Source: an uncultured Actinomycetes bacterium
Lineage (GTDB): Bacteria; Actinomycetota; Thermoleophilia; UBA2241
NCBI GenBank assembly: GCA_963764225.1
Contig: CAVXRL010000008.1
Coordinates: forward strand, 126,362-190,361
Reading direction: 5' to 3'
Length of the DNA stretch: 64,000 bases
Shown here piece by piece: positions 1 to 64,000 of the stretch. Positions within the stretch are counted from its first letter, which is position 1; each line of letters opens with the position of its first letter. The translations under genes were made by a program, and so were the position numbers. The notes beneath the pieces are model-generated. The model saw only the letters and a list, made by a program, of their open reading frames with translations. It ran no database searches and was not told the DNA's origin.

Positions 1-358
1 CGCGCGTTCTTCACCAGGATCGCCGAAGAGCACCAGCCGACGCTCCAGAGCATGACCGGTACGGTGCGCTTCGACATCGCCGACGGAGAGCGCACCGAGC
101 ACTGGTACCTGCAGCATCCGCAAGGGCGACGTCTCGGTGTCGCACGACGACGCCGGGGCGGACTGCGTGATCAGCGCCGACATCGGCACGTTCGACGAGA
201 TCATCTCCGGCCGCATGAACGCGATGGCCGCCGTGCTGCGCGGGGCCGTCGGCATCACGGGCAAGGTCGTCCTCCTCACGGCGCTGCAGCGGCTGTTCCC
301 CGGCCAGAGCGAGACGCAGGCCGAGCCACCCGCGGGGTACGCGAGGAGGCAGTCATGA
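1..358 (+). CDS. SCP2 sterol-binding domain protein. The 3' part is in this window, the 5' end is cut by the window edge, and there is an apparent frameshift near nt ~120.
   Basis: Translation across ORFs 52.. and 137..358 reads TGTVRFDIADGERTEHWYLQ..KGDVSVSHDDAGADCVISADIGTFDEIISGRMNAMAAVLRGAVGITGKVVLLTALQRLFPG, a typical SCP2 fold signature split across two frames. Confidence 0.5.
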
Positions 359-2461
359 GCGGTGAGGTCAAGATCCTCGACGGCAACACGTTCGTCGTGA
401 GCGATGAGGCGGGGGACATCGAGGCTTCGCCCACGGATCCCACGGGCCTGTTCGCGTTCGACACGCGCTTTCTCTCCAGGTGGGTGCTCACTGTGGATGG
501 CCAGCGGCTCAACCCGCTGTCGGTGGACGACCTGCAGTACTTCGAGACCCGGTTCTTCCTCGTGCCCGGCACCGGGACCGTCTACATCGACGCCAAGCTG
601 TCGGTGATCCGCCAGCGCGCCGTGGGCGGGGGCTTCCACGAGGAGCTCACGGTCCTGAACCATCGACGAGACGCCCGTCGACCTCGAGGTGCGGATCGAG
701 GCCGCCTCGGACTTCGCCGACCTCTTCGAGGTCAAGGACGCCCTGCAGAAGAAGGGCGCCTACTACACCGGCGTGGACGACGGCCGCCTGGTGCTCGGCT
801 ACAAGCGAGACACCTACGTGCGCGAGACCTGGGTGTCGGCGACGGCGCCTTGCGCGGTGGACGAGCACGGTCTGACGTTCGACGTCCACCTGGAGCCCCA
901 CGGCGAGTGGACGACCGACCTCCACGTGACGCTCGGCCGCGCCGTCGCGGGGCTCAGCGTCGAGCAGCCGAAGTACGGACGGCACGCCAAGGACCCGCTG
1001 CCGATCATGGAGCGGAGTCTGCAGAAGTGGATGGAGGAGGCCCCCAGGCTGGATTGCGACTGGGACCCGCTCAAGAGGACGTACGAGCGCAGCCTCGTGG
1101 ACCTGGCGGCGCTGCGCTTCTCTCCGGTGTCGCTGCCCGGCCACTACCTGCCGGCGGCCGGGCTGCCCTGGTTCATGACCATGTTCGGCCGCGACAGCAT
1201 CTTCACCAGCTTGCAGGCGCTGCCGTTCACACCCGAGCTCGCCCGGACGACGCTCGTCGCCCTCGGCCTGTGGCAGGGCTCGCGCCGGGACGACTTCCGC
1301 GACGAAGACCCCGGCCGCATCCTCCACGAGCTGCGCTTCGGCGAGATGACGGCGTTCGAGGAGCGGCCGCACTCGCCGTACTACGGCTCGGTGGACGCGA
1401 CGCCGCTCTTCGTGGTGCTGCTCGACGAGTACGAGCGCTGGACGGGCGACACGAAGCTGGTGCGGGCTCTCGAGCATGAGGCGCGCGCGGCCCTGGCCTG
1501 GATCGACGATTACGCCGACCTGCAGGGCAACGGCTACATCGCGTACCAGCGCCGCAACGAGCAGTCGGGGCTCGAGAACCAGTGCTGGAAGGACTCCTGG
1601 GACTCCATCTCCTACCACGACGGCCGCCTGCCGGGGTTCCCGCGCGCCACCTGCGAGCTGCAGGGCTACGCCTACGACGCCAAGATGCGCGGCGCCCGGC
1701 TGGCGCGCCAGGTGTGGCGTGACCCCGATTTCGCCGACCGGCTCGAGAAGCAGGCGGCGGAGCTCAAGCGGCGTTTCAACCGCGACTTCTGGGTCGCCGA
1801 CCGGCAGTACTTCGCGCTCGCGCTGGAGGCCGACGGCAGCAAGGTGGACGCCCTCGCCTCCAACAACGGCCACCTGCTCTGGAGCGGGATCGTCGACAAG
1901 ACGAAGGCCAAGGCGGTGGCGGCGCACCTCATGTCGCCGGCCATGTACTCGGGCTGGGGCGTGCGCACGCTGGCCACGGGAGAGGCGCGCTACAACCCGA
2001 TCGGCTACCACGTCGGTACGGTCTGGCCCTTCGACAGTTCCATCGTCGCCTGGGGCCTGCGCCGCTACGGGTTCAAGGAGGAGGCGGCGCGGATAGCCGC
2101 GGGCATCCTCGACGCCGCCGAGTTCTTCGACGGACGTCTGCCCGAGGCGTTCGGCGGCTACCCCCGGGAGCTGACCAAGTACCCGGTGCAGTACCCGACC
2201 GCCTGCAGCCCGCAGGCGTGGTCGACGGGCGCTCCCCTGCTGCTGCTGCGCACCATGCTCGGGCTGGAGCCCACCGGGGACCACCTCATCGTCGACCCGG
2301 CGCTGCCGGTCGGCATCGGCCGCCTGGAACTGCTGGACATCCCCGGGCGCTGGGGGCACATGGACGCCTTCGGGCGCGGCCGCGTGAACGTCGAGAAGCG
2401 GCGGCGGTCCCGCTCCCAGCTGGGAGTGATCGACCACGAGACCAAGAACGGCCGTCGCTGA
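358..2461 (+). CDS. Glycogen debranching enzyme / amylo-alpha-1,6-glucosidase family protein (GDE_N + GDE_C), with an apparent frameshift near ~660.
   Basis: The N-terminus MSGEVKILDGNTFVVSDEAGDIE is in frame 1 (inside ORF 52..1479). It continues in ORF 689..2461 (…HYLPAAGLPWFMTMFGRDSIFTSLQ…WSTGAPLLLLRTMLGLEP), giving glucoamylase-like (alpha/alpha)6 barrel motifs. Confidence 0.7.
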
Positions 2462-2506
2462 CCGGCGCCGGGCGAGGCATACGATCGAGAGTGTGAGAGG
2501 ACGACC

Positions 2507-4195
2507 ATGAAGGTGATCATCGTTGGAGGAGTGGCCGGCGGAGCTTCGTGCGCCGCGCGTCTGCGCAGGCTGGACGAGAGTGCGGAGATCGTCCTGCTGG
2601 AGCGGGGACCCTACGTGTCCTACGCGAACTGCGGGCTTCCGTACTACGTCGGCGGCGTCATCGACAAGCAGGCGAGCCTCCTGCTCGCGACGCCGGAGGT
2701 GTTCCGCCAGACGTTCGCCATCGACTGCCGCACCGGCTGCGAGGTCGTCGGCATCTCCCCGGCGGAGGGGATCGTGGAGCTGAAGGATCTGGCGACGGGC
2801 GAGGTGACCAGCGAGAGCTACGACAAGCTCGTGCTCTCGCCCGGGGCCGCGCCGATCCGCCCGCCGCTGCCCGGGATCGACCTGCCGGGCATCTTCCCGG
2901 TGCGCACGGTGCCGGACGCCGCCGCCGTGCGCGAGTGGGTGCAGAGCAGCCTCACCGAGCTCCCGGGCCTCGACTCGTACACGGGCGCACAGGCCCGCCG
3001 GCGGCAGCGCCGCGCCGTCGTCGTCGGCGGCGGGTTCATCGGCCTCGAGATGGCCGAGAACCTCGCGGAGCTCGGCCTCGACGTCACCGTCGTGCAGCGT
3101 GGCGACCAGCTCATGACGCCGGTCGACGGGGAGATGGCGCGCTACGTCCAGCGGCACCTGGAGAACCACGGCGTCCACATCGTGCTGAACGACGGCGCGT
3201 CCGGCTTCGAGCAGGCCGAGGCGGGCTCGCTCGAGGTCCTCACTCTGTCCGGCGAGCGGCTGCCGGCGGACGTGGTGGTGCTCGGCATCGGGGTGCGCCC
3301 CGAGACGAAGCTCGCCGAGATGGCCGGCGTCGAGCTCGGCGAGCACGGCGGCATCCGCGTGGACGACCAGATGCGCACGAGCGACCCGGACATCTTCGCC
3401 GTCGGCGACGCCGTCGAGAAGTTCGACTACGTGACGGACGAGTGGTCGATGCTGGCCCTCGCCGGGCCGGCCAACCGCCAGGGCCGCGTCGCCGCCGACG
3501 TGCTGGCCGGCCGCGACGCGCACTTCCGCGGCGTGCAGGGCACGGCCATCGTGGGCCTGTTCGGCGGCGCCCTCGCCTGGACCGGCGTGAGCGAGAAGAC
3601 GCTCAAGCGGAGGGGCGACGACGACTACGAGAAGGTCTACCTCTTCCCGAACTCGCACGCCGGCTACTACCCCAACGCCCTCCCGATCGCGATGAAGGTC
3701 ATCTTCCGCAAGTCCGACGGCCGGCTCCTCGGGGCGCAGGCTGTGGGCCGTGACGGGGTGGACAAGCGCATCGACGCCATCGCCGTGGCGATCCAGCTCG
3801 GCGGTACGATCCGCGACCTGGAAGAGGTGGAGCTCTGCTACGCGCCCCAGTTCGGCAGCGCCAAGTCGCCGGCCAACTTCGCCGGCATGGTCGCCGGCAA
3901 CGTGCTGGCCGGCGACATGCCGCTCGCGCACTGGGGCGACCTGGACGGTGAGTTCCTGCTCGACGTCCGGCACCCCGAGGAGCTCGCCGCGGAGGCGCTG
4001 CCGGGCGTCGTCAACATCCCGGTCGACCAGCTCCGCGGCCGTCTGGGCGAGTTGCCGCGCGACCAGACCATCGCCGTCATCTGCCGCTCCGGCCAGCGCG
4101 CCTACTACGCCGTGCGCGTCCTGCTGCAGAACGGCTTCGACGCGCGCGTCATGTCGGGAGGTATGCTCTCGCACGAGATCTTCTCCGAGGTCTGA
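2507..4195 (+). CDS. CoA-disulfide reductase-like pyridine nucleotide-disulfide oxidoreductase with a C-terminal rhodanese domain.
   Basis: MKVIIVGGVAGGASCAARLRR…SYANCGLPYY carries the single-Cys CoADR/Nox motif. A second Rossmann motif VVVGGGFIGLEMAE and a C-terminal rhodanese segment (…VICRSGQRAYYAVRVLLQNGF…) follow. Confidence 0.8.
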   Translation: MKVIIVGGVAGGASCAARLRRLDESAEIVLLERGPYVSYANCGLPYYVGGVIDKQASLLLATPEVFRQTFAIDCRTGCEVVGISPAEGIVELKDLATGEVTSESYDKLVLSPGAAPIRPPLPGIDLPGIFPVRTVPDAAAVREWVQSSLTELPGLDSYTGAQARRRQRRAVVVGGGFIGLEMAENLAELGLDVTVVQRGDQLMTPVDGEMARYVQRHLENHGVHIVLNDGASGFEQAEAGSLEVLTLSGERLPADVVVLGIGVRPETKLAEMAGVELGEHGGIRVDDQMRTSDPDIFAVGDAVEKFDYVTDEWSMLALAGPANRQGRVAADVLAGRDAHFRGVQGTAIVGLFGGALAWTGVSEKTLKRRGDDDYEKVYLFPNSHAGYYPNALPIAMKVIFRKSDGRLLGAQAVGRDGVDKRIDAIAVAIQLGGTIRDLEEVELCYAPQFGSAKSPANFAGMVAGNVLAGDMPLAHWGDLDGEFLLDVRHPEELAAEALPGVVNIPVDQLRGRLGELPRDQTIAVICRSGQRAYYAVRVLLQNGFDARVMSGGMLSHEIFSEV

Positions 4196-4231
4196 CGCGG
4201 GCCGTCCCGGAGGCCGCAGGAGGGCGATGCC

Positions 4232-5792
4232 GTGAGGGACGATCTGTATCTGGGCCTCGACGTCGGCTCGTCGAGCACGAAAGCCGTGCTCGTCGGGGCA
4301 GACGGGGTCGTGGTCGCCGACGCGCGCATCGAGCACGGCATCTCGCGCCCGCAGCCGGGCTGGGCCGAGCAGGACGCCGAACGTGACTGGTGGGGCGGCG
4401 TGGTCGAGGTGTGCCGCCGCGTGCTCCCGGGCAGCGCCGCGCGCGTGCGCGCCGTGGGCGTGAGCGCCCTCGGCCCCTGCGTCCTCCCGGTCGCCGGGGA
4501 CGGGCGCGCGTTGCGGCCCGCCATCCTCTACGGGATCGACACGAGGGCGGTCGCGCAGATGGAGCGGCTGACCGCCGAACTGGGCGCGGAAGAGATCCTC
4601 GCCCGCTGCGGGTCGCGGCTCTCGAGCCAGTCGGCGGGACCGAAGATCCGCTGGCTCGTCGACGAGGAGCCGGGCGTGTGGTCCGCGACCCGGCGTGTCT
4701 TCGGCGCGAGCTCCTACCTGGTCTCGCGCCTCACCGGCGAGTACGTCCTCGACCACCACAGCGCCAGCCACTGGGCGCCGCTCTACGACGTCCACACCAA
4801 CGCCTGGATCGAGGAGTGGGTGGAGGCGGTCGCCCCGGGGCTGCTGTTGCCGCGGCTGGTCTGGCCCCAGGAGGAGTGCGGGGCCGTGAGCCGTGAGGCC
4901 GCGGCGGCGACCGGCCTGCCGCGGGGCGTTCCCGGTCGTCGCCGGCAGCATCGACTCCTGGTGTGAGGTGGCAGCCGCCGGCTTGCGCGGCCCGGGCGAG
5001 GGGCTCCTCGTCTACGGCACGAGCATGTTCCTCGTCGAGGTGCACAGCCCGGCGCGGCCCGATCCGCGGCTGTGGAGCACCGTGGGCTTCGCACCGGGCG
5101 CGCTGAACATCGCCGCCGGGGTGGCCTCGGCCGGGGCGCTCACCTCCTGGCTCCAGGACCTCACCGGTGAGGTCCCGTACGAGATCCTGTACGAGGAGGC
5201 CGCCGCGGCGGGGACCGGCGCCGGCGGCCTCCTCGCGCTGCCGTACTTCGCCGGCGAGCGCACGCCGCTGTTCGACCCGGACCTTCGCGGCGCGCTGCTG
5301 GGGCTGACCGCGGCGCACGGCCGGGGGCACCTCTTCCGGGCGCTCATGGAGGCCGCCGCCTTCGCCGTGCGCCACAACCTCGAGACGATGCGCGAGGCGG
5401 GGGCGACCATCGCCGGCCTGCGCAGCAGCGGCGGCGGGGTGGCCGGCGCGCTCTGGCCGCAGATCGTGAGCGACGTCACCGGGCTGGGGCAGGACGTGCG
5501 CAGGGGGCCGTCCCGCGCGGGCGTCGGCGCCGCTCTCTTCGCGGCGGTGGCCTCCGGCGCGGCGTCGCTGCAGACGCGCTGGCCGCAGCCGACGGAGCGC
5601 GTGGAGCCCGACCCGGAGGCGGCGCTCCTGTACGACGAGCTCTACGGGCGCTTCAGCGAGCTGGCGAGCGCCACCCGCCCGCTCGCCCACGCGCTCGCGG
5701 TCTGGCAGCGGGCCCTCGCGCATGACACGATGACGCCGGTGGAGAGGGACGGGGGCGACCACCCCGCAGAAGGACGAAAGGGGACGACATGA
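4232..5792 (+). CDS. FGGY-family carbohydrate kinase (xylulokinase-like), with an apparent frameshift near ~4930.
   Basis: LYLGLDVGSSSTKAVLV…GWAEQDAERDWW is in ORF 4232..4966. The kinase continues in ORF 4893..5792 (…GSIDSWCEV…YGTSMFLVEV…LPYFAGERTPLFDPDLRGALLGLT…). Confidence 0.7.
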
Positions 5793-7156
5793 CCGGCGAC
5801 ACCGCACTGCCCAGGCCCGGCGCAGCACGGCGGCTCGCCGCCGTCGCCGCCATCGTGCTGGTCGTGGCCGTCATCGTCACCACCGTGCTCGCCATCGTCG
5901 ACCGGCCGCTCGAGGTGGTCGTGCAGGTGGTCTTGCTGGCGGTCGTCCTGCTCGCCGCGTGGAACGCGCTCACGCGCAAGCAGGCGGCGCGGGTGGTCTG
6001 GATCGTCGTCGCCGTCGTCGCCGCCGTCGCCGTCCTGGTCATCCAGGTCTCCGGCTTCGAGGGGCGCCTGCTCTCGCTGCTGGTGCGGCTGGCCCTCCTG
6101 GGCGTCGCGCTTGCTCTGGCGCGCTACGCGCTGACGCGCGACGTGCGCTCGCTCAAGCAGATGGAGACGCCGGGGAAGCCGGTACCGGCCGCGCGGCACG
6201 GTGTACTCATCATGAACCTCAAGTCCGGGGGCGGGAAGGCCGAGAAGTTCCACCTCGTGGACGAGTGTCGCGCGCGAGGGATCGAGCCGGTCGTCCTGCA
6301 GCGCGGGGACGACCTGCTCCAGCTCGCGCGCGACGCCATCGACGGCGGCGCCGACGTGGTGGGCATGGCCGGCGGCGACGGCTCGCAGGCGCTCGTCGCC
6401 AGCATCGCCGCCGAGCGCGGCGTGCCGATGGTCGTCATCCCGGCCGGCACGCGCAACCACTTCGCCCTCGACATCGGGCTGGACCGCGAGGACGTGGTCG
6501 GCGCGCTCGACGCCTACGGCGAGGCGCGCGAGCGCGTCATCGACCTCGCCGACGTCAACGGCCGCATCTTCGTCAACAACGTGTCGCTCGGTCTGTACGC
6601 GACCATCGTGCGCTCGCCGGAGTACCGCGACGCCAAGCGGGAGACGACCCTGGCGGCGCTCCCCGAGATGCTCGGCCCCGGGTCCGAGCCGTTCGACCTG
6701 CGCTTCACCACTCCGGACGGCGGCGAGCACCACGGCGCGCACGTGATCCAGGTGTCCAACGGCCCGTACGGGACCACCACCGGCGGCATCACCTCGCGTC
6801 CGCGCCTCGACACGGGCACGCTCGGCGTCTTCTCGCTGGTCGTGCCGGACGCCGCGTCGGCGACGCGCGCCATCGCCGCCATGACGACCGCCACGCCCGC
6901 CCTCTACGAGGGCTACAAGACCTGGAGCGCGCCGACGTTCGAGGTGGCCTCGGACTCGCCGATCGCGGTCGGGCTCGACGGAGAGTCACTGGAGATGGAG
7001 CCGCCGCTCGTGTTCCGCTCGCGGCCGGGCGTGCTGCGCCTGCGGCTGCCGCTCGGGGCGATCGGCTACTCGCCGGCCGCACGCGCCACCGGCGTCAAAG
7101 GCCTGCTCGGGCTGTGGCGGGTCGTGCTCGGGCGGCCCGTCCACGTCGACGCCTGA
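5789..7156 (+). CDS. Membrane-anchored DAGK_cat family lipid kinase.
   Basis: The N-terminus is hydrophobic. It is followed by HGVLIMNLKSGGGKA…VGMAGGDGSQALVASIAAERGVPMVVIPAGTRNHFA (DAGK catalytic motif). There is an ATGA start/stop overlap with the upstream kinase. Confidence 0.7.
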   Translation: MTGDTALPRPGAARRLAAVAAIVLVVAVIVTTVLAIVDRPLEVVVQVVLLAVVLLAAWNALTRKQAARVVWIVVAVVAAVAVLVIQVSGFEGRLLSLLVRLALLGVALALARYALTRDVRSLKQMETPGKPVPAARHGVLIMNLKSGGGKAEKFHLVDECRARGIEPVVLQRGDDLLQLARDAIDGGADVVGMAGGDGSQALVASIAAERGVPMVVIPAGTRNHFALDIGLDREDVVGALDAYGEARERVIDLADVNGRIFVNNVSLGLYATIVRSPEYRDAKRETTLAALPEMLGPGSEPFDLRFTTPDGGEHHGAHVIQVSNGPYGTTTGGITSRPRLDTGTLGVFSLVVPDAASATRAIAAMTTATPALYEGYKTWSAPTFEVASDSPIAVGLDGESLEMEPPLVFRSRPGVLRLRLPLGAIGYSPAARATGVKGLLGLWRVVLGRPVHVDA

Positions 7157-7171
7157 CGCGCGCCGCCGGGC

Positions 7172-8965
7172 TCAGCGGTCCGGGTCCTGCTCTTCCAGCG
7201 CGTCCTGCCAGCGGTGCGGCACGTCGTCTGACTCCGGGTCGTGCGCCGCGATGTCCCGCATCGCCGGCTTCATCTTGGCGAAGAAGTGCTCCCGATCCAG
7301 CTCGTCGAGCAGCCCGTAGGTCCTGACGCGGTCCTGCAGTCTGGCCCGCAGTTCCACGAAGGCGATGTGGATGCCCTTCTCGTTGAGCTCGTGGTCCAGG
7401 CCCCTGAGCATGTCTGCCGCGGTGACGTCGATGTCCGTGACCGCCTCGCACTGCAGCACCACCCAGTGCGGCTCGCGCTCGCGCACGAGCCTGCGGATCT
7501 GACGACGGAAGATGCCGGCGTTGGCGAAGAAGAGCGGCGCCTCCCAGCGGTAGATCACGACTCCGGGGGCGAGCTCGGCGCCGGGGTAGCGCTTGACGTC
7601 GTGCCAGCCCTTCAGGTCGTGGACGTAGCCGAGCTCGGCGCCCTCCGGCCACCAGCTGTGACGGAAGAAGAGCAGGATCGAGAGGATGGCGGCGATGAGG
7701 ATGCCCTGCAGTACGCCGAAGAAGACCACGCCTGCGGTGGCGACGAGCGAGAGCGCGAGCGCGGTCTTGCGCACGCGGGAGAAGCGTCCGAGAGACGCGA
7801 GGTCCATGAGCGAGACCGCGGCCATGATGACGACGGCGGCCAGCGCCGTCTGGGGCAGGTCGGCGAGCAGCCCCGGCAGGAAGAGGAGCAGCAGGATGAC
7901 CACGCCGGCGCCGACGAGCCCGGTGAGCTGGCTCTTGGCCCCGGAGCTCTCGGCGACCGCAGTCCGCGAGCCGCTGACGGAGATGGCGAAGCCCTGGAAC
8001 AGCCCGGCGGCCGCGTTGGAAGCCCCCACGGCGATCATCTCGTGGTCGGCGTCCACTTCGTCGCCGCGGCGGGCCGCGAAGCTGGACGAGGTCGCGATCG
8101 TGTCCGTGAGTGAGACGAGCGTGATGCCGACGGCCGCGGCGAAGAGCGCCGCGAGGTCGCTCAGGCTGGTCCAGGGCAGGGACGGCGTGGGCAGGCCCTG
8201 CGGCAGGACGCCGACGGTCTCAACGCCCTCGGCCGCGAGGCCGAGGGCGCCGGAGACGATCGTCGCGACCACCACGGCGACGAGCACGGCGGGGACCCTC
8301 TTGCTGATCCTCGGCAGCACGATGAGCATGGCCAGCACGCCGAGGCCGACCAGCAGGGTGGTCGTGTCCGTCTGGTCGAGGCCGGCGAAGAACGCCTGGA
8401 CCTCAGCGACGAACTTGTCCGCGTCGGTTGAGAAGCCGAAGAGCTTGGGCAGCTGGCCGACGATGATCGTGATCGCCAGCCCGTTCATGTACCCGACCTG
8501 GACCTCCTTGCTGAGCAGGTCGGCGATGAACCCCAGTTTGCCGACCCCGAGGCCGATCTCGATGAGGCCGACCATGAGCGCCAGCATGCCGGCGAGGGCG
8601 ATGGCCTGCGCCGGGTCGTTGGCCACGAGCAGCGGCGTGATGGCGGCGAAGATGAGCGGCGAGACGGACGAGTCGGGGCCGAGGACCAGCACGCGGCTCG
8701 GCCCCAGCAGCGCGTACACCACGAGGCAGGCGATGGTGGTGTAGAGGCCGGTGACGGGAGGGAGCCCGGCCAGCTCGGCGTAGGCCAGCCCTTGCGGCAC
8801 GAGGATCGCTGCCAGCACGATGCCGGCGACCAGGTCGAAGCGCAGCCACTGCTTCTTGTAGGCGCGCAGCATGCCCACGCCGGGGATCGCCCGGTCCAGG
8901 CGGCGCCGCCTGGCGCCGTCCGGCGCCGAGGCGCCGGGTACGCTCTGCGTCGAGGCCGCTCCCAC
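7172..8965 (-). CDS. SulP family sulfate/anion permease with a C-terminal STAS domain.
   Basis: WLRFDLVAGIVLAAILVPQGLAYAELAGLPPVTGLYTTI… matches the SulP signature. It has multiple TM segments and a C-terminal STAS-like region (…VVLQCEAVTDIDVTAADMLRGLDHELNEKGIHIAFVELR). Confidence 0.85.
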   Translation of the reverse strand: MGAASTQSVPGASAPDGARRRRLDRAIPGVGMLRAYKKQWLRFDLVAGIVLAAILVPQGLAYAELAGLPPVTGLYTTIACLVVYALLGPSRVLVLGPDSSVSPLIFAAITPLLVANDPAQAIALAGMLALMVGLIEIGLGVGKLGFIADLLSKEVQVGYMNGLAITIIVGQLPKLFGFSTDADKFVAEVQAFFAGLDQTDTTTLLVGLGVLAMLIVLPRISKRVPAVLVAVVVATIVSGALGLAAEGVETVGVLPQGLPTPSLPWTSLSDLAALFAAAVGITLVSLTDTIATSSSFAARRGDEVDADHEMIAVGASNAAAGLFQGFAISVSGSRTAVAESSGAKSQLTGLVGAGVVILLLLFLPGLLADLPQTALAAVVIMAAVSLMDLASLGRFSRVRKTALALSLVATAGVVFFGVLQGILIAAILSILLFFRHSWWPEGAELGYVHDLKGWHDVKRYPGAELAPGVVIYRWEAPLFFANAGIFRRQIRRLVREREPHWVVLQCEAVTDIDVTAADMLRGLDHELNEKGIHIAFVELRARLQDRVRTYGLLDELDREHFFAKMKPAMRDIAAHDPESDDVPHRWQDALEEQDPDR

Positions 8966-9020
8966 CGCTCCCCCCGTCCTCTCGGCTTCACCGATCGGTC
9001 ACGAATGGTAGCATCACCCC

Positions 9021-9674
9021 GTGACCGAGTCGCCACCCGATATTCCGGCCGAGGCGCCGCCCGAGGAGGAGCTCCGGCGGGCGGCCCCGCAGGGTTCGTT
9101 GCGGCGTCGCGTCCTCGACGAGCTCGTGGAGCTCGACCTGGCCGTCTACGAGGCCATCGAGGCGACGCCCACCCCGACCATCGACGTGCCGCTGCGCAGG
9201 CTGTCCAACGCGGCCAACCACGCAAAGCTGTACGTGGGCATCGGGGCCGTGCTCCTGGCGGTCGGCGGGCGCAAGGGGCGGCGAGCGGCCGTCACCGGCC
9301 TCGCCGCCGTCGCCGTGAACTCACTCGTCGTCAATCAGCCGATGAAGCTCCTCAGCCACCGGCCACGCCCCGAGCGCGGCCGCGTGCGCGTGACCGAGGC
9401 CCGGCAGACCAGGATGCCCACGTCGACGTCGTTCCCCAGTGGCCACTCCGCCTCCGGCTTCGCCTTCGCCGCCGGGGTGGCCGAGGCGATGCCGCAGCTC
9501 GGCATCCCGCTGCGCGCGCTCGCTACCGTAGTGGCCTACTCGCGCGTCCACTCCGGCGTGCACTATCCGGGCGATGTGGTGGTGGGCTCCCTGGTCGGCA
9601 TGGCCATCGGCGAGGGCACGGTGCTCGCCTCGCGCGCCGTGCGCGCCCGCCTGCCCGGCTCGGCCACGGACTGA
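9021..9674 (+). CDS. PAP2 family (type 2 phosphatidic acid phosphatase) membrane protein.
   Basis: KLLSHRPRP…SFPSGHSASGFAFAAG…SRVHSGVHYPGDVVVG gives the three PAP2 motifs. Confidence 0.75.
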   Translation: MTESPPDIPAEAPPEEELRRAAPQGSLRRRVLDELVELDLAVYEAIEATPTPTIDVPLRRLSNAANHAKLYVGIGAVLLAVGGRKGRRAAVTGLAAVAVNSLVVNQPMKLLSHRPRPERGRVRVTEARQTRMPTSTSFPSGHSASGFAFAAGVAEAMPQLGIPLRALATVVAYSRVHSGVHYPGDVVVGSLVGMAIGEGTVLASRAVRARLPGSATD

Positions 9675-9715
9675 CGCGGCGCGCCGCTGTGGTCTGAGGA
9701 TCGGGCGAAGCGACG

Positions 9716-10405
9716 ATGGGTGACCTCTGGGGCACGCTCCTCCCGCTGATCCTCGCCAGCGCGCTCGTGCCGGTGCAGGTCACCCTGACCGTCCTCTTGC
9801 TGCGGTCGTCCCTCGGGACCGCGGCCGCGTGGGTGGGCGGCATGACCGCCACGCGGCTCGTCCAGGGCGTGCTGTTCGGCGTCGTGTTCGCGGAGGCCGG
9901 GTCGTCGGCGCCCGAGGGCCAGTCCGGCCCCGGCCCCGTGGTCTCCGGCGTCCTGCTCGTCGTGGCCCTGCTCTTCCTGACCAAGGCGGTGAAGGAGCTG
10001 CTCGGCGGTGGCGGCGACGACGGAGACGACGAATCGTCGCCGCCCAGGTGGATGCGGCTCACCGAGGGGGTCACGCCCGGCAGGGCCTTCGTACTCGGCG
10101 CGGCCTACGTCGCCGTCGCCGCCAAGCTCTGGGTGTTCACGCTCGGGGCCGTCGGCGCCATCGACGAGGCCGGTCTGGGCGGCGCGGCGTCTGCGGCCCT
10201 CTTCGTGCTGTTCGTCGTGCTCGCGCAAGCCGTGCCGATCGCGGTGGTCGGGTACGCCGCGGTCGCCCGCGAGTCGTCCCGCGGCCTGCTCGACGCGCTG
10301 TCCGGCTGGCTCGAGAAGAACAGCCGGACCATGGTCATCGTGCTCGGCTTCGTCTTCGGCGCGTGGTTCCTGCTCAAGGCCCTGCAGGGCCTCGGGGTGC
10401 TCTGA
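9716..10405 (+). CDS. GAP-family / small hydrophobic membrane protein.
   Basis: Multi-TM ORF of 229 aa with no catalytic motifs. The family assignment is tentative. Confidence 0.45.
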   Translation: MGDLWGTLLPLILASALVPVQVTLTVLLLRSSLGTAAAWVGGMTATRLVQGVLFGVVFAEAGSSAPEGQSGPGPVVSGVLLVVALLFLTKAVKELLGGGGDDGDDESSPPRWMRLTEGVTPGRAFVLGAAYVAVAAKLWVFTLGAVGAIDEAGLGGAASAALFVLFVVLAQAVPIAVVGYAAVARESSRGLLDALSGWLEKNSRTMVIVLGFVFGAWFLLKALQGLGVL

Positions 10406-10423
10406 GCCGACGCCCCGCCCTGT

Positions 10424-11275
10424 CTACTCGGCTCGGTAGTGCGCGAGCGCCGCGCCGTCCGCGTCCCGCAGCCAGAGCTCGTCTCCCTCGATGAGGTAGG
10501 TCGCGGTCCGGGGAAGAGCCGCGAGGTACGCCGCCTCCTGGTCCATCGCCTTCTGCGGCCCGGCCATCTTGGTGGTGACGATCGCCCCGTCGATGGACAT
10601 CGTCTCGCCCGACGTCGTGTAGGTGGTCGAGTACTGGTTCACGGAGGCGTTGCCGCTCAGGCTCGCGTCCTCGCCGAAGACCGCCGTGACGCTGGTGCCG
10701 TCCGCGACGCCCTCGAGGGCGCCCTTGCCGTTGTTGTAGGCGAGCGCCCGCCAGGTCGTCTTCTCCAGCGACGCCGGCACGACGGCCTCGTACCGCACGA
10801 GCGTAGCGCCCTTCGCGTCCATGAGCGTCAGCGTGTCCGCGGCGACCGCGAACGAGGCCGCCTCGGTGAGGGCCGTGAAGTAGGCCCCCTCCTGCGCCAT
10901 GGCGTCCTCGGGACCGGCCATCAGCGTCGCCGCCGGCTGTTCGATGGTGATGCCGTCGGGCTCCCCGGTGCTGTAACCGGCGGAGTAGCGGTTGACGCCG
11001 CCGGAGCCGCCGACGACGCCGTCCTCGAACGTCGCCGTGACCTCGGCGTCCGCCGCCGGCGTCGCGACGCCGGCGATCTCCACGGCCTTCCAGACCTTGC
11101 CCGACAGGGCCGCGGGGTCCTGGGTCGGGGCGCCTGAGGTGGTGCCCGAGCCGCAGGCCGTGGCGGCCAGGGGCAGCACCAGGGCGACTCCGACGGCCGC
11201 GACGAGCCGCAGGGCGCGCGGACGGACCCGCTGCCCAGCGGTCGGACCGCGCCGTGCGGCTGCTTGCGAACGCAT
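10424..11275 (-). CDS. Lipoprotein with two META (HslJ-like, DUF306) domains.
   Basis: The lipobox LAATACGS is followed by two repeats of the …MAGP(E/Q)xAM(A/D)QEAAY(F/L)(T/A)AL… META motif. The ATG overlaps the sulfatase stop (ATGA) at 11273-11277. Confidence 0.65.
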   Translation of the reverse strand: MRSQAAARRGPTAGQRVRPRALRLVAAVGVALVLPLAATACGSGTTSGAPTQDPAALSGKVWKAVEIAGVATPAADAEVTATFEDGVVGGSGGVNRYSAGYSTGEPDGITIEQPAATLMAGPEDAMAQEGAYFTALTEAASFAVAADTLTLMDAKGATLVRYEAVVPASLEKTTWRALAYNNGKGALEGVADGTSVTAVFGEDASLSGNASVNQYSTTYTTSGETMSIDGAIVTTKMAGPQKAMDQEAAYLAALPRTATYLIEGDELWLRDADGAALAHYRAE

Positions 11276-12766
11276 CAGCTCTGGCTCCCCGCGACCTCCT
11301 GGAGCTTCTCCAGGACGCGGTCGAGGTTGAACGAGGCCGGCTTCTGGCGCGGCGGGAACTCCTTGAACTCGGCGATCGCCTCCGCCACCACCGCCTGCGC
11401 CGGGATGACGAGGTAGATGCGGTCCAGGAACCAGTCCCAGTACGTGTTGGAGTCGGTGAGCGCGCGCTCGAAGGGGTCGCGCCGCAGGTTGACGAGCTTG
11501 GGAGCGCGCAGCTCCACGAACGGCTCGAGCCACAGCGCGAGCTGGTGCGCCCGCTGCTCTCTGAAGATGTACTTCCAGTCGCCGACGCGGAGCGCGACGA
11601 GCTCGGCGTCGTCGTTCACGTAGAAGAAGCGGTCGCGCGGGCTCGCGTCGGCCTCGCCCGCGAAGTAGGCGTTCATGTCCTTGCCGTCGAGGATGACCTT
11701 GAAGGTCTTGCCGCCGGCCTCGTGCCCCGCCCGGCACTTCGCCGCGATGTCCGGTTCTCCGGCCGCGGCGAGGAAGGTCGTCAGCATGTCCTGGTGGGCG
11801 ACGATGCCGTTGAGCGTCACGCCCGCCTGCCACCTGCGCCGGCCAGCGCAGGAAGGCCGGCACGCGGTAGGCGCCCTCCCAGTTGCTGTTCTTCTCGGAG
11901 CGGAAGGGCGTGATCGCGGCGTCCGGCCAGGAGTTGTAGTGCGGGCCGTTGTCGGTCGAGTACATGACGATCGTGTCGTCGGCGATGCCCAGCTCGTCGA
12001 GCTTGTCGAGGATCAGGCCGACGTGGCGGTCGTGCTCCACCATGCCGTCGTTGTACTCTCCCTGGCCGCTGACGCCGCGGTTCTCGTCCTTGACGTGCGT
12101 GCGGAAGTGCATCCGTGTCGCGTTCCACCAGAGGAAGAACGGGCTTGCTCCGCTCTGCGTGACCTCGTCGAGGTACTCCAGCGTCCGCGCGGTCACCTCG
12201 TCGTCGATCGTCTCCATGCGCTTGCGCGTCAGCGGCCCGGTGTCCTCGACCTTCTGCGTGCCGTCGGCCTGCGCCCAGCTGTGGATCACGCCGCGGGGCC
12301 CGAAGCGCTCCTTGAACGCCGGGGCCTTCGGGTAGTCCTCGTGCTCCGGCTCCTCCTCGGCGTTGAGGTGGTAGAGGTTGCCGAAGAACTCGTCAAAACC
12401 GTGGTTGGTGGGGAGGTGCTCGTCCGGTCGCCGAGGTGGTTCTTGCCGAACTGCGCGGTCGCGTACCCCAGCGGCTTGAGGAGCTCGGCGATGGTCGGGT
12501 CCTCCGGGCGCAGGCCGAAGTCGGCGCCGGGCACGCCGACCTTGGTGAGCCCGGTGCGCAGCGGGTTCTGCCCGGTGATGAAGGCGGCGCGGCCGGCGGT
12601 GCAGCTCTGCTGCCCGTAGAAGTCGGTGAAGCCGACGCCCTCGCGCGCGAGACGGTCGATGTTCGGCGTCTCGATAGCCCATCATGCCGCGGTTGTTGCA
12701 GCTCAGGTTCCAGAAGCCGATGTCGTCGCCCCAGAGGACGAGGATGTTGGGCTTGCCCTCCGGCAT
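11275..12766 (-). CDS. Cys-type arylsulfatase. The reading frame is interrupted at least 3 times (~11820, ~12420, ~12690), from sequence error or pseudogenisation.
   Basis: The N-terminus is [31 protein letters not shown]. Alternate frames restore …[62 protein letters not shown]… (CTAGR FGly motif). After that come [18 protein letters not shown]…[12 protein letters not shown]… and a C-terminal piece in ORF 11275..11820. Confidence 0.75.
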
Positions 12767-12821
12767 GACGCACCTCTCCTTCAGTCGACCGCCGTGACTT
12801 CGACCCGCCGAACGCGCCGAG

Positions 12822-14126
<1,305 letters not shown>

Positions 14127-14217
14127 GGTACAGCAGAGGGGAGGCAGGCTCCGAACGACGGTCGCGGCGGCTCGGGCGGTCGGGATCGAGTCGTGCGTCA
14201 CGACCGCCCGGCGTCGC

Positions 14218-15654
14218 TCAGGATTCGCAGGCTGCTGCCGCAGGGCCCTTCTCGAAGCGCATCTTGCACATCGCGTACTCCTCCGGCACGGCGATGGGGT
14301 AGTCGCCGTCGAAGCAGGCGCGGCAGAACTGGCTGCGCGGCAGGCCGGTGCTGGCCTGCAGGCCGTCGAGCGTGAGGTAGTGCAGGCTGGTGGCGCCGAC
14401 GTGGTCGCGGATCTCGTCCACCGACTTGTTGGCCGCGATGAGTTCCGTGCGCGTGGCCATGTCGATGCCGTAGAAGCACGGCCACTGGATCGGCGGCGAG
14501 CTGATGCGCAGGTGCACCTCGGCGGCGCCGGCGTCGAACAGCATCTGCACCAGCCGGCGCGTGGTGTTGCCGCGGACGATGGAGTCGTCCACCACGACGA
14601 GCCGCTTGCCCTTGATCACCGAGGTCAGCGGGTTGAGCTTCATGCGGATGCCCACCTGGCGCAGCTGGTCGTCGGGCTGGATGAAGGTGCGGTGCACGTA
14701 GCGGTTCTTGATGAGGCCCTCGGTGTAGGGGATGCCGGAGGCGGCGGCGTAGCCGATCGCGGCCGGCATGCCCGTGTCCGGCACGGGGACCACGAGGTCG
14801 GCCTCGACCGGCGCCTCCAGGGAGAGGTGCTTGCCCATCTCCTGGCGCACCACGTGGAGCGTCTTGCCGTTCATCACGCTGTCGGGCCGGGCGAAGTAGA
14901 TGAACTCGAAGATGCAGAGCGCCGGGCGCGCGCCCTCGAGCTCGACGCGCTCGCTGCGCAGGCCGTGCTCGCTGTCGGCGATGACGATCTCGCCCGGCTG
15001 GATCTCGCGCACGAAGTCGGCGCCGATGATGTCGAGCCCGGAGGTCTCGCTGCTGAACACCGGATGTCCCTCGTAGTCGCCGAGGCAGAGCGGGCGCACG
15101 CCGTAGGGATCGCGGAAGCCGACCACGGCGTCGCCGCTCATCACCGCGGCGGAGAAGGCGCCACGGATCTTGCTGACGGCGGTGCGCACGCCCTCGAGCA
15201 GGTCGCCCTCGGCCTCGTGCGCGATGAGCGCCGTGATGACCTCGGTGTCGGTGGTGCCCGAGAACTTGACGCCTTGGGCGACGAGCTCGTCGCGCAGCTC
15301 CGTGGTGTTGACGAGGTTGCCGTTGTGCCCCAGCGCGATGACGTCGCCGTTGCGGCTGCGCACCAGCGGCTGCGAGTTCGACCAGTGGCTCGACCCCGTC
15401 GTGCTGTAGCGCACGTGGCCGATGGCGTGCTGGCCGCTGAGGCTCTGGAGCATCTGCTCGTTGAACACCTGGCTGACCAGGCCGAGGTCCTTGATGACCG
15501 TGACCTGGCCGTCGTCGGCCACCGCGATGCCGGCGCTCTCCTGCCCGCGGTGCTGCAGGGCGTACAGCCCGAAGAACGTGAGGCGCGCGACGTCGTGCCC
15601 CGGCGCGTGGATGCCGAAGACGCCACAGCTGTCGTGGAGACGATCGTCGTACAC
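14218..15654 (-). CDS. purF: Amidophosphoribosyltransferase.
   Basis: The N-terminal Ntn motif is MYDDRLHDSCGVFGI, followed by …GHVRYSTTGSS… and a PRTase motif (VVVDDSIVRGNTTR). Confidence 0.95.
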   Translation of the reverse strand: MYDDRLHDSCGVFGIHAPGHDVARLTFFGLYALQHRGQESAGIAVADDGQVTVIKDLGLVSQVFNEQMLQSLSGQHAIGHVRYSTTGSSHWSNSQPLVRSRNGDVIALGHNGNLVNTTELRDELVAQGVKFSGTTDTEVITALIAHEAEGDLLEGVRTAVSKIRGAFSAAVMSGDAVVGFRDPYGVRPLCLGDYEGHPVFSSETSGLDIIGADFVREIQPGEIVIADSEHGLRSERVELEGARPALCIFEFIYFARPDSVMNGKTLHVVRQEMGKHLSLEAPVEADLVVPVPDTGMPAAIGYAAASGIPYTEGLIKNRYVHRTFIQPDDQLRQVGIRMKLNPLTSVIKGKRLVVVDDSIVRGNTTRRLVQMLFDAGAAEVHLRISSPPIQWPCFYGIDMATRTELIAANKSVDEIRDHVGATSLHYLTLDGLQASTGLPRSQFCRACFDGDYPIAVPEEYAMCKMRFEKGPAAAACES

Positions 15655-15715
15655 AACGCTCGGTTCCGTCAGGCGAGCCGCTCCGGGAGCGACTCATAAG
15701 CAGAATGGAGCTCGC

Positions 15716-17979
15716 TCACCGGGACGGCGAAGAGCTCCTTGCCATCCATGGTACACCGCAGGTGGGTCCCGGCAACCCGGCCCGCCGTCGTGGTGCGGCA
15801 GGTCGCCGAGGATGGCCTCCGAGCTCGGCGACCTTGTCCGGCGCGCAGCTGACGACCACGCGGGTCGGCGCCTCGCCGAACAGCGCGAGGTCGGCGCGGC
15901 CGGCGGCGCCGGTGACGGCCGCGGCGGAGCCGAGGTCGACCTCGGCGCCGAGCCAGCGGCCGCGGCCGGCGCGCGCCACCGGGTCGACGGTCTGCGCGCC
16001 GCCGTTGCTGCCGCTGAACACGCAGCACTCGGCCAGCGCCACGGCGAGTCCGCCCTCGGAGCAGTCGTGGGCGCTCTTGAGCAGGCGCGCCTCGATGGCC
16101 GCGCGGAGCTTCTTCTGCAGCTCGACCTCGAGCTGCAGGTCGACGTCGGGGATGCGGCCCTCGACCCTGCCGTAGGCGACCTTCTGGTACTCGCTGCCGT
16201 CCATCCAGGCGGCGGTGTCGCCGAGGAAGAGGATGACGTCGCCCTCGTCCTTGAACGCGCCGTCGATGTGCACGCTCACGTCGTCGAAGATGCCGAGCAT
16301 GCCGACCATCGGCGTCGGGTAGATCGCCTGGCCGAAGCTCTCGTTGTAGAAGCTCACGTTGCCGCTGACGACCGGCGTGTCGAGCGCCTCGCAGGCCTCG
16401 GCCATGCCCTCGATGGCCTGCTCGAACTGCCAGTAGATCTCGCCCTTCTCCGGATTGCCGAAGTTGAGGCAGTCGGTGACGGCCACGGGCAGCGCGCCGG
16501 TGCAGGCGAGGTTGCGCGCCGCCTCGGCGGTCGCGGCCTTGGCGCCGCGGTACGGGTCGAGGTAGCAGTGGCGGCCGTTGCAGTCGTTGCTGAAGGCGAA
16601 GCCGCGGTCGGTGCCCTTGATGCGCAGCACCGCGGCGTCGGAGCCGGGGATCTGCACCGTGTTGGCCTGGACGATGTAGTCGTACTGCTCCCAGGCCCAG
16701 CGCTTGGAGGCGATGTTGGGCGCGGCCATGAGCTGCGTGAGCGCCGCGCCCAGGTCCTCGGCGGGCGGATACGCCGCGTCGTCCACGGTCACGGGCTCGT
16801 CGACGATGTAGTCGGGCTTCACGGAGGGCGTGCGGATGACGGGGCTCTCGTCGGCGAGGCGGCGGGCGGGGATGTCGGCCACGCGCTCGCCGTGCCACCA
16901 GATGCGCAGCATCTTGCTGTCGGTGACCTCGCCGATGACGGTGCAGTCGAGGTCCCAGCGCTCGCAGACCTCGCGCACGTCGGCGATCTGCTCGTCGGTG
17001 ACGATCGCCAGCATGCGCTCCTGGCTCTCGCTGATCATGATCTCCCACGGCTCCATGTCGGCCTCGCGCAGCGGCACGCGGTCGGCGTGGATGTCGAGGC
17101 CCACGTGGCCCTTGCTCGACATCTCCGAGCTGGAGCTGGTGAGGCCGGCGGCGCCGAGGTCCTGCATGCTCACCACGAGCTTGCGGTGGATGAGCTCGAG
17201 GCACGCCTCGATGAGCTTCTTCTCGGTGAAGGGGTCGCCGACCTGGACGCTCGGGCGCTTCTCCTCGAGCGTCTCGTCGAACTCCTGGCTGGCGAGCACG
17301 CTGGCGCCGCCGATGCCGTCGCGGCCGGTCTTGGAGCCGATGAGCACCACGTGGTTGCCGACGCCGCTGGCGATGGCGCGCACGATGCCGTCGGTGCGGA
17401 TGAGGCCGGCGCTGAACGCGTTGACCAGGCAGTTGCCCTCGTAGCTGGGCTCGAAGTAGATCTCGCCGCCCACGGTGGGGATGCCGAGGCAGTTGCCGTA
17501 GTGGGCGATGCCGCCGACGACGCCGTCGAGCAGGAAGCGCTGGCGCGGCTCGGTGAGCTCGCCGAAGCGCAGGGAGTCCATGCTCACGCACGGGCGCGCG
17601 CCCATGGTGAAGATGTCGCGCACGATGCCGCCGACGCCGGTGGCCGCGCCCTGGAAGGGCTCGACGGCCGACGGGTGGTTGTGGCTCTCGACCTTCATCG
17701 CCACGGCCCAGCCGTCGCCGACGTCGATGATGCCGGCGTTCTCGCCGGGGCCCTGCAGGATGCGCGGCCCGGACGTGGGGAACCGCCCGAGCACGGGCCG
17801 CGAGTGCTTGTAGCTGCAGTGCTCGCTCCACATGAGCGAGTAGATGGCGAGCTCGACGTACGTGGGCTCGCGGTCCTGGATGCGCTTGATGTGCTCGTAC
17901 TCGTCCTCGGTGAGGCCGAGCTTGATCGCCGCGGCGAGGTCGGCCGTGCGGTTCACGTACTGGTGCTTGCCGTCGGGGC

Positions 17980-17983
<4 letters not shown>
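15716..17983 (-). CDS. purL: Phosphoribosylformylglycinamidine synthase subunit PurL.
   Basis: MSPDGKHQYVN…EPTYVELAIYSLMWSEHCSYKHSRPVL… The ATG overlaps the purQ stop (ATGA). Confidence 0.95.
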
Positions 17984-18710
<727 letters not shown>

Positions 18711-18717
18711 CGCGGCG

Positions 18718-18966
18718 TCACCCCTCGGTGATCTCGAAGGTGTAGTCCTCGATGATCGGGTTGGAGAGGAGCTTGCGGCACATGTCGTCGACTTCGGCGC
18801 GGGCGGCCTCTTCGGAGCCCTTGCCGTCGATGGTGAGATCGACGATCTTGCCGATGCGGACGCCGCTCACACCCTCGAAGCCGAGGTTGGGGAGCGAGCG
18901 CTCGACGGCTGCTCCCTGGGGGTCGAGGATGCCCTGTTTGGGGACGACGTAGACACGGACCTTCAT
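18718..18966 (-). CDS. purS: Phosphoribosylformylglycinamidine synthase subunit PurS.
   Basis: An 82-aa [30 protein letters not shown]… typical PurS. Confidence 0.9.
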
Positions 18967-19095
18967 CGATTCACCTGCCCGGAGAATGTGTGCGGGGACG
19001 GGTCCGAGTCTATCGCAGATGAGGGCGGGGCGGGCGTCGGCCGCGGGCCCGCCCCGCCCTCGTCGGCACGCCGGGGCGTGCGCGGGGAGGTCGCG

Positions 19096-19548
19096 TCAGG
19101 CGGCCTCTTCCCGGATGTCCTTGAGCGTCTCGTCCACCCGCGACGTTTCGCCGGACTGGCCGCCGGACTGGCTCCGGATGTGCTCGGCGATCTCGTCGGT
19201 CATGTGCTGGAACTCGCCGAGGTCGGTGCTCTGGGCGTGGATGTACGCGCTGTACATCGCGGTCTCGCCCGCCACTCTCGCGGCCTCCTCGAGCTGCTCT
19301 TCCGTCGTCCCCATCAACTGGGTGGCGGTGCGGTGGAAGTAGGTGCAGTAGGGGCAGTGGATGGCGGCGGCGACGGCATAGCCGATCAGCTGCTTCTCGC
19401 GCGCCGAGAGCACCGTGTCGCCGAACTGGAACTGCTTGAAGTCCGCCCACTGAAGCTCGAGCGTCTCGTCGGGCATGCTTGCGAAGAACGGGGGGACCTG
19501 GCCGAGGGTCTCTACGATCTCCCGTTCGATGTCGGACCGGTTCATCAT
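19096..19548 (-). CDS. Carboxymuconolactone decarboxylase (AhpD-like) family protein.
   Basis: …IGYAVAAAIHCPYCTYFH… is the CMD/AhpD CxxC-type motif. Confidence 0.8.
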   Translation of the reverse strand: MMNRSDIEREIVETLGQVPPFFASMPDETLELQWADFKQFQFGDTVLSAREKQLIGYAVAAAIHCPYCTYFHRTATQLMGTTEEQLEEAARVAGETAMYSAYIHAQSTDLGEFQHMTDEIAEHIRSQSGGQSGETSRVDETLKDIREEAA

Positions 19549-19721
19549 CTACCTCCGGTGCCGGTAGGGGTCAGGAGTGTGCGTCATCGCACCCTTAGTG
19601 GCTTCCCGGCACCTGTCCGCCAAAACCATTCCCGGAGCGGGACGCGCGTTTGCGCATGGGAATAGCGAGAAGGGATACAGACGATCGGGAACACTTAGTG
19701 ATCGACGACGCGGAGGTGCCG

Positions 19722-20909
19722 ATGGCACGAGTAGAGATGTACTCGATGGAGTGGTGTCCGTACTGCGCCAAGGCCAAGGCCTTGCTGGGCGCCAAGGGCA
19801 TCGAGTACGACGAAGTGGACGTGACCGACGACGAGGACAAGGCCATCGAGATGGTCGAGCGCACCGGCCAGCGCGGCGTGCCGCAGTTCTTCATCGACGG
19901 ACAGTGGGTCGGCGGGTACGACAACCTCGCGTACCTGAACGCGACCGGCACCCTCGACCAGCTGTTCGGCATCGAATCGACGGTCGACCTCGACAAGGTG
20001 TGGGACGTGGCGGTGATCGGCGGCGGGCCGGCCGGCCTCTCGGCCGCCATGTACGCCGCCCGCAAGAACCTCTCGACGATCCTGATCGCGCTCGACCTGG
20101 GCGGGCAGGTGGGCATCACCCACCTCGTGACCAACTACCCCGGCATGCCGGTGGTGGAGGGTCCGGAGCTCGTCCGCCTCATGTTCGAGCAGGCGTACAT
20201 GTACGGATTGGAGCGGCTTCTCGGCGAGCGCGTCGACGACATCGCCGTGAACGGCCGCGCCAAGGTCCTCCGGCTCGCCTCGGGCAAGGAGGTCAAGGCG
20301 CGCTCGGTGATCGTCGCCAGCGGCGCCAACAAGCGCCGTCTCGAGGTCCCGGGCGAGAGCGAGTTCGCCGGCCGCGGGGTCGTCTATTGCTCCACCTGCG
20401 ACGGCCCGTTCTACAAGCAGAAGACCATAGCGATCGTGGGCGGCGGCAGCTCGGCGCTGGAGGCCGCCGTCGAGATGAGCGGCATCGCCAAGAAGGTGCA
20501 CGTGGTGAGCCGCGGCCCGTGGAGCGGCGAGGAGTGGCTCAAGGACAAGGCCGCGTCGTCGCCGCACGTCCGCAAGCTCGAGGGCTACGAGCCCGTCGAG
20601 ATCCAGGGCGGCGAGGTGGTCGAGCGGCTCGTGATCCGCGACATCGAGACCGGCAAGCAGCGCACGCTCGTCGTGGACGGCGTGTTCATCGAGGTGGGCC
20701 TCGAGCCCAACTCGGATCTGCTGCTGGACCTCGCCCGCACCAACCAGCGGGGCGAGGTGGTCGTGGACGAGTGGGGCGACACGGGCGTGCGCGGCGTGTT
20801 CGCCGCCGGCGACGTGACCGCCAACAAGGACAAGCAGATCGTCATCGCCGCCGGGGAGGGCGCCAAGGCGGCGCTGGCGGCGTTCGACTACCTCATCTCG
20901 CAGCGCTGA
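19722..20909 (+). CDS. Glutaredoxin-thioredoxin reductase fusion protein (N-terminal CPYC glutaredoxin + TrxB-like flavoprotein).
   Basis: MARVEMYSMEWCPYCAKAKALLGAKGIEYDEVDV is a classic Grx. It continues as VAVIGGGPAGLSAAMYAA…GVVYCSTCDGPFYK…IVGGGSSALEAAVEMS (TrxR redox CxxC and two Rossmann motifs). Confidence 0.8.
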   Translation: MARVEMYSMEWCPYCAKAKALLGAKGIEYDEVDVTDDEDKAIEMVERTGQRGVPQFFIDGQWVGGYDNLAYLNATGTLDQLFGIESTVDLDKVWDVAVIGGGPAGLSAAMYAARKNLSTILIALDLGGQVGITHLVTNYPGMPVVEGPELVRLMFEQAYMYGLERLLGERVDDIAVNGRAKVLRLASGKEVKARSVIVASGANKRRLEVPGESEFAGRGVVYCSTCDGPFYKQKTIAIVGGGSSALEAAVEMSGIAKKVHVVSRGPWSGEEWLKDKAASSPHVRKLEGYEPVEIQGGEVVERLVIRDIETGKQRTLVVDGVFIEVGLEPNSDLLLDLARTNQRGEVVVDEWGDTGVRGVFAAGDVTANKDKQIVIAAGEGAKAALAAFDYLISQR

Positions 20910-21154
20910 CCTCGAGCCCCGGGGCCGCGCCGAGGCGGCAGTCGTTCGACCGGCCCCGCAGCCTCGCCTCGGCTCCGGCCGGAGGGTCGTCGTGTGACCC
21001 CACTCTGTTTGCGTAGAGCCATCTGGCTCTACATCTCCGACCTCCCCGCCTCAGAGGGGTCAGGATGTCGAGCCAATGTAGATACGTCGACAGAGTGCCC
21101 GGGAGGGCCATCCCCTCGGCGGCCGGGCGGCGGCCTCGCGCGGGGGCTGCCCTC

Positions 21155-23092
21155 TCAGGCGCCGCCGGTGTGCTCGAGGATGAACTCCACCGTGCGCCGG
21201 TCGTAGTCCAGCCGGTGCACCAGCCCGCTGATCTCGTGGCCCTCGTCGGGGTAGACGACGTAGTCGCAGACCTTGCCGCGGCCGCGCAGCACCTCCGCGA
21301 CCTCCGCGATCTGCCGTGGCGGGCAGCGCGGGTCGAGGGCGCCGCCGAGGAGCAGGAGCGGCGCCTCCACGCGGTCGAGGTGGTGGATCGGCGAGTAGTA
21401 CTCGAGCCGGGCCCGGTCGCGCTCGATGTCCCCCGTGTTCTGCTGGTCCCACCAGCGCAGGTCCTCGCGGATGCTCGGGTCGAGTTGCGCGTCGATGAAG
21501 TCGAAGAACGGCACGCCGGCCACACCGCAGGCCCACAGCTCGGGGAACTGCGTGACGGCGGCCATGGTGTGGAACCCGCCCCAGCTGCGACCCGTGATCG
21601 CGATGCGCGCCGGGTCGCAGCCGCGCTCCACCAGGAACTCGTGGGCCGCGGCGACGTCGAGGATCTCCCCCTGGCCCATCAGCCAGCGGTTCGCCACCTG
21701 CCAGCGGCGGCCGTACCCGTCGCTGCCGCGGTAGTTGGGGTGCAGCACGGTGAACCCGGCGGCGACGAACGCCTGGCGCAGCGGGTCCCACTCGTTGGAG
21801 TGGTGCCACGTCGGGCCGCCGTGGACGATGACGACGGCGGCCCCGTTGGGCTCGTCCGGCTCGACGAGGATCCCTGGTACCTCGGCGAGGTGGTCCCAGC
21901 TGGTGAACCGCACGGGCTCGCCGGAGACGAAGGGGACCTCCCGCAGGTGCGGCGGCAGCGACTGCGTGAGCTGCGTGACCTCACCGTCCTCGAGCTCCAC
22001 GCGGAAGAGGTCCGGCGGCGCGTCGGGACGGCTGAGCACGCAGACCAGCGCCGTGCCGTCGGGGGTGAAGACCGGCGCGTAGTGGTTGCCGGGCGCCACG
22101 CTGTACTCGGTCATCGCGCCGTCGCGCAGGTCCACGTGGAGGAGGCCGGTCTCGCCCTCCACGTCCACGAGGAACGCGAGCGCCGCGCCGTCCGGGGCCC
22201 ACACCGGGTGGTGCGCGTCGACGCGGCCGTCCTCCCACGCCCAGGTCACCGACCCGGTGGCGAGCTCGTACACGCCGATCGCCGGGTGGTCGCCGGCGCC
22301 GCCGGAGAACGCGAGGCGGCGCCCGTCGGGAGCCCAGGCGGGGTGCGCGGCCAGGAACCGGTCGCTGCCGCCCACGTAGCCGGCCTCGCCCGACTCCACG
22401 TCGATGACGACCACGGCGGTGTCCTGGCCGCGGGTGCCGGTGGTGACGGCGAGGCGGGCGCCGTCCGGCGACCAGTGCGGTGACGACTCCGTGTACGGGT
22501 GCTCGGTGAGCAGTCGCAGCCCCTCGCCGCCGGGCAGCGGGTCGGCCGGCATCACCGCGACCGCGTACCCGGCGCCGTGGGCCACGGTGAGCGCGATGCG
22601 CGTGCCGTCGGGGGAGAGCTCCGGGTCCGGCAGCGGCGCCAGGTCAGGCGTGTCGGGCAGGAGGTTCTCGAGACGGCCGGAGGAGGCCTCCCAGCGGTAG
22701 ATGTCGTAGCACTCGGAGCCGCGGTCGTCGCGGGTGAAGTAGACGTGGCGACCGTCGGGAGAGAACTGCGGGCAGCCGCAGCGGTCGTGCAGGTCGCCGA
22801 TGCGGCGCGGCCGGCCGTCCGGCAGGTCGCGGATGAAGATCTGCCAGTCGCCGCCCTCGTACCACTCGAACGCGACGGCGTCACCCGCCGGCGAGAGCGC
22901 GAACGGCCGGTAGTCCTGGCCGACGGCCGGAGCCGCGGCCAGTTGTTCGATGAGCGGCGTTCTCACGGTCCCCTCCGATCGCTCGTGCCGGGCGGACGGG
23001 GCGCGGACGCAGCGGCGTCGGCCCCGTGCGCGCCCCAGTCTAGCGTGGAGGGTGCGCGCACACGAGCGCGGCCTCGGCGGGGAGGACGTCAT
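21155..23092 (-). CDS. S9 family (prolyl oligopeptidase-like) serine peptidase with an N-terminal beta-propeller.
   Basis: Repeated …SPDGxxxAF… propeller blades are followed by VIVHGGPTWH…ITGRSWGGFHTMAAV (GxSxGG nucleophile elbow) and a C-terminal catalytic Asp/His region. Confidence 0.85.
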   Translation of the reverse strand: MTSSPPRPRSCARTLHARLGRARGRRRCVRAPSARHERSEGTVRTPLIEQLAAAPAVGQDYRPFALSPAGDAVAFEWYEGGDWQIFIRDLPDGRPRRIGDLHDRCGCPQFSPDGRHVYFTRDDRGSECYDIYRWEASSGRLENLLPDTPDLAPLPDPELSPDGTRIALTVAHGAGYAVAVMPADPLPGGEGLRLLTEHPYTESSPHWSPDGARLAVTTGTRGQDTAVVVIDVESGEAGYVGGSDRFLAAHPAWAPDGRRLAFSGGAGDHPAIGVYELATGSVTWAWEDGRVDAHHPVWAPDGAALAFLVDVEGETGLLHVDLRDGAMTEYSVAPGNHYAPVFTPDGTALVCVLSRPDAPPDLFRVELEDGEVTQLTQSLPPHLREVPFVSGEPVRFTSWDHLAEVPGILVEPDEPNGAAVVIVHGGPTWHHSNEWDPLRQAFVAAGFTVLHPNYRGSDGYGRRWQVANRWLMGQGEILDVAAAHEFLVERGCDPARIAITGRSWGGFHTMAAVTQFPELWACGVAGVPFFDFIDAQLDPSIREDLRWWDQQNTGDIERDRARLEYYSPIHHLDRVEAPLLLLGGALDPRCPPRQIAEVAEVLRGRGKVCDYVVYPDEGHEISGLVHRLDYDRRTVEFILEHTGGA

Positions 23093-23429
23093 CGCGCTCC
23101 GCCGGCAACGTCATCGCGCTCCTCCGGCAACGTCACCGCGCGGGCGCCGCGTAGCCCGTGTTCATCACGGGGACGGCCGCTAGACTGGCGGCGCCACGAT
23201 CACCTGCCCGGCGCGTCACCGCAGGCGGTGCTCAGGGCCGGCTCGGCAAGCGGCCCGGAGAGCCCGGGGAGGTGCTGGTGATGACTGCGTGTCTCGGCGC
23301 GCGAGCGCTGGTCGCGACCGCGTGTCTCGGCCAGAGCCCGCCCCACCTCGGGCCGGCCGGTCACCTCGGGCCGCCGGCCCACGTCGGGCCACCCTGCCGC
23401 CTCGCGCCACCCCTCGACGCTCGCCGCGG

Positions 23430-24100
23430 ATGAACCTCGACTCCCCCACGCCCCACCTCCCCAGGGGGGCCGGCGGCCCGCCGCGGCGGGCCGCCGGCCG
23501 GGACCCGGGACCGGTCGCACTCGTGCTCGAGCCCGATCCGCTCGTCCGCCTCCTCGTGCTTCCCGCGGTGGCGGCGCTGGGGTTCCGCCCGGTCTCCGTG
23601 CGCGGGGCCGGGGGCGAGGACGATCGGGTGGGCGCCGTGTTCGTCGCGCTGGAGGGCCTGGCGGACTGCCGGCGCGCGCGCGAGGAGGCGGCAGCGGCCT
23701 CCGGCGCCCGTCTGGAGCGCGCGGCTTCGATCAGCGCCCCAGGTCCTTCGCGCGCCGTCCTGCCTCCGCTGGTCGTCGGCTACGGCCCCTGTTCGGAGCT
23801 TCTGCTCTCGGCGCACCGCGCGCACGGCTGTTGCGACCTGGTCGTGCGGCTAGATGCGCCGGCCGGACTCCCACGGCTGCTTCACCTGCCGCCCCGAGAC
23901 GCCGCGGCCAGGGCGGGACTCTCGCCCCGCGAGGCCGACGTGCTGGTGCTGCTGCTGCGCGGCCTCACCACGCGGGCGCTGGCCGCGCGGCTCTGCGTGT
24001 CGGAGAGCACGGCCCGCAGCCACTGCCGCGCCGTGCTGCGCAAGCTCGGGTTCCGGGACCGCCGGGCGCTGCGCAGCGCCTCGCCCGGCGGCGGGTCTCA
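23430..24100 (+). CDS. LuxR-family transcriptional regulator with a degenerate receiver-like N-terminal region and a C-terminal HTH. The 3' end is uncertain (no in-frame stop, probably a frameshift, and it overlaps a convergent gene).
   Basis: LSPREADVLVLLLRGLTTRALAARLCVSESTARSHCRAVLRKLGF is a LuxR HTH signature. The upstream intergenic region carries direct repeats. Confidence 0.45.
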
Positions 24101-24170
24101 GGCTCGTACCCCCGGCCGCCGTGAGCTTCGCCGGCGGGTGCGCCGCGCCGGCGCGGTGGCCCGCGGCGGC

Positions 24171-25476
<1,306 letters not shown>

Positions 25477-25563
25477 CGTTCTCCTCGTGGCGGGCGCGCG
25501 CACGTGCGCTACCCCGGGTCATTGTAGCGGCAACGCGAGAGCGGGAGCGGGGTGCGGGAGGGG

Positions 25564-27090
25564 CTACTGCCGGATGATGACCGGCATGCCGATCACGACG
25601 TACTCGTACAGTTGCTCGACTTCCCAGATGTGCATGCGGACGCACCCGTGGGAGGCGTAGGAGCCGACGGAGGCGTCGTCCGGCGTGCCGTGGATGCCGA
25701 CGCCCGGGGCGCTGGTGCCGATCCAGCGGGTGCCGAGCGGGTTGTCGACGCCCGGCGGGATGGGCTTGGCGTCCTTGGCCCAGTCGGAGTTGGGCGGGTA
25801 CCACGTGGGGTTCATCAGCTTGGACGTGACCACGAAGGAACCGGTGGGCGTGGGGTACTTGGCCTGGCCGGTGGCGACGGAGTAGCTCTTGATGAGCTTG
25901 CCGCCGCGGTACAGATACAGCTTGAGGTCGCCGACGTCGACGACGATCTGCCCGCTGAGCGCGTTGAGCACGTCGCCGCCGACGATGCCGTCGACCTCGA
26001 GCCCGTACTGGGCCTGCAGCCTGCGCACGGCCTTCTCGGTGTCGGCGTCGTAGAAGCCGGACTTCTTGCCCGAGTAGACACCCGCGTCGTCGAGCTTGCC
26101 CTGGAGCTCCCGGACGTCCTTGCCGCGGGCGCCCGGCCAGAGCGTGGCCGAGCCGAAGCGCTCGGTGCTGTCGACGACGAAGGACTGCTTGCGAGTGACG
26201 ACGTTGCCGCCCTTGTCCTCCACGGAGACGATGACGGTGTGCTTGCCCTGGGCGAGGTGGTCGGCGGAGTACCTTGCCTTCGAGGCGGGTCCGTCGAGTT
26301 CCCGCTCCTCGCCGTCCAGGACGAGCTTGACGGCCGGCACGCCGAGCTGGTCGGTGGCCTTGACCCGCACCGTGAAGCGGGGCTTGTGCAGGGTCTTGTC
26401 GAGCTGGGTCATCTTGAGCACGGGCGCCTGCGCGTCGACGTACACGGTGAGCCGCCGGGCCCGCGTGTTGCCGGCGCGGTCGGAGGTGGTGATGACCACC
26501 TGCGACTCGCCGGGCGGCAGGTCGGCGGTGATCGAGTACTTGCCGTCCGCGTCGGCCTCGCCGCTCGCCTTGACGTCGCCTGCCGTGACGGTGACCTTGG
26601 CCGAGGGCTCGGTCTCGCCGCTGATGACGGCCGGATCGGTGTTGATGCGCCCCTCTGCGACGTCGGTGGCCAACTCGAGGGTGGGCACGCTCGTGTCGAC
26701 CGTGAAGTGCCAGCCTTTGCTCACGTCGCGGCGGAACAGGTTGGAGCTGGTGGCGTCGAAAGAGACGGAGTGCTTGCCGTCTGAGAGGCTGCCGGTGGTG
26801 ATGGTGAGCGTGTCGCCCTCGCGCCGGGCGGCGGCGGTGACGTCCTCGCCGTCCAGCGTGACCGTGACGTCCTTGAGCGCGCTCAGCCCGTGCACGTCGA
26901 GCACGAGCGAGGTCGATGAATCCTTGACGTAGGCGTCGGGGCCCGGGGTGACCGCCGACACGCGCGGCACGCCGTAGAGCTGCCACCCGAGGACGGCCGA
27001 GAACGCACAAACCGCCGCGATGACGATGTATGGCCAGCGGCGGCGGCGAGGGCGTTCGCTCTTATAGACGTGGTAGCGCGCGTCCGGCAC
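25564..27090 (-). CDS. L,D-transpeptidase (YkuD) with Ig-like/Big domains and a PG-binding domain.
   Basis: The C-terminus …GIHGTPDDASVGSYASHGCVRMHIWEVEQLYE is the LDT catalytic HxxxxxxSHGC motif. A PG_binding_1-like LQAQYGLEVDGIVGGDVLNAL lies upstream. Confidence 0.85.
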   Translation of the reverse strand: MPDARYHVYKSERPRRRRWPYIVIAAVCAFSAVLGWQLYGVPRVSAVTPGPDAYVKDSSTSLVLDVHGLSALKDVTVTLDGEDVTAAARREGDTLTITTGSLSDGKHSVSFDATSSNLFRRDVSKGWHFTVDTSVPTLELATDVAEGRINTDPAVISGETEPSAKVTVTAGDVKASGEADADGKYSITADLPPGESQVVITTSDRAGNTRARRLTVYVDAQAPVLKMTQLDKTLHKPRFTVRVKATDQLGVPAVKLVLDGEERELDGPASKARYSADHLAQGKHTVIVSVEDKGGNVVTRKQSFVVDSTERFGSATLWPGARGKDVRELQGKLDDAGVYSGKKSGFYDADTEKAVRRLQAQYGLEVDGIVGGDVLNALSGQIVVDVGDLKLYLYRGGKLIKSYSVATGQAKYPTPTGSFVVTSKLMNPTWYPPNSDWAKDAKPIPPGVDNPLGTRWIGTSAPGVGIHGTPDDASVGSYASHGCVRMHIWEVEQLYEYVVIGMPVIIRQ

Positions 27091-27217
27091 TGGCCCCTGC
27101 TTGGACTTCCTCGACTTCTTGGACGAAACTGCTCCGCATTATAGCAGGAGCCTTCGGCATTCTGGTCGTTTTGCATAAGCGTTGCCATGGGACGATCGTC
27201 CGACTAAGGTCCGAGGA

Positions 27218-27989
27218 ATGGATGGCTCCCTGGAAGACCTCTTCGCGGATGTGGCTGCCGGCCGTCTCTCCGCAATCCGAAGGCGCCGACCGCGTCCGCC
27301 GGCTCGGCCTCACGGCGGTCGGCGATTTCGCCTGCCTGGACGTCACGCGCGCGGCGCGCAAGGGCGTGCCCGAGGTCGTCTTCGCCGAGGGCAAGACGGT
27401 CGCGCAGGTGGTGGCCATCGCGCGACGGTTCCTGGAGCACGACCCCGTCGTGCTCTGCAGTCGCGTGAGCGAGGAGCAGGCAGCCGCGCTGGCCGCCGAG
27501 GTGGACGGCGCGGTGGAGCACGACCCGCGCAGCCGCGTCGTGGTCGCGCGCCGCGCCGGCGCCGAGAGGCGCGAGGAGCGCGGCGCCGTCGGCGTCCTGG
27601 CCGCAGGGACCAGCGACGTGGCCGTCGCCGCCGAGGCGGTGGCGATGATCCGCGCCATGGACGTCAGAGCGCTCACCGCGTTCGACGTGGGCGTGGCCGG
27701 GCTGCACCGCCTCTCCGGACCGCTCAACGAGATGCACGAGGCGGGCGTGGGAGCCCTGGTCGTCGCCGCCGGCATGGAGGGAGCGCTGCCCTCGGTGGTC
27801 GCCGGCCTCGCGGCCGTGCCGGTCATCGGCCTGCCCACCTCCACCGGGTACGGGTTCGGCGGGCGCGGGGAAGCCGCGCTCATGGGCATGCTGCAGAGCT
27901 GCAGCCCCGGCCTCGCCGTGGTGAACATCGACAACGGCATCGGCGCGGGCGCCACCGCCGCGCTCATCGCCCGCGCCGCCGCGTCGTGA
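27218..27989 (+). CDS. LarB / PurE-like (AIR carboxylase-related) nickel-pincer cofactor biosynthesis-type protein, with an apparent frameshift near ~27270.
   Basis: MDGSLEDLFADVAAGRLS… changes frame to …GLTAVGDFACLDVTRAARKGVPEVVFAEGKT…VLAAGTSDVAVAAEA…VPVIGLPTSTGYGFGG… These LarB/PurE-fold motifs are recognised from memory of the family. Confidence 0.6.
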
Positions 27990-28435
27990 CCAGCGTCCCC
28001 TTCATCCTCCGGGACCACCGCGAGGAGCTCTGGCGGCGGTGGGCCGGCAGCATGGGCGACGAGGTCGCGGCCGACTACCGGGAGATCATGGCGAGCCCGC
28101 TGGGGGAGCGGTACGTGCGCGCCTTCATCGACGACCTCATCGCCTGGAGCGAGGCCGAGGAGTACGAGGCGCCCAGGGTGCTCCGCCAGGCCTGCGAGCG
28201 CGTGGCGGCCGACGCCGCCAACCGCCTCGCCCTGGGCTTCACGGCGCTCGACATCGCGACCGCCCTGCAGGCGCTCCACGGCGCCGTGGTGGACGTGCTG
28301 ATCGACGCGCTCGTGCTCGGCGAGCTGCCCTCGTTCGCCGACACGCTCGAGCAGATCAAGGCCTGCGCCCGCTTCATCGACCGCCTCGTGGTCGCCGTGC
28401 TGGCGGCCCCGCCGGCGTCCGGCGAGCAGTACTGA
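27986..28435 (+). CDS. Hypothetical protein, possibly an RsbRD-N-like sensory domain.
   Basis: GTG start overlapping the upstream stop (GTGA). A 149-aa alpha-helical protein with no catalytic motifs. The assignment is tentative. Confidence 0.35.
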   Translation: MTSVPFILRDHREELWRRWAGSMGDEVAADYREIMASPLGERYVRAFIDDLIAWSEAEEYEAPRVLRQACERVAADAANRLALGFTALDIATALQALHGAVVDVLIDALVLGELPSFADTLEQIKACARFIDRLVVAVLAAPPASGEQY

Positions 28436-28490
28436 GCGCCGGCCGGGGACGGGGTTGCGCCCGTCCGGGGCCGGCAGTAGGGTCGCTGGC

Positions 28491-29561
28491 ATGCTGAGGC
28501 TGGCACTCATCTTCGGTGGGCGCTCCGCGGAGCACGACATCTCCCTCGCCTCGGCCCGCTTCGTCTCCTCCATGCTGGACCGGGACGAGTACGACGTCAT
28601 CCCGGTCGGCATCACGCCGGCAGGCCGCTGGGTCGTGCCGGCGGACTTCGACGCCGCGACCGCCGAGGGACTGGACGCCGTGGCTTGCCGGGCCGCGCAC
28701 CTGGTCGCCGACCCCACGCGGCCCGGCCTCGAGCTCGACGACGGCTCCTTCCACCCGCTCGACTTCGCCTTCCCCATCATGCACGGCACGTTCGCCGAGG
28801 ACGGCACCATCCAGGGGCTCCTGGAGATGGCCGGCGTCGCCTACGCGGGGTCGGGCGTGCTGGGCAGTTCGGTCGGCATGGACAAGGAGCTCATGAAGGC
28901 CGTGTTCGCCACTGCCGGCCTGCCGCAGATGGACTACCTGGCGCTGCGCGACGGCGAGGCCACGGGCCCGCGCGCCGTCGCCGCCGTCGAGGAGCGCCTC
29001 GACTACCCGGTGTTCGTCAAGCCCGCCAACCTGGGCTCGAGCGTGGGCATGACCAAGGCTCACGACCGCGCGGAGCTGGTGGAGGCCTTCGCGCTCGCCT
29101 CGACCTACGACCGCAAGACGATCGTCGAGGCGACCTGTGACGGCCGGGAGCTCGAGTGCAGCCTGCTCGGCAACGCCGACGTGCGCGCGTCGGTCCCCGG
29201 CGAGGTCATCCCGGCCAACGAGTTCTACGACTACGAGGCCAAGTACACCGAGGGCATGATGGCGTTCAAGATCCCGGCCGACGTGCGCGAGGAGCACCTG
29301 CGCACGGTGCAGGAACTGGCCGTGGCGGCCTTCAAGGCCATCGACGCCAGCGGGTTCTCGCGCTGTGACTTCTTCCTCGAGACGGCCACCGACCGGGTGA
29401 TCCTCAACGAGATCAACACCATCCCGGGCATGACCGCGATGAGCGGGTTCCCCCGCCTGTGGGCGGCGTCCGGGGTGGACGGCAAGGCGCTCATCGAGGA
29501 GATCGTGCAGCTGGGGCTCGAGCGCCACGAGCGTCTCGCCCGCCTCAAGATGGCGCGCTGA
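28491..29561 (+). CDS. ddl: D-alanine--D-alanine ligase.
   Basis: MLRLALIFGGRSAEHDISLASA…IMHGTFAEDGTIQGLLEMAGVAYAGSGVL…VFVKPANLGSSVGM…EINTIPGMT. Confidence 0.9.
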   Translation: MLRLALIFGGRSAEHDISLASARFVSSMLDRDEYDVIPVGITPAGRWVVPADFDAATAEGLDAVACRAAHLVADPTRPGLELDDGSFHPLDFAFPIMHGTFAEDGTIQGLLEMAGVAYAGSGVLGSSVGMDKELMKAVFATAGLPQMDYLALRDGEATGPRAVAAVEERLDYPVFVKPANLGSSVGMTKAHDRAELVEAFALASTYDRKTIVEATCDGRELECSLLGNADVRASVPGEVIPANEFYDYEAKYTEGMMAFKIPADVREEHLRTVQELAVAAFKAIDASGFSRCDFFLETATDRVILNEINTIPGMTAMSGFPRLWAASGVDGKALIEEIVQLGLERHERLARLKMAR

Positions 29562-29594
29562 CGGGCCGCGGCCGGCGCGCCGCCCCTCTCGGCC

Positions 29595-30011
29595 TCACTC
29601 CGCCGTGTTGGTGCGCACCGGGTGCGTGGTCCGCTCCACCCAGTCCTTGAGCTGCGGGACCATGCCGAGGTAGCGGAACGCGTAGGTCTCGGCGGTCGTC
29701 GTGCTCGTCACCGTGACCACCGTGCCGCCCCCCGATGACCGCGCGACCGAGAACTTGACGATCTCCAGCCCGCCCTTGGCGGCGCGCTCCTCCGCCGCGG
29801 CCTTGGCGGCTGCGACGTTGGTCGTCTGGGCGTACTCGGTGAGGCCCGCCTGGGCAGCGTCGCCGGAGCCGTCACCCGCGGTCTGGTAGGCGTTGAAGAC
29901 GGCCATGCCGTCGAGGATGACCACCGAGATGACGGCCAGGATGAGGACCATCCAGACGAGACCCCGGATGAAGCCGTCCTGGTTGCGCAGACGAGAGCGT
30001 CGCGACACCAC
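29595..30011 (-). CDS. Hypothetical small membrane-anchored protein.
   Basis: A single N-terminal TM helix (GLVWMVLILAVISVVIL) with no recognisable motif. Confidence 0.35.
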   Translation of the reverse strand: MVSRRSRLRNQDGFIRGLVWMVLILAVISVVILDGMAVFNAYQTAGDGSGDAAQAGLTEYAQTTNVAAAKAAAEERAAKGGLEIVKFSVARSSGGGTVVTVTSTTTAETYAFRYLGMVPQLKDWVERTTHPVRTNTAE

Positions 30012-30070
30012 TTTCCCCCTTTGTCCGCCCAGCCGATATCCACCTGTATCGGCGCAAGGGCCCGAGTAGT

Positions 30071-30880
30071 TTACTCCAGCGGGCCGGTGAGGCGGATGCA
30101 GAGGACGGCGACGTCGTCGCCGGGCGGGCGCGCGGAGAATCGCTCGCCGGCCCGCACCAGCTCCGCGACGACCTCGGCGGCCGTGCCCCCGGAGCAGGCC
30201 TGGAGCACGTCGCCCATGGCCCCCTCGAAGAACCGGCCGTCCGCGTCGCGCAGCTCCGTGACGCCGTCGGTGAAGACGACGATGAAGTCGCCCTCGGCCA
30301 GCTGGAGGATCTCGGTCGGGTACGGCTCGAGGGCCGCGTCGAGCTCGATCCCGATGGCCGGTTCCGTCATGAGCAGCGGCCGTTCGACCCCGCCCGCGGC
30401 GCGCACGAGGAACGGCGTGGGGTGGCCGGCGGAGGCCAGCTGCAGCAGCCCCGTCCGGGGGTTCAGCTGGCCGAACAGCACGGTGACGAACCGTTCGGTG
30501 TCGGGGTCGAAGTCGGGCTGCTCGAGCAGCCCGTTCCGGAGCTCCTGGAGAGCCTCGCCGGGGCGCGTCGGCCAGGAGAGCTGGCCGCCGTGGACGGCGG
30601 CGCGCAGCATGAACTTGGTGACGAAGGTGGTCGCCATGGCGTCCACGCCCTTGCCGGCCACGTCGCCGATGGCGAACGCGAAGCTGGGGGACGGCGGGCG
30701 CGTGTAGTAGTCCACGAAGTCCCCGCCGCTGAGCACGCCGGTGCTCGCGGAGCGGTAGGTGAAGGCGATGTCGAGCCCCGGGAGCTGCGGCGGGCCGCCC
30801 GGCAACAGGCGCCGCTGCAGGCGCTCGGCGACGTCTGCGAGCGTCTCGAGCGGGTCTCGTGGAGTGGCGGCCGGCGTCAT
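30071..30880 (-). CDS. PP2C-family (SpoIIE/RsbU-like) serine/threonine phosphatase.
   Basis: …GGDFVDYY…FAIGDVAGKGVDAMATT…VTVLFGQLNP…VFTDGVTE… PP2C metal-binding motifs. The ATG overlaps the upstream gene stop (ATGA). Confidence 0.75.
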   Translation of the reverse strand: MTPAATPRDPLETLADVAERLQRRLLPGGPPQLPGLDIAFTYRSASTGVLSGGDFVDYYTRPPSPSFAFAIGDVAGKGVDAMATTFVTKFMLRAAVHGGQLSWPTRPGEALQELRNGLLEQPDFDPDTERFVTVLFGQLNPRTGLLQLASAGHPTPFLVRAAGGVERPLLMTEPAIGIELDAALEPYPTEILQLAEGDFIVVFTDGVTELRDADGRFFEGAMGDVLQACSGGTAAEVVAELVRAGERFSARPPGDDVAVLCIRLTGPLE

Positions 30881-31419
30881 CGGCGCCTGCCCGCCGTGCT
30901 CCAGAGCACCAGCGCCTGGACGGCGAGCGCGCCGAGGGCGAGGATCAGGACCAGGTCGAGCGGCAGGCCGAGCACGCTGACGAGGAGCGCGAAGGCGAAC
31001 GCCCAGAGCAGCGCCCCGGGCAGCACGCGCCAGACGAGGCGCCGCCGGAAGCTCAGCAACAGCAGCCGGCGGCGCATCCCGCTGCCCCGCGCGTTGTCGT
31101 CGAGGTAGCTCGAGCCGCGGGTGTGCAGCGTGCCGGTGAGGTCGCGGCCGTCCGTCGTGAACAGGCGGCACTCGAGCGGCAGCCCGACGCGCTGGCGGAG
31201 CAGCGCGTTCTGAGCGCGCGCGAAGTACTCGATCAGCGAGAAGAAGCGGTCGTCGGCGGAGAGCCTCGGGCTCACCACGCGGACGTCGAGGTAGAGGCGG
31301 TCCTCGTCGGGGTCGTACACGATCTGGCTCCGCCAGCCGCGGCGGCTGAAGAAGTTGCCCAGGAACCTGTCGAGGTCCCCGGGGATGCTGTCGACGTCCG
31401 GTCGCTCCATCACGCCCAT
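30877..31419 (-). CDS. Hypothetical membrane protein translationally coupled to the PP2C phosphatase.
   Basis: Soluble N-terminal ~110 aa plus two C-terminal TM helices (LPGALLWAFAFALLVSVLGLPLDLVLILALGALAVQALVLW). Confidence 0.4.
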   Translation of the reverse strand: MGVMERPDVDSIPGDLDRFLGNFFSRRGWRSQIVYDPDEDRLYLDVRVVSPRLSADDRFFSLIEYFARAQNALLRQRVGLPLECRLFTTDGRDLTGTLHTRGSSYLDDNARGSGMRRRLLLLSFRRRLVWRVLPGALLWAFAFALLVSVLGLPLDLVLILALGALAVQALVLWSTAGRRR

Positions 31420-31598
31420 GCCTCGATTCTACCCATCCTCCTGTTCATCGGCAGCAGCCGGGCGGAGTGGAGTCCGTCCGAGGAGGCGGTGCACCCGCGG
31501 AGCCCCGCCCGCCGGCTCGCCTCGGGGAGTCAGTGCGATACAATCGTCGACTTGGTGGGGCGGCCCCGGCCGCGCGAAGCGAACGTACAGGAGCTCCC

Positions 31599-32864
31599 GT
31601 GAAGATCGCAGTGATCGGCCTGGGCTACGTCGGCCTCCCGCTGGCGATGGTGTTCGCCGAGTCCGGCGTCGAGGTGGTCGGCGTCGAGGCGGTCGCCTCC
31701 CGCTGCGACGAGATCAACGCCGGCCGCAGCTACATCCAGGACGTCCACAGCGACGCCCTCAAGGTCGTGGTCGACAAGGGTCTCCTCCACGCGACCACCG
31801 ACTACGCGGCCACGGAGGACTGCGACGCGGACATCATCTGCCTGCCGACGCCGCTCAACGCCAATCGGGAGCCGGACCTGACGCTGGTCAAGGACGCGAC
31901 GGCGAAGCTGGCCGGCCACCTGCGGCGCGGCCAGCTGGTCACCCTCGAGAGCACCACGTACCCCGGCACCACGCGCGACGAGCTGGCGCCGATCCTCGAG
32001 GCCGGCTCGGGCATGACCGCCGGCGTCGACTTCCACCTCGCCTTCTCGCCGGAGCGCGTCGATCCCGGCCGCACCGATTACACCACCAAGAGCACGCCCA
32101 AGGTCGTCGGCGGCCTCACGCCGGCCTGCTCGGCGCGGGCAATGGAGGTCTACGGGCCCGCGCTCGACCACGTCGTGCCCGTCAGCACGCCCGAGGTCGC
32201 GGAGATGACCAAGCTGCTCGAGAACATCTTCCGCAGCGTCAACATCGCGCTCATGAACGAGCTCGCGATGCTCTGCGACCGCATGAAGATCGACGTGTGG
32301 GAGGTCATCGACGCCGCGGCCACCAAGCCCTTCGGGTTCATGAAGTTCCAGCCCGGCCCCGGTCTCGGCGGCCACTGCATCCCCATCGACCCGTTCTACC
32401 TGAGCTGGAAGGCCCGCGAGTTCGACTTCTGGACGGAGTTCATCGAGCTGGCCGGCAAGGTCAACGAGAACATGCCGTACTTCTGCGTCGAGAAGCTCCA
32501 CCGCGCGCTCAACTCGCGGGGCAAGAGCCTGAGCGGCGCCAAGGTCCTGGTGCTCGGCGTCGCCTACAAGGCCGACATCGACGACCTGCGCGAGAGCCCG
32601 GCGCTCAAGGTGATCAGGCTCCTCCGCGCTCACGGCGCCGACGTCGCCTACCACGACACCTACTGCCCCGAGCTGCCCGAGTTCGGGCTCAGCTCGGTGC
32701 CGCTCGACGACCACCGCCCGCTCGCCGCCTACGACTGCGTGGCGATCGTGACGGCGCACTCCAACGTCGACTACCGCTCCGTGGTCCACGACGCGGACCT
32801 CGTGGTCGACTTCCGCAACGCCACGGCCGGGATCCCGAGCACGGCCAACGTCTGGAAACTGTAA
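31599..32864 (+). CDS. UDP-sugar/nucleotide-sugar 6-dehydrogenase (WbpA/WecC-like).
   Basis: GTG start after CAGGAG. VKIAVIGLGYVGLPLAMVFAESG…GGHCIPIDPFYL (catalytic Cys motif). Confidence 0.85.
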   Translation: MKIAVIGLGYVGLPLAMVFAESGVEVVGVEAVASRCDEINAGRSYIQDVHSDALKVVVDKGLLHATTDYAATEDCDADIICLPTPLNANREPDLTLVKDATAKLAGHLRRGQLVTLESTTYPGTTRDELAPILEAGSGMTAGVDFHLAFSPERVDPGRTDYTTKSTPKVVGGLTPACSARAMEVYGPALDHVVPVSTPEVAEMTKLLENIFRSVNIALMNELAMLCDRMKIDVWEVIDAAATKPFGFMKFQPGPGLGGHCIPIDPFYLSWKAREFDFWTEFIELAGKVNENMPYFCVEKLHRALNSRGKSLSGAKVLVLGVAYKADIDDLRESPALKVIRLLRAHGADVAYHDTYCPELPEFGLSSVPLDDHRPLAAYDCVAIVTAHSNVDYRSVVHDADLVVDFRNATAGIPSTANVWKL

Positions 32865-32880
32865 GAGGGGAGACCCGCTC

Positions 32881-33906
32881 GTGACTGACAAGGTCCGCGT
32901 CGGCGTGGTCGGGCTCGGCTATTGGGGCCCCAACCTCGCCCGCAACTTCGACCGTCTGCCCGGCGCCGAGCTCGCGTACTGCTGCGACCTCGACGCAGGC
33001 AATCTGCAGAAGGCCCACAGCCTGTATCCGAACGCCGCGGTCACCGACGACTACGCCCAGCTGCTGGCCGACGACGGCCTCGACGCCGTGGTCGTCGCCA
33101 CCTCGGTGCCCACGCACTACAGGCTCGGCAAGCTGGCCATCGAGGCCGGCAAGCACACGTTCGTCGAGAAGCCCATCGCCCTCAAGGCGGCCGACGCGCA
33201 GGACCTGCTCGACACGGCCGAGGAGTACGGCGTCAAGCTCATGGTCGGCCACCTGCTGGAGTACCACCCGGCGGTGGCCAAGATGAAGGAGCTCATCGAC
33301 GGCGGCGAGCTGGGCAAGATCTTCTACGCCTACGCCAACCGCCTCAATCTCGGCAAGGTGCGCACCGACGAGAACGCGCTCTGGAGCTTCGGCCCGCACG
33401 ACATCTCGGTGCTCAACTACCTCACCGGTGACGAGCCGGTCGAGGTCAGCGCCCGCGGCGAGTGCTACCTGCAGGACGACGTCGAGGACGTGGTGTTCGG
33501 CTACATCAAGTACAAGAGCGGCGTCGTCGGTCACCTGCACGTGAGCTGGCTCGACCCGCACAAGAGCCGCAAGATCACCGTGGTCGGCGAGAAGAAGATG
33601 GTGGTGTTCGACGACATGGAGTCCGAGCGCAAGATCACCGTCTACGACAAGGGCGCAACCACGACGCGCACCAAGTTCGAGACCTACGGCGAGTTCGTCA
33701 CCCTGCACTTCGGCGACATCCACATCCCCAAGATCGGCAACGACGAGCCTCTGCGGCTCGAGTGCCAGCACTTCGTCGACTGCATCAACGACGACGCGAC
33801 CCCGCGCAGCGACGGCCGCGACGCGCTCAACGTCGTCAAGGTGCTCGACGCCATGGAGGTCAGCCTGCGCGAGGGCGGCCGCCCGGTGAAGACCTCGGAG
33901 CTGTGA
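32881..33906 (+). CDS. Gfo/Idh/MocA-family oxidoreductase (WbpB-like).
   Basis: VRVGVVGLGYWGPNLARNF… is the Rossmann motif. …EKPIALK… places it in the MocA family. Confidence 0.85.
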   Translation: MTDKVRVGVVGLGYWGPNLARNFDRLPGAELAYCCDLDAGNLQKAHSLYPNAAVTDDYAQLLADDGLDAVVVATSVPTHYRLGKLAIEAGKHTFVEKPIALKAADAQDLLDTAEEYGVKLMVGHLLEYHPAVAKMKELIDGGELGKIFYAYANRLNLGKVRTDENALWSFGPHDISVLNYLTGDEPVEVSARGECYLQDDVEDVVFGYIKYKSGVVGHLHVSWLDPHKSRKITVVGEKKMVVFDDMESERKITVYDKGATTTRTKFETYGEFVTLHFGDIHIPKIGNDEPLRLECQHFVDCINDDATPRSDGRDALNVVKVLDAMEVSLREGGRPVKTSEL

Positions 33907-33908
33907 GC

Positions 33909-34622
33909 ATGGCCCTGCACGGCAGCAGCCTGGGCCACAACCTGCTCCTCGGCGACGGCGTCGTCGTCGGCGAGGACGTCGTGTTCGGCGCCAACGTCGT
34001 CGTCTACGAAGACACCGTCATCGGCGACGGCTGCTTCGTCCAGGACGGCGCGGTGCTCGGCAAGGTGCCGAGCCTCTCGCCGACCAGCACCGCCAGGCGC
34101 GGCGAGCTCGCGCCGCTGGTGCTCGGCCCCGGCTGCGTGGTCAGCACCGGGGCGGTCGTCTACCGCGGCACGACGCTCGGCCCGGGCTGCATCCTCGGCG
34201 ACTACGCCGGCGTGCGCGAGCGCTGCACGCTGGGCGAGAAGGTCGTCGTCGGGCGCGGCAGCGTGGTCGAGAACGACACGGTGATCGGCGACTTCACCAA
34301 GATCCAGACCAACGTGTACATCACCGCGTACATGACGATCGAGGACCGCTGCTTCATCGCGCCGTGCGTGCAGACCACCAACGACAACTTCATGGGCCGC
34401 ACCGAGAAGCGCCACGAGCTCATCAAGGGCGCGACCATCCGCCGCGGCGCCCGCGTCGGCGGCGGCGTCGTGCTCTGCCCCGCCATCGAGATCGGCGCCG
34501 AGGCGTTCATCGCCGCCGGCGCCGTGGTCACCAAAGACGCGCCGGCCGGCAAGGTGCTCATGGGCGTGCCGGCGCGGGTCGTGCGCGACGTCTACGAGGA
34601 CGAGCTGCTCGAGAACCAGTAG
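33909..34622 (+). CDS. Left-handed beta-helix (hexapeptide-repeat) acyl/acetyltransferase (WbpD-like).
   Basis: Repeated [LIV]GxxxxIxxxxxI hexapeptides (…VIGDGCFVQDGAVLG…VVGRGSVVENDTVIGDFTKI…). Confidence 0.8.
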   Translation: MALHGSSLGHNLLLGDGVVVGEDVVFGANVVVYEDTVIGDGCFVQDGAVLGKVPSLSPTSTARRGELAPLVLGPGCVVSTGAVVYRGTTLGPGCILGDYAGVRERCTLGEKVVVGRGSVVENDTVIGDFTKIQTNVYITAYMTIEDRCFIAPCVQTTNDNFMGRTEKRHELIKGATIRRGARVGGGVVLCPAIEIGAEAFIAAGAVVTKDAPAGKVLMGVPARVVRDVYEDELLENQ

Positions 34623-34779
34623 ACGGCGCGCCTCCGGCCACGCCGGCCCATCCCCCTGGCGGTGAGCGGCGCCCGCGGCGGCCCGCCGCGTGAAGTCAGT
34701 CCGCCCGCCCCGACGGCCGGGCGGCTCGCCGTGTGCGCACGGCCGTGAACATCCCCAGGGAGCGCACAGTCCGCCCGCG

Positions 34780-35160
34780 ACGACGACGAACAAACCGGGC
34801 TCCGCGTTGACGGAGCGCTCATGGTCGCCGGCGAGCACCATCACGAGGTTGATGATCGCGAGGCCCAGCGTGAGCGTCGCGAGCTGCAAGGCGGGGAACG
34901 CAACGTGCCCTCCGAGTCGACGCATGCCGAGTCGATTCCTGCGCGCCTGCCCGAGGATCCAGAGAGCCGTCATCATGACCAGAATGCCGGCGACAAGCAT
35001 CGTGAATCCGGTGAACAGGATGCTGCGAGTCTCCGGGGCGAACATCCTCGTGATCACGAAACCGTTGCCACCGGAGTTCACGTGGTTCTGATACGCACTC
35101 CATCCAGACAACCGGCTGCCGTCCGGGTAGCCCAGCCACGGCAGGAAGATGCCGTGATTC
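34780..35160 (-). pseudogene. Fragment of an integral membrane/transporter-like protein with no credible start. It abuts an oppositely oriented permease fragment.
   Basis: Hydrophobic frame …ILFTGFTMLVAGILVMMTALWILGQ…LATLTLGLAIINLVMVLAG… within ORF 33684..35111. Upstream it runs into the + strand permease fragment. Confidence 0.3.
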
Positions 35161-35169
35161 TGCCGAAGG

Positions 35170-35703
35170 CACCAGCCGGCCGGCCGCTTCTGGCAGGCCC
35201 GCCACGTGCCGCCCTACGCGATCGCCATGGCGGCCGTCATCCCCGCCGTCATCATCATCTTCTCGCTGGTCTCGACCGACGCCGTCATCAAGCTGATCAG
35301 CGCCGCGGCCTTCAGCATCTACCTGGGCTTCCAGATGGTCGTCCTGGCCGCGCTGCGCGCCCGCCTCAAGGGCTGGAAGCCCACAGGGGCGTACAAGATG
35401 GGCGCGTGGGCGATGCCCGTCAACATCATCGCCCTGACTTACGGCATCCTGGCGATGATCAACATGTGCTGGCCGCGCACGCCCGATGTCGGCTGGTTCG
35501 ACAACTACATCGTCCTGGTCATGACCTCGATCATCGTCCTGATAGGCCTCGTCTACATGGTCCTCGCGCGGCCTTACGCGCGCGGCGACCAGCCGTGGGG
35601 CGATGCGATTCCGGAAGCCAGATCGAGGAGCCTGAGATCGGCTGAGCCGGCTCTAGGAGAGGCCGCTGCCGCGAGTGAGTTGGCCGGCCCGATCCAGAGC
35701 TGA
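35170..35703 (+). pseudogene. C-terminal fragment (~4 TM helices) of an APC-superfamily amino-acid permease lacking the N-terminal ~300 aa.
   Basis: …AIAMAAVIPAVIIIFSLVSTDAVIKLISAAAFSIYLGFQMVVLAALRARLKGWKP…WFDNYIVLVMTSIIVLIGLVYMVLARP is a typical APC C-terminus. The upstream sequence in this frame has no N-terminal permease segments. Confidence 0.5.
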
Positions 35704-35734
35704 CGGCCATGAGTCCGCGACAGGAGGTCTGACT

Positions 35735-36082
35735 ATGGAGATGCACCACATTCCCGCTGCTGAGATCGCCACCGAGCCGCTGGACGTGGGCCCGGCCAGC
35801 AAGCTGCACCTGGTCGACGTCATCGACCGAACGCAAGGGGCGCCGTTCTGCGCCGGGGTCTGTGAGGTCTTCCCCGGAGCACCCGTCGACTTCGACTATG
35901 ACGAGGACGCTGCGGCCTGTTACATGCTGGAGGGCGACATCAAGCTCACGGAGGACGGCACCACGCGCGCGTTCAAGCCAGGGGACGTCGTGTACATCCC
36001 GCAGAAGAAGGGGTTGGTCGTCTACTGGAGCACCGATACCTACGGCAAGTTCTTCTACGTGACCTATCCGCACTGGCGCTGA
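35735..36082 (+). CDS. Cupin-domain protein.
   Basis: AGGAGG-N7-ATG. A 115-aa beta-barrel (…FKPGDVVYIPQKKGLVVYWSTDTYGKFFYVTYP) typical of a small cupin. Confidence 0.65.
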   Translation: MEMHHIPAAEIATEPLDVGPASKLHLVDVIDRTQGAPFCAGVCEVFPGAPVDFDYDEDAAACYMLEGDIKLTEDGTTRAFKPGDVVYIPQKKGLVVYWSTDTYGKFFYVTYPHWR

Positions 36083-36089
36083 GGCGGCT

Positions 36090-36125
36090 GACGCCACAAG
36101 AGGGACGGGGCGCCCACGGGCGCTT
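36090..36125 (+). terminator. GC-rich hairpin immediately 3' of the cupin gene, a putative intrinsic terminator.
   Basis: GGGACGGGGCGCCCACGGGCGCTTCGTCCC forms an imperfect stem-loop followed by TCTCCTT. Confidence 0.3.
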
Positions 36126-36424
36126 CGTCCCTCTCCTTGCGGCGGCGGCCAGTCTGCAGAATCGCGGCAGCAAGGCCTTGCGTTCGTCGTGTTGATTGCC
36201 AGGGGCGCGGCGACGACTGCTTGCCGGCCCCGTTCGTTTCGTGACCTCGCCAATTTGGAGGCACAGCGACGCACCACCCTCCGAGCATCGCGCTTGCTCC
36301 ATACGACGAGAGAGGGGACGCTCCACTCTCTGATTGTCTGGCCTGCGACAAGCCGTCTGTGCCGAGCGCCGTTTCGGGACGGGAACACTCCGTTTTGAGA
36401 GATGGCGACCACTGAGAGGCCGGC

Positions 36425-37267
36425 GTGGCTGACGACGACATGAGAGAACGCGACGCGGTGGACGACGGCGAGGCCGGTCGTGCCGGGCCGGCGGCCGAAG
36501 GTGAACCGGCTCACGGGCCCGTGCGGTACTCCCGGCGGCGCCTTCTCGTGCTCGGCGGCGCGTTCGCCGCCGGCCTCGCCGCCGTGATCGCCGGTGTGCG
36601 CGCCCTCGGAGGTCCCTCCGAGGTCGCCGACAAGGTGGGCGGCCCCGTAGCCGACCAGTTCGGGACCTTCCCGGTGCGCAGCGTGGAGGACGTGCCCGAC
36701 GTGCCCGCCGGCGAGTGGGTCGTGAAGGTCGACGGCCTGGTCGAGACGCCCCTCACCGTCGACCGGACCACGTGGAACGGCCTGGAGCGCGGCGACGAGG
36801 TCGTGGACTTCCACTGCGTGGAGGGCTGGGGCGTCGACGACGTGCGCTGGGGCGGCGTGTCGCCGTCGGTCCTCCTGGACCAGGCCGGCGTGAGACCGGA
36901 GGCCAGGTACGCCGTCCTCCACGCCTACGGCGGCGTCTACAGCAGCAGTCTGCCGCTGGACCTCATGCGCGATCCCCAGACGCTGCTGGTCGACCAGCTC
37001 GGTGGCCGGCCGCTGCCCCCCGAGCACGGCGGCCCGCTCCGGCTCGTGGTGCCCAAGCAGCTCGGCTACAAGAGCGTCAAGTGGGTGCAGCGCGTCGAGC
37101 TGACCGCGGAGAGCAAGCCGGGCTACTGGGAGTCGAACGGCTACCCGGACGACGCCCCGTCTCCGGGGGCTGAGCCGCCTCACTCCCTGCGGGCCACGGG
37201 TTTCGCCCGGCGCCCCGGGTGGGCACGATTCCGCGCGGACGGCCGTTGTCGCCGCCGGGCGCGGTAG
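36425..37267 (+). CDS. Sulfite-oxidase-family molybdopterin oxidoreductase (YedY/MsrP-like) with a TAT-type signal.
   Basis: [18 protein letters not shown] looks like a twin-arginine signal. …[18 protein letters not shown]…[26 protein letters not shown]…GYWESNGY is the oxidoreductase molybdopterin-binding domain. Confidence 0.8.
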
Positions 37268-37326
37268 ACTGGAGTCCGCGCCCGACCACTGCGCTCCCGA
37301 CCCACAACGTGCTCCAGGAGGCGAGG

Positions 37327-37491
37327 ATGACCAAGTACATCTGCACCGTGTGCGACTATGTCTACGACCCCGAGGTCGGCGACCCCGACAACGGCATCGA
37401 GCCCGGCACGGCCTTCGAGGACCTCCCGGACGACTGGGTCTGCCCCGAGTGCGGTGTGGAGAAGGAAGAGTTCGAGGCGCTGGAGGACTAA
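37327..37491 (+). CDS. Rubredoxin.
   Basis: GGAGGCGAGG-ATG, then [50 protein letters not shown] (two CxxC pairs). Confidence 0.9.
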
Positions 37492-37578
37492 TGCCCGTAG
37501 GCGCCGCAGGCGCCGTAGCGCTATTGAGCGGGTGCCGGCCCGAAGGACCCGCGGCGCACGGACTGAGCTCCTCCACCC

Positions 37579-38814
37579 TCACGGCTGCGCGTCCGCCGGC
37601 GCGGGCCTGAGCCCTTCGGCGAACGCGATGAGTTCCTGACGCGTCAGCGCGCCGGTGACGAAGGCGGCGCGGCGCGTCCCTGCAACGAACAGCGACGGCC
37701 CTGACTCCTGGTACCAGGTCAGGGCCGTCTCGCCCTTGAAGGCGCCGAACTGCAGCGTCGTCTCCTGGAACGAGAGCCCTTTGGAGGCCGCGTCCGCGGC
37801 CTGGCCGGCCAGGCCCTCCCAGCGCCGCAGGGTCTGTGGCCCCACCTGCTCGAGCGTGAACCAGGAGAGACCCCTCGTGTACAGCTGGAGGACGGCCTGT
37901 CCGGGTGGCGCGGCGGGCGGGGCGCCCATGTCGATGCCGGCCCAGCCCGACGGGAGAAGCTCGGCGCGGCGGGTCGCCGTCGCCTTGAGCGCGAAGCCGT
38001 CCGGCGCGAGGTCGGAGACGAGCGGCGCGTAGCCCGCCGCCTCGCCCGCCGCCGCCGGTGAGGCCGCGTAGGTGACGCTCTCGTCGGTGGCCGTCTTCAC
38101 GCTCGCCCCGGCCGGCGCGTCCACCGCCCACGTGGTGTCGGCGGCCGGCGGAGACTGCCAGTCCACCTTCGCCGTGAAGGACCCCGCGGCGTCGCTGTAC
38201 CAGGTGACGATGCCCGACGCCTGGTCGACGACGACGTCGATGTCCTTGCCTCCCAGCGTCATCGCGGCGCGCCAGACTGGCCGCGCCCCCTCCCGGAGCG
38301 GCTTGATGCCGACGCTCTCGTCGCCGTCCTCCACGACGGTGCGCACGACCGCGGCCAGCCCCTGGTACTGCAGCGGGTTCGGCGTCGGCAGGCGCCAGAC
38401 CGGCGGCCACTCGCCCACCGTGCGCATGTCGCCGCCCCGGTCGCCGGCGAGCCCTCCGCTCGTCGACTCGGTCCGCGTCGCGGCGTCGTAGGCCGCCGAC
38501 CCGGACGGCTCGCCGCCGGCGGTGACGTCGTTCGCGACCGACGCGGAACCCCCGGCGTTCCCGCTCGCGACGGCGCCGAAGTCGCCCACGAGGGTCGTGG
38601 TGCCGCCGTCCGGCGCCGTCACCTGCCGGCTGTAGGTGCCTCGAATGGCGTTCGCTACCGGAGGCGGCGCGCTCGAGCCCGAGCGCACGAAGAACATCCA
38701 CGCAAGGGCGAACACGATCGCCAGCGCGATGAGGGTGGCGAGGAAGCTCGGCGGCCGGCGGTTGACCCGCCCCGAGACGGCTTTGTGGCTCACCCGTTCC
38801 TGCGGGGCGGTCAT
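37579..38814 (-). CDS. Hypothetical membrane-anchored extracytoplasmic protein.
   Basis: N-terminal signal-anchor (FLATLIALAIVFALAWMFFV), then a ~380-aa Ala/Gly-rich domain with no known motifs. Confidence 0.45.
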   Translation of the reverse strand: MTAPQERVSHKAVSGRVNRRPPSFLATLIALAIVFALAWMFFVRSGSSAPPPVANAIRGTYSRQVTAPDGGTTTLVGDFGAVASGNAGGSASVANDVTAGGEPSGSAAYDAATRTESTSGGLAGDRGGDMRTVGEWPPVWRLPTPNPLQYQGLAAVVRTVVEDGDESVGIKPLREGARPVWRAAMTLGGKDIDVVVDQASGIVTWYSDAAGSFTAKVDWQSPPAADTTWAVDAPAGASVKTATDESVTYAASPAAAGEAAGYAPLVSDLAPDGFALKATATRRAELLPSGWAGIDMGAPPAAPPGQAVLQLYTRGLSWFTLEQVGPQTLRRWEGLAGQAADAASKGLSFQETTLQFGAFKGETALTWYQESGPSLFVAGTRRAAFVTGALTRQELIAFAEGLRPAPADAQP

Positions 38815-38957
38815 CAGTCCCGCGGCCGGCGGCCGCCCCACACGAAGAACAGGGGCAGGAGAAGGAGGGTGAAGCCGAAGAAGCGGCGCGAGACGGCGTA
38901 GACCAGCGCCGCGACGAGCACGGCGACGAGCAGGCTGATCCAGAACCTGGAAGACAT
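38814..38957 (-). CDS. Small (47 aa) two-helix membrane protein, translationally coupled (ATGA) to the downstream gene.
   Basis: MSSRFWISLLVAVLVAALVYAVSRRFFGFTLLLLPLFFVWGG…. Confidence 0.35.
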   Translation of the reverse strand: MSSRFWISLLVAVLVAALVYAVSRRFFGFTLLLLPLFFVWGGRRPRD

Positions 38958-39078
38958 GGGTGTAGCCTGCCGCTCGACCCGAGGGCGCGCAAGCCGCCGC
39001 CGTCACGGTGGCGCGTCCCCGGGCTGCTGTGATTACGTAACACGGCCCGAGAACACCCGCAGCCTGAGGAGGCAGTGC

Positions 39079-40551
39079 GTGAAGCGCAACCTGTTCGCCG
39101 GTCGTCGCCGTAGCGGTGGCCTCAAGTTAGACGTCTTCACCGAGGACGAGATCCAGGACATCCACCTCGCCACCCTCGAGGTCCTCGAGCGCACCGGCGT
39201 CTGGGTGGAGCTCGACGAGGCGCTCGACATCTACAGCGACGGTGGCTGCGTCGTGGACCGGGAGACGCACATCGTGCGCATCCCGCCTCACGTGGTCGAG
39301 GACGCCGTCGCCAGCGCGCCGCCCAAGGTGGTGCTGTGCGGCCGCGACCCCAGGAACGACATCTGCCTCGAGCCGGGACGCGTGGGCTTCAGTAACTTCG
39401 GCGAGGGCATCAAGGTCATCGACCCGACCGACGGCCAGCTCCGGCCCTCCACCAAGGAGGACCTCGGCAACATCGCCCGGCTCGTCGACGCGCTGCCGGA
39501 GGTGGACGTCTTCGAGATGGCCGTCGTCAGCAGCGACAAGCCGCCGGAGTCGTTCAGCCTGCACAACCACGAGGCGGCGATCGTCAACCAGACCAAGCCG
39601 ATCTCCGGCGGAGCGCAGGACGGCGACGCCGTCCACCGCACGGTGGACATGCTCGCCGCCGTCCAAGGGGGCAAGGACGAGGTCAGGCGTCGACCGATGA
39701 TGGTCATGGGTACCTGCCCCGTCAGCCCGCTCAAGCTGGTCAAGGACTTCTGCGAGATCGTGATCGAGTCGGCGCGCGTGGGGCTGCCGAGCTGCGTGCT
39801 CAGCATGGCGATGGCCGGCGGCTCCAGCCCCGTCACGCTCGCCGGCACGCTGGTCACCCACAACGCCGAGGTGCTCGCCGGCATCGTGCTCGGCCAGCTG
39901 ACGGAGCGCGGCAGCAAGCAGCTCTACGGCTCGTCGACCACCGCCATGGACCTGCGGCTGGTGGCGGCGTCGGTGGGCACGCCGGAGTGCGCGCTCATCA
40001 GCGCCGGCGCGGCGCAGCTCGCCAGGCAGTACCGCCTGCCGAGCTACATCGCCGGTGCGTAGGCAGACTCCAAGCTCGGTGACGTGCAGACCGGTCACGA
40101 GAAGACCCTCACGGCCCTCATGGCAGCGTTGGCAGGGACCAACCTGATCTACGGCCTGGGAATGATCGAGTCGGGCGTCACCTTCGATTACGCGCAGCTC
40201 GTCATCGACAACGAGATGGCGCGGATGATCAAGCACGTCGTGGGCGGCGTGCGCGTGGACGACGAGTCGCTGGCGGTGGACGACATCGCCGCGGTGGGGT
40301 CGTTCGGCGACTTCCTCAGCCTCGACGCGACCATGCGCCACATGCGCGACACCTCACAGCCGGAGCTCATCGACCGCCGCGTCCGGGAGGACTGGGAGCG
40401 GCGCGGGGGCACCGACATGTACGCGCGCGCCATGGAGAAGGCGAAGGGCCTGCTGGCCGATCACCGGCCGGAGCCGCTGCCCGACGACGTGCTCAAGCAG
40501 GTCAGGGACATCGTCGACAAGGCGGACCGGGAGCGCGCGCCCCAGGCGTGA
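39079..40551 (+). CDS. mttB: Trimethylamine:corrinoid methyltransferase MttB, with an in-frame amber codon (TAG at 40060-40062) at the pyrrolysine position. The full-length product requires UAG read-through.
   Basis: AGGAGG-N6-GTG start. …LDVFTEDEIQDIHLATLEVLERTGVW…LSMAMAGGSSPVTLAGTLVTHNAEVLAGIVLGQLT…[48 protein letters not shown]…QLVIDNEM… ORFs 38956..40062 and 40084..40551 are in the same frame. The total is ~490 codons with UAG at codon ~328 (compared with Pyl334 in M. barkeri MttB). Confidence 0.85.
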
Positions 40552-40650
40552 GCCGGCGCGCCTCGGGCGCTGTAAGGAGAACACAGACGGGGCGGGCGGC
40601 CGTGAGGGCCGCCCGCCCCGTCCGGCTCACAAGGACGGCTTCTGCCGCGC

Positions 40651-41700
40651 TCAGGACTGCGGGAGGCCGGACCCGCGCGCCGGCGCCGAGGGCGGCGTCG
40701 CGGTGCTGCCGTCCCAGGAGTCGCCGGAGTGCAGGTGGACGATGAGTGTGTAGGAGCCGGAGGTCCCCGGCGTGTAGGTGTACGCACCGGGGACCAGGCC
40801 GGGCTGCATGGGGGCTCCGCTGCTCGGGTCCTGCGGCCAGTCCGGGTGCGCGGTCCCGAGTGCGCCCGTGGGGGAGACGTCGACCACGCGCGGCAGCGCC
40901 CCCGCGTGCCGGAGCGCCCACTGATCGACGTAGCCCGAGAGGATGCGCCCGCTGCGGCGCAGGATCTCGTCCTCGAGGTTCGTGAGCAGTTGCTGCCAGG
41001 GGCTGGAAGCCATCGCTCCCGAGAGGACGTAGTCGTGCTTGAGCGCGCGGTGAAGGCGCAAGGTATAGGAGGAGCGGTCCGGAGAGACGCTGTACGAGAA
41101 CGAGCCCTTGCTCTGCCCCTGCCGCATCACGTAGTGGTCCCACGGGTCGCTGGGCCAGTACCGGCGGCGCGGCTCGAGGCCCACCGGCCCGTCGGCGCGC
41201 ACGTCGGCGGGCAGCGGGTAGAGGCCGTGGTGCGCCCGCGCGTACTCCTCGATGTACTCACGGATGAGGTTGGCGCCCTCCTCACCGCGGTGGTCGTAGG
41301 CGAGCATGACGATGCGCGGCATGCCTCCCGAGACGACGTACGTGCGGCCGCCGTCGAGGTACCCGACGAGGCGGTAGCGGCGCCGGTCGGGCGCGACCGT
41401 GTAGCGGTAGTGCCCGCGGGTGGTGCCCGGGAGCATGGCCGCGCCGGTCCACGGGTCGTCCGGCCACCAGGCGCCCAGACGCCCGGGCTGCACCCTCCGC
41501 GCCCGCGGGTACAGGAAGAAGCGTGTGCCGGCCTGACGGTCGATGAGGCCGCGCAGCGCCATGATGCCGTCGCGCATCTGATCGTCCGGTGAGGTGGCGC
41601 GAGCCGTCGCGCCGGCGCTCGCGCAGAGCAGGACCGCCGCGAGGAGTGCAAGCCCGAGGATGAGGGTGGTGCGCCGGATCATGTGCGTGGTGGTGGCCAT
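40651..41700 (-). CDS. Secreted protein with three tandem ~85-aa pseudopilin-like repeats.
   Basis: Signal peptide MATTTHMIRRTTLILGLALLAAVLLCASAGA. Repeats carry WPDDPW…YRYTVAPD…YRLVGYLDGGRTY, WPSDPW…FSYSVSPD…YTL…, and WPQDP…PM…YTYTPG…YTLIVHLHSGDSW. Confidence 0.55.
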   Translation of the reverse strand: MATTTHMIRRTTLILGLALLAAVLLCASAGATARATSPDDQMRDGIMALRGLIDRQAGTRFFLYPRARRVQPGRLGAWWPDDPWTGAAMLPGTTRGHYRYTVAPDRRRYRLVGYLDGGRTYVVSGGMPRIVMLAYDHRGEEGANLIREYIEEYARAHHGLYPLPADVRADGPVGLEPRRRYWPSDPWDHYVMRQGQSKGSFSYSVSPDRSSYTLRLHRALKHDYVLSGAMASSPWQQLLTNLEDEILRRSGRILSGYVDQWALRHAGALPRVVDVSPTGALGTAHPDWPQDPSSGAPMQPGLVPGAYTYTPGTSGSYTLIVHLHSGDSWDGSTATPPSAPARGSGLPQS

Positions 41701-41836
41701 TCCCTCCGCAGTGTGGCGGCGCGTACCGGTCATTTCAAGCGCGCCGCACGTTCCCGGCCGGCGTCTCCTGCTACCATTCGCCCTGCGCGCCCCGGAGCCT
41801 GCGGAGTCGCGCGAGGATCCGTGGCGATGAGGGGAG

Positions 41837-43228
41837 ATGGCGGTGGAGGCGAAGATCCCGACCCGGATGGGCGACGGCTTCATGGTCGAGATGACGCGCA
41901 GCGAGCTGCGCGCCGATCTGGAGGAGGCGACGCGGGCGGCGGCGAGCAAGGCCAAGGTGCCGCCGCTCACGCAAGACGAGCTCGACCACCTGCTGGACAT
42001 CTACGCCTCGCGCGCGGCGTTCACCGCAGTCGACATCGGCGACCAGGTGGTGCTCAGCTGCGACGGCGGCGGCAGCAAGATGACCGGGACCGACCTCCTC
42101 GACCTGCTGGAGAGCGAGCAGCGCCTCGGCCAGGACATCCTCGAGCTCTGGCACATCGAGTACAGCTACAAGGCGATCAAGACGATCCTGCCGTTCCAGC
42201 AGCAGGTGATGCAGAACGTGCAGCTGATGTGCACGGCGCCGGTGCAGTACGGGGCGCAGCCCAACCTGGCCTTCTACAGCAAGCCCGACGGCCCCGCGGA
42301 GAACTGGTTCGAGCTGCTGCCGCGCGGGGACATCGCCGGCGCCCGCGCGGCCATCGGCGAGGCCATGGACCACGCCACCAAGGACTTCATCTACGTGGGC
42401 GAGGGCATGCTGGACGCCGGCGCCGACGGCATGGACTTCGACACCACCGGCGGCGCCGGCGACGCCGACTTCTTCAGTACGCTGCGCGCGGTCCGCCACC
42501 TGCGCGAGAAGTACCCGCACGCCGGCATCGAGGTCGGCATGGCCGGCGAGTTCGTCATCGGCGTCCACGGCGAGCTGGAGTGGGAGGGCCGCCGGCTCGC
42601 CGGGCTCTGGCCCAGGGAGCAGCTCGAGGTGTGCCAGGACGCCGGCGCCACGATCTTCGGGCCGGCGGTCAACATCCGCACCGGCAAGAGCTGCGCCTGG
42701 AACGCGGCGTACTCCATCACCGTCACCAAGCCGTGCATGGACGCGGCCCGCATCCCGGTGCACCCCAACGTCGGCGAGGGCGTCGGCGGCGTGCCGGTGA
42801 ACGGCTACCCGCCCGAGGACGCCGCTTCCCGGGCGGCCAGGGCGCACGTCGACATCCTCAAGTGCGACGGGTTGTAGGTGGGCTCGGGTGACTCCAGAGG
42901 CATGGACGTCACCCACGCGCTCGCCGCTGGCATGGGCGGGATGCGCACGGCCGGAGACCTGGTCGCGCGCATGCAGATGTCACGCGGGATGCGCCTCCCC
43001 GAGGCCAAGAAGTACGTCGCGGAGAAGCTGGGCTGCACGGTCAGGGACCTGAGCGACAGCTACGCGATGGAGCAGATCCGCGGCGAGAAGGGTCTGGGAA
43101 GGATCCTCGACCACTCCAACCTGCACCCCGGGGAGCCGAACGCGATGACGGCGAAGTTCCGGATCGCCGAGCTGCTGGACGTGCCGGTCAGCTCGGTGGA
43201 GCGTTTTCGGGAGCTGGCGGGTCTGTGA
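41837..43228 (+). CDS. mtbB: Dimethylamine:corrinoid methyltransferase MtbB, with an in-frame amber codon (TAG at 42875-42877) at the pyrrolysine position.
   Basis: MAVEAKIPTRMGDGFMVEMTRSEL…DFDTTGGAGDADFFSTLRAV…AGIEVGMAGEF…[65 protein letters not shown]… ORFs 41837..42877 and 42878..43228 share a frame. The total is 463 codons with UAG at codon 347 (compared with Pyl356 in M. barkeri MtbB). Confidence 0.85.
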
Positions 43229-43715
43229 GAGGCGCGGCGGCCGCCGGCCGCTGCGCCCGCACGAGGATCCACGCCACCGCCGCCGCGGCGATCCCGATGG
43301 GCACCAGCAGCACGCCGACCAGCGTGGTGAGGTACATACCGACGCCGGGGTCGTACCAGCCGATGTGGGAGGCGGCGTCCTGCGCGGCGCCGAAGGCGGC
43401 GATGCCGCACGCCGCGACGAGCACGCCGAGGAGGATCGAGTACCGGCGCGGCCGGGTGACGGCCATCAGCACGCCGGCCGCGACGACCGCCAGCGCGATC
43501 ACCAGGGCGGGGACTCCCCACCTGGTGTCCAGCACCCCGTTGAGCCCGCCGCCCTGCGCGACGCTGAAGTTGACCAGCCCCTTGCCGTCCTCGTTGGCCC
43601 ACGGCAGGAACACCGCGACCAGCAGCAGGCCGCCGCAGACGACGGTCAGCACGGCGTCGCCGATCCAGTCGCGGCGGAGGATACGCGGTTGCCGGAGGCG
43701 GTGTGGTCGCTTCAT
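43188..43715 (-). CDS. Hypothetical polytopic membrane protein.
   Basis: Four predicted TM helices and no motifs. It overlaps the 3' end of mtbB by ~40 nt (convergent). Confidence 0.4.
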   Translation of the reverse strand: MKRPHRLRQPRILRRDWIGDAVLTVVCGGLLLVAVFLPWANEDGKGLVNFSVAQGGGLNGVLDTRWGVPALVIALAVVAAGVLMAVTRPRRYSILLGVLVAACGIAAFGAAQDAASHIGWYDPGVGMYLTTLVGVLLVPIGIAAAAVAWILVRAQRPAAAAPLTDPPAPENAPPS

Positions 43716-43865
43716 GGCCTCAGTATGTCCCCTACGGGCGGAGGCTTGAACGCGCGAGGAGGCCTTGAGCGCGCGTCGAAGCCTGCCGATGGATGTCAGA
43801 GCCGGCCACGCGCCGGCGGGAGGGCCGCCCCGTGCGGCCGCACACCGACCTCGAAGGCGGACACG

Positions 43866-44249
43866 ATGAGACGGACGCTTGCCGGAATGCTGCTCGCGCT
43901 GGCGGTGGTCGCGGCGGCCGCGACGCTGACCGCCTGTGGCCTGCAGGACAAGGCGATCGAGAACACGAGCGGCAAGATCGACGTGGCCAAGGACGCCGCC
44001 GTCAAGGCCCAGCTCATGATGGTCAAGACGGGCGTCCAGGCCTACATCGCCACCAACGGCTCGGTCCCCGCGGACGCCTCACAGGCCACGCTCGGCGGCT
44101 TCGTCGCGCCGTGGCCGGTCAACCCGTTCAGCAAGCAGCCGATGACGACCGGGGACGCAGCGGGCGACTACGTCTACACGCCGGGCGCCGGCACGGCGTA
44201 CACGCTGGCCGTCCATCTCTCGGACGGCAGCACGTACACCGCGCCCTGA
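43866..44249 (+). CDS. Small lipoprotein with a pseudopilin-like C-terminal domain.
   Basis: Lipobox LTAC. …AQLMMVKTGVQAYIATNGSVPA…WPVNPFSKQPMTTGDAAGDYVYTPGAGTAYTLAVHLSDGSTYTAP* (GspG-like DPWGNPYxY…Y.L.S.G.DG analogue). Confidence 0.5.
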   Translation: MRRTLAGMLLALAVVAAAATLTACGLQDKAIENTSGKIDVAKDAAVKAQLMMVKTGVQAYIATNGSVPADASQATLGGFVAPWPVNPFSKQPMTTGDAAGDYVYTPGAGTAYTLAVHLSDGSTYTAP

Positions 44250-44320
44250 TCACGGGCCGCGCCGCGGTTTGAGGCCCTCCCGCACTCCTGCTAGGGTCGC
44301 AGACTGAAGGGGGGCCGCAC

Positions 44321-45512
44321 GTGGAGGGATCCAAGCTCAGGGGCCGCCGCGCCAGACTCGCTCTCGTGGCGCTGGGCGCCGCGTGCCTGCTCGCCGTCTC
44401 CATCCCCATCGCGCTGAGCGACAGCGGCACGCCCACCTGGCAGCTCAAGAGCTACTACAGCCGCGGGGTCGACCGCAGCTTCAAGACCGACCTGTACGAG
44501 GAGATGGGCCGGGTGCCGCGGGTGCTCGTCTTCGGCGGCTCGCGCAGCCTGCGCATGGACCCGGCCACCATCAAACAGAAGACCGGGCTCGTCGCGTTCA
44601 ACTTCGGCATGCACAACGGGCATCCGGAGGACGCCTGGGCGTTCACCGACTACGCTCTGGACCAGCATCCCGACAAGCCGCCGGCGGTCATCTGGTGCGT
44701 GCAGGCGAGCCTGTTCAGGGACGTTCCGATGAACCCGGGGCTCATCGTCGATGAGCGGCTCTCACAGGCGTTCCCCAAGGCGCTCGATCGACGCCAAGAC
44801 GGCCTGGGCGATGAAGCAGCCCAAGCGGAACCTGCTCTCGAGCCGCCGGTACGGCTTCGACGGCATGCTGTGGTGGAACCTCTACGACGCCAGGCGCAAG
44901 CAGGGGCTCACCCTCCAGCGGTCGCTCACCGGGTACCTCGACGCCAAGATGCTGGCCAAGGCCGGCAACCGGCAGCTGCCGCGCAAGACCCGCGCCATGG
45001 CGTACTTCGTGCGCACCATCCGTCTGCTGAACACGTACAAGATCAAGCCCCTCATCGTGATCATGCCGTACCACCCGCGTGCCCTCTCGGCGTTCATGTC
45101 CGTGGGATGGGGGGTCAAGGAGCGGTGGCTCGAGAACTACCTTCGCAAGCTGCAGGAGCACGTGGACTTCAAGGTGCTCAACTGCCTGCGCCTCAGCACC
45201 TTCGGTGGTTCGCGGGACGGGTTCTACGACGGCGCTCACCTGACGGCGGGCAACTCGCGCAGGCTCATCCGCTACTGCGTCGCGCACGCGCCGGGCTGCT
45301 TCAAGCTGCCCAAGCCGCCGGCCCCCACTCCGACGCCGACACCTACTCCGAGCCCGTCTCCGAGCGAGAGCACCGCGCCGGCGCAGCCCGTGGCGCCGCC
45401 GGCGTACACGCCGGTGCCCGAAGAGACGAAGCGTGCCCGCCGACTTCCTCGAATGAGCCTGAGGCCGGGAGGCGCGGCCGCAGCGCACGCCTCCCGGCCT
45501 CATGCTCCGTGA
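44321..45512 (+). CDS. Secreted hypothetical protein with a C-terminal Pro/Thr/Ser-rich linker. Apparent frameshift near ~44770.
   Basis: Signal peptide LALVALGAACLLAVS. It continues in ORF 44751..45512 (…KIKPLIVIMPYHPRALSAF…PKPPAPTPTPTPTPSPSPSES…). Confidence 0.4.
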
Positions 45513-45531
45513 ACAGCCTTCTCGGCGCCCG

Positions 45532-46908
45532 TCACGCCCCGATCAGCTTCTTGACGTAGGTCGCCCGCTTGCTCGGGCGGCCCGTGCGCAGTTCCGCCTC
45601 GTCCGCGCTCCCCATGGCCAGGAGCGCCGCGTTCACGCCGATCCAGCGGAGCGGCTCCGGCTCCCAGGGCCTGGAGTGGTGGTTCACCCAGGGCAGCCCG
45701 GTGAGCTCGGTGGTCTGACCGAGGATGAGATCGCGCAGCGTCCGCCCCGCGAGGTTGGTCGTCGACACGCCGTCGCCGACGTAGGCGCCTGCCCAGGCCA
45801 TGCCGGTCGCGCGGTCCAGGCCGACCGAGGTGTACCAGTCGCGGGCGGCCGCCACCGCGCCGCCCCAGCGGTGCGTCACGGTGAACTCGCCGATGGACGG
45901 GAAGAGCTCGCCGGTGAGCGCCTTGAGGTGGTCCTGAACGGCAGGCACCCGCTCGTACGCCTCACTGAGCTTCGATCCGTAGTGGTAGGGCGCGCCACGG
46001 CCGCCCAGGGCGATGCGGCCGTCCTCGGTGTGCATGGCGTAGAAGATGAGGAACCGGTGGTCGCCGAACACCTCGCGGCCGCTCCAGCCCACCTCGTCCC
46101 AGAACGCCTGGGGCAGCGGCTCGGTGCCGATCATCAGCGAGTAGATGGGCACCAGCGCGCGCTCGTGACCGGGGAGCTCGGGCGTGAACGCCTCCGTGGC
46201 GCGGACGACGACGTCGGCGCGCACGTCGCCGAACGGGGTGGTGGCCACGCGCGGCTCGAGGCGAGTGACGGGCGTGCGCTCGTAGATGGGCACGCCCAGC
46301 TTCTCCACCACTTCCGCGAGGCCGCGCGCCAGCCGCGCCGGGTCCACGCAGGCGCCGTGAGGGGTGTACGTGGCGCCGAGGCACCCGGCCACCCTGATGC
46401 GCTCGCGCACGTCGGCGGCGCCGAGCAGCACGTAGTCCTCTTCGCCGAAGCCCCACGAGCGCTCGTACTCGATCTCCTTGCGAGCGCGCAGCAGCTGGAC
46501 CGGCGTGAGCGCGAGGTCCATCTGGCCGCCGAGGTGGAAGCGCGCGTCGATGCCCTCTTCGCCCACGACGCGCTGGATCTCGTACACGGTCCGGTGCAGC
46601 GCCCGCTGCTGGTCGACGACCGCCTGCCGTCCGTGCGTCTTCTCGGCCAGCTCGCGAGAGCCCGGGAAGATGGTGTGGCACCAGCCGCCGTTGCGGCCCG
46701 AGGCGCCGAACCCCGCGATCTCGCGTTCGATCACGGCGACGCGCAGGTGGGGGTCTGCGCTCTTCAGGTAGTAGGCCGTCCACAGCCCGGTGAACCCCGC
46801 GCCGACGATGGCGACGTCGACGTCGGTGGGGCCGGGGAGCGAGGGCCGGGGGGTGAGCTCGCCGGGGAGGCCGTCGAGCCACATGCTGCGCGCGCGGTAG
46901 TCGGTCAT
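45532..46908 (-). CDS. FAD-dependent oxidoreductase (DAO family).
   Basis: VDVAIVGAGFTGLWTAYYL… GxGxxG is followed by a DAO-type C-terminus (…GAYVGDGVSTTNLAGRTLRDLILG). Confidence 0.8.
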   Translation of the reverse strand: MTDYRARSMWLDGLPGELTPRPSLPGPTDVDVAIVGAGFTGLWTAYYLKSADPHLRVAVIEREIAGFGASGRNGGWCHTIFPGSRELAEKTHGRQAVVDQQRALHRTVYEIQRVVGEEGIDARFHLGGQMDLALTPVQLLRARKEIEYERSWGFGEEDYVLLGAADVRERIRVAGCLGATYTPHGACVDPARLARGLAEVVEKLGVPIYERTPVTRLEPRVATTPFGDVRADVVVRATEAFTPELPGHERALVPIYSLMIGTEPLPQAFWDEVGWSGREVFGDHRFLIFYAMHTEDGRIALGGRGAPYHYGSKLSEAYERVPAVQDHLKALTGELFPSIGEFTVTHRWGGAVAAARDWYTSVGLDRATGMAWAGAYVGDGVSTTNLAGRTLRDLILGQTTELTGLPWVNHHSRPWEPEPLRWIGVNAALLAMGSADEAELRTGRPSKRATYVKKLIGA

Positions 46909-47015
46909 GTCGGGCTCCTTGATGGTCGTCTCATGCTATCAACGTCGTCGTCGCAACGTGGGCACGGCGCGTTTGCCGTGGGGGACAAACAGAGGCAGGA
47001 CGACCGGCCTGGGAG

Positions 47016-47633
47016 GTGAGGCGCATGGAAGCGAGCAGGTTCGAGGAGGCGTACAGAGGGACGCCCCCGTGGGACATCGGGCGGCCGCAGCCGGCGCTCG
47101 AGCGCATCGCCGGCGAGGCCGACGTGCGGGGGCCGGTGCTGGACGCGGGGTGCGGCACCGGCGAGAACGCGCTGGCGTTCGCCGCCCGCGGCCTGGAGGT
47201 GGTCGGAGTGGACGCCGTCGCGGCTGCGGTGGAGGCCGCGCGCGCCAAAGCGAAGGCGCGCGGCCTGAGGGTCGAGTTCCACGTGCACGACGCGCTCGCG
47301 CTCGGCGGCCTCGGACGCCGGTTCGCGACCGTCGTCGACTCCGGGCTCTTCCACACGTTCGACGACGAGGAGCGGCGACGGTACGTGGCATCGCTCGCCG
47401 CCGTCACCGCTCCCGGCGCCCGGTTGTACGTGCTGTGCTTCAGCGAGCGCGAACCGGGCGGCGGAGGGCCGCGGCGCGTGACGCGAGCCGAGTTGCGCAC
47501 GGCGTTCGACCACCCGCCCTTCCGCGTGCTCGGCATCGAGCCGGCGGAGATGGCGACCAACCTCGAAGGCGGTGGTCGCAAGGCCTGGCTCGCGAGCATG
47601 GAGCGTCTGGCCGAGGACGGGGCCGCGGTCTAG
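47016..47633 (+). CDS. Class I SAM-dependent methyltransferase.
   Basis: VLDAGCGTGENALAFAARG (motif I) …RLYVLCF…. Confidence 0.8.
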   Translation: MRRMEASRFEEAYRGTPPWDIGRPQPALERIAGEADVRGPVLDAGCGTGENALAFAARGLEVVGVDAVAAAVEAARAKAKARGLRVEFHVHDALALGGLGRRFATVVDSGLFHTFDDEERRRYVASLAAVTAPGARLYVLCFSEREPGGGGPRRVTRAELRTAFDHPPFRVLGIEPAEMATNLEGGGRKAWLASMERLAEDGAAV

Positions 47634-48565
47634 GGGACGAGCACGAGCCGGCCGAGGGCGGGCCGCTCCATGAGCAGGCGGTGGGCCCGTGGGGCCTCCG
47701 CGAGCGGGAGCTCGCGGCCGACCACGGGCTTCAGCACGCCGCTGTGCAGGCCGGCGTCCACGGCGGCTCGCGCGGCCGCCACTTCGTCGGGCCGCGCGTT
47801 GGGCCCGCGCATGCCCAGCACCGTGCCCTCGGCGTTCATGAGGTCGCGGGCGTCGACCTCGACCGGTCCCCGGCTGCCCACGACCACCACGCGGCCGCGC
47901 TGCGCGAGCGCCCTGAGGTCGCCCCCCAGATTAACGTTGGCGAGGAACTCGATGATGATGTCGAAGCCTTGGCCTCCGGTGAGCTCGACCGCCGCGTCCA
48001 GGTGCGAGGGGTCGCGGTGGTCCATCACGCGCACGTCGCCCTGCGCGGCGACGAGTTCGCTGCCGGCCTCGCTGCCGGCGGTCCCGATCACGTCGAGGCC
48101 GGCGGCGACCGCCAGCTGCACGGTCGCGATGCCCACCCCGCCGCTCGCGCCGTGGATGAGGATCCGCTCGCCCTCCTGGGGCTGCGCGCGCTGGACGAGC
48201 GCGCGGTAGGCGGTGAAGTAGGGCACGCCGACGGCGGACCCCTGCGCGTAGGAGAGCGTGTCCGGCAGCGGCCGCACGTCCGCCTCGTGGCAGAGCGCGT
48301 ACTCGGCGTAGGTGCCGCTGAGCGAGCCGGTGACGTAGACGCGCTCGCCGGTGTCGGCACGCACGCCGGCGCCGTCGACCCCGGGGGTGTAGGGGAGGGC
48401 GGGCAGCTCGGTGTAGGCGCCCGCCCGCACGTAGGTCTCGAACGGGTTGACCCCGGCCGCCTGGATGCGGACCAGCACCTCGCCCTCCACGGGCTCGGGC
48501 TGGGGCACCTCCTCCAGCGCCAGGACGTCGGGGTCGCCGAACTCGTGGACGCGGACGGCGCGCAT
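47630..48565 (-). CDS. NADPH:quinone oxidoreductase / zinc-type ADH superfamily (Qor-like).
   Basis: MRAVRVHEFGDPDVLALEEVPQP…VLVRIQAAGVNPFETYVRAG…ILIHGASGGVGIATVQLA. Its TAG stop overlaps the TAG stop of the convergent gene. Confidence 0.85.
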   Translation of the reverse strand: MRAVRVHEFGDPDVLALEEVPQPEPVEGEVLVRIQAAGVNPFETYVRAGAYTELPALPYTPGVDGAGVRADTGERVYVTGSLSGTYAEYALCHEADVRPLPDTLSYAQGSAVGVPYFTAYRALVQRAQPQEGERILIHGASGGVGIATVQLAVAAGLDVIGTAGSEAGSELVAAQGDVRVMDHRDPSHLDAAVELTGGQGFDIIIEFLANVNLGGDLRALAQRGRVVVVGSRGPVEVDARDLMNAEGTVLGMRGPNARPDEVAAARAAVDAGLHSGVLKPVVGRELPLAEAPRAHRLLMERPALGRLVLVP

Positions 48566-48569
48566 GGGC

Positions 48570-50048
48570 TCAGTCTCCTATGGGGTGGAGGGAGCCGGCG
48601 ACGCGCGCCAGCTCCGCACGTGTGAGGTCGCCCGCCACACTGACGGAGACCTCGTGGCGGGCTCCGGTGGTGAGGTAGAGGTGCGGCCAGTCGGGCAGGC
48701 CGAGCACCACCCGGGCGTCGGCGCCGCTGAGGCTGCCGGAGGTGATGTCGACGGGCGTGGACTCGGTGAGCGCCACGGAGTTCTCGTCGAAGGGGTCGTC
48801 CGAGCCGGGCGGGTTGTCTTCGCGCCAGCGGCTGACGATGCAGAAGCGGTCGAACCCTCGCTCGTAGGTGAGCACGACGGTGAGTGAGGCGACGTCTCCG
48901 GCTTCGACCGGCCGGTAGCGCCCGAGGTAGGCGCCGTTGACGGCGCCGGTGACGCCGCCGAGGCGGTAGCCGGCCGGCACCCAGGCGGCCCGGTAGGGTG
49001 TGAACGGCGTGGTCGCGCGAGCGCCCAGGGCGGCCGCCTGCGCCAGGCTCAGGCGGCGGAAGCGCTCGCTCATCGGCAGGAGCTTGTCCTGCACGTCGGC
49101 GTCGAGCACGAAGCGGCTGCGCGGCACCTCGCCGCCGACCTTCACGTTCTCGATGCGCGTCCCGCTCACGTCGCCGTCGCTGGTCCAGTGCTCCACGGCG
49201 AGTGGATACCCCGACTGCGCGTCGACCACGATGCGCACCGTACCTTCGCTGCCGCCGCCGGCCAGGGGCTCCGGCACCGTGATGGACCACGCCGTGCGCC
49301 CCTCCCACATGACCGGCGTGACCGGCACGTCGGGCTCGAGCTCGGCGATCACGGCGCGGGCGTAGGCGGCCACGCTGCGGTCAAGCACCTGGGAGGCGCC
49401 CATCCACGGGCTGAAGAACGGCCCCGGGTCGGGCAGGTCGCGGGCCGCGTCAGAGTACAGGGCCTTGCCGTCACGGAACACGTAGCGGCGGGCCACCCGC
49501 TTCTCGGCGTCGTAGGTGTAGGCGACGTTCTGGCTGCGCTGCACGATGCGGTAGTCGCCGCGCGAGGTGAACGTGAACGAGCCGGTGCGGCGGGAGAACG
49601 GCCGTCCGCGGGCGGTGCCGTACTCCACCACGTCGCCGCTGATGGTGGTGAGGTTGGCGAGCGCCCGCTGCACGCTCTGCAGTACCGTGCGCGCGGTGGC
49701 CGGAGGCGGTGTGGAGCGCTGGATGCCGGGCAGCCCGGACCACGTGACGGCGACGGCCGCGACCACGGCCGCGGCGACCGCGGCGACCGCGGCCAAGCGG
49801 ATGCCGAGACGGCGCCTGGGCGTGGGCGGCGGCAGGCGGCGCACCGGTGGGCGAGCCCTTTGCGCCGGCGGGCGGCCGTCGTCGCCGGCCGCCTCGCGCA
49901 CGCGCTCGCGGATGCGCTCGAAGTGGTCCGGTGCGTGCGGCGGCACCGGCGACTCGCGCAGCTCGCGGCCGAGCTCGTCTTCCCAGAGCCGGCCGGCCCG
50001 CGTTCCTTCGACGCCGCGCTCGAAGCTCCGTCTGCGGCGACCGGTCAC
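48570..50048 (-). CDS. Putative anti-sigma factor / membrane-anchored extracytoplasmic protein.
   Basis: GTG start overlapping the sigma-factor stop (GTGA). A cytoplasmic N-terminus, one TM helix (LAAVAAVAAAVVAAVAV) and a ~400-aa extracytoplasmic domain. Confidence 0.5.
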   Translation of the reverse strand: MTGRRRRSFERGVEGTRAGRLWEDELGRELRESPVPPHAPDHFERIRERVREAAGDDGRPPAQRARPPVRRLPPPTPRRRLGIRLAAVAAVAAAVVAAVAVTWSGLPGIQRSTPPPATARTVLQSVQRALANLTTISGDVVEYGTARGRPFSRRTGSFTFTSRGDYRIVQRSQNVAYTYDAEKRVARRYVFRDGKALYSDAARDLPDPGPFFSPWMGASQVLDRSVAAYARAVIAELEPDVPVTPVMWEGRTAWSITVPEPLAGGGSEGTVRIVVDAQSGYPLAVEHWTSDGDVSGTRIENVKVGGEVPRSRFVLDADVQDKLLPMSERFRRLSLAQAAALGARATTPFTPYRAAWVPAGYRLGGVTGAVNGAYLGRYRPVEAGDVASLTVVLTYERGFDRFCIVSRWREDNPPGSDDPFDENSVALTESTPVDITSGSLSGADARVVLGLPDWPHLYLTTGARHEVSVSVAGDLTRAELARVAGSLHPIGD

Positions 50049-50626
50049 GACGTCTGCTCCCGCGCCAAGGCAGGCTCGGTGAGCAGCCGCCGCAGGCGCA
50101 CGCGGGCGGCGGCGAGCCGCGAGCACACGGTCCCCTCGGGCACGCCGACGACCTCGCCGGCCGTGCGGTAGTCGTAGCCGTACTGGTGCACGAGCACGAT
50201 GAGCACGCGCTGCTCCACCGGGAGCCTGTCCAGCGCCTCCTCCAGGTCCGCCCACCGGGTGACGATGTCGCACGGGTCGTCGTCCGCGGCGAGGTCCCTC
50301 AGCGCGTCCTCGTTGGTCAGCAACTGGAAGCGGCGCTCACGCCGGAGGTGATCGAGGCACGTGGTGTACGTGATGCGGTAGAGCCACGTGCCCACCTCGC
50401 TCTCGCCCCGGAAGCCGCGGAGCGACTGGTAGGCTTTGATCGACGCGTCCTGGAGGGCGTCGTCCATGAGCACGGGGTCGCGCAGCATGCGGAACGCGAG
50501 TGCGCGCAGGCGGCTGTCGTAGTGCTTGAGCATGCGCACGAACGCCTCACGGTCGCCGCGCTGGGCCGCGCGTACGGTCTGCGCGTCGACCTCGCGTTCT
50601 GCCGGATCGTAGTAGGCCACTCGCAC
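50045..50626 (-). CDS. ECF (sigma-70 family) RNA polymerase sigma factor.
   Basis: Region 2 …FRMLRDPVLMDDALQDASIKAYQSL… and region 4 …YDYRTAGEVVGVPEGTVCSRLAAARVRLRR…. Confidence 0.85.
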   Translation of the reverse strand: MRVAYYDPAEREVDAQTVRAAQRGDREAFVRMLKHYDSRLRALAFRMLRDPVLMDDALQDASIKAYQSLRGFRGESEVGTWLYRITYTTCLDHLRRERRFQLLTNEDALRDLAADDDPCDIVTRWADLEEALDRLPVEQRVLIVLVHQYGYDYRTAGEVVGVPEGTVCSRLAAARVRLRRLLTEPALAREQTS

Positions 50627-50802
50627 CCATCCCCGCCCCCGCGGTGTGCCTTGTGCAGTCTCGGGGGCTTAGACGCCCGTGCCACGGCGATCCGTCGCTC
50701 GGACGCGTTGTACCCGATTCTATCGCTGAAGACGCGAGGCCGCCCGCCACGAGGGCGGGCGGCCTCCGAGTGCGGCCGCCGGAACGCGCGAGCGTCGCCG
50801 GC

Positions 50803-51884
50803 TCAGGGCACCGAATACGTCAGGCCGTTGCTCAGGTACCCGGTGAGCTTGAACGCCTGACCGCCGCTCAACTGCTCGTACACGTAGCTGCCTGGCGACG
50901 TGCCGGGCGCCATGGGCTGACTGGTGAACGGGTTGGTCGGCCAGGGGTCCACGTACTGCGAGATGCCGGCGCCCTGCACGACGTCCTGCGGCGGCGGGTA
51001 GAGGTTGTTGTTGTTCGCCGCCCACGCCACGATGCCCACCTGCAGCGCGGCGACGTTGTCCTGCACCTGCTGGTCCGCGTTGGGAGAAGGAGACGTCGTG
51101 GGGCTCGCGGTCGCGGTCGGCGTGGGCGAGGCCGGCGCGGTCGGCAGAGGCGACGCGGTCGTCGGCGTCGGCGTGGGGGACGCGGCGCCCGGCAGCAGCA
51201 CGTCGACGCGCACGTAGCTGATGGGCTTGAGCTGCAGGGTCCCCGACGAGAACTGCAGCGTCAGGGAGTCGTCCGCGCTGTCGTGCGTGAGCGTCCCCTG
51301 CACCGACCCGGTGACGTCGGTGAGGCCGACGGCGGAGGCCTTCACGGTGAGCTGGAGCTGGTCACCTTCGAGCGTGGCGGTGGTGGATCCGGCCGGCTTG
51401 AGCTCGGGGTCGTACTGCGTCACCTTGAACTGGTCGCCGTCCTGCTTGATGACCAGCCCGCCGCCGGTGCCGGCCTCGGGCGCCCAGGTGCCGACGAAGA
51501 CCTCGCCGCCCGTCGTGGCCGTGCCGCCGGGGCGCAGGTAGAAGTACCAGAGTGCGGCGACCGCCGCGACGACCGCCAGCGCCACCAGCAGCCACACCCA
51601 CCACGGCACACCGCGGTCGGACGGTGGCCGGCCGTGGGTCCTGACGAGAGTCGGCTGGGCGGGCGGCGGCGGAGGCGGAGCCTCTCCCGCCGCCGGCATC
51701 ACCCGTGTCGCCCCGGTGTCGGCGCCGGGCATGACCCGGGTCTCGTCCTCGCCGGACGGCATGACCCGGGTCTCGTCCTCGTCGTCGGGCGGATCACCCG
51801 CGTCGCGTCCTCGTCGTCGGGCGGAGTCACCCGCGTCAGCTCTTCGTCGTCTCCGGGCAGTCTGCCCGTGCTCTCGTCGTCCAT
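50803..51884 (-). CDS. Membrane-anchored protein with cytoplasmic DDEDxTRVxP tandem repeats and a Pro-rich segment. It has one TM helix, a GTW-type domain, a PT linker and a C-terminal pseudopilin-like domain. Apparent frameshift near ~51780.
   Basis: …WWVWLLVALAVVAAVAALWYFY…EVFVGTWAPEAGTGGGLVIKQDGDQFKVT…PTPTPTT…NNNNLYPPPQDVVQGAGISQYVDPWPTNPFTSQPMAPGTSPGSYVYEQLSGGQAFKLTGYLSNGLTYSVP*. Confidence 0.5.
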
Positions 51885-51974
51885 GCTCGCCCTCCGCGGC
51901 CGGTGACGCCGGGTGTGGTCAGTGATGAGTCTGTACTACTTTGCCCAAGAGGCTCGGTTCCCTGTCCCCTCGGT

Positions 51975-53291
51975 TCACTCCGGGCCCCGTCCGGCGCCTG
52001 CGGACGACTCCACGGCCGACCAGAGCTCGAAGAAGGTGGGGCAGGTCTTTGCCACGCAGCCGGGGTCTTCGACGACGATCCCGGGCACCCGCAGCCCCAG
52101 CACGGAGAACGCCATGGCGATGCGGTGGTCGCCGTGCGGGTCGATGCGCGCGCCGTGAGGCGTGGCGGGGAACACGCGCAGGGAGTCGGGGCCGGACTCA
52201 GTGGTCACCCCGGTCCGGCCCAGGTTCTCCTCCACGGCGGCGATGCGGTCCGACTCCTTGAGACGCACGTTGCCGATGCCCGTCATGGTGACCGGCGACG
52301 TCGCGAAGGGCGCGACGGCCGCCAGGGTCATGAAGGTGTCCGGGATGTCGCTCATGTCGACGGTGAGGCCGGCGAGCGCAGCAGGCCCGGCCACCATCAC
52401 ACCGTCCGCTTCGTCGGCGACGGTGCAGCCCATGCACTCCAGCACGTCCAGGAAAGCCAGGTCACCCTGCAGCGCCCCCGCGCGGTGCAGACCGAGCACC
52501 TTGACGCGGCCGCCGGTGGCGGCCGCGGCGGCGAAGAAGTACGAGGCGGTGGAGGCGTCGGGTTCGACGTCGTAGTCGCGGGGGCCGTAGGCGCCGGGCG
52601 TGACCAGGAAGTGATCGTCGTCTGCGCGGGCGCCGTGGCCGAAGCTCTCCATCATGCGCAGGGTCATCTCGACGTAGGGCCGCGAGACGAGTCCGTCCAC
52701 GCGCAGGTCGAGTGGTCCGCGGGCGAGCGGCGCCGCCATGAGCAGCGCCGAGACGAACTGGCTGGAGGTGTCGCCGGGGAGCCGCAGGCTGCCCCCGGCG
52801 AGCCCGCCGGCGCGGAGCGTGAGCGGCAGGCCATCGGCTTCTTCCGGCTCCGTGCGCGCGCCTTGAGCGCGCAGCGCCTGGAGCAGCAGCCCGAGCGGGC
52901 GGCGCCGCAGCTGCGGCGCCGCGTCGAACCGGTACGCGCCGCGGCCCGCCGCGGCCGCCGCCAGCAGGAACCGGGCAGCCGTGCCGGCCTCGGCGCAGTC
53001 GACGTCCGCCTCGGCCGCCGGGAAGGGACCGCCGGCGCCGTCCACCACCACCCGGTCGCCGCTCCGGTCGACGGCCACGCCGAGGCTGCGCAGTCCGGCG
53101 GCGAACGCGTCCGTGTCGCCGGCCTCGAGCGCCCCGCGGAGCACGGAGCGGCCGGCCGCGAGGCCGGCCAGCAGCAGCGCGCGGTTGGTCACGCTCTTGG
53201 AGCCCGGCACGCGCACCACGGCGTCCAGGCCGGGCCGCACCGGACGGATGGGACGCGGGGCGCTGGGCGGGGACTCGCTCATCGCCCGCAT
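51975..53291 (-). CDS. aroA: 3-phosphoshikimate 1-carboxyvinyltransferase (EPSP synthase).
   Basis: …VRVPGSKSVTNRALLLAGLAAG…DCAEAGTAARFL…GDTSSQFVSALLMAAP…. Confidence 0.9.
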   Translation of the reverse strand: MRAMSESPPSAPRPIRPVRPGLDAVVRVPGSKSVTNRALLLAGLAAGRSVLRGALEAGDTDAFAAGLRSLGVAVDRSGDRVVVDGAGGPFPAAEADVDCAEAGTAARFLLAAAAAGRGAYRFDAAPQLRRRPLGLLLQALRAQGARTEPEEADGLPLTLRAGGLAGGSLRLPGDTSSQFVSALLMAAPLARGPLDLRVDGLVSRPYVEMTLRMMESFGHGARADDDHFLVTPGAYGPRDYDVEPDASTASYFFAAAAATGGRVKVLGLHRAGALQGDLAFLDVLECMGCTVADEADGVMVAGPAALAGLTVDMSDIPDTFMTLAAVAPFATSPVTMTGIGNVRLKESDRIAAVEENLGRTGVTTESGPDSLRVFPATPHGARIDPHGDHRIAMAFSVLGLRVPGIVVEDPGCVAKTCPTFFELWSAVESSAGAGRGPE

Positions 53292-53322
53292 GATATCGCA
53301 GCGCGGGTGGCCGCCCGTCGGG

Positions 53323-54273
53323 TCACCCGTCGAGGCGCCTGGAGTACAGCTCGTAGGCCTCACTCGCCTGCAGGCCGGCGCGCTCGTACAGGCGCAGCGG
53401 CCGCGTCACGCCCTCTGCGTCCACGCTCAGGTCCACGCGCGACTGCCCCTGCGCCTTGAACGCGGCCAGCGCGTGCGCGAGCAGCGCGGCGCCGAGACCG
53501 CGTCGTCGCCAGGGGCGCCTCACGCCGAGACCCTGGATCCAGCCGAGGTCGCCGTGGTCGTACGCGATGACGCCGCCCGCCGCCTCGCCGGCGGCGTCGT
53601 CCCACGCCAGCCACCAGAACTCGGGCAGGAAGTTGGGGTGCCCGAGCAGCCTGGCCTTCCACGCCTCGAACGGCTCGTCGCTGCGGCGGAAGTGGTCCAC
53701 GAACGCGTCGTGCATGGTCTCGAACATGACGTGCTCGTCGACGCCGGGGCGGAACGTTCGGATCTCGAGTCCCTCGGGGACTTCGTCCGCGTCGGCCTCC
53801 GGCACGTACTCGCCCAGGTCCATCGACATCCGGTACACCGTCCGCTTGAGCTCGTAGCCGTGGTTGCGCAGCAGGTCGCGCTTGGCCCTGCTGGCGGCCA
53901 CACAGTAGATGTCCAGCGTCGCCGCCTCGTAGCCACGCTCTACGGCGAGCGCGGCGGCGCGCCGTTCGGCGAGCCCGAGCAGCCGTCCCCGCAACTCGGG
54001 CTCATAGTGATCCGGGTGCACCCAGAGATCGGCCTCGAGCTCCCCGGTGCGGAACTGGTCGCCCGCGTAGGCGTAGCCCACCAGCCCTCCGGGACCCTCC
54101 GCCACCCAGGCGTCCCGGGACGGGTCGAACCCGTCTATCGCCCAGTCGTTCTCCAGGTCCTCGAGCGTGCTGTCAGGTTCTCCGACCTCGGCCACGTCGC
54201 AGGCGTTGAGCAGGTCGACGATCTCGGGGGCGTCGCCGCGCGTGGCCGGGCGGATGCGGCTCGGTGCGGTCAC
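53323..54273 (-). CDS. Tandem-GNAT acetyltransferase (mycothiol synthase MshD-like).
   Basis: Two GNAT folds (…GLVGYAYAG… and …IQGLGVRRPWRRRGLGAALLAHAL…). GTG start overlapping the upstream stop (GTGA). Confidence 0.65.
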   Translation of the reverse strand: MTAPSRIRPATRGDAPEIVDLLNACDVAEVGEPDSTLEDLENDWAIDGFDPSRDAWVAEGPGGLVGYAYAGDQFRTGELEADLWVHPDHYEPELRGRLLGLAERRAAALAVERGYEAATLDIYCVAASRAKRDLLRNHGYELKRTVYRMSMDLGEYVPEADADEVPEGLEIRTFRPGVDEHVMFETMHDAFVDHFRRSDEPFEAWKARLLGHPNFLPEFWWLAWDDAAGEAAGGVIAYDHGDLGWIQGLGVRRPWRRRGLGAALLAHALAAFKAQGQSRVDLSVDAEGVTRPLRLYERAGLQASEAYELYSRRLDG

Positions 54274-54890
54274 GACGTCCCGGCGGCGTCCTTGACCAGC
54301 GGGGTCGTCACGTCGTACTCCTCGCCGGAGGCCGACGTGCCGACGATGCGCAGGCTCAAGTGCGTGGCGTCCACGCTCGAGAAGACGATGCGGAAGTCTC
54401 CGGCGAGCGCTTCGAGCGCCTGCTTGAGTCGCTCCGCGTTGGCCTCTCCGGCCATCTGCGAGAAGTCGTCCAGGGTGATGACGAGGTCGGCGCCTTCGAT
54501 GTGCGCCGGAACGGCGAACTCCTGGCCCTGCTGGGATGCGGTCAGCGTGACGGAGAAGCCGTCCTCCGCGCGAGTGATCGCCGCGGCGTCGATGCCCTGC
54601 TGCCCGCTCGTCGTCCATGTGCCGAGATACTCCTCGCCGCTCGTGGTCGGGCCGCGCAGGGCGAAGAACCACACCGCGACGATGGCGATGATCGCGACGC
54701 CGCCGAAGACGAGGATCAGACGCAGCAGGCGGGAGGCGCCGGACTGCGCCGGGGCGGCTGCGGGCTGTGGCTGGAACTCCGGCGCCCACGCCGGCTCGGG
54801 GACGGTACCCGCCGCGACCGGCGTCCCGCACATGCCGCAGGTCCAGTCGCCGTCTTTGAGCGGCGCGCCGCAGCTCGGACAGTCGGCCAT
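54270..54890 (-). CDS. Zinc-ribbon membrane protein with an extracytoplasmic GTW-type domain.
   Basis: MADCPSCGAPLKDGDWTCGMCGTP (zinc ribbon), then TM LILVFGGVAIIAIVAVWFFAL, then …EEYLGTWTTSGQQGIDAAAITRAEDGFSVTL…. Confidence 0.5.
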   Translation of the reverse strand: MADCPSCGAPLKDGDWTCGMCGTPVAAGTVPEPAWAPEFQPQPAAAPAQSGASRLLRLILVFGGVAIIAIVAVWFFALRGPTTSGEEYLGTWTTSGQQGIDAAAITRAEDGFSVTLTASQQGQEFAVPAHIEGADLVITLDDFSQMAGEANAERLKQALEALAGDFRIVFSSVDATHLSLRIVGTSASGEEYDVTTPLVKDAAGTS

Positions 54891-55012
54891 CTCGTCCCCC
54901 TTCAGGGATTCAGGTCCTTCAGCCGGGCGACGCGTCTGGCCGCGCCCGGTCACCGCGCCCAGTCTATCGGCTCATCCAGCGCGGGCCATGAGCGGCGTCG
55001 TCTGCCGCAGGG

Positions 55013-56314
<1,302 letters not shown>

Positions 56315-56428
56315 CGGTACCCTCCACAGCCGCCGGCGTCACGGCGCCGGGCCGCGCCGGCTGCCGCCGGCGCGATTCTCTCACAACTCCGCTCCGGCGC
56401 CGACGGTGGCGCCGGAGCTAGGGCAGCG

Positions 56429-57094
56429 TCACTGGCCGATGGTGCTGCCGTCCGAGAGGTAGGCCTTGAGTGAGTACTTCTTGCCGCCGTCGAGCTGCCT
56501 GTAGCTGAAGTTGCCGGTGCTCTCTTCCTGGACCATGGGGCCGTCGGTGAACAGGTTCACCGGCCAGCCGATCATCTTGGCGAGCACGCCGTCCGGCATG
56601 ACCTCCTTGGCCGGCGGGTACTCCTTGCCGCCGCCGGCCTTCCACATCGCGAGCCCGCGCCGCAACACCAAGAGGCCGTAGGCGGCCGCGCCGTCCTTGT
56701 ACGCCTGCTCGGTCACCCGCGAGAGCTCGATCGTCTCGGGCGTCTTGAACATCTCGCCCGTGAACTCCAGGCCCAGCTTGTCCTGCGACCGGGACTGGAT
56801 GCGCACCGTCACGACGTGGGTGTCGATCACGAGGTCCTGGCCGTGCTGCTTCACCTCGCCCATGGGCTGATCGGGATTGGACTTGACCGTGTACGTGTCG
56901 CCGTCCTTGGCGATCTGCAGCAAGGTCATCTGACCGCCCTGGTCGCCTCCGATCCAGTAGCCGACGAGGGGGTCGGTGCTCGCCGTGGTCCCGCCGCCGC
57001 AGGCGGCGAGCGTCACGGCGAGCAGCGCGGCCGCGACGAACGCCGCGAGCGCTCGGGCGACGAGCCGTCCGGTGGATCGTCCTCTGTCAGCCAC
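56429..57094 (-). CDS. Lipoprotein with a GTW-type domain and a C-terminal pseudopilin-like domain.
   Basis: Lipobox LAACGGG. …PLVGYWIGGDQGGQMTLLQIAKDGDTYTV…EQAYKDGAAAYGLLVLRRGLAMWKAGGGKEYPPAKEVMPDGVLAKMIGWPVNLFTDGPMVQEESTGNFSYRQLDGGKKYSLKAYLSDGSTIGQ*. Confidence 0.5.
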   Translation of the reverse strand: MADRGRSTGRLVARALAAFVAAALLAVTLAACGGGTTASTDPLVGYWIGGDQGGQMTLLQIAKDGDTYTVKSNPDQPMGEVKQHGQDLVIDTHVVTVRIQSRSQDKLGLEFTGEMFKTPETIELSRVTEQAYKDGAAAYGLLVLRRGLAMWKAGGGKEYPPAKEVMPDGVLAKMIGWPVNLFTDGPMVQEESTGNFSYRQLDGGKKYSLKAYLSDGSTIGQ

Positions 57095-57467
57095 GATACG
57101 CGACCGCCTCGATCTCGACGTGCAGGTCCTTGGGGAGGCGCGCCACCTGGACCGTGGAGCGCGCCGGGTAGGGCTCCGCGAAGAACTCGGCGTACACCTC
57201 GTTGACCGCAGCGAACTCGTCCATGTCCTTGAGAAAGATGGTGGTCTTGACCACGTGGTCGAGCGTCAGGCCGGCCGCTTCGAGGGTGGCGCGCATGTTC
57301 TCCAGCGCTTTGCGCGCCTGGTCCTTGGGGGTGTAGCCGACGATCTTGCCGTCCGCGTCGAGCGGGATCTGGCCCGAGACGAAGACGTGGTCGCCGGCGC
57401 CCACGGCGGGGGAGTACGGTCCGACGGCGGGCGCGCCGTCGGGGGACGCGTAGACCTGCTTCTCCAT
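57087..57467 (-). CDS. RidA family (YjgF/L-PSP) protein.
   Basis: MEKQVYASPDGAPAVGPYSPAVGAGDHVFVSGQIPLD…TTIFLKDMDEFAAVNEVYAEFF…PARSTVQVARLP…. Confidence 0.8.
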   Translation of the reverse strand: MEKQVYASPDGAPAVGPYSPAVGAGDHVFVSGQIPLDADGKIVGYTPKDQARKALENMRATLEAAGLTLDHVVKTTIFLKDMDEFAAVNEVYAEFFAEPYPARSTVQVARLPKDLHVEIEAVAYRG

Positions 57468-57622
57468 GGGAGTCTTCCTTTCTTGCGAGCCCGGGTCAGG
57501 CGAACAGCGCGCGCACAGCCACGTAGACCAGCGCGACCGCGATGAGCAGTACGGCGGCATAGAGGAAACCCGAGAGGGTCTTCGGACTCGGGGGCTGATC
57601 GTTCCTCGGCATCCTTGAGACT

Positions 57623-57976
57623 TTAGTAGCGTTGAGCGATGGCCGCCACCTGGAGCCGCGCGCCGCCGAGCAGCCACGCGGCGCCCGCCAGCGTGACGGC
57701 GGGGTACGGCGCGCTGAACCGGGCCTCGACCTCGGCGTCGACCGAGGCGCGGTCGGCCCGGTCGACGAGGTGGATCTCGAGGCTGACCACGTCGTCCAGC
57801 GAGAGGCCGGTGGAGCGGAGCTGGTGGGCGAGGTTGTCCAGGGCGCGGGCTGCCTGCTCGGCGGCCGTGCTCCCGCTGAGCTCGCCGTGCACGTCGAGAG
57901 GAAGCTGCGCCGAGACGAACACGAAGTGGCTTGACGAGATAGCGGCCGATGCCGCGCCGAAGGGCGCCGGAGCCAT
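57623..57976 (-). CDS. Divergent second RidA-family paralog.
   Basis: MAPAPFGAASAAISSSHFVFVSAQLPLD…VVSLEIHLVDRADRASVDAEVEARFSAPYPAVTLAGAAWL…. Confidence 0.55.
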   Translation of the reverse strand: MAPAPFGAASAAISSSHFVFVSAQLPLDVHGELSGSTAAEQAARALDNLAHQLRSTGLSLDDVVSLEIHLVDRADRASVDAEVEARFSAPYPAVTLAGAAWLLGGARLQVAAIAQRY

Positions 57977-58054
57977 CGTCGATCTGACGGGTGACCTGCT
58001 CATGCAGGAGAGTGTTCCCCGCGTAGCCCCTGCGTGCACGGGCGCGGGGCGCCC

Positions 58055-58504
58055 TCAGAGGGCGAGGATCTTGGCCGCCAGGATCGCCGCGTTGCGGGAG
58101 CCGTTGATCGCGACGCACGCGACCGGTACGCCCGGAGGCATCTGCACGATGCTGAGCAGCGAGTCCAGGCCGCCGAGGTCGCTGGTCTTGATCGGCACGC
58201 CGATCACGGGCAGGTTGGTGTAGGCGGCCAGCACACCGGGGAGGGCCGCCGCCTTGCCGGCGCCGGCGATGAGTACCTTGAGCCCACGGCTCTGCGCCGT
58301 CCTGGCGTAGTGAGCCACCTTGTCGGGGTCCCGGTGCGCGGAGAGCACGTTGATCTCACATTTGATCCTGCGCTCCTTGAGTTCTTCCGCCGCCTTCTCC
58401 ATGACCTCGCGGTCGCTCTCGCTGCCCATCACGATACCGATGAGGACGGGGTCCATCTCGATACCCTTGAGGATGCTTTCCACCTCGGTGCTGGTCTCTT
58501 CCAT
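58055..58504 (-). CDS. purE: N5-carboxyaminoimidazole ribonucleotide mutase.
   Basis: …VLIGIVMGSESDREVMEKAAEEL…AGAGKAAALPGVLAAYTNLPVIGVPI…. Confidence 0.9.
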   Translation of the reverse strand: MEETSTEVESILKGIEMDPVLIGIVMGSESDREVMEKAAEELKERRIKCEINVLSAHRDPDKVAHYARTAQSRGLKVLIAGAGKAAALPGVLAAYTNLPVIGVPIKTSDLGGLDSLLSIVQMPPGVPVACVAINGSRNAAILAAKILAL

Positions 58505-58546
58505 GCCTTCTCTCCTTTGGCGTCGCGGCGCCTTGAACCGCGCGGC

Positions 58547-59863
58547 TCAGCCGGCGAAGCCGGCCGGGAACAGGTCGAGCTCGCCGGCTCGGGCCTTGAC
58601 GGCGCGCTCGGCGATGTCCGGTCGGACCTGCCGGCCGTCGAAGGTGATCAGGTCCACGGCCCGGTAGGCGCGCTCGCGGGCCGCGGCGAAGCCGTCGCCG
58701 AGCGCGCTGACGGCGAGGACGCGGCCGCCGGCCGTGACCACCCGGCCGTCCCGCAGCGCCGTGCCGGCGTGGTAGACGGTCACGCCGTCAACGGCGGCCG
58801 CCTCGGTCAGGCCGCTGATGACGTCGCCCTTGTGGCTGCTCGCCGGGTAGCCGGCGGAGGCGAGCACGACGGTGACGCAGTCCTGCGGCTTCCACAGCGA
58901 CTTGACGCCGCCGAGCCCGCCTCTTGCCGCGGCCGCGCACAGCTCCAGCAGGTCGCTGTCCAGGCGCGGCAGCACCGCCTGCGTCTCCGGGTCGCCGAAC
59001 CGGCAGTTGAACTCGAGCACCTTGATGCCGTCCTCCCCGATGATGAGGCCGGCGTACAGCACGCCGCGGTAGTTCACCCCGCGGCGGCGAAGCGCCGCGA
59101 CGACGGGCTCGACCACCTGGTCCATCGCCGCGTCGACGGCCTTCTGCTCGAATCCGGGCACGGGGCAGTAACTGCCCATGCCGCCGGTGTTGGGTCCCTG
59201 GTCGCCGGCGAAGATGCGTTTGTAGTCCTGCGCCGGCGCCAGCGGCACCGTCGTCTCGCCGTCGCAGAGCACCAGCAGCGAGACCTCGGAGCCGGTGAGG
59301 TACTCCTCGGTGATGAGCACGTCGCCGGCCTCTCCGAACTCACGAGCGACGAAGCAGGCCGCGATCGCCTCGCGCGCTTCGTCCCTGTCCCTGCAGATCA
59401 GCACGCCTTTACCGGCGGCCAGGCCGTCGGCCTTGACGACCAGCGGGTAGTCTTCGCGACCCTCCACCTCGGCCAGCGCCGTGGTGAGGGCGGTGTGCCG
59501 CCGGTAGGCTCCCGTGGCGACGCCGCCGTCGGCCATGACCTCCTTGGCGAACACCTTGCTGCCCTCGAGCTGCGCGGCCTCACGATTCGGCCCGAACACG
59601 GCGAGACCGTGTTCTTCGAACAGGTCGGTGAGCCCGATGACGAGCGGGCCCTCGGGGCCAACCACCGTGAGGTCGACGTTCTCGCGGCTGGCGAAGTCGA
59701 GCAGCGCGGGGAGGTCGTCGGCGGCAATGGGGATGTTGTCGGCCTCGGCGGCGGTGCCGGCGTTGCCCGGGGCGCAGAAGATGCGCTCGGCGAGCGAGGA
59801 CTGGGCGAAGGAATGGACGAGGGCGTGCTCCCTGCCGCCGCCGCCCACAACGAGCACGCGCAT
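58547..59863 (-). CDS. purD: Phosphoribosylamine--glycine ligase.
   Basis: MRVLVVGGGGREHALVHSF… with ATP-grasp motifs (…LVVKADGLAAGKGV…VLEFNCRFGDPETQ…). Confidence 0.9.
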   Translation of the reverse strand: MRVLVVGGGGREHALVHSFAQSSLAERIFCAPGNAGTAAEADNIPIAADDLPALLDFASRENVDLTVVGPEGPLVIGLTDLFEEHGLAVFGPNREAAQLEGSKVFAKEVMADGGVATGAYRRHTALTTALAEVEGREDYPLVVKADGLAAGKGVLICRDRDEAREAIAACFVAREFGEAGDVLITEEYLTGSEVSLLVLCDGETTVPLAPAQDYKRIFAGDQGPNTGGMGSYCPVPGFEQKAVDAAMDQVVEPVVAALRRRGVNYRGVLYAGLIIGEDGIKVLEFNCRFGDPETQAVLPRLDSDLLELCAAAARGGLGGVKSLWKPQDCVTVVLASAGYPASSHKGDVISGLTEAAAVDGVTVYHAGTALRDGRVVTAGGRVLAVSALGDGFAAARERAYRAVDLITFDGRQVRPDIAERAVKARAGELDLFPAGFAG

Positions 59864-60045
59864 GGGGCCTCCGAGTGAGTCTTGAGGGTGCCCGGGCGGC
59901 ACGACCGCCCGCCCGGCCCGACGCACGCAAGTCTACTCGGGCCGGTCGGGCCGGGGAAGGGGGGGCGAGGGTGGCGGGTTGACCCCCGACCCTGACGAAG
60001 GACTGTGGGGCGCGACCGCCTCCCTCCGGGGAGACCCCTCACTCC

Positions 60046-60151
<106 letters not shown>

Positions 60152-60176
60152 TCCCCGCCCGCGCCCGCGTCACCGG

Positions 60177-60953
60177 TCAGATCGACTTCTGGTACACGCG
60201 GAACGCTCGCGTGGCCAGCCACGTGCACACGACGGTGAACAGCGCGAGCCAGCCCATGCGCATGAAGACGACCGCCCAGTCCGGGTTCGCGGTCAGGCCT
60301 TCGCGCCCGGCCTGGACCGCCCAGTTCACGGGGTTGTACCTCGCGACGGTCTGCATCCAGCCGGGCATGAGCGTCTGCGCCATGAACACGGAGCTCAGGA
60401 ACACCAGCGGGAGCAGCACGAAGTTGCTGACGGCGATCATCGTCTCCTCCTTGCGCGCGAGGAGCGCGATGGCGTTGCTCAGCGCGCCGATCCCGGTGCC
60501 GAGCAGTACGGCACACACGGTGAGCGCGACCATGCCGGGGAGGCCGCCGGGGTACCGCGCCCCGACGATCAGCCCCAGGACGATGATGATCGCCGACTGG
60601 ATCACGCCGACGACGGCGCCCTGGAGCAGGCGCCCGGAGATGAGCGAACCCCTGCTCGCCGGGCTGACGAGGAACCTGTCCACCACGCCCCGGTTGATGT
60701 CGTCGATCAGGCCCATGCCGCTCCAGCCGGCGCTGAACAGACAGGTCATCACGACGATCCCCGGCGTGAGGAAGTCGATGTAACTCCCGGCGCCGAACCC
60801 GGGGATCTCGACGATCCTGCGGAACAGCGCGCCGTAGAGTAGCAGCCACACCACGGGCTGCACGAGCGAGATGAAGATCCAGACAGGCTGCCGGATGAGG
60901 TTGCGGAAGTGCCGCTGGGTCATGAACCAGGTGTCTGCGAACGCGTTGCTCAT
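60177..60953 (-). CDS. ABC-2 type transporter permease.
   Basis: Six predicted TM helices (…VWIFISLVQPVVWLLLYGALF…). The ATG overlaps the ATPase stop (ATGA). Confidence 0.8.
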   Translation of the reverse strand: MSNAFADTWFMTQRHFRNLIRQPVWIFISLVQPVVWLLLYGALFRRIVEIPGFGAGSYIDFLTPGIVVMTCLFSAGWSGMGLIDDINRGVVDRFLVSPASRGSLISGRLLQGAVVGVIQSAIIIVLGLIVGARYPGGLPGMVALTVCAVLLGTGIGALSNAIALLARKEETMIAVSNFVLLPLVFLSSVFMAQTLMPGWMQTVARYNPVNWAVQAGREGLTANPDWAVVFMRMGWLALFTVVCTWLATRAFRVYQKSI

Positions 60954-61928
60954 GGCTGCTTCTTCTCCTCTTCGTCGGCCTCGCTGAAGGCGCGGCCGGC
61001 GTACCGCAGGTACACGTCGTCGAGCGACGGTCGCGAGACCGTGACCGAGGCGACCTTGACGCCCTCGGCCTCGAGCGCGGCCAGCACGGCCGGCACGGCG
61101 CGCGCGCCGCTGTCGGTGCGCGCGCGCAGTGCGCGCCCGTCCACAGCGACGTCGTAGAGGTGCTCGGCCACCCTGTCGAGGGCGCGGCCGACCTCGCCGT
61201 CGAGCGACTGGTCCTCCAGCTCGACGGCGATGGCGTCGCCGCGCAGCTCGCCCTTGAGCTCGTCGGGCGTTCCCTCGGCCACCACGAGCCCGCGGTCGAC
61301 GATCGCCAGCCTCTGGGCGAGGCCGTCGGCCTCCTCCATGTAGTGCGTCGTCATCAGGATCGTCAGGCCCTCGTCGCCGGCGAGCCGCGCGATCTCGCTC
61401 CACATGTCGGTGCGCGCCTCCGGGTCCAGCCCCGTGGTCGGCTCGTCCAGGAACAGCACCTGCGGCCGGTGCATCAGGCCGACGGCCACGTCGAGCTTGC
61501 GCTGCATGCCGCCCGAGTAGGTGCGCACCGTCCGGTCGGCCGCCTCAGCTCAGGCCGAAGCCGTCGAGCAGTTCCTGCGCCCTCGACTTGAGGGCACCGC
61601 CGCGCATCCCGTACACGCGGCCCTGCAGGATCAGGTTCTCGCGCCCCGTCGCCTGTGGGTCGAGCCCCGACTTCTGCGCCACGCAGCCGATAGCCAAGCG
61701 CACCTTGTCGGGCTGCCGGATCACATCGTAGCCGGCCACGTACGCCTCGCCGGCGTCGGGCCGAGAGAGCGTGGTCAGGATCTTCACCGTGGTCGACTTG
61801 CCGGCCCCGTTGGGGCCGAGCAGACCGAACACCGTGCCCGCAGGCACCGCGAGGCTCACCCCTTTGAGCGCCTGCACGTCGCCGCGGTAGGTCTTCACGA
61901 GACCTCGGGCTTCGATGGCGTTGTCCAT
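60950..61928 (-). CDS. ABC transporter ATP-binding protein, with an apparent frameshift near ~61535.
   Basis: Walker A GLLGPNGAGKSTT is in ORF 61545..61928. ABC signature/Walker B …SGGMQRKLDVAVGLMHRPQVLFLDEPTTGLDP… is in ORF 60950..61528. Confidence 0.85.
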
Positions 61929-62137
61929 GGCGTCCCGTCCTTCCTTCCGCTCGGCGGCCGGTCGACCGACGCGCCATCCGTCCGCAGCGGAAGCCAGTGT
62001 AGCTCGAATTGTTAGATTGTCAAATCTTTAGATTCCGATATACTCTTCCCAACGGAAGACACGGGGCACGCCGACCAGCACCACTGTCCGGCGGCCCACC
62101 TTACGGGAGTGTTCCCCCTTCTTGACTGGAGGTAGAG

Positions 62138-63253
62138 ATGAGAGACGACGTGCAGACGGGCGACCTGGTCGACCAGGTCGGGATCGAGCTGGATGAGCTG
62201 CGCCGCGCCGGCGACCAGCTCGACGAGGCCGTGGCGCTGCAGTTCGGGCTGAACCGCACCGACTTGCGCTGCCTTGGCATCCTGTACCGCCGCGGCCGAG
62301 TGACCGCGGGCGAGCTGGCGGAGGAGAGCGGGCTGACGCCGGGGGCGATCACCACGGTGCTGGACCGGCTCGAGCGCGGCGGCTATGCCAACCGGGTCCC
62401 GGACCCGGCGGACCGCCGCCGCGTGCTGGTGGTCTCCACCGCGGCGACGCGCGAGATCGGCGCCCGTATACAGGGCGAGGTGGAGCTCGCGGCGCGCGCG
62501 CTGCTCGAGGACCGCGAGCCGGGCGAGCTCACCGTGATCCGCGACTACCTGCAGGGCGCTCGCGGCGTGTACGAGAGCCAGATCGCGGCCCTCACCGCCG
62601 AGGCGGCGCCGGGGGCCCGCGAGGCGACCGGTGACGACTCCGCGGACGCCCAGAGCCACGCTCCGCTCACGGGGGTGACGGCGGGACGCCTCGAGTTCAC
62701 CAAGGGCGCCTCCAAGGTCACCCTGCACGCCGACCCCGCGCTCGCCGAGCTCTACCAGGCGAGCTTCGAGGGGCCGGCGCCGGAGATCACGGTGAGCGGC
62801 GGCACGGTCACCGTGCAGCAGCGCCGCCGCTTCCGGCCCTTCGACTGGCGCGCGCAGTCCGCCGACTTCAAACTCACCACCTTGGTGCCGTGGGACGTCT
62901 CACTGCGCGGTGGCATGTGGAAGCTCGACGCCGACTTCGGCGGCCTGCAGCTGACGCGGCTGGAGGTCGCCGGCGGCGCCAGTGACATCGAGATCGTGCT
63001 TCCCGCCCCGGTGGGAGTGGTGCCGGTGCGGCTTTCCGGCGGCGCGAGCAAGGTCACGTTGCGCCGCCCCAGGGGTGCCGAGGCTCGCGCCGAGGTCAGT
63101 GGCGGGGCGACCCAGCTGGTGTTCGACGACCAGCGTCTCGGGGCAGTCGGCGGACGCACGGTCCTGGCGTCGGGCGGGTTCGCGGACGCGGCGGACCGCT
63201 ACGAGATCCGCTTCACCGGCGGCGCCAGCCAGGTGACGGTCGCGGTGATCTGA
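62138..63253 (+). CDS. MarR-family winged-helix regulator fused to a ~220-aa C-terminal beta-rich (DUF4097/adhesin-like) domain.
   Basis: …LRCLGILYRRGRVTAGELAEESGLTPGAITTVLDRLERGGYANRVPDPADRRRVLV… is a MarR wHTH. The C-terminus has repeated …LSGGASKVTLRRP…/…FTGGASQVTVAVI beta-strand repeats. It is divergent from the ABC exporter. Confidence 0.6.
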   Translation: MRDDVQTGDLVDQVGIELDELRRAGDQLDEAVALQFGLNRTDLRCLGILYRRGRVTAGELAEESGLTPGAITTVLDRLERGGYANRVPDPADRRRVLVVSTAATREIGARIQGEVELAARALLEDREPGELTVIRDYLQGARGVYESQIAALTAEAAPGAREATGDDSADAQSHAPLTGVTAGRLEFTKGASKVTLHADPALAELYQASFEGPAPEITVSGGTVTVQQRRRFRPFDWRAQSADFKLTTLVPWDVSLRGGMWKLDADFGGLQLTRLEVAGGASDIEIVLPAPVGVVPVRLSGGASKVTLRRPRGAEARAEVSGGATQLVFDDQRLGAVGGRTVLASGGFADAADRYEIRFTGGASQVTVAVI

Positions 63254-63674
63254 CGCTCGTGGTCACAGTCGATCGAGCGGAGAGGAAGAAGGGACGTCTG
63301 TCCTCGACGAGCTTCTGCCGCTGCAAGGACCTCCTGGCCCCTGTAGAGAGCCACGGCGGCCGACGGGCGGCGGGGCGCGACGCCCCGCCGCCCCGCAAGG
63401 GGGTAAGGGTCAGGCCGCGCGGAGCGTCCGTTCGTCGCTCTCCTCGCCGGAGGGAATGGTCTGGACACGCCTGCTCCTGCGCCACGAGAAGAAGGCGGCG
63501 ATGGCCGCTCCTCCCCCGATGAGCCACATCAGCGTGACGATCGGAGCCCCCGCGAACGGGATCAGCCGCACGAGCTGCGAGGCGATGATGCCGACGGTCA
63601 TCGCCAGCATCAGGTTCTCCCCGTGGTAGCCCACCAGGCGCAGAAGCGCCCTGCCGAAGAACGCGGTCGCCCAG

Positions 63675-64000
63675 CTACACCGCGCCGCCGCGGCCGATGC
63701 TCCGCGGCAGGATGATCGTCTCGTCGCGCCCGGGCCCCACGGCGATGAACTTGACGCGCGTCTTGGTGAAGTCCGCGATGTACTGGACGTAGTCGCGCGC
63801 GTTCTGCGGCAGGTCCTGCCACGTCTCGCAGTCGCGGATGTCCTCGGTCCAGCCGGGGAGCTCCTCGTAGACCGGCTTGGCGTGGTGGAAGTCGGTCTGC
63901 AGCAGCGGGAACTCGTCCAGCATCCGGCGGCCGGCCTTGTACTCGGTGCAGACCTTGAGCACCGCAAGGCCGGTGAGCACGTCCATCTTGGTGATCGCGA
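63675..64000 (-). CDS. purA: Adenylosuccinate synthetase, C-terminal part only (the gene continues beyond the window).
   Basis: …LPGWTEDIRDCETWQDLPQNARDYVQYIADFTKTRVKFIAVGPGRDETIIL… is the PurA C-terminus. Confidence 0.85.
   Translation of the reverse strand, partial: AITKMDVLTGLAVLKVCTEYKAGRRMLDEFPLLQTDFHHAKPVYEELPGWTEDIRDCETWQDLPQNARDYVQYIADFTKTRVKFIAVGPGRDETIILPRSIGRGGAV

Follow-up and report, generated by a model that had tools for sequence, protein, structure and literature searches.

Pyrrolysine (Pyl) use in the phylum Actinobacteriota has already been reported. A survey by Guo et al. 2022 (PMC9630628) recorded 81 bacterial genomes with PylRS genes, 'two Actinobacteria' among them, a count repeated in a 2025 review (PMC11764691), and Ellenbogen et al. 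2023 (PMC10805028) showed that Actinobacteriota MAGs from Stordalen Mire express Pyl-encoding mttB and mtbB, both recognised by their truncation at the amber codon. The latter study discussed the competition of bacterial methylotrophs in general with methylotrophic methanogens; the pyl cluster and pylT were not described there, and 'pylS' is absent from its main text. Other points of comparison are the Pyl-containing MttB of M. barkeri (PDB 7XCL, 7XCM, 7XCN), the non-Pyl enzyme MtgB (PDB 2QNE, 9YCE) and the split synthetase PylSn + PylSc (PDB 2ZNI, 3DSQ) of Desulfitobacterium hafniense, and the deltaproteobacterium Desulfospira joergensenii DSM 10085 (locus L051), in which mttB and mtbB adjoin pyl genes.

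Here we describe the same mttB-mtbB gene pair in a 64-kb stretch of DNA from the same phylum (hereafter the window, meaning the whole stretch that was analysed). Comparative sequence evidence makes it very probable that both genes are functional in a Thermoleophilia actinobacterium and that the single in-frame UAG of each is translated as Pyl. As Pyl use in the phylum has been reported before, the window adds a further, well-supported case rather than a discovery and leaves current understanding unchanged. The original prediction, which started from the amber codon in mttB, had presented the host as belonging to a lineage unusual for Pyl; this was overstated, given the two published reports (PMC9630628, PMC10805028) and the fact that NCBI already names Thermoleophilia PylS. 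Among the PylSc matches obtained in this study, the sequence of a Thermoleophilia bacterium and that of an Actinobacteria bacterium both carry the name 'pyrrolysine--tRNA(Pyl) ligase large subunit'.

The mttB and mtbB genes of the window

The two genes and the elements that define them are as follows:

39066..39072, + strand: Shine-Dalgarno-like GAGGAGG, 6 nt before the mttB GTG start (sequence inspection)
39079..40551, + strand: mttB, trimethylamine:corrinoid methyltransferase, 490 codons including a single in-frame UAG (PF06253, TIGR02369, PDB 7xcl)
40060..40062, + strand: UAG, codon 328 of mttB, proposed pyrrolysine (aligned with the Pyl of M. barkeri MttB; kept in 25/25 ortholog loci)
41837..43228, + strand: mtbB, dimethylamine:corrinoid methyltransferase, 464 codons including a single in-frame UAG (PF09505, TIGR02368)
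42875..42877, + strand: UAG, codon 347 of mtbB, proposed pyrrolysine (start of the Rfam PYLIS_2 model; kept in 20/20 loci)

The mttB frame is made up of two open reading frames (38956..40062 and 40084..40551) that share one frame and have the TAG at 40060-40062 as their sole interruption. Translation was taken to start at the GTG at 39079, and the orthologs begin at the same V/L-KRN... residue. The joined product matched the Pfam family PF06253 (MTTB) over its full length (1.4e-94, 317 bits, cut-off 25) and scored 696 bits (cut-off 525) against the NCBIfam equivalog TIGR02369 (trimeth_pyl), which represents the Pyl-type enzyme. Its best match among solved structures was M. barkeri MttB (7xcl/7xcm; E = 3e-119, 402 bits), whereas the non-Pyl glycine betaine enzyme MtgB (2qne, 9yce), although a member of the same fold family PF06253, reached only 230 bits and carries a sense codon at the Pyl position. 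On these matches, the gene at 39079..40551 is a full-length Pyl-type MttB.

Residues 2-484 of the M. barkeri protein align end to end with residues 3-490 of the window protein, and the local context of the UAG aligns without gaps with the archaeal Pyl, which is written X in 7xcl and K in 7xcm. Both proteins share the flank ...LPSY(V/I)AG(S/A)-Pyl-(S/A)D(A/S)K...GHEKT..., the UAG lying inside the conserved motif LPSY(V/I)AG(S/A)-X-(S/A)D(A/S)K. The gene structure is thus as originally described (position of the TAG, common frame of both open reading frames, GTG start, a length of about 490 aa and the TAG at about codon 328), and the claim that it encodes a bona fide Pyl-type MttB holds. The archaeal sequence context, which had been given together with the proposal to align the protein with that of M. 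barkeri, was borne out by an alignment that places the TAG exactly on the Pyl residue, and the MtgB alignment agrees with the statement that non-Pyl members of the superfamily have a sense codon there.

The prediction was right about mttB and missed its neighbour mtbB, a second Pyl gene that lies 1.3 kb downstream and is not homologous to it. MtbB matched Pfam PF09505 (3.6e-155, 517.5 bits) and NCBIfam TIGR02368 (dimeth_PyL; 383.9 bits, cut-off 369.1), and the gene contains exactly one in-frame TAG, at 42875-42877, the site at which the D. joergensenii homolog also has a TAG. Chance or sequencing error is not a credible source of the TAGs, since two non-homologous Pyl enzyme genes, 1.3 kb apart, have one each and in the expected places.

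The TAG was found at the same mttB codon in all 25 ortholog loci that were fetched, with the downstream frame intact, and at the same mtbB codon in all 20 fetched homologous loci; D. joergensenii is included in both sets, despite protein identities of just 53-58% (MttB) and 46-49% (MtbB). When the window was compared with three relatives, mttB dN/dS was 0.16-0.22 before the TAG and 0.29-0.34 after it, and the latter values indicate that the 3' third of the gene is under purifying selection as protein. Taken on this conservation, mttB is not a pseudogene, in line with what had been expected, and it is highly likely to be a working Pyl-encoding gene. In a search of a large protein database, dozens of clusters (90% identity level) among the matches listed were 66-97% identical to the read-through MttB and all exactly 327 aa long, a uniformity that arises because gene callers cut at the same codon. 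The full-length matches (488-495 aa) listed in the same search were actinobacterial non-Pyl paralogs, just 50-59% identical.

The window has a G+C content of 71.3%, and the mttB-mtbB neighbourhood is syntenic with loci of uncultured Thermoleophilia MAGs (78-87% nucleotide identity over 10-17 kb), which bears out the suggestion of an actinobacterial host with about 70% GC. The closest syntenic locus is L054 of MAG CAVVGY01 (87% nucleotide identity), while mttB itself is 94% identical at the nucleotide level to its ortholog in L008, the flanks being about 80% identical. Most of the syntenic MAGs have isolate names with the prefix MFD. At the protein level, the best match among the collections searched reached 96-99.7%. 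Judging from the nucleotide identities, the window is from a different species of the same Thermoleophilia clade as the syntenic MAGs.

Search for Pyl machinery in the window and in related MAGs

Neither pylT nor any other tRNA was found in the window with ARAGORN or by searching for the anticodon-loop motif CTCTAAA, and none of its approximately 55 open reading frames had a family match to PylS, PylB, PylC, PylD or the corrinoid protein. The same family searches of the window's open reading frames found no cognate corrinoid-protein gene beside mttB. Two candidates were rejected on NCBIfam evidence: a Ddl-like open reading frame (28302-29561), considered as PylC, is a D-Ala-D-Ala ligase, and a radical SAM open reading frame (12822-14615), considered as PylB, is an anaerobic sulfatase maturase. 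Several other genes of the window (an FGGY kinase and an ABC ATPase) appear frameshifted, a sign of some gene decay or misassembly.

Pyl genes were searched for in related genomes. A profile of the D. hafniense and M. mazei PylSc, run against a word-indexed protein database, gave only Methanosarcina-like or Desulfitobacterium-like sequences among its best 120 matches. PylS sequences of both organisms (checked against the PDB) were also used for a profile search of a library of 50%-identity representatives, from which a high-GC PylSc representative (P0261) was picked by amino-acid composition and used as a new query. This search yielded more than 120 clusters (90% identity level) of PylSc with a length of 284-286 aa and 63-78% identity. 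The D. hafniense PylSc is distant from these sequences and does not cluster with them at 50% identity.

Species-representative genomes were scanned with a chimeric query made of residues 205-490 of the window MttB and a Thermoleophilia PylSc, which recovered 56 loci, almost all in Thermoleophilia MAGs; PylSc was present in approximately 35 species-level MAGs in one scan. At least 15 MAGs had PylSc as well as a TAG-type mttB, the latter 83-96% identical across the part used as query; in three of these MAGs (CAVXJO01, CAWCSR01, CAVTPJ01), both lay on a single contig. A full pyl cluster was found in the two MAGs nearest to the window, CAVZIA01 (mttB in L008, pyl genes in L062) and CAVVGY01 (L054 and L048, respectively). 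The prediction had named pylT, pylS and pylBCD as the genes to look for, and at the level of the clade it was borne out: they are present in at least 15 related MAGs with the same TAG-containing mttB, although none lies within the window.

The gene order is conserved in approximately 20 loci (pylSc, corrinoid protein, rSAM, pylSn, pylT, pylD, pylC, pylB), with a cell-wall amidase gene preceding pylSc. As in D. hafniense, the relatives of the window have separate genes for PylSc (286 aa) and PylSn (109 aa) together with PylB, PylC, PylD and pylT; this gene order and the unlinked methyltransferase genes set them apart from D. hafniense. In this clade, mttB and the pyl cluster lie apart, at different places of one contig or on different contigs, unlike in D. 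joergensenii, where homologs of pylSc, pylSn, pylB and the corrinoid protein gene are found near the methyltransferase genes. One cluster, in locus L004 (70% GC), was scored against the NCBIfam cut-offs; here, pylSc is followed by the corrinoid protein gene, and pylSn, pylD, pylC and pylB lie within 9 kb of pylSc. The proteins of L004 and the tRNA gene of the clade are as follows:

PylSc: TIGR02367, 316.6 bits (cut-off 178)
PylSn: TIGR03912, 126.6 bits (cut-off 51)
PylB: TIGR03910, 436.9 bits (cut-off 348)
PylC: TIGR03909, 325.7 bits (cut-off 248)
PylD: TIGR03911, 199.5 bits (cut-off 150)
Corrinoid protein: TIGR02370, 215.3 bits (cut-off 215.3, i.e. exactly at the cut-off)
Thermoleophilia pylT: 73 nt, just downstream of pylD, located by the CTCTAAA anticodon-loop motif search, sequence GGGGGGTCGATCGGAAGGATCAGCGTGGGCTCTAAACCCACGTAGGCGGGTGTGACTCCCGCACTCCCCGCCA

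The Thermoleophilia pylT folds into a cloverleaf with a CUA anticodon and has the hallmarks of bacterial pylT: its acceptor and D stems are separated by a single nucleotide, the D loop has 5 nt and the variable loop 3 nt. Its CCA end is encoded. Across 20 copies, the CUA was invariant and compensatory changes were present at two stem pairs (G6-C64 to C-G, A29-U37 to G-C). The gene was missed by ARAGORN in six related loci and by a permissive Rfam search of L004, and because of this, Pyl use in the clade is easily overlooked.

The sequence following the amber codons

A scan of the whole window with Rfam gave two matches in total, each starting at one of the two UAG codons:

40060..40159, + strand: PYLIS_3 match after the mttB UAG, 100 nt (RF02510, 69.6 bits, gathering score 38)
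42875..42974, + strand: PYLIS_2 match after the mtbB UAG, 100 nt (RF02509, 62 bits, gathering score 36)

Over the 100 nt that follow the UAG of mttB, folding stability did not exceed that of shuffled sequences (z = +0.49). The corresponding 100 nt of mtbB have a predicted structure with an MFE of -56.8 kcal/mol (z = -3.18), which 0/200 shuffles equalled. Covariation in the PYLIS-like region amounted to a double change in one of 31 pairs; the mtbB stretch shows almost no variation among 18 loci, which leaves room for little signal. The Rfam matches largely mirror sequence conservation.

Within the 45 codons that follow the UAG of mttB, synonymous codon diversity was 0.071, compared with 0.241 elsewhere in the gene, an approximately threefold drop (Mann-Whitney p = 1.5e-8, to be read as indicative only, since the sites are phylogenetically non-independent). 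The gene-wide minimum starts at codon 323. The effect was weaker in mtbB (0.095 vs. 0.179 over 30 codons, p = 0.007, equally indicative only, as the sites are non-independent) and did not coincide with the minimum of that gene. The suppressed synonymous variation in mttB would fit a constraint that acts on the RNA or on translation around the recoded codon, but it is no proof of a structure.

Competing readings and biological meaning

Under the preferred reading, pylT would act as a dedicated amber-suppressor tRNA (anticodon CUA) charged with Pyl by the split synthetase PylSc + PylSn, while PylB, PylC and PylD would supply the amino acid itself, built from two lysines. Once charged, the tRNA would compete with the release factor at UAG, giving rise to the 490-aa MttB and the 464-aa MtbB, which would transfer a methyl group from trimethylamine and dimethylamine, respectively, to a cognate corrinoid protein, the gene for which is part of the pyl cluster in the relatives. 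We infer that this genome carries the same pyl cluster outside the window and that the residue inserted at UAG is Pyl and not another; what both enzymes demethylate and where the methyl group goes are likewise deduced from the known biochemistry of the Pyl system. As the host is a bacterium with 71% GC and not a methanogen like M. barkeri, the methyl acceptor is presumably a folate-type carrier and not coenzyme M.

The locus could instead be a decaying remnant of horizontally acquired DNA, in which the TAG is a true stop and the 3' part of mttB is left untranslated. The window without pyl genes and the few frameshifted genes in it would fit such a history, and the higher identity of mttB to its L008 ortholog than that of the flanks could hint at a recent transfer. 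Decay is, however, difficult to reconcile with a TAG kept at the identical codon in every ortholog with an intact frame beyond it, with dN/dS of 0.29-0.34 downstream, with the same pattern in mtbB and with full pyl clusters in the relatives; it is therefore largely refuted and we regard it as extremely improbable. Slightly less improbable, though still hardly to be expected, is that this particular genome lost or never had the cluster, so that UAG acts as a stop or allows low-level read-through by a near-cognate tRNA inserting a canonical amino acid. The window cannot show whether the cluster is present, since the latter is unlinked to mttB in the clade, and TAG remains a normal stop in the lineage (~15% of stops). 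Nevertheless, PylSc was present in every MAG with mttB where both loci could be sought (at least 15 MAGs), and without the cluster, two conserved genes that are intact in the window would serve no purpose; Pyl is, moreover, the catalytic residue of these enzymes (Krzycki 2004, as cited in PMC10805028).

At the other extreme, TAG could have been reassigned to Pyl throughout the genome, as described for archaea (Kivenson et al. 2025, as cited in the preprint 10.64898/2026.05.24.727570). This was rejected on stop-codon usage and has next to no likelihood here: four ordinary genes of the window end in TAG, as do ~100 of ~680 rough gene calls in the loci of this lineage, a normal share for a high-GC genome. 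Judged by these stops, the event is a local recoding of TAG and not a code reassignment. The reading of both UAG codons as Pyl in functional mttB and mtbB genes is thus the one we prefer.

Several aspects appear to be under-described, namely the size of the clade, its pyl gene order, the invisibility of pylT to standard tools and the synonymous constraint after the UAG. A broader proposition is put forward tentatively and is rather doubtful as a whole: the Thermoleophilia of soils and sediments may constitute a large Pyl-decoding clade that is essentially uncharacterised (~35 species-level MAGs and more than 120 PylSc clusters, against the published 'two Actinobacteria'), whose pylT escapes standard tRNA finders and whose mttB mRNA might contain a selected element of ~45 codons after the UAG that may promote read-through.

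The window offers a clean genomic example of Pyl use in Thermoleophilia, a high-GC class common in soils and sediments. For annotation, it illustrates that mttB and mtbB are routinely split in two by gene callers. One could speculate that the PylSc/PylSn/tRNA set of a 70% GC actinobacterium could serve as an orthogonal pair in Streptomyces-like hosts. In ecological terms, these bacteria can probably demethylate trimethylamine and dimethylamine, which would make them rivals of methylotrophic methanogens.

A second pyrrolysine gene beside mttB

The trimethylamine methyltransferase gene mttB, with its in-frame UAG at 40060-40062, is followed 1.3 kb downstream by a second pyrrolysine gene of the window, the dimethylamine methyltransferase gene mtbB, and the two are kept as a pair in about 18 related loci. 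The original prediction did not include mtbB. Another conserved ORF, encoded on the opposite strand, lies between them:

41837-43228, plus strand: mtbB, dimethylamine methyltransferase, TAG at 42875-42877
40651-42000, minus strand: conserved ORF of about 449 aa between mttB and mtbB

No match to this ORF was found in Pfam or NCBIfam, and its counterpart in L001, a syntenic locus of a related genome, encodes 439 aa at the same location.

The pyl clusters of related genomes

The following genes were located in L004, a 70% GC locus of a related genome that carries a pyl cluster:

L004:12015-12527, plus strand: Fae, formaldehyde-activating enzyme (TIGR03126: score 155 bits, cut-off 118)
L004:13556-14416, plus strand: radical SAM protein of 286 aa, between the corrinoid-protein gene and pylSn
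L004:16318-16390, minus strand: pylT, 73 nt with a CUA anticodon, directly downstream of pylD

The tRNA gene pylT is present in L004 and 19 other loci, and the alignment of these 20 copies contains two compensatory changes in the stems. In Thermoleophilia this gene was invisible to ARAGORN and was not detected by a permissive scan with all Rfam families, its detection being based only on the anticodon-loop motif. The radical SAM protein, which scored below every NCBIfam cut-off, is kept in L004 and about 20 other Thermoleophilia clusters with 80-86% identity. A Fae gene within the pyl cluster was found in two loci only (L004 and a second pyl locus, L007). Genes 74-96% identical to the mttB, mtbB and pylSc of Thermoleophilia were also observed in JBLMXT01 (loci L023 and L039), a MAG titled 'Deltaproteobacteria bacterium', a bin that is probably mislabelled or contaminated.

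Apparently split or shortened genes in the window

4196-4966 and 4890-5792, plus strand: N- and C-terminal halves of an FGGY-family carbohydrate kinase in two overlapping frames
35206-35703, plus strand: permease of the amino-acid/APC type, C-terminal part only (about 150 aa)
58055-58504, minus strand: PurE (AIR carboxylase) ORF
60950-61549 and 61545-62027, minus strand: ABC transporter ATPase, split over two frames like the kinase

The split of the FGGY kinase reflects a frameshift or else an indel in the assembly. The permease fragment looks like a deletion remnant: in the syntenic L001 the gene encodes 554 aa and has two genes ahead of it, one for a PAS/GerE regulator and one for a cupin, both of which are missing from this site in the window. 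The PurE ORF, which matches profile positions 2-129 of 148 and no others, and whose stop directly adjoins the next gene, a RidA-like ORF (57623-58054), may be C-terminally truncated.

Nucleotide conservation of mttB and of the stretch after UAG

Over about 45 codons 3' of the mttB UAG, synonymous codon diversity drops approximately 3-fold (0.071 vs. 0.241), this low-diversity zone (40045-40200, codons about 323-370) being the minimum of the whole gene. In mtbB a weaker dip occurs at 42878-42970, and a stable structure is predicted for its post-UAG stretch (z = -3.18). An RNA element, an effect on translation speed or recombination could each cause the synonymous dip after UAG. At the scale of the whole gene, mttB (39079-40554) shares 94% nucleotide identity with its ortholog in the MAG CAVZIA01 (locus L008), whereas the flanking genes reach just 71-85%; this excess could reflect either very strong constraint or an exchange of mttB within the clade.

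Follow-up and report, generated by a model that had tools for sequence, protein, structure and literature searches.

Does an in-frame TAG in a gene of an uncultured bacterium specify pyrrolysine, or does it end, split or corrupt that gene? The question is raised by a window of 64,000 nucleotides (the whole stretch of DNA that was analysed) for which a reading of the sequence alone had claimed two methyltransferase genes, mttB and mtbB, each with exactly one TAG. Both TAGs were found, and in a six-frame scan of the window no other TAG was flanked on either side by clear coding signal. Metagenome-assembled genomes (MAGs) of uncultured Thermoleophilia (Actinomycetota) share synteny with the window, relatives at the 95-96% level include CAWIDR01, CAVTPJ01 and CAWCSR01, and the G+C content of the host is about 71%. 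Judging from sequence comparisons, we consider that the gene is the mtbB of a soil Thermoleophilia bacterium, and that its single in-frame UAG very probably codes for pyrrolysine (probability about 0.88). The features of the locus are as follows.

38956 to 40551, + strand: mttB, with a single in-frame TAG of its own at 40060-40062, 1.3 kb from mtbB
40651 to 41740, − strand: gene for a predicted secreted repeat protein, without Pfam match, between mttB and mtbB
41837 to 42874, + strand: mtbB segment 5′ of the UAG, 346 codons from ATG 41837 or 344 from GTG 41843, with profile matches and a GC3 of 0.99
42875 to 42877, + strand: in-frame TAG, predicted pyrrolysine codon (residue 347), based on the PYLIS_2 alignment and on TAG in 104 of 104 mtbB copies
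42878 to 43228, + strand: mtbB segment 3′ of the UAG, 116 codons plus the TGA stop, with the conserved motif ...GxGD...GM...AGDLVARM

Since a gene on the opposite strand lies between them, mttB and mtbB do not form one operon here; the same arrangement of three genes is kept in syntenic Thermoleophilia loci. The two parts of mtbB (41837-42874 and 42878-43225) share one frame in which the TAG is the sole break, the genuine stop being the TGA at 43226-43228, in agreement with the sequence-only reading, which had also aligned the joined 463-codon product to MtbB. Translated with a lysine at the TAG, this product of 463 aa matched Pfam family PF09505 (Dimeth_Pyl) in one stretch (E = 3.6e-155; protein residues 8-459 against profile positions 4-462 of 463; 517.5 bits for a cut-off of 25) and exceeded the cut-off of NCBIfam TIGR02368 (383.9 versus 369.1 bits). 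A hidden frameshift that would turn the downstream segment into an unrelated ORF, the event named beforehand as fatal to the assignment, was not found in the joined product, as the PF09505 match crosses the TAG junction unbroken. A Shine-Dalgarno-like sequence, GAGGGGAG, occupies positions 41829-41836, and GTG 41843 lies 6 nt after it. Because of this better spacing and of the agreement with the 344-aa gene calls made for most orthologs, GTG 41843 is the likelier start compared to ATG 41837.

Dimethylamine is the presumed substrate of the product. The TIGR02368 equivalog score is exceeded by a margin of only 15 bits, and related genomes each contain as many as four or five mtbB paralogs that have diverged, so that the substrate may be other than dimethylamine. 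MtbB belongs to a protein family different from and non-homologous to that of MttB, for which structures have been described together with MttC (PMC9842639). As we found no solved structure of MtbB, residue 347 is only by analogy with MtmB and MttB placed in a putative active site.

Conservation of the mtbB TAG

The TAG was said to stand at the pyrrolysine position of MtbB, and the Rfam PYLIS_2 model of mtbB, in which UAG occupies positions 1-3, bears this out: the model UAG falls exactly on 42875-42877. Translation of the PYLIS_2 consensus also reproduced the archaeal context that the sequence-only reading had quoted. Across the window and 80 related loci, the codon was TAG in all 104 mtbB copies, which span 52-100% protein identity, and always followed DG[L/Y/F]. 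The segment after the TAG was conserved in frame in the same copies and usually measured about 116 codons, a few being longer or running off the stretch that was read. Gene callers cut all homolog clusters of mtbB at the same residue, and the homologs are accordingly called as proteins of 344-346 aa, all ending in DG[L/Y]. For mttB, TAG was found in 43 of 43 close copies, whereas distant members of the MttB family from the same loci (≤36% identity) carry sense codons at this position.

These observations bear on the reading of the mtbB TAG as an accidental nonsense change at codon 347, caused by decay into a pseudogene or by an error of sequencing or assembly. At least one gene of the window is indeed frameshifted (it codes for an FGGY kinase, 4196-5792), and indel errors occur in related long-read MAGs, for example in the split pylC of loci L084 and L085. 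However, all of these errors are indels and not substitutions, while the identical TAG recurs in all copies from dozens of independent assemblies, the C-terminal segment stays in frame at 52-100% identity, and GC3 amounts to 0.91-0.99 on either side of the TAG. Chance nonsense is excluded by the invariant TAG together with the conserved segment that follows it. A coincidental mutation or error, already judged implausible from the sequence alone, is therefore refuted in practice.

Termination at the UAG could also leave two polypeptides that assemble, the 116-codon ORF being translated separately from GTG 42878, which directly follows the TAG in the window and is the called start in the ORF list. 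Yet the codon after the TAG varies: no more than 68 of 109 copies have GTG, and the other 41 have one of the non-start codons GTC, GTA, GCG, GCA, ATC or ATA, so that a restart codon is not conserved at this place. Moreover, the Pfam match is unbroken across the junction, and archaeal MtbB is a single chain with pyrrolysine at the corresponding position. We consider such a split gene highly improbable, and decoding of the UAG as pyrrolysine remains our preferred reading. TAG also ends about 20% of genes as an ordinary stop, so UAG has two meanings. Two other interrupted ORFs (433 aa plus about 100 aa) in loci L070 and L079 were rejected as new recoded genes: the first proved to be a further mtbB copy extended by upstream read-in, and in the second fixX follows fixC without a change of frame.

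Pyrrolysine genes in the window and in related genomes

Pfam searches of about 50 GC3-supported ORFs of the window revealed no PylS, PylB, PylC or PylD, ARAGORN found 0 tRNAs, and the only Rfam matches were two PYLIS elements. Two candidates were rejected, namely a D-Ala-D-Ala ligase (28302-29561), which is a true Ddl, and a radical SAM protein (12822-14615) considered as PylB, in which a SPASM domain is present. A tblastn search with M. mazei PylRS, a sequence checked against the PDB, gave no homolog either in the window or beside mtbB in 80 loci, hence the pyl genes do not adjoin mtbB in this clade. Likewise, neither Pfam searches of the ORFs nor a scan for the DxHxxG motif revealed a corrinoid protein in the window.

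Relatives do encode this machinery. A first search for PylRS homologs returned Methanosarcina only, and the PylSc proteins of high-G+C organisms were reached via a representative library and a third search. One PylSc (314 bits against TIGR02367) is encoded on a Thermoleophilia contig of 1,137,818 bp (contig_19728, loci L081 and L022) that also carries an mtbB ortholog of 84% identity; in L081, pylSn, pylT and pylBCD are not found within 10 kb of pylSc. In the NCBI MAG JBAZPK01, an mtbB ortholog occurs together with PylSc, and Thermoleophilia MAGs with an annotated PylS are already on record at NCBI. L084 and L085 contain the complete set of pylSc, pylSn, tRNA-Pyl(CUA), pylD, pylC and pylB, where all five proteins pass their NCBIfam cut-offs (PylSn of L084, 119.6 bits against TIGR03912; PylB, 423.8 bits; PylD, 205.9 bits) except for the two frameshifted halves of PylC. 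The same gene order is seen in L088, with fitting Pfam domains and an unsplit 397-aa ATP-grasp gene that domain and position identify as the putative pylC. Each of the three related contigs L084, L085 and L088 has a tRNA-Pyl(cta), and the genes gltX, cysS, leuCD and gatB accompany the pyl locus of these relatives in conserved synteny. A corrinoid protein with B12-binding and B12-binding_2 domains is encoded in the mtbB paralog clusters of related MAGs, for example in L070 at 12907-13545, and also beside pylSc in L088.

Because the 64-kb window is devoid of any pyl gene, we infer from these relatives that the source cell inserts pyrrolysine. The lack of a pyl gene or tRNA-Pyl in the window, and the fact that pylSc is the only one directly linked to mtbB on the same contig of a relative, would also fit a UAG read through by a near-cognate or suppressor tRNA that inserts a standard amino acid, the pyl genes having been lost or never present. 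We find this improbable, since the strict conservation of TAG in mtbB and mttB, set against the sense codons of distant MttB homologs that do not use pyrrolysine, is what one would expect of a catalytic pyrrolysine, and since complete pyl loci with tRNA-Pyl, kept in synteny with housekeeping genes, exist in the same clade. The sequence-only reading had held that the cell very likely decodes UAG as pyrrolysine; the TAG in the pyrrolysine column, its conservation and the pyl genes of relatives all support it.

With UAG read as pyrrolysine, the gene would yield a full-length product of 461-463 aa of the dimethylamine:corrinoid methyltransferase family, codon 347 being decoded by pyrrolysyl-tRNA(Pyl) with anticodon CUA. 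Genes for this tRNA, for the two-part synthetase (PylSc plus PylSn) and for PylB, PylC and PylD would lie elsewhere in the genome, presumably, as in relatives, in one locus amid housekeeping genes. As UAG still acts as a stop for about one gene in five, decoding would compete with RF1, as it does in other bacteria that use pyrrolysine. The pyrrolysine side chain, in the active site, would activate the methylamine, whose methyl group would then be handed on to Co(I) in a distinct corrinoid protein, by the same chemistry as in MttB and MttC. Such a protein is not encoded beside mtbB; in relatives its gene is found in a second mtbB-mttB-corrinoid cluster or in the pyl locus.

RNA structure downstream of the UAG

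Two structures were considered in the mRNA after the mtbB UAG.

42941 to 42972, + strand: conserved mRNA hairpin within the mtbB coding sequence, 64-96 nt after the UAG, corresponding to PYLIS_2 helix 2
42941 to 42946 with 42967 to 42972, + strand: outer stem of the hairpin
42948 to 42954 with 42959 to 42965, + strand: inner stem of the hairpin, closing the loop AGAC at 42955-42958
42877 to 42925, + strand: stable stem-loop right after the UAG in the window mtbB and close orthologs, not conserved in paralogs

Across 109 distinct mtbB sequences, 94.6% of cells are paired in the hairpin, compared to just 73.7% in the stem-loop that adjoins the UAG. The covariation score of the hairpin was 0.245, against 0.077 for shuffles, none of 500 of which reached this value, and fell to at most 0.057 when the partners were slid. 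Covariation at third-codon positions is seen in four of its pairs, the tree implies about 33 independent double changes, and it is the sole helix of the RNAalifold consensus. Its Gly codon GGA, placed in the loop, is invariant (109/109 copies) in spite of a usage of 4.2% elsewhere. Synonymous-site entropy after the UAG was 0.33-0.45 for a gene mean of 0.56, with still lower values in other segments; by itself this measure shows no RNA constraint, whereas pairwise covariation does. The hairpin is thus under selection at the RNA level, which the high G+C background makes visible, and it may have a role, of whatever kind.

The region 42875-42974 folds with a minimum free energy of −56.8 kcal/mol (z = −3.18) and matches Rfam RF02509 (PYLIS_2) from the UAG onwards with 62 bits, above the gathering score of 36, model positions 1-100 lying on 42875-42974. 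Helix 2 of the model, equivalent to the hairpin's inner stem, is strongly supported, whereas helix 1 is poorly kept, with several non-canonical pairs in the window mtbB. Downstream of the mttB TAG there was no RNA-structure signal, folding being no better than that of shuffles (z = +0.5 and +1.2). The check for PYLIS-like stem-loops after both UAGs, suggested by the sequence-only reading, thus had a mixed outcome: a conserved hairpin follows the mtbB UAG and none follows that of mttB, and the hairpin does not stand beside the UAG, from which it is too distant to touch the ribosome decoding that codon. In this respect it differs from the mtmB PYLIS (RF01982) and from bacterial SECIS elements, which lie beside the codon. 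A 2013 report likewise described a canonical downstream structure in mtbB and not in mttB, and summarised work in E. coli in which PYLIS was dispensable for pyrrolysine insertion (PMC3639795). If functional, the hairpin may raise pyrrolysine insertion at the upstream UAG or protect the mRNA while the ribosome waits.

Pyrrolysine and methylamine use in Thermoleophilia

The window gene resembles Methanosarcina mtbB in its full-length match to PF09505 and TIGR02368, in the single UAG in the same column and in the motifs around it (DG-O-xGxGD...GM...AGDLVARM, where O is the UAG-encoded residue). In contrast to the methanogen gene, it comes from a high-G+C actinobacterium, has no adjoining mtbC corrinoid gene or CoM methyltransferase gene, scores barely over the equivalog cut-off and belongs to a group with several paralogs per genome. 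Pyrrolysine-containing methylamine methyltransferases are well known in bacteria. Those of Desulfitobacterium, Acetohalobium, Bilophila, the Olavius delta-1 symbiont and marine Deltaproteobacteria occur together with a split PylSc plus PylSn and with clustered pylB, pylC, pylD and tRNA(CUA), as in the relatives studied here (PMC1976440, PMC8318568, PMC9630628), and in these bacteria too UAG is a frequent stop (about 20%); the share in Thermoleophilia matches the value reported for pyrrolysine-encoding bacteria (PMC9723677). The Thermoleophilia differ from them in phylum, in the occurrence of the trait in dozens of species-level MAGs and in the conserved synteny of the pyl locus with gltX, cysS, leuCD and gatB. 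Only two of 81 bacterial genomes with PylRS were from Actinobacteria in a 2022 survey (PMC9630628), and a full-text literature search for pyrrolysine and Thermoleophilia found nothing of substance. What is new here is a further example of a known recoding in a group where it has hardly been described.

The hairpin, which is maintained by compensatory changes at third-codon positions and carries the invariant GGA, may be functional rather than a by-product of the AGDLVAR peptide. A wider proposal includes this, and we offer it tentatively, with the odds against it as a whole: the hairpin would be a functional mRNA element shared with archaeal mtbB, and pyrrolysine decoding would have a large reservoir, not described before and inherited vertically, in the Thermoleophilia of soil and peat, whose expanded MtbB family might act on other amines than dimethylamine. 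The evidence for selection on mtbB structure 3′ of the UAG is unusually clean, and reopens the question of the function of PYLIS-like elements.

Standard gene callers halve every such gene, so that MAG annotation and metabolic reconstruction are systematically wrong at these loci. The decoding of UAG as pyrrolysine would be extended firmly into the Actinomycetota, in a class, Thermoleophilia, that is abundant in soils and peat. This would imply that Thermoleophilia use methylamines via corrinoid-dependent methyl transfer, a route usually linked to methanogens, anaerobic Firmicutes or Deltaproteobacteria.

The interrupted mtbB frame and its amber codon

The dimethylamine methyltransferase gene mtbB and the neighbouring trimethylamine methyltransferase gene mttB were examined together with the only two Rfam hits in the window, each of which starts at a TAG.

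Methyltransferase genes and Rfam hits (gathering threshold)
38956-40551, +: mttB, whose in-frame TAG is likewise single, at 40060-40062
40060-40159: PYLIS_3, in mttB
41837-43228, +: mtbB, from ATG 41837 to TGA 43226-43228, with TAG 42875-42877 as sole interruption
42875-42974: PYLIS_2, in mtbB

An ORF listing splits mtbB into 41837..42877 and 42878..43228. The sequence-only reading had placed both parts in one frame, separated only by the TAG, and had taken the joined product for MtbB. The sequence and translation of 41700-43400 confirmed the first point. The joined product (463 residues, with Lys placed at the TAG) gave one continuous match to Pfam PF09505 (Dimeth_Pyl; E 3.6e-155), with residues 8-459 aligned on profile positions 4-462 of 463, and scored 383.9 bits against the NCBIfam equivalog TIGR02368 (cut-off 369.1), in agreement with the second. 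Since the PF09505 match runs unbroken across the junction and TIGR02368 lies above its cut-off, there is no hidden frameshift into an unrelated ORF, and the segment after the TAG forms the genuine C-terminal end of this protein. Within 41829-41845, a Shine-Dalgarno-like GAGGGGAG abuts ATG 41837, yet lies 6 nt ahead of GTG 41843 (MEAKIPTRMGDG...), the start codon called in most mtbB orthologs. Because both this spacing and the ortholog calls favour the GTG, the protein probably has 461 residues.

Positions 1-3 (UAG) of the PYLIS_2 model align on 42875-42877, which places the TAG at the pyrrolysine (Pyl) position of MtbB, and translation of the model consensus beside the window sequence reproduced the archaeal MtbB context that the sequence-only reading had given around the UAG. 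When all six frames of the 64 kb were scanned for TAG codons flanked on either side by coding-like sequence composition, only the mtbB and mttB codons were convincing. Together with the two Rfam hits, this bears out the claim that two methyltransferase families each carry exactly one TAG at their Pyl site.

More than 100 clusters with 58-94% identity came up in a protein search with mtbB; gene callers truncate them at one and the same position, and nearly all are therefore 344-346 residues long. Taking one genome per GTDB species, a scan yielded 79 loci, nearly all from MAGs of uncultured Thermoleophilia or unclassified Actinomycetota/Actinomycetes; the sampled habitats were Danish soils (MFD series), peat, lake sediment and bioreactors. 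Several of these loci are colinear with the window from ~36.4 kb to 53 kb, at 78-90% nucleotide identity, which places the source of the window in the class Thermoleophilia. Across the window and 80 loci, all 104 mtbB copies (52-100% protein identity) have a TAG directly after DG[L/Y/F], followed by a conserved in-frame C-terminal part, and the TAG is kept in 43/43 close mttB copies. This conservation excludes nonsense mutation, pseudogenisation or error as the origin of the TAG; the earlier reading had already called coincidental mutation and sequencing error implausible. Distant MttB-superfamily members of the same loci (≤36% identity) have sense codons at this position, a known trait of non-Pyl members. 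The GTG directly after the mtbB TAG could also mark a split gene whose second part is translated from a separate restart, which is unlikely given that a non-start codon occupies this place in 41 of 109 mtbB copies. Read-through of the TAG within one gene is the preferred reading.

At several paralog loci (L056, L069, L072, L079 and others), three to five diverged copies of mtbB are packed into a single 21-kb locus; all have the TAG and are 52-63% identical to the window gene, and this expansion hints at several substrates. The assembly JBLMXT01, labelled 'Deltaproteobacteria bacterium MAG248', contains mtbB and mttB genes ~95% identical to those of the window (L019) as well as diverged mtbB paralogs like those of other Thermoleophilia MAGs (L073), and its taxon label or binning is probably wrong.

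UAG is not reassigned genome-wide. TAG ends 175 of the 861 composition-supported ORFs of these loci (20%), in line with the published value for Pyl-encoding bacteria (PMC9723677), and at least four ordinary genes of the window.

Ordinary window genes ending in TAG
25564-27138, -: L,D-transpeptidase; read-through would add 14 codons
36416-37267, +: molybdopterin oxidoreductase; read-through would add 20 codons
46923-47633, +: SAM methyltransferase; read-through would add 191 codons
47630-48577, -: zinc alcohol dehydrogenase; next stop absent within the 600 nt checked

In the paralog cluster (L070 12907-15249; also L079 12809-13531), the gene for the corrinoid protein likewise ends in TAG. In L070 the gene that follows encodes a non-Pyl MttB-family member and shares its frame, and read-through by Pyl-tRNA would fuse both. 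Chance may explain the shared frame, which is expected for one in three pairs of neighbouring genes.

RNA structure downstream of the UAG

A test for PYLIS-like folding had been proposed for both genes. In mtbB the 100 nt from the UAG reach -56.8 kcal/mol (z = -3.18; 0/200 shuffles as stable), whereas the equivalent stretch of mttB is no more stable than its shuffles. We aligned these 100 nt for 109 distinct mtbB copies. Immediately downstream of the UAG lies a stem (42877-42925) with only 73.7% of cells paired, which indicates that it is specific to close orthologs. A second hairpin (42941-42972), the only helix kept by RNAalifold, is paired in 94.6% of cells and shows compensatory changes at four pairs, 69:96, 72:93, 75:90 and 78:87 (the T of TAG being position 1), all of which involve third codon positions; pair 75:90 alternates among ACG...GTC, ACC...GTG and ACT...GTA. 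Its covariation score was 0.245, compared to 0.077 ± 0.007 for column shuffles (0/500 reaching the observed value) and ≤0.057 when partners were slid by 1-3 columns. By parsimony on a neighbour-joining tree of the flanking protein sequence, the four pairs underwent 8, 11, 11 and 3 independent paired-to-paired double changes, respectively. Two G·U pairs show no or almost no variation (109/109 and 108/109), meaning that the structure acts on sense RNA rather than DNA. A plain synonymous-diversity profile was not decisive for RNA constraint after the UAG.

Codon choice within the hairpin is also skewed. Its Gly codon is GGA in 109/109 copies, although GGA makes up only 4.2% of Gly codons in the rest of these genes. 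This codon closes the inner stem, helix 2 of Rfam PYLIS_2, with its first two bases and opens the loop with its third. The next Asp codon, GAT in 57/109 copies (52%) compared to 8.4% elsewhere, supplies the rest of the loop. The resulting conserved GGAGAY motif (42953-42958), two closing bases and a four-base loop, contains an SD-like GGAG.

A 2013 paper on consensus downstream structures reported a canonical one for mtbB but not for mttB, and contains neither the word 'covariation' nor 'compensatory' (PMC3639795); the covariation of the mtbB hairpin is the one element beyond the literature that could be read. The hairpin starts 64 nt after the UAG and is too far downstream to contact the ribosome decoding it; because of this distance, we propose only that it may aid read-through indirectly or stabilise the message. 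Work in E. coli found PYLIS not to be essential for Pyl insertion (summarised in PMC3639795).

Pyrrolysine machinery in related genomes

ARAGORN found no tRNA gene in the window, and Pfam searches of ~50 composition-supported ORFs found no PylS, PylB, PylC, PylD or corrinoid protein. No match to M. mazei PylRS (query checked against PDB, E 1e-183) was obtained by tblastn in the window or the flanks of the 80 mtbB loci. The search was taken outward with P0255, a high-G+C PylSc from the representative library, and returned many proteins of 284-286 aa, one named 'pyrrolysine--tRNA(Pyl) ligase large subunit [Thermoleophilia bacterium]' by NCBI, whose pipeline already names this synthetase in Thermoleophilia MAGs. 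The PylSc homolog P0497 (TIGR02367, 314 bits) lies on ENA contig_19728 (CAVPCT010000003.1, 1,137,818 bp; L081), which also bears an mtbB ortholog with TAG (L022, 84% identity), and P0413 lies on JBAZPK010000196.1 (L083), whose NCBI MAG also includes L017 with its mtbB ortholog (87% identity). Contigs L084, L085 and L088 share with L081-L083 an upstream synteny of amidase, pylSc, TldD/PmbA and GluRS, and carry the whole pyl set.

Pyl genes of the clade (NCBIfam scores measured on L084/L085)
pylSc, L084/L085: TIGR02367, 312.7 bits
pylSn, L084/L085: TIGR03912, 119.6 bits
tRNA-Pyl, anticodon CUA, L084, L085 and L088: ARAGORN
pylD, L084/L085: TIGR03911, 205.9 bits
pylC, L084/L085: TIGR03909, in two halves owing to an assembly frameshift
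putative pylC, L088: unsplit 397-aa ATP-grasp gene at the pylC position
pylB, L084/L085: TIGR03910, 423.8 bits

Since ARAGORN detects tRNA-Pyl in this clade, its absence from the window suggests that the gene lies elsewhere. The decoding of the mtbB UAG as pyrrolysine in a full-length MtbB-family enzyme, which the sequence-only reading had considered very likely, is thus supported by TAG conservation and by the pyl genes of relatives, and we give it a probability of roughly 0.88.

The pyl locus (L084/L085 10001-15549; L088 8001-15441) comprises, in this order, amidase, pylSc, opposite-strand pylSn, a Germane/Gmad2 lipoprotein gene, tRNA-Pyl, pylD, pylC and pylB; in L088, corrinoid protein and radical SAM genes follow pylSc. 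Different frameshifts break pylC in L084 and L085, contigs otherwise identical, and are assembly indels. The locus is embedded among the housekeeping genes gltX, cysS, leuCD, leuB and gatB, which suggests, from gene order, vertical inheritance. In L081 (10001-12830), pylSc is directly followed by another mtbB copy (TAG) and an MttB fragment in place of pylSn, pylT and pylDCB, which must therefore lie elsewhere in that genome.

Methyl transfer, gene neighbourhood and host lineage

In MtbB, the Pyl side chain binds and activates the methylamine, and the methyl group goes to Co(I) of a dedicated corrinoid protein. For the analogous roles in MtmB and MttB, see PMC9842639. The window enzyme would likewise activate a methylamine through Pyl and pass the methyl group to a Co(I) corrinoid protein encoded away from mtbB; no corrinoid-protein gene adjoins mtbB in the window. 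A DxHxxG motif scan followed by Pfam identified typical corrinoid proteins of ~213 aa (B12-binding_2 + B12-binding) in related MAGs. One adjoins pylSc in L088, and a second cluster in these MAGs reads TetR, then mtbB(TAG), mttB(TAG), corrinoid protein and a non-Pyl MttB homolog; several MAGs with this cluster also hold the window-type locus. Family membership makes dimethylamine the putative substrate of the window's mtbB paralog, and the equivalog score is marginal.

As in syntenic relatives, the neighbours of mtbB are a divergently transcribed gene for a predicted secreted protein and a membrane protein gene.

Conserved gene between mttB and mtbB
40651-41740, -: ~360 aa, signal-peptide-like N-terminus, internal repeats (…PWxxxPxxPGxYxYT…)

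Its product has no Pfam match, and its place is kept in syntenic MAGs. Molybdopterin-binding oxidoreductase and rubredoxin genes (36416-37491) lie just upstream of the mttB-mtbB region, and a rubredoxin also lies near the locus in L087; that these might be redox partners for corrinoid reactivation is speculation only. Elsewhere in the window, an FGGY-family sugar kinase occupies two overlapping frames (FGGY_N 4196-4966, FGGY_C 4890-5792), and this frameshift (4196-5792) means that the gene is a pseudogene or that the long-read assembly has an indel error here.

Pyl-containing MtbB, split bacterial PylS and dual use of UAG are well known from methanogens, some Firmicutes and Deltaproteobacteria, whereas the host here, a member of the Thermoleophilia, is unusual. 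Of the 81 bacterial genomes with PylRS in a 2022 survey, two were from Actinobacteria (PMC9630628), and full-text literature searches found no paper treating pyrrolysine in Thermoleophilia. The trait appears to be widespread in this lineage, whose pyl locus is set among housekeeping genes and whose MtbB family is expanded.
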